Shown one piece after another: positions 1 through 64,000 of a stretch of 64,000 bases of DNA. Origin of the DNA: Paramecium tetraurelia (taxonomy: Eukaryota); assembly GCA_000165425.1 (NCBI GenBank), contig CT868057.1, positions 62,001 through 126,000 of the forward strand. The letters run 5' to 3'. A model generated the notes under the pieces. The model was not told the DNA's origin, ran no database searches, and saw nothing but the letters and a program-made list of their open reading frames with translations. Every line of letters starts with the position of its first letter. Within the stretch, counting starts at the first letter, position 1. The position numbers and the translations under genes were made by a program.

Positions 1-1364
<1,364 letters not shown>

Positions 1365-1491
1365 TAATTGCCTAATTATATATTATTCAAATATTAGTAT
1401 AACATATTCCAAACCATTTTTTAAATAAGTTCATCAAAGATTTCATTATTTTATCAAAATTCCTTATTTTTTATAAGATGTAAACAGATTA

Positions 1492-2869
1492 TCAATCAAA
1501 TATATAATAATATAAACTTACCAATAATATGAAAGCACAAATTCCTAAAACCAACCAATCATATTTGGAATTAGTTCCAGTTTCCTCCTCCAACTTTACT
1601 TCCTTCTCTTTTTAAGCCAATTTGTCCACCTTTTTGATAATCTTTGATTTTCTCATTTTCCAATTTTATTCTTTCAACCATTTTCTGAGATCCTTCATAT
1701 TTTGAAGGAACAATTATTTGAATTCTTCTTGTACAGAGGAATCAGATAAATCAATTCCAAATTAGGCTGCTTTCTCATTTACAATTGGTTTTGTAAAATT
1801 TGATCTACTTATTCTTTCAATCTTCATTTTAGTAGACATTAATTAAGCCAAGAATTGTCTATGTTTTTCAGCCTCTTCATTTTTTCCTTGAGTTTCATAT
1901 AAATGTAAGATTTACACCCCTCTACTCTCTATAAACTTACCAAGTTCATTGATTTCCTCTGGTATCTGAATACTTGTGTCCTCTTCAAAACTTGGTTCAT
2001 AGGAAAGGGTATTAAAAGAATATTTTTTCCAATCTTCACTATATTCATACTCATCTTCTTCTGAAGATGAATCATCCTCTACTTATTCTGATTATTTTTC
2101 TGTAGGTTATATCTCTTATGGTTTAGGAGATGTTTTTTCAATATTTTTCATTACATTTTATGATATTTCAATACTTGATCTCATCATCTTTTTCAATTCT
2201 AATTTAGCCTTGGTAAGATCCTTTCTAATTGCCTCGTCATCATCAATTGAGAGTGCTTTCTCGAGATCTTGAATTGCTAGTTTGTAATCACTCTCCTCAG
2301 CATTTATATCATCCAATCTAGCCTAAGCTTTACAAAAAACTAATACTTTTGCCCTTCTGTAGTATGCCTTAGCATTATCTTAAACATTTAAAACATAATC
2401 ACAAGCTGCAATAGCATCCTTAAATTACTTTTCTTTAATATAGCAAATAGCTAAATTCAGCAACAATTTTATTCTTAAATCAACAATTCGTTAATCAAAA
2501 TTATCATCCTTATAGGTTAAATCATCATCTAAGATTCCTTCATTTTTCCAATTGGGGTTCTTGTTTTCAATATAAAGGAAAATGCTGAGAGATTTTTCGT
2601 ATTCATGAGAGGCATTCCCAAATTTCCCTTTAAGCAAATAAGTTAATTTTCATACCTTATTAGAATAAGCTATTCCCTTTGTCTTTTAATTCATTTGCAA
2701 AATCAAGTCTCTACTCAATATCCAATTTTCTTTATTCAAGATATTCATTCAGATAATACAAACCAGCTTTAATAAACAAAGGCTGTTTTTCAAAGACCTT
2801 CCTTTTAGAATGCATTTCATGAGATTTAATTGCCACGGCCTATTAGAACATTTAATTAAACTCATTCAT
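1492..2869 (-). CDS. TPR-repeat protein with C-terminal transmembrane anchor
   Basis: TPR motifs (LLLNLAICYIK..DAIAACDYVL..NAKAYYRRA); hydrophobic C-terminal tail WLVLGICAFILLVSLYYYIFD*. Confidence 0.75.
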
Positions 2870-3277
2870 AACTATATATAATATATTTTATATTAATTAA
2901 TAATTTAAGAATTAAGGTTAATGTTTTATCTATTTAATAATTATACGCTGGAAACCCTACGCAAGGGTATTTCCATTACAATTCTTGTATTCTAATAAGA
3001 AAACTCATATTAACTTTGATTTTGAAAATTCATATTATTTTTATCATAAACAACACTTTCTTTAATTTATTAACATCAGTAACTGCTCTTTTTTGTTAAA
3101 ACTATTGAGAAATCCTTTGAATGTTCTGGTACGTAGGATTTAATCAATTTTTATAAATTTAACTCATATTCATGTTAGTCATTTTGAATACTACTCAACA
3201 ACATATATTTTTGCATATTAATTCTAATCCTGAATTTGCATGTTAAATTAAAATTTTTAATTTGTTTTTCTTATTAA

Positions 3278-3811
3278 ATGTATTACTTTCCTTAAAGAGT
3301 TAAAAATATTAGCCTACTTTAGAATTTATCTGATCTTTTGGAAAGCTTAATAGAAAAAAATGTTATGGAAACTAATTAAGACTCTGTATTTAATTCTGGG
3401 ACTACACCTGAGATTAGCCTTGAGAATTATTTAATGAGAATTCAAAGACATGCGAGATGTAGTGAAGAGTGCTTTGTTATTGCTTTAATATATTTGGATA
3501 GAATTTAGGAAATAAATCAAGAATTTTAGTATACGGAGAAAAATATACATAGGTATTTAAAGATCATTTAGTTTAGATGTTTCATTATTGCTGTTGTTTT
3601 AGCAATAAAGTATTAAGACGACGAAATTTTTAAGAATGATTACTATGCTAAAGTAGGAGGCATTTCAATCTAAGAGTTAAATGATATGGAAGAGAGCTTT
3701 CTAAATTTATTAGATTTTGAATTGTTTGTGTACCATGAGACCTTCTCATTATATTTAACCGAAATAAATGAGTGGACTAGATCATAGAATTCCATTAACT
3801 TTAATATATGA
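3278..3811 (+). CDS. PHO80/U-type cyclin
   Basis: SVFNSGTTPEISLENYLMRIQRHARCSEECFVIALIYLDRI and NDYYAKVGGISIQELNDME motifs; one intron at about 3553-3577. Confidence 0.9.
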
Positions 3812-3936
3812 GTTTTAAATCAATAAAAATTAATGTAAGTTTTTATATTGTTTTTAAAACAAATTTTATATTGCAAATTGATTTTGCATATTAATAATAA
3901 AATTATAAGCAAGCTTTCTGAAAAGGAATAAAAGTT

Positions 3937-4450
3937 ATGACGTAAGAGAATAATAACTTAATGCCTGTTGATGAAATCTGGAGACAACTAAGTAAAGTAA
4001 CTGAAACTGTAAACAGGAATGTGGAAAGGATGTCTTAATTATTAGATCAACTTATTACCCATACACTTTCTAATGATGGCGATTATATAGAAATCCCTTA
4101 AAGGAAGGAGGAGCATTTAAAGGAAAGAGAAAAATATGCAAATGATTACAAAAAATGCGTACTCCGAGAATTAAATGATAAACTGAGCTGGAGTATTACA
4201 GGGTCTAAAAACATTTGTAATAAATGTTAAATGATTTGCAAAACTAGAAAAGGCTACTTACTTCATTTATTATAAAAACATTGTGAGTACAAATTCTATT
4301 TGTGTATAAAATGTTATGATAAATTTGATAATTTTAATAAATTTAAATAACATTTATGCAATAACCACGACGATATAATGATATTTTAATTGACAGAATA
4401 ACTATAATAATTAATAGATCATGGAGCAATAGAAATATCAAAAGAATGAT
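3937..4450 (+). CDS. Small protein with two C2H2 zinc fingers
   Basis: CNKC...HLLQKH and CIKC...HLCNNH in an open code-6 frame; start uncertain. Confidence 0.7.
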
Positions 4451-4648
4451 CTATTAAATAAAATTTGATTTATAATATTTCAATCATGTTTAAAAAATTA
4501 TATTAATTTTATTTAGGATCTTTTTAATTAAATATAAAAATATTTCAATTTTATAATCTATTAAATTAATTAATAACATCTTGTATTATTTTAAGATGTG
4601 TATTTTTATTTAAGTAAATAATTCTATGCTGAATATAATATGAATCTT

Positions 4649-4703
4649 AAATGATAAAGTGCTTCATAAGAACCAGGTATCAAATGATAAAGTGATTCAT
4701 AAG
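4649..4703. repeat. Direct repeat of 22 nt with 33-nt period
   Basis: aaatgataaagtg(c/a)ttcataag occurs at 4649-4670 and 4682-4703. Confidence 0.7.
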
Positions 4704-4927
4704 CATCAAATAAAGAAATCATTCTGATATATCAACTGCTTTCTCCTCTATTCATAAAGGAGTTCAGGTAATTTTATAATATTCGAGAACACACTCAAAT
4801 AATGAACTAGCTTTATATTCAGTTGAATTTATTGAACAAAAATTTTAGGCATTTTTAATCAATAATATGTACAAGAAGAACAAAAATGGTTGAATAGTTT
4901 ATTAACTTTATATAATATAGATATTAA

Positions 4928-5371
4928 TCATTTTTTGGCTAGAGCAAATAAAAATATTCCGAAAGAAATTAAGCTTGCTACTGTTCTAACTGCATGTAAT
5001 TAGCCCCATTTTGTAAGTAAGCTTAGTTTAGTTTCTTACTCTAATTGTTATTATCCTAATAATATCTTGTTTGTTGGCATTATGGCTATTAATGTGAATG
5101 GAATGACTGAGGCTAGCAATAACCCAGCTTTTAAGCTAAGTTTATTTTTGTTTTTAAAATAGTTAACAACTCCTACTAATCCTCCGAGAAAGGCTAAAGA
5201 AGCTTACCATTTTGCAGCTCTCTTGTAAGATGGCATCCATTAAGCATGTGCAATATCAGCTCCACAACTCAATCTTGCAGGATGTTCAACAATGTTGATG
5301 TAGATTGATGCCCCACTGAATAATCCAGCGAAAACTGTTCCTAAAAGAGTTAATTTAGTTTCGGTATCCAT
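4928..5371 (-). CDS. DUF1772 / anthrone-oxygenase-like small membrane protein (147 aa, intronless)
   Basis: GLFSGASIYINIVEHPARL..W.PSYKRA..PFTLIAIMPTNK..LLTKWGQLHAVRT, recognised as the DUF1772 pattern. Confidence 0.85.
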
Positions 5372-5920
5372 TTTATTTTATTATATTTATGATAATTAAT
5401 TTTAATTCCGGCTTAAATAATCGTTATAAAGTATAAGTGATTTTAATAATATGCAATTAAAATTTGCATTTAAGTTAATATATTGTATTATTTATTCATA
5501 AATATCCTATTCTGCTAATTTCGGATTAAATGACAAATTCTTTTCTTAAGCATTAATCAAGATTTTATTATTTGCTTAATAGTAGAATAGAAACTTAAAT
5601 GATTATAATTTTCAATCATTTATCTTTGATTCTCGTGTTTTATGTTAGGCTAATTTCATGATTATGTTATTCTATTTTAAATGACTTTTACAGATATCAA
5701 TTTTACTTTGTTATTGAAATGCAAAAAATTTAAATATGATGCAATTTATTAAAATGTCTTTGTTACTAATTGCTATTTATATTGATTTGATATCAATAAT
5801 CTGAAGAATATAGAGAACAAGCATGGAATTTAAATACAATGGATCATAAGGAATAAGTAATAACAATAAAAATGAATTAATTTATAAACATGATGTAATA
5901 AGACATCATATAGATAATTT

Positions 5921-7248
5921 ATGAAATTAATTATTCTTGCTCTCCTTGTTTCCACATAAGTCTTTGGTCTTCAAACGTCATGCAACAAACTTGATCCAAA
6001 ACAAATAAGTGACTTACATGATGCAGAAAATTTAGTTTTCTCAGGATACTTGAACATATTTGAGGAATCTGCAAGTGTTTTGGCATTTTTATTTTATGGA
6101 CATTAATCAGCCAAAACAGTTGACGATTTAAAGAATTATCCAACTTTGATTTACTTGAATGGATTACTTGGAGAAACCTCTTAAATAGGAAATTTCATAG
6201 AAGTTGGACCAATCAGAATTAATTCAAAAGGAACCTTTGAGAAGAACGTTAACACTTGGAATTCTTAATTCAACTTACTATTTATAGATCTACTTGTGGG
6301 AACAGGATATTCTTATCATAACACATATTAAGATATACCAACGAATGCAGAATAAATTTCTGCTCATTTTGTGTATGCTCTTGAATAATTCCTCAAAGCC
6401 GATGATGGATGTGTAAAAAAACAAAAATTCACAGGTCTAGAAACAGCTGATTGGTATATATTTGGTGAAGGTTATGCAGGAAAGTATTAACTTTTTCATA
6501 TTATAGATAAGTTGTCCATATAGCATCTAAAATTTTAGATTCTTAATCTGCAACATTAAATAAACATTTGAAAGGTATTGGACTCGGAAATGCTCACGTT
6601 GATGCAAACAGCTTACTTAGAGAAATCCCCTCATTTGCTTATAACCTTGGGTTGGTTGAACCTAGAGAAAGATCTGAACTAGAAAAAATTGCCTTGAGAG
6701 GAATTCAACAACTCGATAAAAAGGATTATGAAGCTACTCACATAACCATCTAAACAGCCATTGGAATGATTCATCAATTCAGTGGAGAAATCAATATATA
6801 GAATATAGATTAATTGACTGACATTGAGCAACATATCTCAAATTTCAAGACATATTTAAATTTATAGACAACCAAAGCTAATTTAAAATTTGATGAAAAT
6901 ATTCCATTTTAATAATCTTCAGGTGAAATCATTAATGCATTGGGCTAGGACTTTGCAAAACCAGATGCACTCCCTAAATTAAAAGAACTTTAAACAAAAC
7001 TTAAAGTCTTAATTTATAATGGTTAAAATGATATTCTGTGTCCAATCCCAAGCACTTTGAGATATTTAAGTTCAATCAATGATGATTTCAAAACAAAAAA
7101 ATTAGAAGTCTAAATAGTAAATGATAAACCAGCTGGTTATACCTTAACATCAGGATAATTAACCTTTGTAACAATTAATAATGCAGGTTTCCATATCCCA
7201 TTAGAAAAAGGAGAAGTTATTTTAAAAATAGTTAGCTAGTGGAAATGA
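5921..7248 (+). CDS. Secreted S10 serine-carboxypeptidase homologue, probably inactive
   Basis: Signal peptide; F.EVGP, NLLFID..VGTGYSY, LKGIGLGN, VLIYNGQNDILC; nucleophile motif reads GEGYAG. Confidence 0.88.
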
Positions 7249-7276
7249 AATTATCGATAAACATATTATAATAAAT

Positions 7277-8000
7277 TCATTTTTTATCTTCAAGCGGTGG
7301 AAGCTTAACCTCCTTCCTTGTCTATTCAGCATCCTTCCTCCTTTGAAAATCTCTAATTCTTGTTTTCTCATAATAATCTGTAAAACTCAATGTTTTTTCA
7401 GTTCCATCACTGTTTTTTTCCTCCCTTCCAAATATGGCCTAGATCTCCTCATCTAAACCTCCTCTGCCATGACGTACGAACAATAATTCCAATGTGTCTT
7501 CCACTGTAATCTTGCCATGCTTAGCCTTGTCATACATAAAGAACTAAACAATGTTGAATAGATTTCTAAATAGTATTGAAAATGTACCTCGGTTCCAACA
7601 AAGTAGAATCAAAGATGCATCTTTTATACATCATTTGAAATTCATAATAATTGACTCTCTTATCACCATCTTCATCAACTTCCCAAATGAATAATTCTGC
7701 GTCTTTAATTGGTAATAGATAATCTACTTTATCGAGTGCATTCATTAAGGTATCTGCATTTATTCCTGGTTCAAGGGGTTTAATCCTGTCATCATTAAAA
7801 GTCAACAAGTAATTGAAAACTGAGGTGAGTCTTTGTTGTTCTACATTTGATAATTGCTTTTCTGCTGTGATTTCTTCATATGATCTTTCAACTCTTTTTT
7901 ATTACTAACTAAGTTTTTAAGTAGCACTCACAGAAAAGGACTTAGAGTGTTATCTCTATTAATTTTGAATTGTGTTCGACGGTTATTAGGTTGAATTCAT
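7277..8000 (-). CDS. EF-hand (calmodulin-like) protein
   Basis: EVDEDGDKRVNYYEF and MYDKAKHGKITVEDT loops; one intron at about 7566-7588. Confidence 0.8.
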
Positions 8001-8036
8001 TTATTTAAATTATATATATATATAAAGGTTAAATGA

Positions 8037-9309
8037 TCAATCAATCAATTAATTAATAAAACCATCATTAATGCAAACAATTTCTCTGCATTCCCTTACA
8101 AAATCATATGCTTATTCAAAAGGCCAATCATTCTTTCTCATCAAATACATCACAGTAAAACATGCAGATCTTGATTTCCCTTAAGCACAATGTATCAGGA
8201 CCTACACGTTAATGAATAGAAAACCTTCCCATTCTCCTAAAATGCATCCTCTATGAATTAGAATACTTAATCAAAATATTGTTTGATACAAACATGGGGC
8301 TCATCATATATTTCTACTTTCAGATACTTTACTATTATCAAAATGATATGTTATACATTAGTTACTGTAATTTTATATTTCAACAGTGGCATTTACAACA
8401 TGAGTTATGCCTAAGATGTCTATGAGCATTTCAGTGTCTTTAGCATGCTCACCACTACCCAAGTACAATTTCTTCTCAATTATTTCATTAGGAAATGTCT
8501 TATCCAAGAAACCTCTATTTCTTACTACACTATAATTCAAAAAAGGGTAATTAGTAAAAGTAATTTGAATAGGATCCAAAAGAATGAAGATTTGGCTAAT
8601 CTTCTCCTTCTAGAATACTTGATAAGCCTTTAACGTTAATTCAAATATCTATGAATTTGTATAGAAGCAATCATCTCCGTAGTCCATCCTTTATGGTTGG
8701 CTAGCTGATCTGAACTTAATCTTCGGGCCGCTTGATATTGTCGTTTCTTTCAATAACAACCAAATTATTACCATGGAATTCAAGAAGTCTTCGACTTGAT
8801 ATAATAGTTTATTTGATTCCTGATTAAAATAAATTTTATTGCTAAGGGTCTTCAACAATTTCATCGTCAACTGATTATAGGATCATTGTTTAAGCTCTAT
8901 TTTTCCGTTGATGCGTATTGTTCTTCTGGGTTATTTTGGAAATCTCCTCCCATAACTGAATAACTTCTTTTGTAGGAATTTAGAATTAATCACAAGCTTG
9001 TGATCCTTCACTTTTCACTTTATGTTTAAATATCAAACTGAACATGTCTGATGTATCGAAGGGAACAAAAAAATTATAATTCCTCTTTCTGTTGTTAAAT
9101 AATTTTTCGAGTTTCTGATGTTCTGAAATTTATTCTGGATATTGAAAATGTTTTTAAACATCTGCAACTGTTTCGATCCTATCCAAATTGGTTATATGAA
9201 TGCTATTTTTTAGGGAACCGTTTTAATATTCTCTAAAATCATACACAATGAATGGGAACTTTTGAGAAATATTAAAAAAGAACTGAGGAGTGCAAAAATT
9301 AATTTACAT
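8037..9309 (-). CDS. Rhodanese-domain dual-specificity phosphatase (MKP-like)
   Basis: N-terminal DFRE..GSLKNSIHI; PNEIIEKKLYLGS, ITHVVNAT; active site VLIHCAQGKSRSA. Confidence 0.88.
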
Positions 9310-9323
9310 TATATATTATTAAT

Positions 9324-10883
9324 TCAAGCTAGCTCATCTTTAATGATTTTTATCATTTACTTTATATTGAGATCGATTTCATCTGTGAATGTACCCAACC
9401 CGTACTTTTCTACAAAAAATAATAATTGCTTATTATCGCATTTCTCTATATTGCTCATTAAACTGAGTTCCTCAAAATTGCTAGTCTTGCTTGATAAATT
9501 CTTTGGTTTTTCGATCCATTGCTTAGTGATTGTACAATACAACTGCAATTATTTTTAAACTTCAACTTTTAAATCATCAATGTATTAAGCTATTAAATCG
9601 GTTAAAGTTGGGCAACCTTTGTTAGATGTAATCTTACCATTCCTTTAATTAATTTAAAAACTTTGGGTATTCTGTTCATTGATTTTTTAACGAAAGTTTT
9701 CCAAGGAGAATTTCCAAAAGTAAAACAAAATGCATTTCCATTTTAATAAAAAAAAATGATCACAACTAGATGTAATTATTGATATTTACTTTATTTTTTC
9801 AAATTATTCAGATAATTTAGTAAAAATCTATAAGTTTTATAACTTCTCTTGATATTTATTATTATCCTTAATCTAAATCTCATGTTGAATCTCCAAAAAC
9901 TGTTTTGGTGATTACAAAAACATGTCACTTTCAAAAATCTAAGGCCATGTAATTCTATTCTCTTCAGAATATTCCAGCATTCTGCTGATCATTTATAGAA
10001 TTTTAGGGTTTCGATTATTTCTAGGAAATTGCACTTTTTAATTCTAGAAAAATAAATCAACTATAAAACAACCTTAAAGGACCCTAACCTTATTTTGAGT
10101 TGACCCAAATCAAAGATTGATTCATGAATATTCTTTCCAAATGCCAATTCATATAAAATACATCCAAATGACCAAATATCAAATTAGTTCGAATACTTTT
10201 TATCATCAAATATTTAAGGAGGTACATATAAGGGTGTACTAAACAAATCTAATCATTTACATACCCTTTTAATGTATATAATCCTGCTTGTTCTGGATTT
10301 CCCTCAATGAATCGAGCAAACCCAAAATCTGCTATTTTTATCACATTCTAATGCAACAAGATATTATCTGGTTTTAAATCTCTGTGTATCACATTCTCTT
10401 TAACCAAAGCTTAAAAACCATTAGCAATTTGTTTAAAGATATCAACAATTTATTCATCAGAAATGTTGGGACTAACTATAGAATGTGAAATCAATACTTT
10501 TTTTTGATAAATTCAGTCAAAGTTCCTCCATCACAATATTCAATAAATAAATAAATGTAATTTGAGGACACTTTAAAGTCGTAGAATCCAACTAAATTCT
10601 CTGACTTTACTTTTTGCATCACTTAAATTTCCCTACTCTTAGACATTGATATTGAATTACATTCATTATCTCCTTCAGTCGTTCCTCATTCTAAATCCCA
10701 TTGTGTTTAGATTGCTTTACAGCTACTTTGATATTCAATTTCTTGGATTTCCCCAAAAAGACCTCTCCACATTTTCCCTTTCCTAATTAATAACTATCAG
10801 ATACCAAGGGGCTTTTTGTATATAATGTAGTCTCCCACTTCTTTTGCAACTGAATTGTCTTCAAATTTATATGGATTAGACAT
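9324..10883 (-). CDS. Ser/Thr protein kinase (ULK/ATG1-like ciliate group)
   Basis: LGKGKCGEV, VAVK, HRDLKPDNILL, DFGFAR, GTPLYVPPQ, DIWSFG; several tiny introns. Confidence 0.88.
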
Positions 10884-11081
10884 ATAAAAATTAATTAATA
10901 AGATAAAATTGTTAAAATTCTCTAATGAATTAAATCATCTCAGATGTGGGTGAACTTAGAATGAGAATCAAAATTATTCATTATTATCAATTCTCAATCT
11001 TAAGCTTCTTGAAATTCTGAATTCTTAGTATTTCTCACATAGCAAATAAGAATATTTGAATATTTAATTAATTCAAAATTT

Positions 11082-12219
11082 ATGTCAAGCTAAATCAAAA
11101 CTCTTAGGTATTGTAAAATAGCTGGCCATCAAGCCAAAAGGATCATCAAGATTTGTGTTTCGAAGTAAACATGTCCAAATAGATATTTGTGTGAATTGTG
11201 TTTGAAATAATCCCATCAACATTTTGATCAATGTATAAGCATAGATCAATTTCTGTAACGAATCAATCAAATTAAATTGAATTACAAAGATGCAAATAAA
11301 ATTGAAGAGATGGCTTCAATACTCAAAAATAAAATTAATTCCTGTATGTCCATCATTCAACAGCAATTCTAATAACTAGAGGATAGAATTGAAGGCATCA
11401 AGGGCAGCATTAGAAACAGTTTCACCAATATCTCTCAAGTCTTGGATTAGTTAAGTTCCAATCCTTTAGGCTTTAATGATGAAAATCTGAATAGAAATTT
11501 GTATTATCTTTAAGAGGAAAGCTGGAATGAATTTCAAATGTCCATCAACAAAGGGTCACATCTTATGAAACAATATTTCAACATTCTACATGAATAAACA
11601 CTTAGATTTAAACTATCAAGTGGACATTCACAATAAGGAAGCGCAGCTCAACTTTTACAGGTTCCAGAGGTTGCTTGGCATTTAAAAGGAATAGACCAAT
11701 CCTTTGAAGCTCAATTCCAAAATCGTTCCGACGTCTCCAGATTCATTACCTATTACTCTGCACAATCACAAGAGCTGATGTATGATATTTTATTATAATA
11801 TATATGAAGAAGGACAACTAATAAATAATAAAGTTCAATAAGGATACTGGTGTATGAAAGTAAAGGACAGACCACATATCAAAGGAGGAGGGTATTACAA
11901 TAACGGTCTTAAAGTTGGGGAATGGACAGAAATTGTAAGAGACAATCCATTTTAATATCATTACATCACTCATTATTTCAACAATTTTGGTGAATTGTAA
12001 AACGTAGTGGATATCAATTATTGTGACTTGTCTTCAGATGTGCTCAAAATACTAGATGAATATGAGCAACCAAATTTTCTATCTAATTCAAATTCAATAG
12101 CTAAGGACTTATCATCAAGAGTCTTTCTCTCCCCCAAGGCATACCCTATTGATAGAGTAAGATTAGGTTCTTATTCGTCGATTGGAAAATCTAGCAGAAA
12201 GTTGGAGAAATATCAGTGA
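11082..12219 (+). CDS. Protein with B-box-like Cys/His N-terminus, coiled coil and MORN-like motifs; intron acceptor looks defective
   Basis: C..GH...IC....CP.RYLCELC...H.H; GGGYYNNGLKVGEWTE; joining the frames needs a 22-nt intron 11780-11801 that ends in AT. Confidence 0.6.
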
Positions 12220-12357
12220 TATTATTATATAAAAATAAAATTAATATAATCTCTAATATCTATGTATCTAAAAGAAAGGAATACTAATGTTTCTTATTAT
12301 GAGATAACTTGATTTAATTAAATATCTTTTTTATTAATACTTTTTCTAAATTAAAAG

Positions 12358-13572
12358 TCATAATAATAAATCTTCAATATCATCATCAAAATCTACTTAT
12401 TCAGGAGCTGGTGCTTAATATTTTGGTTTATAAAAGTTGCTTGTATTTTATTAAAATCTATCGTTTGACTCTTCAATGAAATCATCTGGATAATCATCTG
12501 AACTTTATTGGAACTAATTTTATGCGTTAGATTAATTTTGAAATTTAGATTTGTTGTCTTGCAGAGGTTCAACATCGTCATATGATTCTAAATCTCCTGA
12601 TGAATAATCTTGTTGTAAATCATCGTACTTAATTGATCTTGATCCTGGGATTGTTGGTTATTTTGATTACTCTTCAAATTTTTAAAGTTTTGAATCATAA
12701 TTAGATTAGGAATAGCCCATAGATTATTAAGGATCCATGTAAGATGACTGCTACTGATTGGTTAAATAACTTTGCTGAATCGGATTTTAAATTGGTACTT
12801 TTTGGGTATTGATTTATTTAGGAAAGCTTTCATTAGAAAGAAAGTCTTCTTCCAAATCTTATTCGAAATGCTATTAAGGTTTCTATTAGTATTAGATTTA
12901 TTAATTCTTTTATACAATTTTCGAGGGTGAATAATGTTTTTTTTCAGTTATTGATTTATTTTTTGAATTTTATTTACTAATAGTTTACTGCTATTCCTAT
13001 CCTTAGGATGGCTATTATTTCACTTCATTTTTATCTTATTCTAATGACTATTCAAATTCTGGAGTTGATGGTCTTTTATGTTTTTTCTTTCCGTTTCCCT
13101 TACCCTTTCTGATCGGTTATTTGATTTCTTAGACAACTTGTGCTGCTACTAATTATGTGAAGTTTTAAATTAGCTTGGCAAAATTGTTTTGCAATTACAT
13201 CATTTATGTTTGAGGTTGTTGAGGTTATGTTTTTTGCAAAAATAGTTCTGGATTATTTTATTATAATGAAAGCAGTTTTTGCTTTCTTTTTTAAGTTTTC
13301 TTAAGAAATATTTATCTTTCCATCTCATCCTGTTATGCTTTAAGATTTTTCTTGTATTCTAAATCTTGTATCACAGTTCCAATGTGCTCTTTTGATTGAT
13401 CATATAAAAGTTCCTTTAAATGATCTTCATAAATTGGAAGGTCGTTAACAATCATATATTGAACCAAATCCGGAGTTAGTAAGGGTACCACTTTTTCAAC
13501 ATGTTTCTCTTTGGATTTTTTTAGTAATTCCTCTTTAACTATTTGTAATAATTATTCTTATTTTAATTACAT
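12358..13572 (-). CDS. Hypothetical low-complexity Q/K-rich protein
   Basis: Long open code-6 frame starting MQLKQEQLLQIVKEELL and ending DFDDDIEDLLL*. Confidence 0.6.
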
Positions 13573-13969
13573 ATAAAATATTAATAATTTATAATCAACC
13601 AGTTTCAGTTTATCAAAAATAATCAATATAAATAATACAAACTATGGAAATAATTTATGCCAAGCAAATTATTAGTTATTGAATACTCATAACCATATAA
13701 TAATTACAGTGTGACCAAGTAATTATCTTAGTTACACTTAAGTATTATACTATTTTTGTTTTTATAATAATATAAGTTTGTATATATAAGTACGCTAAAG
13801 ATATATTTTCATATCATAAAACGAAATAAAAAACTGAATGATCTAGTCCATTCACTTAAGCTGATATCAGCTGAATTGCTCAAACATTATTTTAGTTCGA
13901 TGACACATTAATAAGAAATTTGAAAATTTAAAGAAAAATTATCATATACTATAACTATGATCGAATAAA

Positions 13970-14485
13970 TCAGTATATTGATTTTTTGAATTTTGTAAAA
14001 TCTAATTGTCCGCTCTTCAGTTTAGAGGAACTAAGCAATTGTTAAATTTTTGATATTGACATTTTGATGTCTAATGGTGTTTAATACCCTGATTAATGCT
14101 AACTATCCTATATTCTTGTACTAGGAGTATGGAGACTTTATTTTGAGATTGCGTTTAGGTTATATTTGAAATTAGTTGGCTTGATTCGAAAAGTAGTTGG
14201 GGGAGCATGAATCCTTTGTGGTTTTTCATGCAAAGAAGGACTATAAATTGCCTATGCTTATTTCAATGATGAGAGAGTAGTTTTTTTATTGCTTTTCAAT
14301 CTATTTACTGTTTTTGGGGGTTGTTTTTGTGGCTATATGAATTATTTTTGATAAAATTGAAGACTAAATAAGGATGATGGATTATAGTTTTTATTTTCTT
14401 CTTCTTTCACAATCAAAATGCTTTCATAATCTTAGTCATAGTTGAGATGTTTTTCTTATATTTCGGTCTTAAATCTGCGATTCAT
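13970..14485 (-). CDS. Hypothetical basic protein
   Basis: Open code-6 frame MNRRFKTE...KKSIY*; no recognisable domain. Confidence 0.45.
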
Positions 14486-14911
14486 TAACGATTATATTTT
14501 ATATAATATTTTGAAGCTGGAAACTATTCTTATTAATTAAAATTTATGATCGAAATTAGTATAGGGAAAAACTATGAAAAATAACAATAGACATTGATCA
14601 TAAATATGTTGAAGTATCAAAGTAGAATAATACATAAAGAGAATATCTTAAATTATTTAATGATATAGTAATGATATGATGAATTTGTATTAATGGTTCT
14701 TCCCCTTGTTTCGTAATATTAACAAATAAGCAAACCAATTTTGTATTGTATTATTTATGTTCATTATAATAAAATATGCAATACCAAAAAAAATGAACTA
14801 AAATATTATAATCAAGGAAATTATTTAAATCATCAGAGCTCTGTATATAACATCTAAATTAGTTATCCTTTATATAATTTAATATTTAATCTAGAAATTA
14901 CAAAATTTGGA

Positions 14912-16453
14912 ATGAATAAAATTTATAGTAAATTCAATCTAGAGCGTTTGCGTCTATAGCACTCTTAATTGGATACCATCAAATTAGACAGTAAGTTATC
15001 TTAATATGTCCAAGGATCTGAAATGAAAAGAGGAACTGGTAAGAATACGATTAGAAAGGTTTTTGGAATTGATGAATAAAGCAAACATGAGTATGACATT
15101 TACGAGAAACAACAGCTAGAGGCATTTAAAAAATTGTTAGATTACGAGAATCAGTTCTTATAAGATGAACTTATTCTAAGATTCTTGTATGCAAATTAAT
15201 TTGATTTTGATACGACAATTTAAGTAAAAATAACCTTGTAAAAAAATAAGCATATGCGTCTTCATCATTAATGGATTACAAATCCTAGTAATTTTAGGTG
15301 GACATTAAATGCAGAAGAGATAATAGTAAGGAATAGATCAATATATTAAGAAATAAGGTGCAATATATATAAGTGGGAGAGGTTTGGGTTTTAAGCCAAT
15401 CGTTGTGATAAATGCGGATAAACTGGATATGTCTACTTACCCGATTGAAGAGATTATAAGGCCATTTCAATTGTGTTTATGGTTGTGAAGGATTACATGT
15501 TAGCATCTGGGAAGGTAGAAAGTTGGTTTGTAATAGTTGAAGCGAAAAACACAACAGCATATAAGATTCCATTTAATGTAATAGTGTTAAATTTAATTTG
15601 GTAGCATTTGAATTAGATTTTTGATATTTTGAGACTGAACTTTCCTTGTTATTTAGAAAGAGTGTTTATCTTGCAACCTTAGACATCTATTTAAATTGCA
15701 TGGCAAATAGTAGAGTAGTTTATTCCTTACAATTCTCGTCACAAAATAGAGTTTATTGAAAACGACTATTCACTCTTATTCAACTACATTAAACCAAAAT
15801 AATTGGAATAACGACATGGCGGTAGGGCTCCGAATGTATATGATTATTGGCCACCTCATATTGAGGATTTTAATGAGGTGGAATTCTAATAGAAGTAGAA
15901 AATGGAAACACAAAAGATTAAAGAATAAATAAACGTACTTTAGAAAGTGATGCCTTTTTCTTCAAATATTGATACTACAGTTTCAGATTTATTAAGAAAG
16001 TAGTATAAACCTAAAACCAAGATTTATCAATTGGAAACCTATTTGGATACAACAAACTATTTTGTAAATAAATCAATGTCTAACACTCGATTATTGAATG
16101 GACCAAAGAAGGAACATGTACTCTCAAATCAAAGTGACCAATAGTTATTATAGCAATTGAAAATGCAAGAGGTGAATATGTCTCTGGAATAGAGGAGTGC
16201 AAATTATAATTATTAATAAGGGGCTTATTTTTCTTAGCAACCTTAATAATAGGCGACAGTACCTCTCTAGAGTAGATTTGTGGGTTCGAAAACAAAGTCA
16301 AATGAGTCATAGGGTTCAATTTTGAATGCAGCGAATCAGAATGGATTATTACAATCAAGATTTGTTGGTTTAAGAACCTAGCATTTGGTGGCGAATAAGG
16401 ACATTAGCATAATAGTGAACAGAGAAGATAGAATATTGAACCAATTAATGTGA
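14912..16453 (+). CDS. CRAL-TRIO (Sec14-like) lipid-binding protein
   Basis: DELILRFLYANQFD, GKVESWFVIVE, NFPCYLERVFIL, QLEQRHGG.APNVYDYWPP; several tiny introns. Confidence 0.85.
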
Positions 16454-16645
16454 GGGTTTGGAATATCTTAGAGATTTATAATATTATTCTTATTGATTAT
16501 GATGATACTTTAATTAATATTGGAGTTGCATTTATTTCGATTAATGTTTTTTAGATTGATCTCATCCCTTGAGGATTAGAAATGTAGTTAATTGTAATAT
16601 GAATTCTGTTTTCAAATCCGTTTTTATGTATATATTAATATAAAA

Positions 16646-18311
16646 ATGAAGTGGACCTTGATTATTGTGGCTATTTCTATGTATTCTTTACATGCAAATT
16701 CAGATCTTGATACTGTTAAGCAATTACTTACAGATTTGAAAACAAATGTGTAATTGGACATTGAAGCATTAGATGCAGCTTGGGAATTACACAAGAAAAA
16801 CAAACAGTCAGTAATAGATGGTTTGGGTTTTTCGACTCAAGAATAGAGATCAGAGTGTTAAAAGAAGGATGAGGATGTGGAGAGCAAAAAGAGAGATATA
16901 AAAATAACTAATGATTTTGTGGCATGGATGGAGAAAAGATAGAGATTGAATTCCAATCGTTTGGGAGTATTAGAATAAAATAGGTACTTTTATAAACTCA
17001 TGCAAATAGATGTCAATCAAGCAATAATTATGTTCATGATATTAAGAATTATAAAATTGCATTAGCATTAGTGAAGTTTTTGAGAGAACAACTAGATAAG
17101 TTAGATTAGAATGCATCCCCTGCCTAGAAGCAAGAGTTTTTGTAAAAAGTGACCAAGTTTGTTTAGATCTATTAAACAGGTAAACTTTTAACAATGGTTG
17201 AAAATTTACAAATCAACAATGATGGTTCATATGTGTTACCAACTGTTGAAGGGGATGAATATGATCTCAACGAAGCAATTCTATCTTCAACAAGAGGAAA
17301 AAGAAATGCAAATAAAGTTCTTCTATAACAACAACAAACAACCGTTATAGCATCAGGTGATGGCGACGATAAAGCAGATAGCGCAGTTGTTTTGATACCT
17401 AGTTAATGTGATGATTCTATCAACACAGTTATTGTTGTATAAAATGATGATGGAACAAATAGTGATGATGATTTACATATCAAATTTACCAATGGAGGAT
17501 CTAGCACTGGTGGTCATACTAAACCTAAACCTGCTCCGAAACCACATGTAGACCCTGTTCATTAAGAAGATACAACAGGAGAAGAGAGTGGCAGTCATTC
17601 AACTGATAATGAAGGTGAGGATGATGAGGAAACTGAAGAATAAGGTACTAACACAGAAGAGTAAGACGATAATAATGCAGAAGAATAGAAATAATAAGAT
17701 GATAATACAGAAGAACAAGGAGAAACAACTGGTGATGATGATGGCAATGAGGAAGGTGATCATTCAGATGCTGCTGCTGATGATGGTTCCTAAAAGGGTG
17801 GTGATAACGGGTCAGGTAGTAATAATGCTGCAGTTCCTGAAGAAGCGGAAGATTTAAGTGTATGATAATAGAAATAATATTAAGGATATCAGAAAAGTGT
17901 TAGATGCTATTGAAAAGCATAGCAAGAAATCATTAGATTTAGAATAGGAGGATGAGGTCAGAAGCTCTATGATTTATATTGATTTTAAACTACATATTGA
18001 ATTAGAAAATCAATACTTTGATAAACAAATTGCTGGAGAAAAAGAAAACCTAGTATCATAACTATATTTAATATTAGATCAAATTAACTAATCAACTCAC
18101 CAATAGAGTCTCGGTTGCTAGACAATGTAATGCTAGACTCAAACAAATTTCTATTGCTTTTCAAGTCAGCCAAGATGTACTCTCTTTTATTTTATCATTA
18201 TAGGATTACAATGACTCATATCAACATTACTTGGAACTCAGAAAGTCAAAGGAAGATGAGTTGGCTACATTTGAAGACATTTACAGAATTTATACCAATT
18301 AGGTTGTCTGA
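16646..18311 (+). CDS. Secreted trichocyst-matrix/granule-lattice-like coiled-coil protein with long acidic spacer
   Basis: Signal peptide, heptad helices with EQNRC..N.YV, D/E/G-rich middle region and a second helical half ending LELRKSKEDELATFEDIYRIY. Confidence 0.65.
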
Positions 18312-18359
18312 ATTATATTAAATAAAACAAATTTATATTTATACAAATTAATTTATAAT

Positions 18360-19857
<1,498 letters not shown>

Positions 19858-19957
19858 TTTGTTAAATGTGATTAATTCTATAATTAAGATGTCATTATTA
19901 CATTAATTCAAAGAAATACTTCAATTATTTATATATTCTATTCATATTTATATCAAT

Positions 19958-21738
19958 TCAGCATGTTAACCATCTATCCTTAAATCTTAAAATAGTCTTT
20001 GTTTCAACGGTTTCTCCATCTTTATTTTCCTAATTCTATACGACAAATAATTCTTGTTTATAAATCATGCATTGTTAATGCCAAAAACCCCCTGGTATTT
20101 TTAAAGGTCTGCTGTTTACCATATGCAATATATGGTTTTCCCCTTTTATAGTAAAAAGAAACGATTGATCGGAACTAACAGAATTTTCATCGTAACCTCC
20201 AAAGATCATCAAAGAATTTGGGGAGATTTGCACTCCAGCTGCAAACTACTTTAATCCCTTGAATAAAGGTATACTATTTTATCTAGATTATAATTACTCT
20301 TTATTTGCTATCTGGGGATCAATAGCTTGCCAGATCATATCTTTTATATTGAATCTTTCAATAAAATTCATCTATTATTTTTCATACAATCCTCCAAATT
20401 TGTAGATGAATTGATTATTGTAATTTACACAGCAAGAAGCTATAGAAGGGTATAAACAATCCTAGAGATACTCACTTTTTCTTAGTATATAATTGTATCT
20501 CTCACAAGTCTTCTCAAGAACTTGATTTTGTCCAAACCCAGAGATTGAGTAAATGTAATCCCCTACAATACAACAACCATGAGATGATCGACTGGTCAAC
20601 AAATGACCAACATTAGCTAAGGAATATTTATCAAACAAGCATATTGCATTCGATTTGGTGTTAGGATAGTTATTGTCAATTGTGGTTCCTCCAATAAGGT
20701 ATAACTAGCCAGTTTTAGTAATTATTGATTAATGAAAGACTGGAATTTAAAAGGGTATTTATAACTTAATTTTCTTAATTTCTTTGGGATTATCAAGGTT
20801 GATTAAGTTTAATTCTTTACTATTATATTTAAAATAATGAAGCACTTTATTTTATACACTGGGTAATAGGTAATCTTCTACAGTGATGGCAAATTCTGAT
20901 TGTTTCTTACCCTATTGAATTTCACTGATTTAGGATAGCAATGGAGTCTGATTCAAAGAGGGAGCCTCCTAAATATTAATTGGTTGATTATTTAATTGTT
21001 ATTTCTCTTCGATTTTGAACATAGTGGTGTTTGTTTTTTTAAATTGAATCTGAATGGATTATCCAAACAATTCATCAAGTTTTTAGTTGAAATTTTGAGA
21101 GACAACAAGCAATGGAAATTCTAAAATATTTCAAATAATTACTCAATTTCAAAAGTTCTTTATAAGCCTCTTAATTAGAAGATTGAATCAGTTAAGTAGT
21201 ATTTAGTAAGTAAATGCTTCTTATCGTTTTAATTTAGCAATCGCTCTGGGTTTCTAACTTGGTTCCTAGTTCGTCTAATTATTAAATTAAATTTTTGATT
21301 CTGTTGTAAACTTCTTTAATCTATGATTCCTATACAAATTAAGGGTATTTTTACTTTGAATGCTTGTATCAGGTTATTACTAAAGTCTTGAAGCAATTTT
21401 TTGTTGTATGAATCAATTTTATCAATTATTTATTATTTCAATTGCTAGAGTGATTCTCTACAGAGTTCAATATACTATGAAGAATTTTCAATGGTTTTCA
21501 TTTCTTGCAAAGACAAGATCTAATTCATTTCTTGGATTGAGGAGCGTATTTTCTTGGAGCAATTTGTTCTACAGGATTTCAAACTTTCAATCTGACATTC
21601 TTTGTGTTCTCTAAAATGAATTTCAATACACTCGGGACATAAAGGTTAGAGACATTTAGTGTTGATGCACATGTTGGTGCATGGTTCTTGATGTATTTAG
21701 CAGAGTTCATTTGAATAATAAGTAAATTATTAACTCAT
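19958..21738 (-). CDS. B-box-like / coiled-coil / Kelch-repeat protein
   Basis: CQIHQEPCTNMC...LCPECIEIH N-terminus; Kelch repeats YLIGG, RSSHGCC.VGDYIYSISG, IYKFGG, MIFGG. Confidence 0.8.
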
Positions 21739-21882
21739 TTATTATTAATTTCAGAGTTTATAACTTTGGTATTCATTTCTAAAAAGATAGTTATTTTAGT
21801 TCAATTGAACACAAATTAGAATCTCTTTAGTTTTTTACTCATCGAAAATCAATAGAAAATTTAAGTTGTATAAAATTAAATA

Positions 21883-23553
21883 ATGAATTTCAGCTTACCT
21901 GATGCTCTTGCTTTAATAAAGGAAGGGAGGGCAAATGAGGCAGTTGATTAGTTGAATAAATTTATTGAATACTTGTAGCCTCTGAGTCCTTAGACATAAT
22001 TGTTGGGATAGCAACTTGGGATTGATTGTGAATTTTTCAGGATTGTTAATTTTCAGGACTTTTATGATCCTGATCCTTAGGTTTAGGCACTAAGATTTAA
22101 ATATTACGCATACAAAGTAGCAAGTAATTGATACGATTTGAAACTTTAGAGTGGGGTTATTAGATAATTTAATAAAAGAAAAAAGTGAAACGAAGACATG
22201 ATTTAATTGAGAAATCAGAGTAGTTAGGTATATAGAATGAAATAGGAAGAACCTTTGGAGTTGATATGGAATCTAAGTAGTTGGCTGAGTCTCGATTGTA
22301 ATCAATATCAGAGAAATTGTAGAAGAAGAAACAAATATTCTAAAAGTAATTACTCTGTTAATTGGACATTGAAAAGAGAAGGACTGACTACAAGGTTCAA
22401 TAGGAAGATAAGATAGAGAAAGTAAGAAAAGCTTTAAAATCAGATTATGATCACAAAATAGTGGCTGTAAAGGATCATTTAGAGAAAGTCAATGAGAAAT
22501 TAAAAAATAATCATAGAATGAAAAAGAAGACGGAGGATGAATTAATTAATAAACGAAATGAATTATTGAAAAATGCTTCATTGATGTAATATTTTTAATT
22601 CAATTCATTAGTGATGAAAAAATAAATAAATTGGAGGAAATGAGGAAGGAATAGATTGAACATATGAAATAGGCAAGATCATTAAAAAAATAAAGATAGC
22701 ATTCATTCTAAGAGAAGTAGAATTAATAATATGAGGAATATTTGGAGAAGATGAAATAGAAGCTAGATTAAAAAAGTAATTTATATTTTTATTTTTTAGG
22801 AGTTGTTGAATTCCATTCTGAAAGTCATAAAGATTTTGGTAAAAGATAAGTTTATGATAATTACGAAAAAAATCTTGAAAATATCATAATAAAGTATTAG
22901 AAATAATAACCAATAATAAATAATTTACTTGCCAAATCTATTGAGTAAGTTCAACAAAAGAAGTAAATTGAGATTGAGAAATTTCAGAAAGTAAAATCTA
23001 ATTAAAAATTACATTGGAGTACTCCAAGAATAGAACCTAGGAAAGTGGATGATGTCTTGGAAAGAAGGGATAAGAGACTGCAAGAGGAGACTATTTTGAG
23101 AAGAGAGATATACTAATAAAGAGTATTAAATTTTCTCCAAAATCGTTAATAATTGCAGAGATTATAATCTTAATAGGTTGAGAGATACAATGAATTTTAT
23201 ACCAGATAGAGTGCTAGATTGAAAAATATCAGGAGTTCTCATGAATAGATGAAATCCACTGTAAAGTAAGTATTTCGAGTATTTATTTAAGTTTTGCTTT
23301 AATGTAAGCTAATAGGATTGAAGAATAAACAGCTTTAAAGATATAGAGGGCAATTTAATTAATAAATGATCCTGATTTATAAATGTAATTTAAACCAAAT
23401 GAAAAATTGAATACTCAATAGAAGGTAGCAAAGAAAAAACAAGAAGAAATGTAGTAATTACTAAAATCATTTGTGACAAGTGAAGTTGACTTGTTGAGAT
23501 TTTCTAAGTCTGTAACTGAGGTTAAAAATGAAGAAAATTAATAATAAAAATGA
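21883..23553 (+). CDS. Coiled-coil hypothetical protein
   Basis: K/E/Q-rich code-6 frames joined by tiny introns; N-terminal DFYDPDPQVQALRFKYY. Confidence 0.6.
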
Positions 23554-23595
23554 TATCATATTTTATCATTATGACATATATTTATTTATTTTACA

Positions 23596-25727
23596 TCATT
23601 ATTGCTATTATTACTATTTCTATAATTTTTCTAAATATTGATTATGAATCTTGTTTTGTTTTTCCCATAAATCTTAAACAACTTTTTTCTATTTTTTGGA
23701 TAATTCATTTCCCTCTTTATCTTTGACTGGTATGCCTTTTTCATCAAATTCAGAGTATTTATCTACTTAAGATAGGAACATGTCTTTGGGATTAATCTTT
23801 GCCTTTTCTAATTTTTCTAATTCTTCTTATTTTTTTTTCTCTTCTTCCTTCTTCTTAATCAATTCTTTTTGTTAAATCAGTTTTTACTATTGTTCTTTCT
23901 CCAATTTCAATTCCTTTGGATCGTATTATTTCCAAATGGATGGCTAATTATTATGTAATCTTTTACTTGATCTTTATCTTTATCCTCTATCTAAATTCCT
24001 AACTCAAATAATTATTCGTCTCTCAATTTATCACATAGTTAAAACAATTGCTATTTATTCTTTTCTTAAGAAGCAGCCAAGACCTATTATTAAAATTGGT
24101 TGATGTTATCCACAATTAAATTTGACAAGTTCTTCTCATACTAGAAATGCTTCTAAGTGACAATATTTGAAATAGCTTCAAACTCCCCCTTTCTGGCAGC
24201 CAATTTCACTTGATCTCTAATGGAGCATACTTCAGCCATTATTGACTTGATGTCAATTGAATTATTATTTAAGGTTAAGTAATTGAGTCCTAGTAACTAA
24301 AATTATTAACAAATATATATATACTCCCAAAATAAAATGGACATATTGAACAACGCTTTGAACTAGTGGAGCTCTGACTGTTTTGCCTGCGATTTGTGCA
24401 TTAACTTAGTTAATTAGTTTGTCAATTGCTTCTATAACAGTTGGAAAATCGAAATTCTTAAGTAAAGCTGCATGAACAATTTATTTAGTATTTCTAAGTG
24501 AATTGCTGATTTAAAAGTCATTTTATGTCCACTTCTAAGGACCTGTGACTTATGATTCTCTCAAATAGATCTTGGTATTTTGGAAGAATTCTTGATAAGC
24601 CTTGTCTTTTGAAATAGCTTATTCAACTTGCTCTTCAGAATAGTTCATCACAGCATCGTATTAATGGATTGCAAAATTTAATCTGACCTATCGAGGAGTG
24701 TATCTCTTGAGGACTTCGTCAATGGTAAGGAAATTCTTAAGAGACTTGGACATCTTACGATCAGCTATATTAAGATGACCAAGATGAATAAAGTAATTGA
24801 TCCATTGATCGCAATTGAAACATGCTTCAGCTTGTGCAAGAGAGTTATCATGATGAGGGAATATCAGATCAATGCCACCTGCATGTAAATCAATAGGATT
24901 TCCCAAAATGGCACTAGCCATGACTGAGCATTCAATGTGCCATCCTGGTCTACCTTCTCCCCATGGACTAGGCCATTTGGGTTCCTCTGGTTTGCTGGCT
25001 TTCCATAAAGCAAAGTCATTGGGACTTCTTTTTTCTTATTATTTGTTAACCTATGATTCTCCTTCACCCTCTTATAATAAATCAACATTCATCTCTGGTC
25101 TCATTTTAGGATAAGTGTGCTACAATATAAAATGAAATGATATACTCCATCAGCCAAATATTTCTGAACATCGAAATACACACTTCCATTACTGTCATAA
25201 GCATACCCATTAGCAATAATCTTTTCAATGAATGTCACAATTTCTGGCACATAATCACTAACTCTAGTTATAACATCAGGCAATTCTATATTGAGTGCTT
25301 CCATGGCCGAAAAGAAGTCCTTCTCCCAAACCCTTGTGAATTCAAGAAAGTCTTATTTGGCTAATTTCGCTCCGTTAATAATCTTATCATCTATGTCTGT
25401 GATATTCATAACACTCAATAGATCATAATTAAAGTAATCTCTTAATGTTCTTCTTATTACATCGATTCCCAAATATGTTCTAAAAACTATCAATTATATG
25501 ATTACCTTGCATGACCCAAATGGGAGTTGCTATAGACTGTGGGACCACAATAATAAAAGCTTGCATTTAAAACCTATATCATACTTCACTTATCTGCCAT
25601 TTATTGGAATGAATGGGACCAATTCACTTCCCTTCAAAGAATTAGCTAATTTCAAGCCGGTTACGTAAGAGTCTTCTTTAATTGATGGCTGTTTATAGTG
25701 AGCAAATAAATCTTTTTATTGTTGCAT
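23596..25727 (-). CDS. CARS: Cysteinyl-tRNA synthetase
   Basis: [63 protein letters not shown]. Confidence 0.96.
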
Positions 25728-25977
25728 AAATTAATTAATGGTTCTTGTTGCTAATTTAATCATTTATGAAAGAATAAAATTCATTTAAACCACATTATAC
25801 TGATTTAATATAAAAATCAATATATTAAATTCCTAACTTCATAATTTTTTAATTTAATAAAGTTACACATTCCATTTCCAATTAATACGCTATAAAACTA
25901 ATAAATAATAAGTCATTCGATTTATGAATATTAATCCACCAAACGATAAGAAAAATAAATAATCATTATTAATTATA

Positions 25978-26947
25978 ATGGACATAGAATTACTCACCAT
26001 TTAACAAGATGGCTTCTCTACAGCTTTTTAATAAAGAAATCAAAAATCAAGCATGGAAATCCTAATAAAATAGAGCAATTACATATGCCATTCAATATGC
26101 ATCTATCAAATCATGAAGTTTGTTTTATTCTTAGCATGTTACCAACATACTCTAGCATCTCCTCTGCGCAATGCTATTTTTTTCACTTTCATGCATGATG
26201 TTATTACCTTCCTCTTCTACATGATTCTTGAGTAACAACTTTTGTACATTAAATTAGTGCATTGGCCAACAAATTTAGTTACTAAGAACTTTTTAAAGAA
26301 GAAGATTAAGTTTTAAACATTTTTGAATTGAATCACAGCTTAATTTTTTTGACTCTTTAGGAACTTCTTTCATTTTTTAGACCTATGAATGGAATAGTTC
26401 TTCTCTATAAGATCTAATAAAAGATGTTTAAGTATCCTCTAACCATAATCAGAATACTGTATTACTTCACTTCAGCTTATTACTTCATTTAATTGTCAAA
26501 TAGTCCTCAAGAATAGAGTTTCCTAATAATGGAACAAATCCTAGAATTGATTATATCCTGGGTTACAACATTAATTATAATGATTTCTATTGGAGTCATT
26601 TTAGTTATTAACATTACTTTAGGAAAGTAGATTGGATTTAGATTCTAAAATAGATTATAACAAAGTATATCAAATAAATTTACTGAAATAAAGTTTTAGG
26701 ATTTAAATTAATCTATCAAGGCTTGTAATTTAGATTGGTATTATTGCAACTCAATTTTAGCCCTATTTGTTATGAATAAATTAATGATGCTGATACAATT
26801 ATCCAATTACCTTGTCATTAAAAACATTTATTTCATTCATAATGTTGCAAACAATGGTTATTCCAAGATCTTCGATGTCCCCTCTGTAGAAATGAACTTG
26901 AATGTAATGCAAAAACTAATATTCAAACAGAGCTTGAAACTTCATGA
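25978..26947 (+). CDS. Transmembrane RING-H2 E3 ubiquitin ligase
   Basis: Hydrophobic segments followed by DCPIC...LPCHQKHLFHSQCCKQWL...CPLCR (intron within the first Cys codon). Confidence 0.8.
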
Positions 26948-27100
26948 TTAATATATTTTATAACTTAATATTGATGATAGAGATAAATCTGCAAAAAGGA
27001 ATCTATTGTGATTAAATTATTCTTTGTCTACATCACTAAGAAATTATATGTTGATCCATTTCATACTAAAAACTGTTTTGATAAATTAATTATAATTTAA

Positions 27101-29157
27101 TCATTTTTTTCTTTACGAGTCTATAAGAGTGATGGACTTTTTATATGGAATTGACAACTTTTCTTATGGTTTCTGAATTGTATTAGAACTTCTCTAAGTT
27201 TCAATAGGATCTGCTGTTGGCTTTATAAAGATTTTAGGTCTCAGTAACCAAATTTTGTAAACCCAATTGAAACACTAATCCAATGTGGGTTGATCTTAAG
27301 ATTTCTAATTCTTGTATTTTAGATTGACAAATTACCATACCTAATTATAAAATGAATTATTACAAGAAAACTGTCCATGTTTAAGAATTATTCTTATTAA
27401 TCCCAACGAGATTCAATTTTCATAGTTCCTTATTACCATAAATAGCAGCAACTCATCCATTTACTATACTCCTTTTCTGCGTAGAATTGAATAGCGATAT
27501 ACATTATCTTGCTAAGTTTTATGGTTGTTGTACTAACTTGGAGAATTTACTCGTACAATTGTTAACCCAATGTCACTTCAGATCTAAATAAAACATTATC
27601 ATTATACCCTGCAATTGGAATTTCTTAGGTCAAATCTATATTGTGACCAACACTTTTCTCCTAATTTAAAATAATACTTGTCCTTTTATTAACTGTTGCA
27701 TTTTGAGATTGATCGAAGTGTTTGTATTAATTTTCAATGGCTCTGCATAATTTAATGGCTTCCAGAATCACAACATGGCTAACTGGGTTTGATTTACCTA
27801 TTCCCAATATTAATTTTGTGATATTGATTATATCATCATCAGTAGTTTTGATTAGATCTTTAAGAAAGTGTGCTTTGTTGAAATCGATTTCTATGAATTG
27901 CATAAACAATTCTGGCCCTGACATGTTGGGATTTGAATGTATATATTACACTAAGAAGGATAAAAAATCACTAGGGGTTGTTTTCTAGTCTTTGGCTCTA
28001 ATTTATAAGAGGAATATAATAGGATTAACCAGCAAATAATCATCATTAAACCCTGGATAATCTAATAGATTTAATTCTTCATATGTGAATTCAGTGAAGG
28101 ATTTTTAATCTTTTCTCTTCAGAAGACTTGCCAGATTTTTAACAGAAGTGCTAACTTATTTTTGCTAATCATTCATATTTTTTTAAAAGACATTGAATTG
28201 AAAATCCATTTCTTTTAAATCCAAATTAATTTTTCTAATTTCTCCTTCTGCATTCTCTAAATTTTTTAACTCCTCTAGTTTTGTTTCCAATTCAGAATAC
28301 ATTTGAAGCCATTTCAGATTCTCTTCTTTTAGATGTAAGTTCTTTTTCTACTCTACTGCTACTCTTAATTGATGTCCTTTTACTTTTTGAATGTATTTCT
28401 CTCTTAACGCATCCAAACTGAACTAGCAATCCTTTAATTATGATTCTACTGCTCCTACTTGAATATCCAACAAGGCTTTGTACCTCGTTTAGGACCATTG
28501 AGTATTAAGATCAAGGAGTACTACCCAAAATTTCCATAACTATTCAATGAATACTGCTAGAGTTTTATCATCGATAATTTTGATCAATGTAGTTATAAAG
28601 TCATCCATAATATTTATTGCCTTGATGAAAAAATCAAATCTAAAATTGTCTGTAATGTTCCTTTCCTTCTTCTCCTTAATGCCAATTTAATCTTTATCAG
28701 TCAAGGCTTCATATAAAAACAATTCCTAAATTACATTTTTATCGAGATTTATCAGTGTTTCATACATTTTAAAGAGCAAATTAGGATGCTTGTCATAAAG
28801 ACTCATTCCGTGACTCAATTGTTATGTTTCATAAAAGTTGATATTGAGATGATTGATTACAGTAGGAGCCACTAATTTGGCCTCCTTCACAATTTTGTCA
28901 TGATTGTTGGACATAAAGGACTCCTCTATGTACCTCTAATAGATTTGCAAGGGTATTTTGGATTGTGTTTGATTTTCAATGGTTCTACTAGTATTAGTAT
29001 AGCATTTTCTAGATGAGGATCCAATTTAAGCACTTTTAATCCTTTGACTGGTTTCTGTGTTTATACGAAGGGCAGGCTTTTTGTTTTTGTAAACTCTCTC
29101 TGTGTACTAACTTGCTAAATTGGTGCTCAATGAATAAGCTGATTTTGCAGATTTCAT
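27101..29157 (-). CDS. Hypothetical coiled-coil protein
   Basis: Long code-6 frame from MKSAKSAYSL with central heptad region and 3' tiny introns. Confidence 0.65.
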
Positions 29158-29308
29158 TATATTATTTTTAAAATAAATATTAAGTCACACCCAATAAGTG
29201 CATGCATTGTACTTTTGGACAGAAATAGAGACATCCACAAATAGTCTCAAAGCTAACTAGATACCATATAAATTATTTTATAATATTAATAAAGTATTTA
29301 TAATTAAA

Positions 29309-32300
29309 ATGAACCCAAAAATGTCAATGGTATTACCGTTGCCGCAACTGAAACCTGAAAACAATGATGAATACGAAAATAGAATTACTTTAAGATTGTA
29401 CATAGAGAAGCTGTTAAATCAAAAAGTTGGGAGGTATGATTGATGTAAAATAGATATCTGGAGATAATTTCAGGTATTGCAAGTTTGGCTAGTGTAGGAA
29501 TATATATAGTTTCAACGTATTTTGATTCAGTGGAGTGGCTAGCTACTTTGGACATTGTGGTTTGTTCTTTATATTTGACTGAGTACTTATTGAAATTGTT
29601 TGCTGCTCAACACAGATTCCAATACATATTTTCTGACTTTGCTATAATTGAGTTGCTGACTTTGTTTCCTCTTTTTACCATTCAATCAGTGGGAAATTGG
29701 AGTTATTTGTAAAGACTAATAAACATATCTCGAATTTTGCGAGTATTTCGAGTAGTGAGAATGATCAACAAACTGCAACAGCTATCGGACATTGAGTATG
29801 GAGGAGTGACTAGATAAATATATGTAATATTTTCAACTGTTACGACAATAATTATTGTAACTGCTGGAGTGTTGTACGCATTCGAATTTCCGAAGAGACA
29901 AGATCTAATAGCGAGTGATCCAAATAAAGGGTGTTCAAATCAGATCGACAAATGCCATTTCCATGAAATGATATACTTCACAATAGTGACACTATCTACA
30001 GTGGGTTATGGTGATGTAATTCCTTATAGTGAAGAAGGAAGAGTGTGTGTTATAGTGCTGATTATTATCGTGCTCGTGGTGATCCCTAAACAGATGAACG
30101 AATTGATTAGACTAATGGGATTGCAGAGTGTTTATGCCAGATCATTTTATAAGCCTAATCACGAGATTCCTCACATAATCATTTGTAGTTATGTGAGTGT
30201 GCCTTCTTTGAAGAATTTCTGCAATGAATTGTTCCATCAAGATCATGGAGGATAGGACAAAAATGCCATCATTTTGAAACCCTCAATACCCAATACAGAA
30301 ATGGAGGACTTCTTGCATAATGAGCGATACGAGATGTTCCTCATTTATTTGTAAGGAAATCCCATGGTAGAGAGAGATTTGAGAAGAGCTGCTGTTACTT
30401 AGGCCAAGGCTTGTGTTATCCTAACCAATAAATAAATTGTTGATAGTCATTCTGCTGATCACAAGAATATTCTCATTGGATTGTTGATAAAGAAATATGT
30501 GAATCATTTGACTGGCTGCAATATTAGATTATGTATGCAATTGATCAAACCAGAGAGTAAGATGCATTACAAACAATCCTTGGGTGTTAAAATGATAACT
30601 GATTAGATCATAGTGGTCGAAGAATTCAAGATGAATTTGCTGGCCAAATCTTGCTTTTGTCCTGGCATTATTAGTTTACTAGGTAATTTAGTTACATCTG
30701 CAGGGGAACAAAAGGAGAGCTTGGATTCCGAATGGTTGACTCAATACACTGACGGAATGGGTCATGAAATATATCGGACTGATTTGAGTTTCAAATTTCA
30801 AGGAAAAACATTTAGTGAAGTAGCAGCCATCGTTTACAATGAATTCTCTGGCATACTCTTTGGATTGGAATTAGACTTTGAAAAGTAACCCATTATCAGA
30901 CTCAACCCTGGAGTGTACATCATAACAAATACAAAAAAAGTTCATGCGTATATTATCTGTCAAGATAAGAAAGTTGCAGATCTAGTTGCCACCTATGACA
31001 TGACCACTGAAGAAATTGCCAATTATCATTTCAACCTCTAACAAAACGCCTCTGACAAAGACAACCTTAATGAAGAGGAGGATAAAACTGAAGATCCCTT
31101 ATTGTCTGGCAAGGATCAACTTGATGAACAAGATATCACAGAGAAAGATTATCTCCTCCTCAATGAACCTGTTTCTTTGATGGATGCAACTTCAATCTTC
31201 CTCTTGGAATAACCTGAGATCAACAATCATATTGTCGTTTGTGGCATCCACCCCTCCATCTATTACTTTTTGCTTCCCTTGCGAGCCAAGTATTTAAAGG
31301 AAATTCAGTATGTCGTCATCTTAGCACCTGAAAAACCTACAGAAATTTGGGAATAAATCAATCGATTCCCAAAAGTCAAATTCGTTCAGGGATCTCCACT
31401 TATCTCTGAGGATTTATAAAGAGCCAGCATCCATTGTGCAGACAAGGCTGTAATATTTGCTCAGAGTTCTGATGCCAACAAAACTGAGAGTGAGGATTTC
31501 TTAGACTAAATGCATGATGCTGAGAGCATCTTCATTTACAAGGCCATTAAAAAGATTAACCCCTCCATTTAGATCATGATTGAATTAGTCTCCAGTTCCA
31601 ACATCTAATTCCTCCTTGACAAAGATTACAAATTCCAAAATGATTTCAAATATGAATTGGTAAGTTGTTTATGCTAATTAGACTCCTCTACAAGCCTCGG
31701 GAGAAGTCTACATTTCTGCCATGATTGACACTCTCACTTGCCAAGCTTATTACAATCCACATATTGTCACCATACTGTAATAAATTCTCACTGGCATGAG
31801 ATCGTCTAATCCTTTAATCCAAACCATCTGCGATGATTTAGACATCAAGGATTCAAATCTCTATCAAGTCCCCGTTCCTGAAGACTATCTAGTAAATCTT
31901 CGTTCCTATTTAGAATAAAACCTTCGGTGAACTCTTCAATTATTTGTCCATCGAGAGACACTTGATTCCTTTGGGTCTTTATAGATTGGCTAAGGCTCTC
32001 GATAATAAGCATCCTTATGTTTATACGAATCCTCCAGCCGAGACCACTCTCACTCCCAGAGACAAGGTCTTTGTTTTAGCTCATTAATTACCTGCAGATT
32101 TGAGTGGAATACCCTTTGACGTTAATTCTGATCCCAAACAACTCAATACTAAAGAGGTCGAAAATAATAAGGCCTTGAACTTTCTCTTAGAAAAGCTGAA
32201 ACAATAAACCTCCTCTTAAAATGGCGTTAATAGGGTAGGTGGGTATTTATAGCATTAAATAATTAGCTAAATAAAAAAATGACAAGACTGTCATATTTTA

Positions 32301-32546
32301 AGGTTAATAAATCAAGTAGACGAGAAATATCGAGTCCGAGAACATGAATCTAAGTAATCAATAATCCTATCATAATAAGATTTGGCATCTCTACATGTAT
32401 TGGACCAAGTGAATGAATAAATTTCTATAGTTAAAGAATAAATTAATGATATTAAAAACAGCTTGCTCTAGAAGGAAGATGAGATAGTGGAAAAGTGTAG
32501 AAGAGCGATCCGCTATGAATTAGGAACAGTAATTTAATAATAGTGA
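29309..32546 (+). CDS. Slo/BK-family K+ channel with RCK domains
   Basis: S4 RILRVFRVVR, selectivity filter STVGYGD (about 29995-30015), RCK motifs HIIIC and HIVVCG, GSPL..EDL.RA, ASGEVY.SAMID. Confidence 0.93.
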
Positions 32547-33124
32547 ATACGTTTTTTATTATATAAATTTATATAATTTATAAAGTATTATGTTGAAATA
32601 TGTAAAATTACCAAATGTAATTATACATATACTAAAAAAAGGAAATTATTAACTATCATTGGATTCATTTACTCATCTTATTGTTTTATGAATTTCTTCA
32701 ATTTGACGTTAATAGATATAATCCAAAACTAATATTGTTTTATTTTTAACCAAACATTTATTAATAATTATAATCGAAAAATACATCTAATTATTCCGAT
32801 GTTTCATCTCTCCTTTTCCTAAAACCTTTACTCTTGTAAGTAGATTATGAGAAGGACAGGTGGTTTATCGATACTTTTTAACCATCCTTTGAGCTCTTAC
32901 GCCATAAATGATGTCTTTATTTTTTTATTCTAAAAATATCAGCATAATGTTATCATTACTAGAAATAGGTTATTTTTAATTTCAGACAAGACCTCAAACA
33001 GTTGGGAAAAAAGTATTTTTCAATTATTTTCTAAATATTTATGTATTAAAGTTTATATTGAGATAAACTGGATTTTATCGTTTTTTAAGGATTGAATTTC
33101 TAAAAATATAACATTAATATTTTT

Positions 33125-35212
33125 ATGAAAAACCAGACCTTGATCTTAGTTTTATTAGTGTGTGCTGCCGTCTAGGTTGTTGGAGAACCGGTTGCCGTTG
33201 CCTAATCCTTTGTAGCAAATGACTTTTCAGATGCAGATGGTATAAAATTAAATATAAATTAAATAGGTTGGACAGTCGCTGGAGCACCAGCTCATGTTAC
33301 AGAATGCAGTGGTGTGAAGATGTTTGGAGGTTTTGGAAAGTTTGGTGCCAGAGCTGTTGCAAGTAAGGTCTTTGAACTTCCACCCCATTCATTAATTAAT
33401 TTAAAACTTTAATTTTGGAAGTATGATACATATAAATTAACATAATAGGATTGATTCTTGGGACAATGAGGAAGCCTATGTTTTCGTCGATGACTAATTA
33501 GCATGGTCAAGAAAGTTCTAATACAATGAAGGTGAGGGCCAAAAATGTGGACAAGGAGGTGACTGGAAGGAAATGATTGTTAATCTTAACTTGAACATCA
33601 AGCACACTGGTCCAACAGCAGTTGTTGTCATCACATCCAACCTGAATGAGGCTGCCGATAATGTAAGATACACTTATAATTATTTTAGGAATCATGGTCT
33701 TTTAGAGACTTTGTATTATCTGTGGAGAAATGCCCAAATGGCTGTGCTGCCTGTTAAGTGGATGATAAAGCAGAGAACTGTAATTTCTGGTAATCATTCA
33801 CTTCCAGTTGGACAGAATTAAATTCTAATAAACTTGGAGCTGATGGCTGGGATGTTACTGGTGGATTGGCTCATTCTACCTAATGTGGACGTAATTATTG
33901 TTAATTATAAATTTAGCCGCTGGAATTTTCGGAGGTTATGATAAAATGATGAGGGGAGCCGTTGTCAGTAAGGTTCATAAGGTCAAACCCCATTACAAGC
34001 TCAAGATCAAGGTTCTATGGGCTAAGATTGACTCTTGGGATAATGAGGCTGCTTAAATCAAAATTGATGGAAAGATAGTTTATGAAAGAAGATTCCAATG
34101 GTACGAGGGTTACTTTGGTAAGATTTGTGGATGCCCAGTGTTTGAGTGGAAATCAATGTTTGTTAGAACAGAAGTAGATGTAGATCATACTGGTGAACAA
34201 GTTAAGGTTGATTTCACTTCAACTCTTGACGAAATCGAAAATGAATCATTTGGTTTGAGAGATTTGTACATCTTCTATGCAGCTTGTGCTGACAACTGTG
34301 CTGAATGTACAGGACCAAAAGATTCTGATTGCAAAAGTATTATAATCCATATTATCAAAATAGAATGTGCCAACAATTGGGCTTTGGTTGGAGGCAAATG
34401 CTAAGCTTTACCAAACTTTGTTCTATTGGAATAATCTTTCTTGGAAGATAAATTCACAGGAATCAATGGTTGGATCCTTACAAACAACAAGGCCGGAAGA
34501 ACAGTGGCTGAATGCAATGGTAAATCAATGGTCGGAGGTTTTGATATTATGGGTATTGGTGCTAATGCCAAGAAAACATTTGAGATCCCACCACACAAGA
34601 GACTTAGATTACAATCAACAATCTATAAGATTGACTCCTGGGATGGAGAATTCATGATTATCAAGGTCGACGGAACAGAAGTATGGAAGACATCTTGGAA
34701 TCTTTAAACTGGAGGTGCCAATATCTGTGGATAAGGTGTTTGGTGGGATGGTTTCACTAACGTTGATGAAATCTTTAATCATCAAGCTCCAAAGGCTGAA
34801 ATCATGTTCACATCCACTTTGGATCAAGATGCCATCGATGGTAATACTACATTTATTAATATTTAGAATCATGGGGTTTCAGAGACTTCAAATTATGGTA
34901 TGAACCAAAGGAAGCATGTGCAATCTTCTACAGTGAATGCGATTTTAAGGGTGCTTCATTTGAATTTTGTTCTAAATCACCAAACTTCTAGAATGACAAC
35001 ATTCCTCCTTAAATTAGATCCATCAAGATTCCACCTTAAGGAAGAGTTACCTTATATGAGAGCACCGATTACAATGGAAAGAAGATCACTTATACCACAG
35101 ACCAAGCTTGCATCCAAAACTTTGACGTACTTTATTTCTACTATAATATTAGTTTTCATTGATTTAAATGAGTGGACACGTCGAAGGTGGATGGATTGAA
35201 GTAGAATAATGA
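33125..35212 (+). CDS. PCM-like protein: three KIDSWD repeats with Cys-rich linkers and C-terminal beta/gamma-crystallin domain
   Basis: Signal peptide; three repeats GW...C.G..FGG...PH...KIDSWD.E...DESWG.RD; C-terminal FYSECDFKGAS...IRSIKIP...TLYESTDYNG. Confidence 0.8.
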
Positions 35213-35363
35213 TCTTAATATATTCATAAGGATCTAATAATAACATAAATTTCAAAATATATATATTTAGCAATATCATTTAATTTGCGACAATAATCCA
35301 AATTATTCAAATAACTTATCGCAATAATAGAATTGGTGGCCAAAAAGTTCTGACAAAAATTAA

Positions 35364-37448
35364 TCAATAGCTTTCATTTGTTTCTTCACTGTTTCATGAT
35401 CCTGCAGAGAAACCCTTAGATTTCTTTCCTATTATATAATTTTAGTAGCCTCCTTTATTTCATCAATTGTTCTTTTGCATTCCGAGACAAAGGATCTTTT
35501 CTCTGTCTGGATTGTAAATCTTAAACTAAAGTAAATTATTCCTGCAAAAGCATCTGATGTTTCAGAACTTAAGCACTCTACCTTAATTTATTTTATCTGT
35601 AGGAAATACTCTTTCTAAGCAGTATTCATAAACTTATTGCTGTTTCTTTAGACTCTCGTTTCTTCTTCGATCTTTTTAACCAGTCCATATTTATTAATGA
35701 TTGATTCAGGAACATTGAAAAACTCTAATATCTCTTTTCTCATAAGGATGGGGTTCTGACTCATACCATCCAACCATTGTTGAATATAAAAGAATTTCTT
35801 TTCAATTTCAGCATCTCCATAAGTTGGTTTAGGTAAATGTCCATTCGCTATTTGGTATAAGTCTTAATATTGACAATTTTCGACCCATTGATCATTCTTA
35901 ACCTTAATGGTAATTGGAATCAGAGTTTTATGCTAGTAATTAATTAGTTTTTTCACAACTTATCTTCCAACTGTGAATTGTACTTTTTCCATCTTCTATT
36001 AAATATAGACTCCACTCTCACTTTCATCTTCGGATAAAGTGGCAGAACTTAGTTCATCCTTGTATCTTTCGTAATCACTTTTCTTATCATCAAATTAGTC
36101 ACTATTTTAGGATCTATTATCATCGTTTTTATCTTAAAATTCTTCAAAACTTTTGATTCTCTTAATCATCCTATTTCTTTTGGCAATAAGACCTTCATCT
36201 TTTTATTTCTTCTTTTTCTGCTACTTTTTCTTATTCAATTCTTATTGAATTTATTAAGGAATCACAATCAGTTTTTCAGGATATTGATTATCTTCAACAT
36301 AAGCAAAATTTTGAGGAGTAGATTGTTCCTTTAATGGACTGTCCGCTCCTAATTTATCGATGCCAACAATTTCAATGACTTATTGCTATTATGCTCGAAT
36401 TTTAGGTTAATTACAATTTGAGGATTGGTAATCATAATATTTGGTTTCTTCCTTATTAATTTTATCATTTTCATCATCAGAGACAATAACTTGTCTTTGT
36501 TCATAATCAAGATCCTATTTAATTTCTCTTTAGGAGAGGGATCTCTTCTCTGAGACTTGACTTCGACGATGCAAGTTGGTTTTAGGTACTTCCTCTTTAA
36601 AAGATGGATGTGAGACATCTTCTGATTGGGAATTCTCCTCCATTATGATTTAGGATGATCTAACCTTCCTTTTGTTAAGTTATTTGGGTGATTCAACAAC
36701 TTCAATTTTTTTATCCCAAATTTCATCATCGTCCTTTGAAAATTTGATATCCATTGGTTGAAGATGTTTGGCATCTGATTTGGTAGATTGTCTGGTTTAA
36801 TTAATTAGGAATTAAGCCACTTAAGATGCTGGATGATGCTATTATTGATGAGTTTGGTGAGTAACTAGTAGTTGATCTTGAAGAGTGGATTCATTCAATT
36901 CGTGCAATTCGATTTCTTCTGAATAAGCATTTGGTTGGAATCTGAACAAGATCAAGTATTACACAATGAAACTATCTTATTATTCGAAGAATTCACAAAA
37001 AGGGTCTATGTTAGGGTATTCTAAAATAATTACTATATTCCAACGGATCATCGCCTCTTTGTCTTTGATAAATCACCAGAAGGGATGACAGCACTAAACT
37101 AAGGAGATCGAATAATTTGAGTATGGGTTCATTGCAGATTAAATTGAATAGACAAATGAAAGGCAGAAAGGTTAAGAGTGATTCACGATGAAAGATAACT
37201 GTGATTCCGAATGAGTAAAATAATCCAATTATTAAGAAGAGACTACATAAAGCAGAGAGTAGATCCTGATGGAAAAGTGCTACAATGAATTCAATTAGTT
37301 GCACAATTGCAATTTAAAGTTGAAATCCAATCTTAACTTTTAAAGCAATGGTTTCTGGTTTATTCCTCACTTATTTGTAACCCTTGATTTTCATTTAAGC
37401 ATAACCAGCATATACAAGAGGGAATAGTCCAATAGCAAATTAATCCAT
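35364..37448 (-). CDS. Multi-pass membrane protein with C-terminal degenerate PX domain(s)
   Basis: About five N-terminal hydrophobic segments, one 28-nt intron, low-complexity linker, then W....QYQDLY...HLPKP...IEKK...IQQWL..NPIL...ILEFF. Confidence 0.6.
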
Positions 37449-37472
37449 ATTAATTAATAAAGTAATATTATA

Positions 37473-37748
37473 TCACTGTGCAAATGTCACCAATTTATCA
37501 GGATGACTAGGTTGCTGTTCTGATTGCGAGATTTCAATTGATTAGCCATCTAGAGTGGCGTTGCTTTCTTTTTTTGTTTGTGTCATTTCAGAATAACGCA
37601 CTCTCTAATGTAATCTCCTATTCTCTCTTTGGATGAGCATGATGATGGCAATTACCAATAGAACAATAATCACAAAAACACCTATAAAGACATATATAGC
37701 TGAGGATTATGTGTGATGATTTTACCTGGTCGTATTGGTTGAGTTCAT
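37473..37748 (-). CDS. Small single-pass membrane protein (91 aa)
   Basis: MNSTNTT (N-glycosylation sequons), then TM YVFIGVFVIIVLLVIAIIMLI, basic stop-transfer, TGA at 37473-37475. Confidence 0.6.
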
Positions 37749-37883
37749 CAATGAATAATAATTTAATTATTTAATCTTATTTTCAAATTATTAATTGTTT
37801 TCATTCTATTCCTTTCCTTAAATGAGACAATCTAATTATAACATTACTAAGTAAATGTTTAATAAAATTATTTCATTTATTTT

Positions 37884-39244
37884 ATGAGCAACAAATCTGT
37901 CACTTAATCTGAAAGAGTAAATGGTGAATCTGCATTTAAAACTTAAATTACTACCAAATACAAACTCACTTTTATCTTTTATGACATAAACATAGAGAAC
38001 AGAAAACTTATAATGTCAGGCTATATTAAGAAGAAATTGCTGGATAGGAGTATCCACTCTCTATACAGTTACAAGAAGTAGAAAAATAATTACCCTACTC
38101 TGAAAGTGATAGTATTCAAGAAACCCTCCTTTGATCCTTTTGATCATACTGATTATATTTAGTTTAAAAAATGAAAAATAATTTTGTCAAAGAATGTAAG
38201 GATAAATTAGATAATTATTTTGAAACAATACCAGATACGAAAGGAGACTTTTAAATATATATCACAGAAAAGATTAGATTTACTTTAAACATAAATGTCC
38301 CTCTTAGATACAAATTGAAATCCGAAATTTACTGAAATGAGACATTATAATTAGATCCTATAAATGAATCAATAATAAATTAAACGTGCCAATGAGAATA
38401 AACAAAATGAAAATAGAATAAGAGAACCGAAGAGAACCGAAGAGAATCGAAGATGAATAAGGTTTTGAAAGAATAAAGTGCTTTTATAAATTTTGAGTGA
38501 TTTGAAAGAATATGGATAATATATTATCCAATAGATATTTCAATTAAGGAATTAGTATTTTCATGATTACATCAAATATCTATAAAGGGAATTATTGAGA
38601 AAAAGGATCTCATCATAAGTAAGGCTATGTAAGTTCCAGAATACTTGAATTCATCTGTTATTAGCAATGCTGGATCTCAAATTCAAACTAAATCTAAACA
38701 TGTCTTTTTCTAGTGCATTCTCAAGCTAACAACTACCCTCTCTTTAAAAAGTATTATAATGAATGAACTCAAATTTTTATATTAATTGCCTTTCCCTTAA
38801 ATTCAGGAGTATGACTTATAACCAGGTGAACAAATCAAGAAGCCATCCACCAATCAGATATAAAAGATTTTGAATCTTTAAAGATTAATCAAATTGAATG
38901 AGAAAATTGTATTCACATTCAGAATAGTCAGTGAACCTTCATTATTACATTTATTTGATTCTAATGGTTGTACATTATTACATTCAGCAGCTCTAAATGA
39001 GAGAAATGGAACTTTTAAGATTTTATTGATAAAACGAATTGATTATAAGAAGACATATAACGAAGGGAGAACTATTTTGGATATAGCAATTAAATAAAAA
39101 AATCAAATATTAATAGATTACATTTATCAAATTAAGAGGAAAGGACTTAAAGAATTGCATTCAAATAATTAAATCATTCTCAATCGAATATCATAAAATT
39201 TAAAAATAATATATTTGTAAGTAGAACCATTAGAATCTACTTGA
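37884..39244 (+). pseudogene. Degenerate ankyrin-repeat gene
   Basis: Ankyrin motifs DSNGCTLLHSAAL and EGRTILDIAI in the 3' frame; the 5' part has several in-frame TGA and frameshifts not explained by GT..AG introns. Confidence 0.5.
38421..38450. repeat. Three-copy 10-bp tandem repeat
   Basis: agagaaccga agagaaccga agagaatcga. Confidence 0.85.
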
Positions 39245-39417
39245 ATATTTCAACAATTTTAGTAGGCTTTAAACTACTTAATAATTTAATTTAAAAGGAG
39301 CAGCAGTTAAGTTGATCAGTATTTTTCGATGGTAGATCGGAAAAGTTATATCAATTAATTTAAGCCTATAAAAATCGTTACAGATTTTATTTATAATTAT
39401 TTAATTTTATAATTTTT

Positions 39418-41265
39418 TCAATCAGAGACTATAAACTACTCATATTCTTCGATTAACTAATGAACATAGTTCAAAATTTTGTATTCTTCTAAAGCAATTT
39501 TGAAACATTAGGCAAAGTCATAGTACTGTAAGGAGGTGATTTTGAATCTTTTGTGGATGATTTACAAGTCTTGTTTCTTGAAAAACCTAACTCCATAGAG
39601 AAGTAGATTTAATTTGCAAAGGATGCTTTGACTCATTTCTGCTTCTTCAGTTTCATAGATTTTATTTAAGTGTCGTTAAACAAATTCATATTCCAAAATG
39701 GAGACTAATTTTGGAATCAGATAGTCTTGACCTAAACTTAAAATTTGTTGTTCTCTTGTTTCCCCTAAGATTATTGGTTTGATCTCATCCCAGTCTTCTA
39801 TGAAATCTTATAATACTAAACTATCATCAGTCAAATTTCTTACAGATTCAACTGCCTTTTATTTGAACTTATCAAAAACCTTTTCATTAATGATAGCTTT
39901 CTTTTAATGAATTAAGTGTAAGTCTTCCCTTGTGATAGCCTTGATGTTGTAACGAAAAAAGTAGTGAAATATATTACAGCAATGTGCAACAAAACGTTAT
40001 CTGCCTCTACGATGAATCAATTCAGATAACATTGCATCTTATGCACAACTATTTACAAAGGTTTCAATAAATAAATTAAATCCCAACTAATTAATATAAT
40101 ATTGGAGATCATTTTTATTTATGATTGCATATTTATAAATGTCCATTCTTCTTAGGAGTTACCTGATATTCTTCCACGGTATACCAGTTTTCTGTAAGGT
40201 TAATGATAGGTAGTATTTGAAATTAGTAAGTTATACATTTGTCAAGCCATATTTTACATGCCTTTCTCTAAGTACTTCACATGAATAATTTGGAGAATCC
40301 AGATGATAAATTAATTGAAAGAAGAGTCTAGCAAATTTCAACTCTTAAGTGGGCACATCAATATTTTCAAAATACGGAGCTAATGTGACATCTGATAATA
40401 TCTTTTTGTACATTGATTTTGTGATAGCTTTGATGCCATCTTCACCTCCGTAAATCTCGAATTCTAATACTTCATTAAGGATATAAGGTCGAATATTTTC
40501 AATACGTTCGCAGCAATGGAACATCTTTTCAGTTGAGATATTTAAAAGCATGTACTTATTTAAAAAATGGTATTTGAACTTGAAAAAGTGAGCATTAGTT
40601 AACTGCATGCCTTAATGAATTACTCTTAAACGAGTCAAGTCTAAAAACATTTCCTGATCATATGCAGTTGCTAAAAGATTTCGAAATACTTATTTGACTC
40701 CAGGATAGTTTTTATTTGGAAACTTTACACTTAAGATATTATCTCTTCTTGTGATATCTAAATATATTTGATCCACTTCATAATTCAATAATTCATCTGT
40801 TCCTTATGGTTTCGGAGCGACTTTTCTCTTTCGAGATAATTCCATCAAATATCCTTAAATAAGTTAATCTTATGATTTCAGTGGGACCAATTATTATTAA
40901 CTATGAAACCTTGATGATTTTTGAATAACACTATTGAATAATTCAGAATTTCTAATTAAACATGAATTCTTTTCCTTTTATCTCCATCTATTCTTACGAA
41001 ACAACACTAGACCTGACATATTGTTTTTTTCACTCTCCAAGGTTTTGAATCGCAAACTCAGTGGAGGATCAATGTGAGTCACTTTAGAATTAGTGATGGC
41101 GTAACTAAAATTTTATTCAATTTAAATTGAATTCCCTTGTGGTTGATATTTGGTTAATAGAAACATAGGATTCAGTTTTGTTGACTTTTTTTTTTCTGGC
41201 AACTTTTTTCTGATAGCATACGTTTCCAAGAAATCTTTAAATGATTTCTGAGTGTCTGATATCAT
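39418..41265 (-). CDS. Four-domain truncated (2/2) haemoglobin-like protein, paralogue A (615 aa, apparently intronless)
   Basis: Domain 2 FEIYGGEDGIKAITKSMYKKILSDVTLAPYFENIDVPTQ...LRERHVKYGLTN matches the group I TrHb pattern; His recurs at codons 40617, 40260, 39909 and 39555. Confidence 0.85.
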
Positions 41266-41286
41266 AAAAAAAAATAAAAATATAAA

Positions 41287-43347
41287 TCAATCGAAAACAA
41301 TATGTTTCTTGTAGTCATCAATAACATCCAGAACCCATTATAATTTAGATGGTTCATCCTGCATTACAATCTTCATGGCCTAAAATAAATGATTAATTTA
41401 AAACTTATTAGAATTCAAAATAGGTTTATTCTCGAATCCGCAATCTCTTGTGGAGAACTTCGATGTCAGTGCGTTTGTAGAAGTGCATTCCATACAGAAT
41501 CAAATTTAACTTGCATTTCAAATTAGGGCAAACCCGAGTTTCATTATCCTTTGATAAGATGATAATCATATTACTTCAAACACTTTGTAAAGAAGTGGTC
41601 TTTACATAATCTCATTCTCTAGTTTGTATGCGATGCGATTAACTACACCTTACCCTCCAAATGATTTAATAATAGTCTTTTTAGGTCTATTCATTAGGAT
41701 GGGTGTAATTTCTTCCCAATCCTCTTCGAAATCGCTTAATAAAATTGGATCATTAGTTACTTTGCTTACAGCTTGCATTGCCTTTTCCTTGAACTTCTTA
41801 TAGACCTTTTCAGAAATGATGGTCTTGTTTCTATGAATAGACTCTATATCATCATCCGTGATTGATTTGACATTATCTCTGAAGAAATAGTGAAACACAT
41901 TTTCACAATGAGCAGTAAATCGTTACTTGCCTCTCTTCTATACTAAATCAAAGAGAATAGGCTCACTCGAACAGAGACGCACAAAACTATCAATAAATTC
42001 TCTATATCCTCCTGGACTGTTATTAATGCATTCTTACAGTGAGGGCTTATTCAATATGGCAAACTTATAAGTATCCATCTTTCTAAGTAATACTCTGAGG
42101 TGTTTGAATCCGATGCCAACCTTTTGTAAAGTTGTGGATAGATAGAATTTGAAATTAGCCAATTGAACATGGGTCAATTTATATTTGACATGCCTTTCTC
42201 TGAGTACTTCAAGAGTGTAGTTCGGAGATTCAGTATGATCGATCAATTAGGCAAACAGTTTAGCAAATTTAACAGCCTACTCTTCCAACTCTATGGCCTT
42301 GAAATAGGGACTTAATGTGTAATCTTTGAATATCTTTTCATACATGTTCTTAGCTATTTCATTGATTCCATATTCTCCACCAAATATTTCAAAATCGCTT
42401 CTCTAATTTAGAATCAAAGGCTTAAAATTTTCCAATTTGTAACAACCCTTAAAAAGTAATTCAACCGGTGTCTCCATCTCCATATATTGATTGATGAAAA
42501 GATATTTGAATCTAATGAACTATTCTTTCTTTATGAAAAGTGGAGCATGAATACTCCTCATTCTAAATGGGTCAAGTAGTATTTCTTAGGTGTATCCAAT
42601 TCCTAAAATACTCTTATAAATATCCTTGAGATATTTTAGGTGTTTCCCTTAGTACTTAGTCTTCAGCTAACGGTCTTGGGTGACTCTAAGATAGAGGGAT
42701 TCAGAATGTTAATCAAGTAATTCATTACTACCATACTATTTGATTTAGGTCTTTATTATCTTTTGGAATTTAGTCTCAAAAAATTTGCTAATGATTTCCG
42801 TTTGTGTCTTTAGGGGTTGTTTTAACTCTCGATGATTCTGCAACACTTTAGGTCTTCGAAGAGATACAAGTTACTCATGAACATTTCTCAAACTGTTACT
42901 ATTGGGGTTCCTGATTTTATGTTATTAGGGAGTGAATTTGAAATGAACAGGAGTGTTAGGCAGTACGATTTCACAAATCTGGGAATCACTAATCATAGGT
43001 AAATGAAAAAGTGTCTGAGTAGGAGATAGCTCTGGAATTTTAAAACTCTTTTACTTATTTCCAAAGTCTTAAGTTGTCACTTGAGTTTGTATGTCGTGTT
43101 TAATGATGAACTGATTGGTTGGTTCTTAGCGTAGGAGACTGCTTAGTTGTTTTTCGCATCTGGATTTCTTAGAATTTTTGGGTGAGACTTGGAGAGTAGA
43201 CAATCGTCCTGTTAATTGGAACTTTTGATCTTCTTTGATTTGTTGCTATTGTATGAAATCTCTAAAGGTCATGCTTTTGGAATCATTTTTCAAATGTTCA
43301 GTTGGGTATTTGAAAGGGCATCCCAAGGATGAGGTTACATTACTCAT
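41287..43347 (-). CDS. Four-domain truncated haemoglobin-like protein, paralogue B (about 669 aa, two introns)
   Basis: FEIFGGEYGINEIAKNMYEKIFKDYTLSPYF...EEQ...LRERHVKYKLTH; collinear with paralogue A; introns 41549-41574 and 41380-41404. Confidence 0.85.
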
Positions 43348-43468
43348 AATTATAAAAATTATATTTATCCTAATATTTGGAGACATTGTTAACCAACTAA
43401 ATCTAATTGTAAGATCAAAATGATTATGAATTATTATATTGCGTATAAAAATGCATTGATTATATTCA

Positions 43469-46400
43469 ATGATTATTTTGATTTTGGTGGCCTTTCTCAA
43501 TATATGCAATGGCCAACTTAAATGCAAGGACTCACACAATTTAACTGTCTAAATGGAACTCACAATCTTGATCCCTAACTACGACTGTATTCTCAATACT
43601 ACTGAAGAAGCCTTGGTTAATATGACATCGTAGAATGCAAGTTTAGTTATCACAGGAGAAAAGCTGCAACTTAATGAGAATGTCCACTTTGAAGGATTCT
43701 CTGCTGTCCAATTTTTGGAGTTAGAAGTAAACACAAATACACATTCATTAATCTCCGATTCTCCAATCTTATTGAAGAAGGTCACACTTCTGAAGCACTG
43801 TCGTTTCCTTGCTACACACATCAAAATTGAAAATAGCACGATTACTTAGAACGTGTTCAGAAATAGACAAATGTTTTCTTCGCCCGTTGTGATTAACGGG
43901 TTATTCATCAAGGACTCCTCCCTCTTCCAAAGTTCAATCACTAATCATTACTTAGAACTATAAAACCTTTTTCTGGAATCAGTCCACATTATTAACTCAA
44001 CGTTAGGAAGTGTAGATTGCATTAATTAAATTGCCATTTAAAATTCATTTATAGCATCTAGTGAATTTTTAAACTGCAACATAATTTAAGAATTCTAATT
44101 GTATAACACCTTTATCATATTGTCCACCTTGATAAGAGCATCAGGAAGTGTCCATATTTCTATTAGAAATGTCTCACTTAGCAAGGCCACTTTGTTTATA
44201 TTGGATAATGAAAATTAAGTCCAAATGAAAAACATCAATTTTTCAGAAATAACCTCCGATACCTCATTAATTACTGTCAACAGTCCCTACCTTAACATAA
44301 CCAATATGATGAATTATCAATTGAAAGTCTAATCGATATTTTAAATAAGTAGCACTGACATGTTTGTTAAGAACATAACTTGTCAGAAACTAGATGGAAG
44401 TATATTACTGTCAAATTAAAGTTAAGATCTAACACTCTTAATTAATCAATTTAATTTGATAGAGAGTACTTCTAAAAGATTATTTGACATGAGTGGGTCT
44501 TTTCAAATTCGAACTGGGATATTCAAATAAAATAACTGTTCATTAATAAATAGCTTAATAATTCATGAGGTCTGGATCGATTCAATGATATTTCAAGATC
44601 TCAACAATTAGCTAATATTATCGGTTTCTGATTCTAATACTCTTCATTTGACAAATTTAACAATCACATCTTGTGAACAAATTATGTTTGCCAAATTTAA
44701 CACTGTCATTAGTGTAAGTCTACAGAATATTAAATTGAGTAATTGTAAGGAATGTAATTTTTTAGTTTTAAATCAAACAAACACATTTATTAAAGACATC
44801 ACTATATTGGATGTCTAGAATTTCTTTAGTACTTTAATATTCTCTTGGAATACCAATATTGTATTGAAAAGACTAAACCTTAGAAATATATATTCTAATG
44901 CTCAATAAATCGTCACCTTGTTTGAAAGCGAAGTGATTGAACTATCGAATTTAATAGTGAACAATGTAGATTGTCAATATTGTTAAGGAATTATTAAAAT
45001 TTCTAATTTCCATTCAGCTCAAATTTTAAAATCTAGTTTCTCAAATTTATCCACATCTTAGGGAACATTGAATATTGAAAACACAACTAACTTCACAGCA
45101 ATAAACAACCAATTTATTAATATAACTGCTATTGATGGATCTAGTTTTTACATTTTCAATTCCTCCATCAAAATATTGCAAAATGAATTCATCAATTTAG
45201 CTGCCAAATCAAAAGGAGGAGCCGTTTATCATATTCAAGCATATAATACAACTTACTATATTGAAAACAATAGTGTTTCAAATGTTACATCCACAAAAGG
45301 ACAACTCACATACTTAGTTACAGAATCAATAACAGCATAAGTTACTGATTTCTATATAGATGGACCTGTGTTCTTTGAGATTTTTAATTAGACCTACAGT
45401 CTTAATAGTCTTATAAGAAAATAGGTGTTCTTATCTTTTCAGAATTTTAAAAGCGGAAAGGAAATTAAATTTAATATAAGTATTTTGGACAGTGACAAAA
45501 ATAAATTGTGTAAATTCCAAGAGAACATCTATTTAAACAATTATTCATACCATTTTGATTAGTATAGATGCAATTATGAAATTACATACTTGTATTATCA
45601 ACAAGAACCTCAAGATGAATAACTTGTAATAATAATTCTGTTGGAATAATTGAAATTATATAATAACAACCCATTTTCTCTTTAAGTTTTACTGAACTTC
45701 ACTTAATGTGAAATTGGAGAATAATGGATACGTAATTCATGTCAAAAATGCATCTATGGAACATATAGTTTCGACACCTAGGCTCCCTGCATACAATGTT
45801 TACCATAAGCTTAATCTTGTTTAGGAGGAGCCGAGATAGACATAAAACCAGGATATTGGAGACCACATAATCTAACAGCCAGCATTGAGCGATGTAAGCC
45901 CTAATTATCAGTGTGTTTGGGTGGCAAAAATAATTTTACTTGTGGTGAAGGGTATTTAGGAGCAATTTGTTAAGATTGTGATTATTACTCGATTAGATGG
46001 GAGAAATCGTATGCTAGAAGTCTCTCCAATTATTGTGCCGAGTGCCAATTCAATTTGATCGATCAAATTAAACCAATTCTAGCATTCTTGTGGATTTCAG
46101 TAATTCTATACTAATTAATCTTTAGAGTGTCCTCTATTTCTCTGTTTGTGGAGCCTTGAAGATGGCTAGGGCTTAATTGGTTGGACGTTATCTTAGACTT
46201 ATTGGATTGCACTTTGGCACCAGATCGTCTATGACTATAGATCAAACTGAAGTGTTGCTCAAAATGATTTCTACTTACTTTCAGTTGCTCTCCATTCTAT
46301 TAGTTCTTAATATCAAGATACCCCAGCCATTTCAATTTCTATCTCAAATCATTGGAAACCCTCTTCAAACCTTTGGATTTCAGATTGAATGCTTACTCAT

Positions 46401-47735
46401 TAAAATGCAATTCTAAATTGAAATCGTGTACCTCAAGTAAATATGGAACCTAATTACTTCAATCATCTTTGTATCTCTTTTTATTTTCACTTATTTCATC
46501 TAATCTCTTTGCAAACATTTGGAAAACTCAATCCAAACGATGTTCATAAATAGTTTGATTCAGGTTCTGTTTTATTTCTAAGGGGATTTGATTGAAGGCT
46601 TGTTTGAAATCCTCTTTTGTATCAAGGCATCCGGATAATATTATATATAGGCATCCACCCAATATATATGTTATACCCCTGAACATCAAATTTACATAAG
46701 AGCCTACATAATACCTGTTTTATTGACTATTGGGTTATTCAAGCCTTTGTTTTACTTCATTAAGCTTAATAGAAATAAGAGCAAACTGTGGACTTGTTAA
46801 ATTCGATTGCCATACGGCTACCTGTTTATAGAGTACAAGAATCAATACTACTATTGGGAATTCGTTCGATTTATAGTTAAATCATTGTTTTACATCCTTT
46901 CTACATTGCTGATTCAAGATTTCAAATTATTATTCCTGTTCGTCATTTTGGTTTTACTCTGTTATTTAGAGTTACTCAACAGGACCCAACCATATTTAGA
47001 GTATAAGTTCAATGTTTTAGATAAAGTTTCAACTTAATTAGAAATTGTCAGTTTAATATTAGCTTACATTTAGGATGATAACAATAATTAATACATAGTA
47101 GACATTACCAACATTTTAATATCCATAATTAACCTGATTTTCATTCTCTATTTCATTTATAAAATCCTAATAGAGTTGAGTTTAGAATATAAGAAGAAGA
47201 TCTAAGAGAAATTGATTGCTCTGATTGAAAGGTATCCTTGGTTGGGTAAATGTATCAAGAAACCAGTTCCTTCGACGATGCCAGCGCGTATCAATTATTT
47301 ATGGAAGAAGGCCAGAATGCATGTTTATAATTTTATTTCTCAAATTGGAAGTACTTCCGATACGAAAAGTCAATCGTCAACTGTTTATCGTAGCCTTGAT
47401 GTTAGTTAACCGAAATTGCTTTTCACTCTTAAACCGCAACTCATGAAATACTTGTAACATTTTTGTTAAATTTTTAAGGTAATGTCCCCATTCTCATTTG
47501 CCAAATTAAGGTTAATAATTAGAAATTTCACAATAGTCTAGCTAAAATGTCTCTGTAAATTAGAGTTAGATTTTGGAGAAACCCTCATAAATTACTGATT
47601 AGTCGCTTATTTAGCATAAGCAAGAGTAAAATAACAAAGATGAAGAAAGTTCCTAATTGCAAAGGTAGGCCTCTAATAAAAACATAAAGAAAACCACATC
47701 TGTTTTAATTTAACCAAAACTTAAAGTTAAAGTGA
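43469..47735 (+). CDS. Large surface membrane protein: signal peptide, N/I/S-rich beta-helix-like ectodomain, Cys-rich region, multi-TM C-terminus
   Basis: KGGAVY motif, CQKCIYGTYS, IKPGYWR, CGEGYLGAICQDCD, then several TM helices with YGYLFIEYK..YYWEF. Confidence 0.8.
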
Positions 47736-48030
47736 TAAAAAAACAACGAATTTGATAATTATTCTGTATATAAATTATATATATTATGAAGGCACCAAAT
47801 CATATCTAAGAATATCCTTATGAAGTAAATGAATTAAGAATTCTCAATTCTCAAAATTATTGTAAATAAACTTATTTAATTATAATTTAATTATGAAAAT
47901 TTAAACACCAGTGTTGCTCTTATAAGTAATATTAAAAATTTTAATTGTGCTGTTTTTTTGATAATTTCAATTATTGCATCATAAGAGGATTAAATATAGA
48001 TATTTCAATGAAAAATTATATACAGTTACA

Positions 48031-49349
48031 TCAATTTAGTTTGAAAGGGTACACGTTTTAGTTAGAAATGAAATCTGTTGCGGGAGTCAAGACCTAGAGC
48101 TTTGCTTGTTTGGGGGATAAATATGAAAACAATTCAGTTCTTGGATATGAGGATATAAATACTTCGAGGAGAGCTAATCAGATTCATCAGTGAAGAATGG
48201 ATGAGCTATGCAATCGTAAGCACTATATCTTAATTTGGGATCGAAGTTGAGCATCTAATGCAATAGATCGAGAGCATTTTCGTTTTGGATGTGAGAACTG
48301 ATTCGAATATTGCCTGCTTGGTTTTACCCAAGGTCTTCATAGATGGGTTTACCGACAAGTAATTTGTGAAATACTGCTCCGGCACTAAAGACATCAATTT
48401 TTTCATTGATTCTGGTGGATAGGAAAACCTCTGGTGCAATGTATCCTCCAGTGCCAGCTCTTGAAAAGGGGGATTAATTGATCATGCAGAGACCGAAATC
48501 AATAATTCTAATTTTGAGAGGGTTGATAGAGGCAATCATGATATTGTCATATTTAATATCTCTGTGTATGATTTTTAATTAATGCAAGTGATTTAAACCT
48601 ATGTTTTAGATATATAATAATACCCTCCAAAATCTGTTACATAATCTCTTGGATGATGTGCATAGGCAATTTGTTGTTGTACATTTTCTGAAGGTCGTAG
48701 AGTGTGCCTTGAGATAGGTAATCCATGGCGAGGTAGCAATTCAAATCGTCGATGTAATATGAGTTGAAGCCAAGTACATTGGGATGAGGGTGCTTTTGAA
48801 TGAGTTTAAGTGCTTGTAATTCTTCTGGATTCTATTTTGTATAACTTTGGTTATTTACTTCTTGATGACGAATGAGTTTGAGAACCTGAAACTAGTTTTG
48901 TTATTTGGCAAGGATTATCTTAAAAATGATTTGTAAATAATGATACCTAGCATTTCTAGTTGTTTTTAATGTGCTTCACATACTTGAACTCTTTTTCCCA
49001 GTCACAAAAAGCCATTAAACCACCTAAAATGTTTTTTAACTAGCTGAGCTGGTCACTGCTTCCACCGAAGGAGTACTTCCTGGTATCATGCTTACAAAGA
49101 CTGAAGCCCTCGATGGCTTTGGAATGGCTAGAGGAATATGTTTATATCTTACTTAGAGTAATCCCAATTAAGAACATATTGAGTAGTTTAAAAGTCGATT
49201 TCCTTTTCAATTTTCTCACTCAGACTCGATTTCTTAAGTCCACTCAATGATAGTTTGTCAGGATAGACAGTTAAAGTAACAGTACATCCGTTTCTAATAA
49301 TTTATGATAGCTTTGTAGTAAATAAAAAAGACTGAGAACAATTTTTCAT
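48031..49349 (-). CDS. Divergent Ser/Thr kinase with N-terminal PH-like region
   Basis: HPHPNVL, IIHRDIKYDNIM, LIDFGL, GTGGYIAPEV, DPKLRYSA..CIAHPFF; no recognisable Gly-rich loop. Confidence 0.8.
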
Positions 49350-49414
49350 TAGTTTAAAATTACATGCAGTTTTACTCTCTATATAATTTTCATATTCGGA
49401 CATAAAAAATATAA

Positions 49415-51470
49415 ATGAATATGCATCATGGGCATTAAGATTCAATCTTAAACACCTCACTGGCCATAGTAGTAATAAATTCTATTGACATAGAATCAAC
49501 ACCACAATACTTTTGACATCTTGGTAGACGACGAATCCGAACACAAGTTCTGGACAAACAAGAGGAAATATCAATTCAAATGTCTTTTGAGAAGAATAGT
49601 CCTCATGCTCTACAACTCTGGTCCCGTTTATTTTACCTACTTGATTGTGAGTCTCTACATTTTTAAATTATTACGCAAGGTTGATACAGACAAGGCGTTT
49701 CGATAATAATACATGAAGTAATGTATTTATTTATTGCAATCAAGATAATACGTCTACGACTACATGCTCTGCATTTGCATAGTCTGCATTTACACAATCT
49801 TTCTATATGGACTGTTCAATCATTCAGGTAACTCCAACTTCTAAATATGAAAGAATTGTCCGAAGTCAATCGAGAGTACTTTCATTGGGCAGTCAATTGT
49901 GTCTTGTTCATCATGTTGTATGCCATATTCATAACGCAAAAGGAATTGGTTAAAATTGAAGAAGTGGAAATCGAGAAAGCAGTAATCACTATTTCAAATT
50001 ATCGTTTAGCAATAAATTAGGACTCAAAAAGATAAGGAGCAGAGATATGTGTTTTCCTTCAACTTCTCCTTCCTATTCAGTCAGCAAAATTTCTACAACA
50101 TCGGTCTTGGCAGAGCCCACATGGATTTCATCAAAGCTCAGGATTCCCAGGACAAGGACAATCTTAACACTATTCAATAATTCTCTAAATAAGTCGATCA
50201 CATCATCGACAAAGAGAATCTAGACCCAACCATGATTTACTTCAGCATGTGTTCTGATTTCATAAATAGTGAAATATAGGCATCCCCTATGGCAAAGAAG
50301 AGGAAATCTAAATTGGTAAAGGAAGTAGAGAAGGCTAAGTCTGTTTTGGATTATCTGCAGGATTTAGGATTTAATGGCAATCGGAGTGTATTCCAACACT
50401 TTCTCTTGCCACATTACATCTACACCAGAAAATTCCTAATCCCCGATTCTAATTTACAGATCATCGTGGTCATAACCTTAATCACTCTGAAGGTCTTAAT
50501 ACCGATATTCTTTTTGTTTTGGCCAATTCATCCTTACACTCTCATCTACTCAGTGATATTCATGGGATTCTACATGCATTTTCTATCCATTATCTTCCAA
50601 TTAGTATTGAATGATGATCTGAAAACTAGAAACTACATTCTATAGGCTTTGAATAAGATTATCACTATAGACATGGACCAAGAAGACGCACTGCATGAAT
50701 TAATAGACATTACTTGTTCACTCAGTCTTCAGAGTTGGAATCTGATGAGAACAGTTGTGATATACATTGAGAAGAAGAAGAAAATAGAGTACAATTATGT
50801 CTATGGTTTTCTTGCTCTTTATGGGGCTATGTGTTTCGGTGGATTTACATTGTGCAATTTTGAATTACCATTCATGCAAGCCATAAATTATTGCGATGAC
50901 GATGTTCTTCTGTATAACATCCATGCAGACATCGTATTATCTTTCATCATCTGTATGGGCAGGATCTACTAAGGCTCTAATTTCAATCAGACTTTTAGTG
51001 AAATAGATGCAGTAAACAATGATAATTACATTAGAACATTCACAAACTCACTGCAATATATGAAGACTTATACACATTATTTGATTACTATTTTAAGAAC
51101 AAGGATATAGTTGACAATAGAATATACAGACAAGTGATTGAATTGATTTACACATATTAAAAGAAGAAGATGCAAATGCCATTGCAAAGGAATATCAAAA
51201 ATAAGGTAGATGTAATTGAGACTGAGGAAATGATCATAATGAGAGATAAGGTAGCTGAGATTAAAAGTTGTTTGGAGAAGATCTAGAGTAATGTAGAAAG
51301 GGATGTGAGGAAATGTCATGATAAATTCATTGGTATTTTCGATGCAAATTTCAAAAAACAAATGAGAATCATGATTTTTGTTATAATAACATTTGTACCA
51401 TCCTTATCAACAAAGTAATATTATAGTTATTTCTATTAGAGTGTACAAATATCTCAGTTAAATGATGTGA
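49415..51470 (+). CDS. Polytopic membrane protein, PHTF/7TM-ion-channel-like
   Basis: Multiple TM segments; DDLKTRNYILQALNKII, SLQSWNLMRTVV, IICMGRIYQGSNFNQTF, long loop, then terminal hydrophobic helix. Confidence 0.6.
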
Positions 51471-51496
51471 TTTAAATTATTATAGCTATATAAATA

Positions 51497-52477
51497 TCAA
51501 TATTTAATAATATTCCATAAGTCACTTAGTTTAGCATCTTCAGGCAGTTTCTAAATGGCCAAGCCTAATTCTGGAGAATACACGATATCATTTTGAGTGT
51601 CATTGCTTTCATTAGCTCGATATCTAGCAGCTTGATTGTACAGACTCTGCACGACTTATACTTTTTCCTCGAATTTCTGAACAGTAGGTTGAAGTTTCTC
51701 TTAAATTTCAATTCCATAAATGGGATTTTCAATATAGAATGAATGCAATTTAATACATTCCTTAATCATGCTATCAATTTCATTGTTTCTATAACCCACA
51801 AAGTATCCTCCAAATTCTTAATAGGTCTCAACTATCATGGTATAGAAACCTTTCGTAGTTTTCTTACTAATTTTCTTGACTGCAATCCAAGGAATGCTAA
51901 TGTTAAACAGATCATTTGTGGCTGAATACCAAACAAATCGAACGTTGGTAAATATGAGAGTACCAGATACGTCCTATTGATCATTTGCCACACTGATTGT
52001 ATTAATATATTGGTTGATTATCTATTCTTTTTCTGAGAGATTGAGTTTCTTCTGAGAAATCATAGCGAATTGCACTTTGATTTCTCGATGTAATAAAGTT
52101 TGAGTGTATAGTCTGTAGATATTGACTAAGGACTCATAGAGTTTTTTGTCTGAACTATGGAAATTGAATTCATATTTTTATCCAGTAGCTAGTTTGGTTC
52201 GAAAGAGAGTTCCAAAAGTGCGATTATTGTTAGTGACTTTCTGCTCGATGTGGAATATAGTGCCTAAGCCAATGCTGAGATTGACACTGCTATTACGTTC
52301 ACTCCACCACAAGATCCTTACGTTGCTGATTATTAATCGACCGAGTTGATCGGGGTTTCCTTTGATGTCTTCAACATCTTACCACATGAACAGGGTTTTT
52401 TCACCTTTCAGCATGTTCAACTTGGAGACAGTAATGTCGAAATGGATACTGCGATCGTACAGAAATTCTTCACACAT
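51497..52477 (-). CDS. BBS5: Bardet-Biedl syndrome 5 protein (BBSome subunit)
   Basis: VEDIKGNPDQLGRLIISNVRILWWS...VNLSIG; GTLIFTNVRFVWYS...FNISIP; ENPIYGI; C-terminal YSPELGLAI..LP...SDLW; 326 aa, intronless. Confidence 0.93.
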
Positions 52478-52487
52478 AATAAATATT

Positions 52488-54624
52488 TCATATTTAAATA
52501 TTCACAAATTTAGGATGTACTCTCTTATACAATTGGAGACTGACGACATCGTTGGGTTTGACGAAGTTATTGAACATGCATTTCATTAGACCATGTGTGC
52601 CTAAGGGTTCCAGGATATTTCCCTAAGAATAGATATGAATGAAGTACTCTCAATCCCAATTTCGTAGAGAGTTCAATAGGTTTGAAGAATTTGATATCAT
52701 CTGGATTGAAGAACATCATTCTAATGACAGCTTTCCTCTTGTTTATTTTGACTGGGTATCCAGTAAGTACAATTCTCTTCAGGATTACTTGGAAAGTGTC
52801 ACATCTCTGAATGTCTCCGACTCCCATGATTTCACCGCCTCTGAAGTCAAAGTCATTTTACCAAAAGATGACAGGTTGTTGTGGGAATGAATTATAAAAA
52901 TAGAAGGATGCCAGATAAAAGGTATCATCCTTGATTTCCTTCACATATTTGGTTTTACTGCAATTCTAAATATGGGATGAGTATACTTACATTAAGAATA
53001 CGAGAATAGATTGGATTGATGTGAGCTCTTCTGAATCCAATTTAAGCAAACACTTGATGTTTTGATTTGAGAACACAGTTATGCATCTAATGTCTATGGA
53101 ATCTCACATGCATTTGTGTCATCTTCCTTTCGTGTTTCAACAACCCAGAAATAATATAAATCTTATTTGGTTGAGTCAGTCTTTGCACTATCAACTCAGG
53201 TACATTTTTCAATGTAATTTTGATTCTCTATCCTGGCTTTATTTATTCACTCTATTTCATTTCCTCCAACACATCTGACTTAATCTTTTTCAGGAATCTG
53301 AAATTGTAGATTTTCTCAGCCTCATCTGGTAAAAAGGTAAGTGGATCAAATTCACTAGTCCTAATGTTCTTCAAACCCTAATATTGATCATATCGTTCTC
53401 TCAATTTAACCTCCACTCCATATTCAACTTCATCCTCATAATCCAAATCTTCAGTGTCTCTATGCACAATCTCAAATTGCTCTCTCTTCTTCTGAGCTTC
53501 CTCCTCAAACTCTTTGTCTAGATCTTCATAACTAACATCACTCTCCTATTCAATCATTTATTCTTCCTCCTCCTGCAATTGCATTCCTGCTATGTCCTTC
53601 AACAAATCATCGCAATCTCCAATATCATGCTTTTTATCCCTGCAGATTGGATCCAGGGATTCTGGTTAGGCTGTTTCGAATACTTACTCAATCATCCCCA
53701 GTAACTCAATGCGTGCAATTTAGAAATCATCTACTCCTGTGATATGCACTAACTAATCTGCACTTAAGCCATTCTATCCTCTCCATGTACCTGTGATACT
53801 CAACTCTCCATTCACATAAGCCAAATCATCAGGCAACATGTATCCACGAATGTCTCTCCATTCTACTGGTTACTCATGTAACACAACTACACTCCTCATC
53901 AAAGTTGAACAATCGTCGACTATATGAGATCCAGGAAATTCACTCTCGAAGTATCTTGAGAACAACTTCCTAACTACACTCTTCTTGCTCTGACTTATTT
54001 CATCCAAATCCTATATGTAACACACCTATTAAACTAAACCTTGGGCTCTCAAATTGCTAAGCAACTTATATCCCTACTCATCAAATGCATTTGCATTGCT
54101 ATGAGGATCCAAACTTATTGTGTTTGTATTGCAATCTCTGCAAGACAAAACTGGACATACTATGTCTGCCACTTTACATGCATCGAGTATTTACTCAGGA
54201 TTCCTATCTAGGAATATAAATCTTAATGGCTATTTTATTAATTTCCCATTTGCCTCTACATTCAAAAAACAATCTTAAGTGCAATAGGAACTTATCCCCA
54301 CTGATTATACATTGAGATGCTACAGTAATTGAAATCTTTTTATAATCACATCTCATACTTTAATGCAGCTATGTTGGCTTATTAATTCATTGGAAACATG
54401 GCTATGATTTTTGTGTTCACTGCCTTAACAACTTTCACCTTCTACTCTTAATTCTTTGCTTATTTCTCAATCTGAATTTCCTATTGAGCATCCTTACTTT
54501 TCGTTTGTTTGATCTCTTGCTTCTTTATTTTCTTCTTCAATTTGCCCTCACTCCTCTACTTTGCTCGACGCTTCGATTCCCCCTTGAATGCCTTATTTCT
54601 CTACGATGGATGACCCTTAGGCAT
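52488..54624 (-). CDS. TSR1: Pre-rRNA-processing protein TSR1
   Basis: RNKAFKG start, LDACKVAD, QLVHITGVDDF, RERYDQYQGLKNIRTSEFD, KRIVLTGYPVKINKRKAVIRMMFFNPDDI, EPLGTHG, QLYKRVHPK. Confidence 0.93.
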
Positions 54625-54709
54625 AATTAAAATGATTTAAAAATAATTAAATATTTAAACAAACAAATATGAAAATATATTTACAATCAATGAGATTATC
54701 AATTATAAT

Positions 54710-56932
54710 TCAATACACTAATTTATTGTCCACCCATCTCCCCTCCATCATCTTTCCATCCCTTCTGTAAAACACCCCTCTCCCGTTTATTAAGTCCCTC
54801 TCGAACTACCCTACAAATCTCTCCCCATTCGTTAAATGCAAACTTCCCTAACCCTCCTTGTTATCCATCCAAAAATTACCACTATATTTTATCCAATAAC
54901 TAGAATTATCACTACAACTCTTACTCCTCCACATAATCAAAGTCCCTATAATCAAAGGATTCCTCCAACATCTAAGGATGCTCATTATACAAAGTTCCAA
55001 AACCGTCAAATTGATCCTCGTTCCACTTCCCCTCATACGCAGGCTATCCTGTTCCGTAATATAATTTTCCTACGAATAAGAATAAACAATTACCTTCCCC
55101 ATGCATTTTATTCTCTTTCCATTCTCCATCATACAAACCACCATCCTAATAATAAAATCTTCCTTATCCATGTCTCATCCCATTCATTTTCATACCCTCA
55201 TAACGTGATCCATTTCCATAATGTTCCACTACGAACTCTGCCCCATCAGCTTTCTCAACTTTGATTTGAGACGTCTCACATGGCAAACTGAACTCTTTTG
55301 TTATCGTATTCTTAATCTACTATGGTAAGTTGGTAGAGTCACTTAAAATTTTGGAGGATTCAAATTTTCCTTATCTCTGAGTATTTATATCTTCATCTTG
55401 TTAAGCGTCTATGTTCACATCAAATTTGGAAGGTCTACTACACATTTCTGAATGGAAAATCTTGGATAAAGAATCACATTAATCTTATGATGCTGGAAAT
55501 ACTTAAATTGGGAGTATATTTGACTCTGTTTATTAATTGACCTATGCAGATTTCGAATTCTTTTAATGCATCGATTACTTAGGAGGAAGAGAAATTTGTT
55601 GAATTGAATTTTTATTACTAAGGATAGACTAATCAGTTGTTGTTGTTGTGGTTACTATTGCATTATTTTTATTATGTGTATATAGCTGATTGTTTTTATT
55701 TTAGTATTCATAATTCAGCTATCTCGAACTAGCATTTTAGCTTTGAGTTTTTTATTTTGGAAGTGACCTATCTCTTGTTTATAATTAGGCTTATTAGATT
55801 GGAATAGTATATTTATTGACTGGTGTTGAACTTCGTTATGAAGAATTTGTTTTGATAGTGTATTGATGAGCATATTCAATAGGTGATATAGCTTGAACTT
55901 GATTTATTCTCCTTGATTGATTATTTTATGTATTATATGCAAATTCCAATTATAATGAGTTTGAATTAGGTTAATGAATTGTCTCCATCTACCCAATTGG
56001 CTAAGGTTGTATTATCTATCTTGGAACTACATTAGGTACTTGTTATTATGAGTAATATGAATTTCCTTATTAATTAATAATTTGTTCCATTTATATTAGA
56101 TCAGGTCTTTAGTCTTCTTATATAATGAGCATCATTGAAATAAAATTACAAAATTGTTATCCAAATCGAGTTCTTAATTTTTGGAGTTTTATAGTCAATT
56201 GGTCTTCCAAAAATTTGCCTTGGGTGTAATTGTAACAGTCACTATTTACTTGATTCAAGCTTAGGTGTAAGAAAAGCATCCCCAAAGTAAATAGATCACT
56301 TTTATATTGATTATGCTTAGGCCACCAATTATTTGACCTAATTGTATTAACTAAAGTAGGGGACAAATAAATTGACTCCATGCAATTAGGATTCTGTAAT
56401 ATTTGAACATAATTAGTATTCTGTTGGAAATACTGAGGATCACTTACTTTCACAACCCCATTCATTAAGAATAAATACCTAAGTTATAAAGTATTATGCG
56501 AAATTTAATTTCTTTATAAGCACGCTAAACCAGATATTGCTTGTTTCAGATAATCAATTAATTGAATTTCATTGATAGTCTGTACTCTGTCTAAATTGCT
56601 TTACGGATATTCAAATAGTAAATTAACCTTGTAAAATTATCCACATAGTTATTGTTCAAATTCATAAAAGTAATTGCTGAGATTTAGAATATTAGGATGA
56701 TTAATCTTTTGTCTGCTCTAAAATTGATGAATAGTCTTCTTAAAATGATCTTCATCAGTAATATTGATGGCACGTAAGATTAATTATTAATGCGGATCAT
56801 GTTTATGTTATAAGATCTTGCATTCAGGGAAATCTGAAGATAATGGTATCAATCTTTACCATTATTGTGAACATTCAGCAAGGAATAATGCTCAAAGAGC
56901 TTGTTAATTGGCTTTGAATCGGCGGCTCCCAT
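54710..56932 (-). CDS. Pseudokinase with N-myristoylation motif, Q-rich linker and C-terminal MORN repeats
   Basis: MGAADS start; kinase-fold motifs HPNIL, YLSP, KSDLFTLG; about 7 MORN repeats (Y.G.W..G...G.G) at about 54730-55270. Confidence 0.75.
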
Positions 56933-56971
56933 TTGATTTTCAAAAAATAATTAACTGTCTATATATATTAA

Positions 56972-57557
56972 TCACTCATTTTAAGCAAGTCTATCTTGTG
57001 CTATCCTAAACAGTCTTTGGGCCAACTCAAAGTTTATTGCCTCTTCTTCTGGCAGGGTACGTAGACGCTACTCGAAATAAATAGAGTCAGCATCAAGATG
57101 TGGACGATCATAGTATTCCATCTCCTTCTCACTTAGTTTTCTATCCAATTCACTTTTCAAGATGTATGGTAAATTGTTCACTTCCTTTTGCACAACTGCC
57201 ATAACTTCAGCGTGTTTATCGAGCCAATATTTTTCTTAGAGCATTCTCAAATACTTAATAAATAATCTGATCTTTTACATGTAATTCTGCATAGTTCTAC
57301 ATAACTTCATTCAGCTTCTTTTTATCTTCCGGAGAGAGTTTGAATGTGAAACGATGTTTGTTACGATGATCTTCGTAGAATTTGGTAAATAATTTGATTC
57401 TCTTAGCATCTAGCCAAGGATGGATAGACCCTTCTCCTGTAAACTCAGGGACATAAATATTTAATCCCCTGAAACGTCTCTTTTCCTTCCTAGCCAATAA
57501 TTTTTGCTTAAATGTTTTGTGCACCACAAAGGAGAATTTAGGCGTGAAAAATTACAT
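56972..57557 (-). CDS. Probable mitochondrial protein (possibly mitoribosomal)
   Basis: Basic, acid-poor N-terminus MQFFTPKFSFVVHKTFKQKLLARKEKRR; one tiny intron; family not identified. Confidence 0.55.
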
Positions 57558-57633
57558 AATTAATTTTTATTAATATTTGATTTCGAATCCATTTTGTTTG
57601 ACTGATTAAATACAGAATTCAAATATCGAATCA

Positions 57634-59682
57634 TCAAGCTAATTGCAATCTCTTGGATATTTGTTCATTCATTCTTTGCAATTGTTCACTCTTCACATAA
57701 AACGTACTCACTTTCTTATCGAATTCCTGTTGTAACTATTTTATGTTGATGCAATTGTCATTCCTTTCTATTGAAGTAAGACCTGCAATATAATCCGTAA
57801 TATCTTTAAGTTATTTCTTTAGATTCTATCCAAACTGCTTTCTAAATTATGAATCCACAATCTTCTCACTCTCCAAAAACACATTGCATACATTGTTCAC
57901 CTAAGCGAATTTATTACCTATTGCGTTGAAGAATCCCTTTACTTACTGCTCTGCACTTGTTATAAAGGCATTCACACCAGAATAATCCTACAACAGCAAA
58001 TCTAGTTTCTGTTTCAATAGTGTTATCTCAGATTCTCGAATTGTTGTTATCATCTTTTAGATTTCGTAGATGTTCTTAATACTCTTTAACATCATTAAGG
58101 CCTTCTTCACAATTATCATTTCATTCACCTACACCAGAGAACAAAGATCACTTAATAACAATTCCAGCATCTGGTATTTTGAATCGAAATCATTCTAACT
58201 AAAAATTTAATGTTAATATAAGTAAGCATCCTTCTAACCAATCACATACATTTTGTTTATCGTCTGTAAATTATTATTGCCAATCATACTGGACAAACAA
58301 ACCAAACTTTCCAAAGATTTCCTTAACTAATCAGAGATCCTTGTAATCTAAGGTTTTTGTAAAAATTATAAATCATTGCATTCACTCTAAAATTTCTTCT
58401 ACATCTCCATCAAACTATCCATTAATTGCAAGAGATCCTTTTCTAAATTTGACAACATAGTCTAATCTAAATTGATAACTCGATGCTTCTCAGGCTCTGC
58501 CAAGAATTCATCAAACAATTATGGCTCTTCCAATATTTATACAGGTAGTTCTATAGATTATCGATAATCATTTGATTTAAAAAAGAATGGGTTCGATTTA
58601 AACAACCAGAATGCATCCACTTTTTATAAATCTCTCTAAATCTGAGAACTCATGCCTTCGAGAGATATTAAAAAATGATCCAGTCTCTCTCGATCCTTCA
58701 TCGGAAATGCAGTGTAAATACTCTTAACAGGAAAAAATTAACCGTACCTTTGAATAAGAGATCTCATCGGATGTTTGTAAAATACCTTTCTATTCTTACC
58801 TTGTTATTGCACTTCCAATAGATTTCTGTAATCTTGATTGCCCCTCTCAAAATCTATGATCTTTTGATAAGCTAATGTGAATGTTGATATGAAGTTTTCC
58901 CTGTCTTCATTACTTTTGAATTATTATAACAAATTTTTTAGTGAAATGTATTATTGCTACTTTTCTGCCACCTCTATAAACTCCTTATCCTTTGTGATTC
59001 TCTGTATTTTGCTTTGAGCCTATTATCTATCAAAAGAGTCATCCAGAGTAAACTAAACCTTCTTTTAGATCTAATTTTTTTGTTGCTTTAATTCTTCGTT
59101 TTGGTTTGCCACTTCCTTATTAGTCGGTGACTGAATGACTTACTAGGATGTTATAGTCTCCTTTTGCTCAACTATATAGTAATCATTACCTTAAGCAGAT
59201 TACCTCAACACCGAAGAAAAATATTACTAAAAATATAATACACTATAACATACCATGTATTCTCTAAGATCTTCATAGAATTTCCTTGTAGTTTGTAAAA
59301 TCGTAGTAAGTCGTTTTATATACCTTTGTTATTTTAATAGTTGCGCCTTCATAATCTCGATTCTCCTCTGATGAAAATCATCATTAATTTCTTAAGGCTC
59401 TATTTGTAACTTCCCCTTCTTAACATCGTTGGTGCTAAAAAACAAAGCTCTTGAATTTTTCATTGGAGGCCTGTCAAGAGATATAGCTATTTTGAATTCG
59501 TCTATTTATGCCAAATCAGTTTGCAGATCGACTAATTTATTTGTTAACTATTTGTTCTTTTTTTCTAAGTTTTTGATATGCTTATATCTAGAATCATTTA
59601 TAGTGAATATATTCTTTGATTGTTTAGTCTCAAATGGTCTAGAACTCAAATATTCTTAACTACTGCTTGTTTATAATTTCAT
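57634..59682 (-). CDS. Hypothetical coiled-coil/helical protein
   Basis: Code-6 frames from MKLQTSSSQEY to SKRLQLA* joined by several tiny introns. Confidence 0.6.
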
Positions 59683-59708
59683 ATATTAATATATATATAT
59701 AATATATA

Positions 59709-62109
59709 TCATTTTTTGATACTTGGAAGCTTGAATTGCTTTTTAATATCACAAATACTCTTTGTGGTTGGAGTCTTGGATTTCAAGACTGGCTTTTTTG
59801 TAATTTAAGTACATTCTAATAAAGGACTCTTGGAATCAAAATCTACTGATTTCTTTATTATTAAGGTTGAAGCTCCATTTTAAATTTATTATCTTTTGAG
59901 CAAATTAGTTTAACTTTAATTGCTATTCTTGATTTTGCTCAGTGGATACTTTTTTTTGTATTTATTTAAGTAATCATTTAAGTCAATTTTATTTATTTCC
60001 AAATCATCCCTCTCTTAATCCAACAACAATTGTCTTTACTTTTAATCATTCTTGAGGATGATTTCCTCTTTTTCCATCATCTCTTGGTCTCTCTTATTCA
60101 TTAAATTTTCATCATTTGGCTTCAGTAATTCCTCTTTGGTTTACTGAATCATAAATTAAAAAGAACGAGATCCACTTAAAATACAATCCTATACAGCTTC
60201 ATTGAACATATTTAAAATAGTTAAATCATCACTATCTATTTTTTTATATAATAATGGTAAAATCTACAATGATTATTAAGTGATACCTTTATTAATCTCA
60301 TTCTGACATTTACAACTGGATCTTTTGAAAATATCAAAATATCAAAGAATTCATATTGTTTGAATAATTTCTTAGAAATGTATTCCGAAAATGATTCAAC
60401 AATGTTGATAAAGGTGATTCGATTACAGTAGCTATCAGACTTAAAATAAATTTCGAACAATTGATTAATCCAATCCTTCCTCTTTCTCAAATCTCCATAC
60501 TGACTCAAGTATAAAGCGATATTATCACAACACAATTTTTTAGTTTTTGGAATACCCTTAGCAATAACAGTAATCATCGCATTCATTAACATATTGACGT
60601 CACTAAAAATCTACTGGCATTTTTTTTGAATTGGTCAAGAAATTCTATTTAGAAATCCCAAAGATTTCGAGTAATTAGACTATTAAGTAATTCAAGTGCT
60701 GGTTGACCAAATTGCGGTTGTTACTGACTAAGCATATTATGAACATAATACTTGTTTTTTGGAAGGAATTAATAATGGAGGCGAATCTCAATATCAGAAT
60801 TTCCAATATTGTAACACTCTTTGATTTCATGAAGTTCATAAACACCTAAAACAGTATCTCAGTATTCTCAGAAAGGAGTACAACTTCATGGAAACAATTG
60901 ATTACGGTTCTTACAATAAACTCATTGGTGTCATTGCAACATTGTAAATAAGATTCTTAGAAGTATTCAAATTTCTTAGCTGCCAAAGATAAAAGAGCAG
61001 GGAAATTACTTATAAAGTTGACTCTTACATCAATGTTCTTACTCTTAGCATATGACATATATATGTTAAGAAAGAGTGTGAATTACTGCTAATTCAAATG
61101 ATCTTTTATCTATTTATTATTAATGTAGATAATTACAAGATGAAATATACGTCCGCACATTTTGGACATTACCAATCTATTCTCCTCATTTTGACTTTGG
61201 ATTGAATCAATAAACTATTTAGTGCATCTATTTTTAATCTCCTCTGCTGATAGGTTATTTGCAATTGTAAAAAATAGTTTCATACCTGAACTCCTCACAA
61301 TTTAATCAGTATCATAAAATAGCTCCATTATTTTTTCCATTAAGTAACACTCTATTAAATCACTGGAAATCGATTAGCACACTTTAATCAACACATCATC
61401 AGCCATAATCAACCGGATTTCCTTATCATGATCTGAACATAAACTCCTAGCTCTATCAAGTATCGGACCTTTAATTTCATTTCCAAGAAGCTTATCTATT
61501 AAATTTACATTACTTAAGCCAAAGTGCCCATGAGTTTGGCAGAGCTTTAACGGGACATTGAAGGTTGGGAGCTATCTGTTAAAAGTAATATCAATTATTA
61601 GATTGGAATGAGGATATTGTTTATGCCTATTGCTCTTAGGAGAGTATCCATTGTTAAGACCCATTCATTTAAGACTGGAAGCGACCAAATCTTCAATATT
61701 TGAGTTGTCAAATCGTAGATTTGTAATAACTCCTAATTTGAGAGGGAATTCTCTTTTATTAACTTCTAAAGAGATTTAGCTGCAATAATTTAATTGTCTT
61801 CTTCTTGTTATTAGATTTCTTCGCTTGAAATTGTAGAATTAATATATTTACATTATAACTTAAAAAAGAAATTCAAAAGCATTAGGTTCCTTTAAAATCT
61901 TGTGTAAATTAGAATAAATCTAGAGATAAATCACAATAATCTACAGCTTTCTTCTGCAATTGTTATCCCTTTGTTAAAATATAAATGGATCTTTAACATT
62001 CACTTAAATCTTCTTCCAAAGTCAACTTCTTCAACTCATCTTCACTCTAATATTTATGTAGAATATCTACTTTAGTACTAGTTTTATACTCCTGTTCAGG
62101 GAAAAACAT
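59709..62109 (-). CDS. PPP4R4: HEAT-repeat protein phosphatase 4 regulatory subunit 4-like
   Basis: SEDELKKLTLEEDLSECQRSIYIL.KGQQLQ resembles the PP4R4 N-terminus; HEAT motifs LCSDHDKEIR, SKDPVVNVRM. Confidence 0.78.
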
Positions 62110-63456
62110 ATAGATTTAAATATTAAAAATAATAATGAAAAAGGCTTTATATGTTTAAATTCGCATCGTTAATCACCTATTTGATTATTCTTCTCATTGC
62201 AATTGTATCATATGCATCATAGTCTATTTTCAGATTCAAATTGATTACCTCTTTTATGATCCCTCAACCAATACACTTGATATTTAGATTAGCATTTCAT
62301 AAATTTTAATGTCAATTCATTTTTTTCAAACTTTATGTAATTTTGGATTTCTCAAAATATTCCTAAACAAACCGTCCATCTTTATTCTCTTACTGAATCT
62401 ATATAATTGATACCTCCAATTATTCAGTTTTCTCTTAAGCATTATATTTGCTAAATATAAAGTTATTTTAATTGCTGAACTTTAATCAACATTTTGACTT
62501 AAATATTTTTTGAGTTTTCTATGATTCATTTCAAATTAGTCACAGCTAATCCAATGCAGAACTGATCCCTCCACTAAATTCTTAGTTTAGAATGATTTTT
62601 TAATTTAGTTATCGAAGTCTACTTCTGATCTTAAGTTTATTCAATTATTATTCTACAATATAATCAAACTGATCCTTGTATTTCAATCTACTCAAATTAT
62701 TAATCATAATAATAGGGGACGCAGAAATCAATTTATTTAAATAAAGGATTGGTAAATATGGATGCCAATTTTAAAACAGATTATCAAATCTCAATAATTC
62801 AAAGTTCGAAAGCAGGGAGCTTTAAAGAGCATTTTTTTTTCAAAAATTTTTATTCTTTTAGTGAATATAAGTGAGATTAATTAAACATATTTTGAATAAA
62901 TTTTTGTAATAGTTACTTCTTTGCAAAAATATAACTTATTTTATTTGTGTATTACATATAGATATTATTATTTCTATTTTTTATCTCAAAATTATTCTAA
63001 TCTCACATCATAATGAATATTCTCTAAGATAAATGTGATATCCAAAAATCTGTATTTTCTAAGATATCTCAGTTGAAATAAATTTCTATTAATGAGACTT
63101 TTGACATATAATAATCTTGTTTACAATTTTATTAAAAATGAACAATTTTGTTTAATTACTTTCAAACTAAATCCAATTATTCCTATTCATGGAATATTTT
63201 TAGATCTTGCTTTGTTTTATACTACATTTAATTGTTGTTTAATATATAAGCTAAACTTTCTTTTACTAATTATATAGGTTTATTTCTTAATTCATTTGGT
63301 ATCTGATTCTTAATATTTGCTTTCTTTATACATTTAGGATCTTTACTAGCCAATTACTGAAACCCAAATTTTTCGATACAAATTAAAAATTCTTTATTCA
63401 TTAACCTTATGTTTAAGAGCTTCGATTTTAATTTTTAATTTAAATCATATATAATA

Positions 63457-64000
63457 TCACACCTTAAGAATATACTTCTCTCTATTAATCATTTCTTCAT
63501 AAGCATCTTAAATGGTCTTAGAAACCCCTCCAAACCATTTCGAATTTTTTACTCCCTCTATATTAAATCTCTTTTCTGGATTTGGATTTACCATTCCCAA
63601 AAAGAGTTCCCTATAATTAAATTGTATAAGTACTTGAAATCGAACGAAAACTCCATTTTTTACGAATGAATTTCCCAAAACTATTTGTGATTCTCCTAGA
63701 TTATCAAATTGTATAATGCATCCTATTAGTTAGCTTTCGAAAATGGTGGCTAACCCTTATACATAATGAATAGAATGACTCCCAATGAAAAAACATCGGC
63801 TTTAACTCCATCATATATTGCTCCATACAATACTTCTGGTGCTTAATAATCTTAATAAGTATTGTGATATAATACTCTTAGTTCCAACCTTAGTCTTCAA
63901 TTTGCCATCTTTGTATTTATTCAGATATGAGGCGCATGCAAAATTACATAGTTTTAGATTAAATTTTCTATCTAATAATATTGACTCTAATTTTAGATTT
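63457..64000 (-). CDS. CAMK-like kinase homologue, probable pseudokinase (5' partial)
   Basis: NLKLESILLD, LKLCNFA, GT..YQAPEV, YDGVKADVFSLGVILF, PEKRFNI. Confidence 0.8.

Follow-up and report, generated by a model that had tools for sequence, protein, structure and literature searches.

Adjoining Paramecium genes encode four-unit group I truncated haemoglobins with three cryptic units and a putative haem in each

Introduction

Most work on truncated haemoglobins (TrHbs) concerns proteins of a single domain, about 120 amino acids long. The haemoglobin of Paramecium caudatum (PDB 1dlw/1uvy), a group I TrHb of one domain, comprises 116 aa and has no extension. Chlamydomonas THB1 and THB4 and the haemoglobin of C. 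eugametos (PDB 4xdi, 6bme and 1dly) are likewise single-domain proteins, and in this they are unlike the two proteins described here. Chains with several T1 globin units have been found in silico, with ciliates among their carriers, as told in the excerpts of a 2020 review (PMC7475203) citing Hade et al. 2017. In Paramecium, a census of globin genes gave 21-46 per species (PMC6474222).

An earlier note on the DNA analyzed here had pointed to two collinear genes on the minus strand, each encoding four globin-like repeats behind a basic N-terminal extension, and had proposed that their products are multi-haem chains. In this work we examined this proposal by profile comparison, structure prediction, family conservation and RNA-seq, and weighed it against other readings of the locus.

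Results

Genes A and B are head-to-tail paralogues on the minus strand

In the window, that is, the whole stretch of 64,000 nucleotides of aurelia-complex Paramecium DNA that was analyzed, genes A and B adjoin on the minus strand as head-to-tail paralogues with 44% identity over 493 aligned positions. Gene A (CDS 39418..41265, minus strand) is an intronless ORF of 615 aa under table 6, the ciliate code, closed by a TGA stop at 39418-39420; its named orthologues are also of 615 aa and show 88-93% identity across 100% of the length. Gene B (41287..43347, minus strand) starts at 43347, and its spliced model, made of exons 43347-41575, 41548-41405 and 41379-41290 with the stop at 41289-41287, encodes 669 aa. 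Its two introns, of 26 nt (41549..41574, minus strand, GTA..AAG) and 25 nt (41380..41404, minus strand, GTT..TAG), both lie within the fourth unit and were placed by sequence comparison, the RNA depth being too low for a test. Excising intron 1 makes the frame collinear with gene A and with P0109, an annotated 669-aa protein of P. primaurelia; the spliced product aligns to the latter without gaps over 669/669 residues, with 90% identity. The earlier note made no mention of these two small 3' introns. A 780-aa ORF (41566..43908) was considered as the true gene B and rejected, as the orthologues begin at the Met at 43347; an RNA depth of zero at 43277-43427 also speaks against a longer gene. Between the stop of gene B and the ATG of gene A there is a spacer of 21 nt (41266..41286, minus strand), all A/T, across which the two reading frames coincide.

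Both genes are weakly transcribed from the minus strand. Three runs of stranded oligo-dT RNA-seq placed 38, 89 and 59 reads on 39200-43700, for a depth of about 0-4x over the gene pair, and all the reads between 39351 and 43276 had a single orientation, opposite to that of the reads of the neighbouring plus-strand gene.

Each chain carries a basic extension followed by four units

The organization proposed for the two products, a basic N-terminal extension and then four units of about 117 aa, was borne out in both. In gene A the extension (residues 1-149; 40819..41265, minus strand) is K/S/L/Q-rich and poorly conserved, with 28 K/R against 12 D/E and a net charge of +16. It is followed on the same strand by units D1 (residues 150-266; 40468..40818), D2 (residues 267-385; 40111..40467), D3 (residues 386-499; 39769..40110) and D4 (residues 500-615; 39421..39768). 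D2 is a canonical group I TrHb, and the other three are cryptic and TrHb-like: D1 has Tyr168 at B10 and His217 at F8, D3 has Val at B10 and His453 at F8, and D4 has His571 at F8. Relative to 1dly, unit D1 begins near chain residue 7 and thus lacks a counterpart of the A-helix region.

The extension of gene B (residues 1-200; 42748..43347, minus strand) is also basic (31 K/R against 16 D/E in residues 1-199, net charge +15) and is 18% identical to that of gene A. Such N-terminal extensions are probably disordered. The units of gene B, all on the minus strand, are D1 (residues 201-316; 42400..42747), delimited with the family alignment and the residue table and with its F8 residue at His267; D2 (residues 317-435; 42043..42399), again a canonical TrHb, with F8 His386; D3 (residues 436-551; 41695..42042), with His480 aligned to E10 and His505 at F8; and D4 (residues 552-669; 41290..41694), which is split by both introns and has F8 His624. 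The regular recurrence of a His-ending motif, described in the earlier note, was confirmed: in gene A the His of RVIH, RERH, HLIH and QIIH are residues 217, 336, 453 and 571 (spacings of 119, 117 and 118), and in gene B those of RSIH, RERH, ESIH and EVLH are residues 267, 386, 505 and 624 (spacings of 119, 119 and 119).

Three of the four units are detected as globins only by profile-profile comparison

The Pfam model PF01152 (cut-off 21 bits) recognized unit 2 only, with 26.5 bits (E 7.8e-6) in gene A and 23 bits (E 9.7e-5, at 319-432) in gene B, and the best solved relative of this unit was the P. caudatum haemoglobin 1dlw_A (HMMER, E 6.9e-8). When units 1, 3 and 4 of gene A were searched as single pieces, none of the three matched PF01152 at E <= 10, and the D3 piece of gene B returned no row at the same threshold. 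A D3 profile built from 5 sequences gave 8 weak matches against PDB sequences, at chance level and with no globin among them. With a profile of the whole family, globin matches in the PDB at E <= 1 came through unit 2 only; the single match outside this unit was 1ux8 (E 1.7, profile positions 139-208).

Comparison with a profile of 17 single-domain TrHbs by hhalign, where the E-values are those of one pairwise comparison, gave probabilities of 98.8 for D1 (E 4.6e-17), 99.7 for D2 (E 1e-26), 89.3 for D3 (E 2.1e-6) and 96.8 for D4 (E 2.9e-10). The matches of the four units extended over 105-116 columns each, and the conserved His fell on the F8 column every time. Because the scores of the units were 39-148 (39-96 for units 1, 3 and 4) and those of 44 controls (4 reversed and 40 column-shuffled) were at most 16.6, with probabilities of at most 1.4, the fourfold repeat is more than a product of chance. 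When the units were compared with one another, D1-D2 was the only strong pair (probability 98.2), followed by D1-D4 (77.7), D3-D4 (63.6), D2-D4 (36.7), D2-D3 (18.1) and D1-D3 (6.2). The assignment of every repeat to the globins thus stands in part at the level of Pfam, which unit 2 passes, and for units 1, 3 and 4 at the profile-profile level only.

Two further lines of evidence come from relatives. In the paralogue P0020 it is the equivalent of unit 1 (residues 159-239) that matches PF01152, with E 1.5e-10, and multi-unit TrHbs of other eukaryotes align unbroken over the D1-D2-D3 junctions (for example, at query 211-505, 213-437 and 266-489).

Predicted structures resemble group I truncated haemoglobins

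AF2 models were built from 21-row alignments for two pieces, D1 (pLDDT 82.6) and D3+D4 (pLDDT 83.2). In a fold search carried out without Foldseek on 48,161 PDB representatives, the top rows for both models were group I TrHbs, and among the matches listed 50 of 50 were globins or globin-fold relatives. Foldseek on the PDB matched neither model at E <= 0.001; its best match for D1 had E 7.8e-3, and the best TrHb for D3+D4 had E 0.45. The 2-over-2 fold expected for units 1, 3 and 4 is a predicted one, in which the models match group I TrHbs best. Taken with the profiles, these predicted folds assign to the units both the 2-over-2 helical globin fold and the group N/T1 type.

The proximal His is kept while the distal pockets differ

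Unit 2 of gene A contains G273-G274, Tyr286 at B10, Tyr298-Phe299 (Phe299 being CD1), Gln307 at E7, Lys310 at E10 and His336 at F8. The group I hallmarks ascribed to this unit in the earlier note (GG, Tyr B10, YF at CD1, Gln E7 and His F8) hold when anchored on the HMMER alignment to 1dlw. The F8 column is occupied by His217, 336, 453 and 571 in gene A and by His267, 386, 505 and 624 in gene B, and in the family rows this His is retained in 16/17, 16/17, 16/17 and 17/17 for D1, D2, D3 and D4, respectively.

Other positions vary from unit to unit. The GG motif is present in unit 2 only, its place being taken by G-T/S in unit 1, N-Q/N in unit 3 and G-Q/G in unit 4; in the excerpts of PMC4720485, a Gly-Gly between helices A and B is described as conserved in groups N and O. 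A basic E10 residue, which according to the same excerpts helps hold the haem propionates, is absent from units 1 and 4, and none of the units retains Phe E14. At CD1, G5 and G8, which belong to the hydrophobic pocket, all units have aromatic or aliphatic residues. Unit 3 has a second His (His428 in gene A, His480 in gene B) that is aligned to E10 and invariant in 7/8 lineages; the E10 assignment of His428 comes from the alignment of 89% probability and may be shifted by one residue. In TrHbs, a His or Lys found at E10 counts as a recognized candidate for the sixth haem ligand, again in the excerpts of PMC4720485. These residue tables support the view that the units keep the proximal His while their distal pockets differ clearly.

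All four units are conserved among paralogues

Over seven paralogue lineages, collected from protein databases and with identities as low as 14-34%, the invariant residues number 7 in D1, 19 in D2, 6 in D3 and 4 in D4, and the F8 His belongs to each set; the extension of gene A has 0. With respect to P0004, to which gene A is 75% identical overall, the globin units are 75-90% identical and the extension 53%. Purifying selection on all four units is strongly supported. In one lineage, P0061, units 1-3 no longer have the F8 His, implying that the fold can persist without it. PF01152 detects one stretch in P0004, P0008 and P0020 and none in P0009 and P0061. The order B then A was found again at 9 loci, which belong to five named species.

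Discussion

The gene models, the fourfold globin architecture and the presence of an F8 His in every unit are strongly supported by our data, and we consider it highly probable that each chain contains four globin folds. The explanation that best accounts for the whole, and which we regard as probably correct, is that A and B are four-unit group I TrHbs with a putative haem per unit and a role in O2/NO chemistry. Of the multi-haem chain originally proposed, the four group I 2/2 units with their F8 His are retained, and the haem of units 1, 3 and 4 is what we infer from them. The O2/NO sensor or haem-relay role that the earlier note put forward would be a conjecture beside that of a store or an enzyme.

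Each unit would bind a haem b with its F8 His as the ligand, so that a chain would carry four haems; haem in all four units seems slightly favoured. Unit 2 would be the classical O2/NO-reactive site, since its Tyr B10, Gln E7, Phe CD1 and Lys E10 match those of Paramecium haemoglobin. The distal sites of units 1 and 4 would be largely apolar, and unit 3, with its invariant His at E10 and F8, may carry a six-coordinate bis-histidyl haem like that of cyanobacterial GlbN, a suggestion that we make tentatively and with some doubt from the alignment. The most likely role of such a chain of high haem density would be O2/NO redox chemistry, for instance NO dioxygenation or O2 buffering. A more elaborate scheme, in which a cytochrome-b-like bis-His haem in unit 3 feeds electrons to the reactive haem of unit 2, so that the chain, with its four haems, is re-reduced in the course of NO dioxygenation without a reductase partner, with B and A joined in an eight-haem heteromer or in an occasional readthrough fusion, is speculative and rather improbable.

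The same conservation could be read as that of a single-haem protein, in which unit 2 alone binds haem and units 1, 3 and 4 are a degenerate pseudo-globin scaffold kept for structure, oligomerization or partner binding, their His having some other use, for instance as a fold contact or a metal site. The fact that these units fall under all sequence-to-profile thresholds agrees with this reading, as do their lack of GG, the lack in units 1 and 4 of the basic E10 residue to which the PMC4720485 excerpts assign the holding of propionates, their 4-7 invariant residues compared with the 19 of unit 2, and the P0061 lineage, whose folds remain after the loss of the F8 His. Against it, the F8-aligned His is among the few survivors in units 1, 3 and 4 over lineages so diverged, which is hard to explain unless it is functional, and no unit has departed from aromatic or aliphatic residues at CD1, G5 and G8; we therefore judge the scaffold unlikely, while giving it appreciable weight. 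A reading of units 1, 3 and 4 as non-globin helical repeats, unrelated and alike in spacing by chance, is barely credible, given full-length hhalign matches with scores well above the 44 controls and the His on the F8 column, an unbiased fold search that ranks group I TrHbs first, a unit 1 that passes Pfam in a paralogue and the unbroken alignment of the multi-unit TrHbs of other eukaryotes.

The closeness of the two genes raises the question of whether B and A are independent, or form one transcription unit or even an eight-unit protein through stop-codon readthrough or unrecognized splicing. The 21 A/T bases from the TGA of gene B to the ATG of gene A, the coincidence of frames and the order kept at the 9 loci would fit such an arrangement, and an older paralogous pair, with products of 656 and 585 aa in both P. 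tetraurelia and P. octaurelia, appears in other annotations as one protein of 1307-1320 aa (twice in P. sonneborni, and in P. pentaurelia and P. primaurelia). However, at the orthologous and ohnologous loci all named annotations are separate, with 648-671 and 514-616 aa; at the older locus, the models of a joined protein pass over a conserved C-terminal 'VSDF-stop' and translate about 66 spacer codons, and may be a product of gene predictors where TGA is the sole stop codon; and a shared frame has a chance expectation of 1/3. A long gene joining B and A by an intron was rejected, as the sole GT..AG candidate over the junction is of 43 nt and breaks the frame. Dependence of the two genes is accordingly quite improbable, and we treat A and B as two four-unit TrHb genes. 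That they have kept this head-to-tail order through duplications of the genome suggests that they are co-regulated or function jointly.

Since no more than one unit in four is found by standard annotation, counts of ciliate globin domains may be several-fold too low. Proximal His that are kept next to distal pockets that have diverged offer a natural test of whether 2/2 globins in tandem share out ligand chemistry and electron transfer among themselves. In Paramecium both RNAi by feeding and GFP tagging are possible, and A and B are ordinary candidates for expression as soluble proteins.

With respect to known systems, A and B differ from the P. caudatum haemoglobin in having four fused units after a basic extension of 150-200 aa, three of them beyond Pfam detection. 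In cyanobacterial GlbN (Synechocystis/Synechococcus), a bis-histidyl six-coordinate TrHb, the ligands are His46 (E10) and His70 (F8), and His117 forms a covalent link; the coordination of unit 3 is a putative one, drawn from an alignment. The excerpts of PMC4101818 describe chimeric proteins of Guillardia theta with three globin domains per chain, diverged and occasionally defective, and accept domains by fold-recognition score, His F8 and proper helix alignment, a logic that we applied to A and B; those globins have the 3-over-3 myoglobin fold and an independent origin, whereas A and B are of the 2-over-2 type.

The closest class is that of Hade et al. 2017 (IUBMB Life 69:479, as conveyed in the excerpts of PMC7475203), in which group I 2/2 units follow one another head to tail, as the four units of each chain do in A and B. 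The novelty of these chains is less than the earlier note implied, as T1 chains of several units had already been found in silico according to the excerpts of that 2020 review. Our literature search for biochemical characterization of multi-unit TrHbs found none and turned up only the same review. Outside Paramecium we found 14 multi-unit TrHbs with 2-12 Pfam-visible units, six of them with a named source (a diplonemid, a green alga, two chytrids, a raphidophyte and a metagenome 'hemoglobin'); in these 14 proteins every unit passes PF01152, whereas in members of the Paramecium family no more than one does. Genes A and B thus belong to an already reported kind of multi-unit TrHb, within which they are distinguished by their cryptic units, a third unit with two His and a conserved gene pair lying 21 bases apart.

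Results

Two abutting genes on the minus strand

The DNA of the window is AT-rich (25-37% G+C) and reads as ciliate macronuclear sequence. Gene A (39418..41265, minus strand) is a 615-aa ORF under translation table 6, with TGA as its sole stop codon and 26 TAA/TAG codons specifying Gln. All seven of its nearest database matches are Paramecium proteins of the aurelia complex, and its 615-aa orthologues are 88-93% identical to it over the full length. Gene B (41287..43347, minus strand) starts at Met 43347, as its orthologues do, and encodes a spliced product of 669 aa; removal of two introns, of 26 nt (41574-41549, minus strand) and 25 nt (41404-41380, minus strand), restores collinearity with gene A. 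The spliced product aligned without gaps to an annotated P. primaurelia protein across 669 of 669 residues (90% identity), while A and B share 44% identity over 493 aligned positions. The earlier note had read the gene coordinates and the recurring His motifs from the sequence, and these were exact in both genes, as were the His spacings (119/117/118 in A and 119/119/119 in B). The N-terminal extensions it described as basic have net charges of +16 (A) and +15 (B), and are poorly conserved.

A mechanical ORF at 41566..43908 (minus strand) was rejected as a model of gene B, its 5' end being overlong and its 3' end broken off relative to orthologues that start at Met 43347; this 780-aa ORF is a spurious extension upstream of the true start. 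Several ORFs of 183-338 aa lie antisense to the globin genes, among them 39460-40206, 41241-41792 and 42169-43185 on the plus strand. Long spurious ORFs occur here because TGA is the only stop codon. Neither the upstream extension nor the antisense ORFs had homologue support, and the reads inside the globin genes were all of one orientation, which fits minus-strand RNA. Beyond the pair, a 205-aa ORF (38627-39244, plus strand) lies downstream of gene A on the opposite strand, and an 896-aa ORF (43469-46159, plus strand), with many Asn-x-Ser/Thr sites and a Cys-rich C-terminal part, is divergent from gene B.

The TGA of gene B (41287-41289) and the ATG of gene A (41263-41265) are 21 bases apart (41266-41286), all of them A/T, and the two ORFs are in the same frame (…VFD*FIFLFFFMISD…). 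So short a spacer can hardly accommodate both a 3' UTR for gene B and a promoter for gene A; judging from this layout, either coding sequence would have to overlap with the 3' end of the B mRNA and with the 5' end and promoter of A, or else the genes would have to be co-transcribed. Cluster listings placed the B-then-A pair at nine loci (three in P. sonneborni, two each in P. primaurelia and P. tetraurelia, and a single one in P. pentaurelia and in P. octaurelia), seven of which have neighbouring accession numbers on one contig; at the other two we infer the pairing solely from contigs of equal length. Two further paralogues form a more distant pair, about 53% identical to B and A. The P. tetraurelia and P. 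octaurelia annotations have them as separate proteins, of 656 and 585 aa (pairs P0115+P0135 and P0117+P0134), but those of P. sonneborni, P. pentaurelia and P. primaurelia have a single eight-unit protein of 1307-1320 aa (fused models P0116, P0118, P0133 and P0136). The fused models are probably prediction artefacts, since they bypass the conserved 'VSDF-stop' at the C terminus and continue through some 66 codons of spacer. Other four-unit paralogue families in Paramecium are represented by the proteins P0009 (644 aa), P0020 (630 aa) and P0061 (494 aa).

Region 39200-43700 received 38, 89 and 59 reads from three stranded oligo-dT RNA-seq runs that carry the same species label as the DNA. All reads between 39351 and 43276 had a single orientation, depth was zero at 43277-43427, and the reads of the neighbouring plus-strand gene were mostly opposite in orientation to those of the globin genes. 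This pattern is consistent with both genes being transcribed, weakly, from the minus strand. No splice joints were listed in the three runs, where depth was too low (about 0-4x). At window positions 41728, 41734, 41746 and 41770, within gene B, many or all RNA reads carried G>A, G>A, T>G and A>T, respectively, with 9/9 and 7/9 reads differing from the window at 41746; these mismatches may reflect strain variation or reads that map across from the close paralogue.

Four globin units per chain

Ordinary searches detected unit 2 alone. The Pfam truncated haemoglobin (TrHb) family PF01152 matched one stretch per protein, on this unit, with 26.5 bits in gene A and 23 bits in gene B (cut-off 21), and all globin matches of phmmer against PDB sequences fell inside residues 262-384, the best being the P. 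caudatum haemoglobin 1dlw (E 6.9e-8). Units 1, 3 and 4 submitted as single pieces gave no PF01152 match even at E <= 10, and a small unit 3 profile found no globin in the PDB. Therefore, a family alignment of 18 Paramecium sequences was made; the truncated P0006 was left out, the remaining 17 rows were cut into four unit alignments, and hhalign was used to compare each with a profile built from 17 single-domain TrHbs of the representative search, the E-values referring to one pairwise comparison. Probabilities were 98.8% for unit 1 (E 4.6e-17, 112 columns), 99.7% for unit 2 (E 1e-26, 116 columns), 89.3% for unit 3 (E 2.1e-6, 105 columns) and 96.8% for unit 4 (E 2.9e-10, 106 columns), and in each of the four alignments the conserved His fell on the column of the proximal F8 His. 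The real units scored 39-148, against at most 16.6 (probability <=1.4%) for the controls, which for every unit comprised one reversed version and ten with shuffled columns. Compared with one another, units 1 and 2 matched with 98.2% probability and all other pairs much more weakly (6-78%); this marks the four-fold repeat as an ancient one whose units have diverged. Two independent hints point the same way as the profiles: the unit 1 equivalent of P0020 passes PF01152 (E 1.5e-10), and multi-unit TrHbs of other organisms align unbroken across the junctions of units 1, 2 and 3 of gene A.

AlphaFold2 models built from 21-row alignments had a mean pLDDT of 83.2 and pTM of 0.68 for units 3 and 4 together, and a pLDDT of 82.6 and pTM of 0.70 for unit 1, modelled within residues 128-268. 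Foldseek found no match in the PDB at E <= 0.001 for either model, yet nearly all the matches listed were globins. A search independent of Foldseek, over 48,161 PDB representatives, placed group-I TrHbs first for both models, and the best 50 rows listed for each were all globins or globin-fold relatives; the structural Z-values are in a range ambiguous for helical proteins and were given weight only jointly with the profile evidence. Together, the profile-profile matches and the predicted structures confirmed the observation of two genes with four consecutive globin-like units.

Haem-pocket positions follow the standard TrHb nomenclature, with the 1dlw alignment as anchor. In unit 2, B10 is Tyr, CD1 Phe, E7 Gln, E10 Lys and F8 His. 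Unit 1 still has Tyr at B10 in the lineages of A and B, combined with apolar residues at E7 and E11, and a polar distal residue is not evident in unit 4, where the B10 assignment may be one position off. In unit 3, B10 is occupied by Val or Ile, and His is invariant both at the E10-aligned position and at F8; these two His make up two of its six invariant residues. Across seven paralogue lineages, with identities down to 14-34%, units 1-4 have 7, 19, 6 and 4 invariant residues, the F8 His included each time. One review, in its treatment of the TrHb family, gives His or Lys at E10 as a possible sixth ligand (PMC4720485).

Discussion

A and B are best read as a pair of paralogues, both weakly transcribed, that encode group-I truncated haemoglobins with four units each. 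The earlier note went further, to multi-haem chains with different distal pockets that might act in O2/NO sensing or haem relay; its four-unit group-I globin chains held, while haem stoichiometry, coordination and function are matters that we infer, each chain probably carrying four haems in specialised pockets. The protein P0061 of P. sonneborni, with four units, is a natural variant in which most globin units lack the putative haem-ligating His: in its first three units F8 is Thr, Ser and Asn, and His is retained only in the fourth. Therefore, histidine-free versions of these folds exist.

According to a 2020 review (PMC7475203) that cites Hade et al. 2017, in silico work has identified multi-unit T globins composed of several 2/2 repeats, and ciliates are among the organisms with chimeric and multi-unit T1 sequences. 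At E <= 0.001, our representative search yielded 76 proteins, and a Pfam scan of 19 of them found 14 non-Paramecium proteins with 2-12 PF01152 stretches, six named by source and eight from metagenome or transcriptome records. These included a 1882-aa protein of the diplonemid Lacrimia lanifica with 12 stretches, a metagenome protein called 'hemoglobin' with six, one of the green alga Astrephomene with five, a cluster with a raphidophyte member with four, and proteins of the chytrids Boothiomyces and Globomyces with three each. Eight proteins (P0011, P0013, P0014, P0017, P0019, P0022, P0051 and P0055) have 3-12 Pfam-visible TrHb units and lie well outside the ciliates; in P0022 three units are joined to an ankyrin-repeat tail. 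The architecture is therefore already known and widespread, and no bench characterisation of any multi-unit TrHb was found in the open literature. The Paramecium family stands out by having at most one Pfam-visible unit per chain, by the conserved second His of unit 3, and by the arrangement of its genes as conserved abutting pairs.
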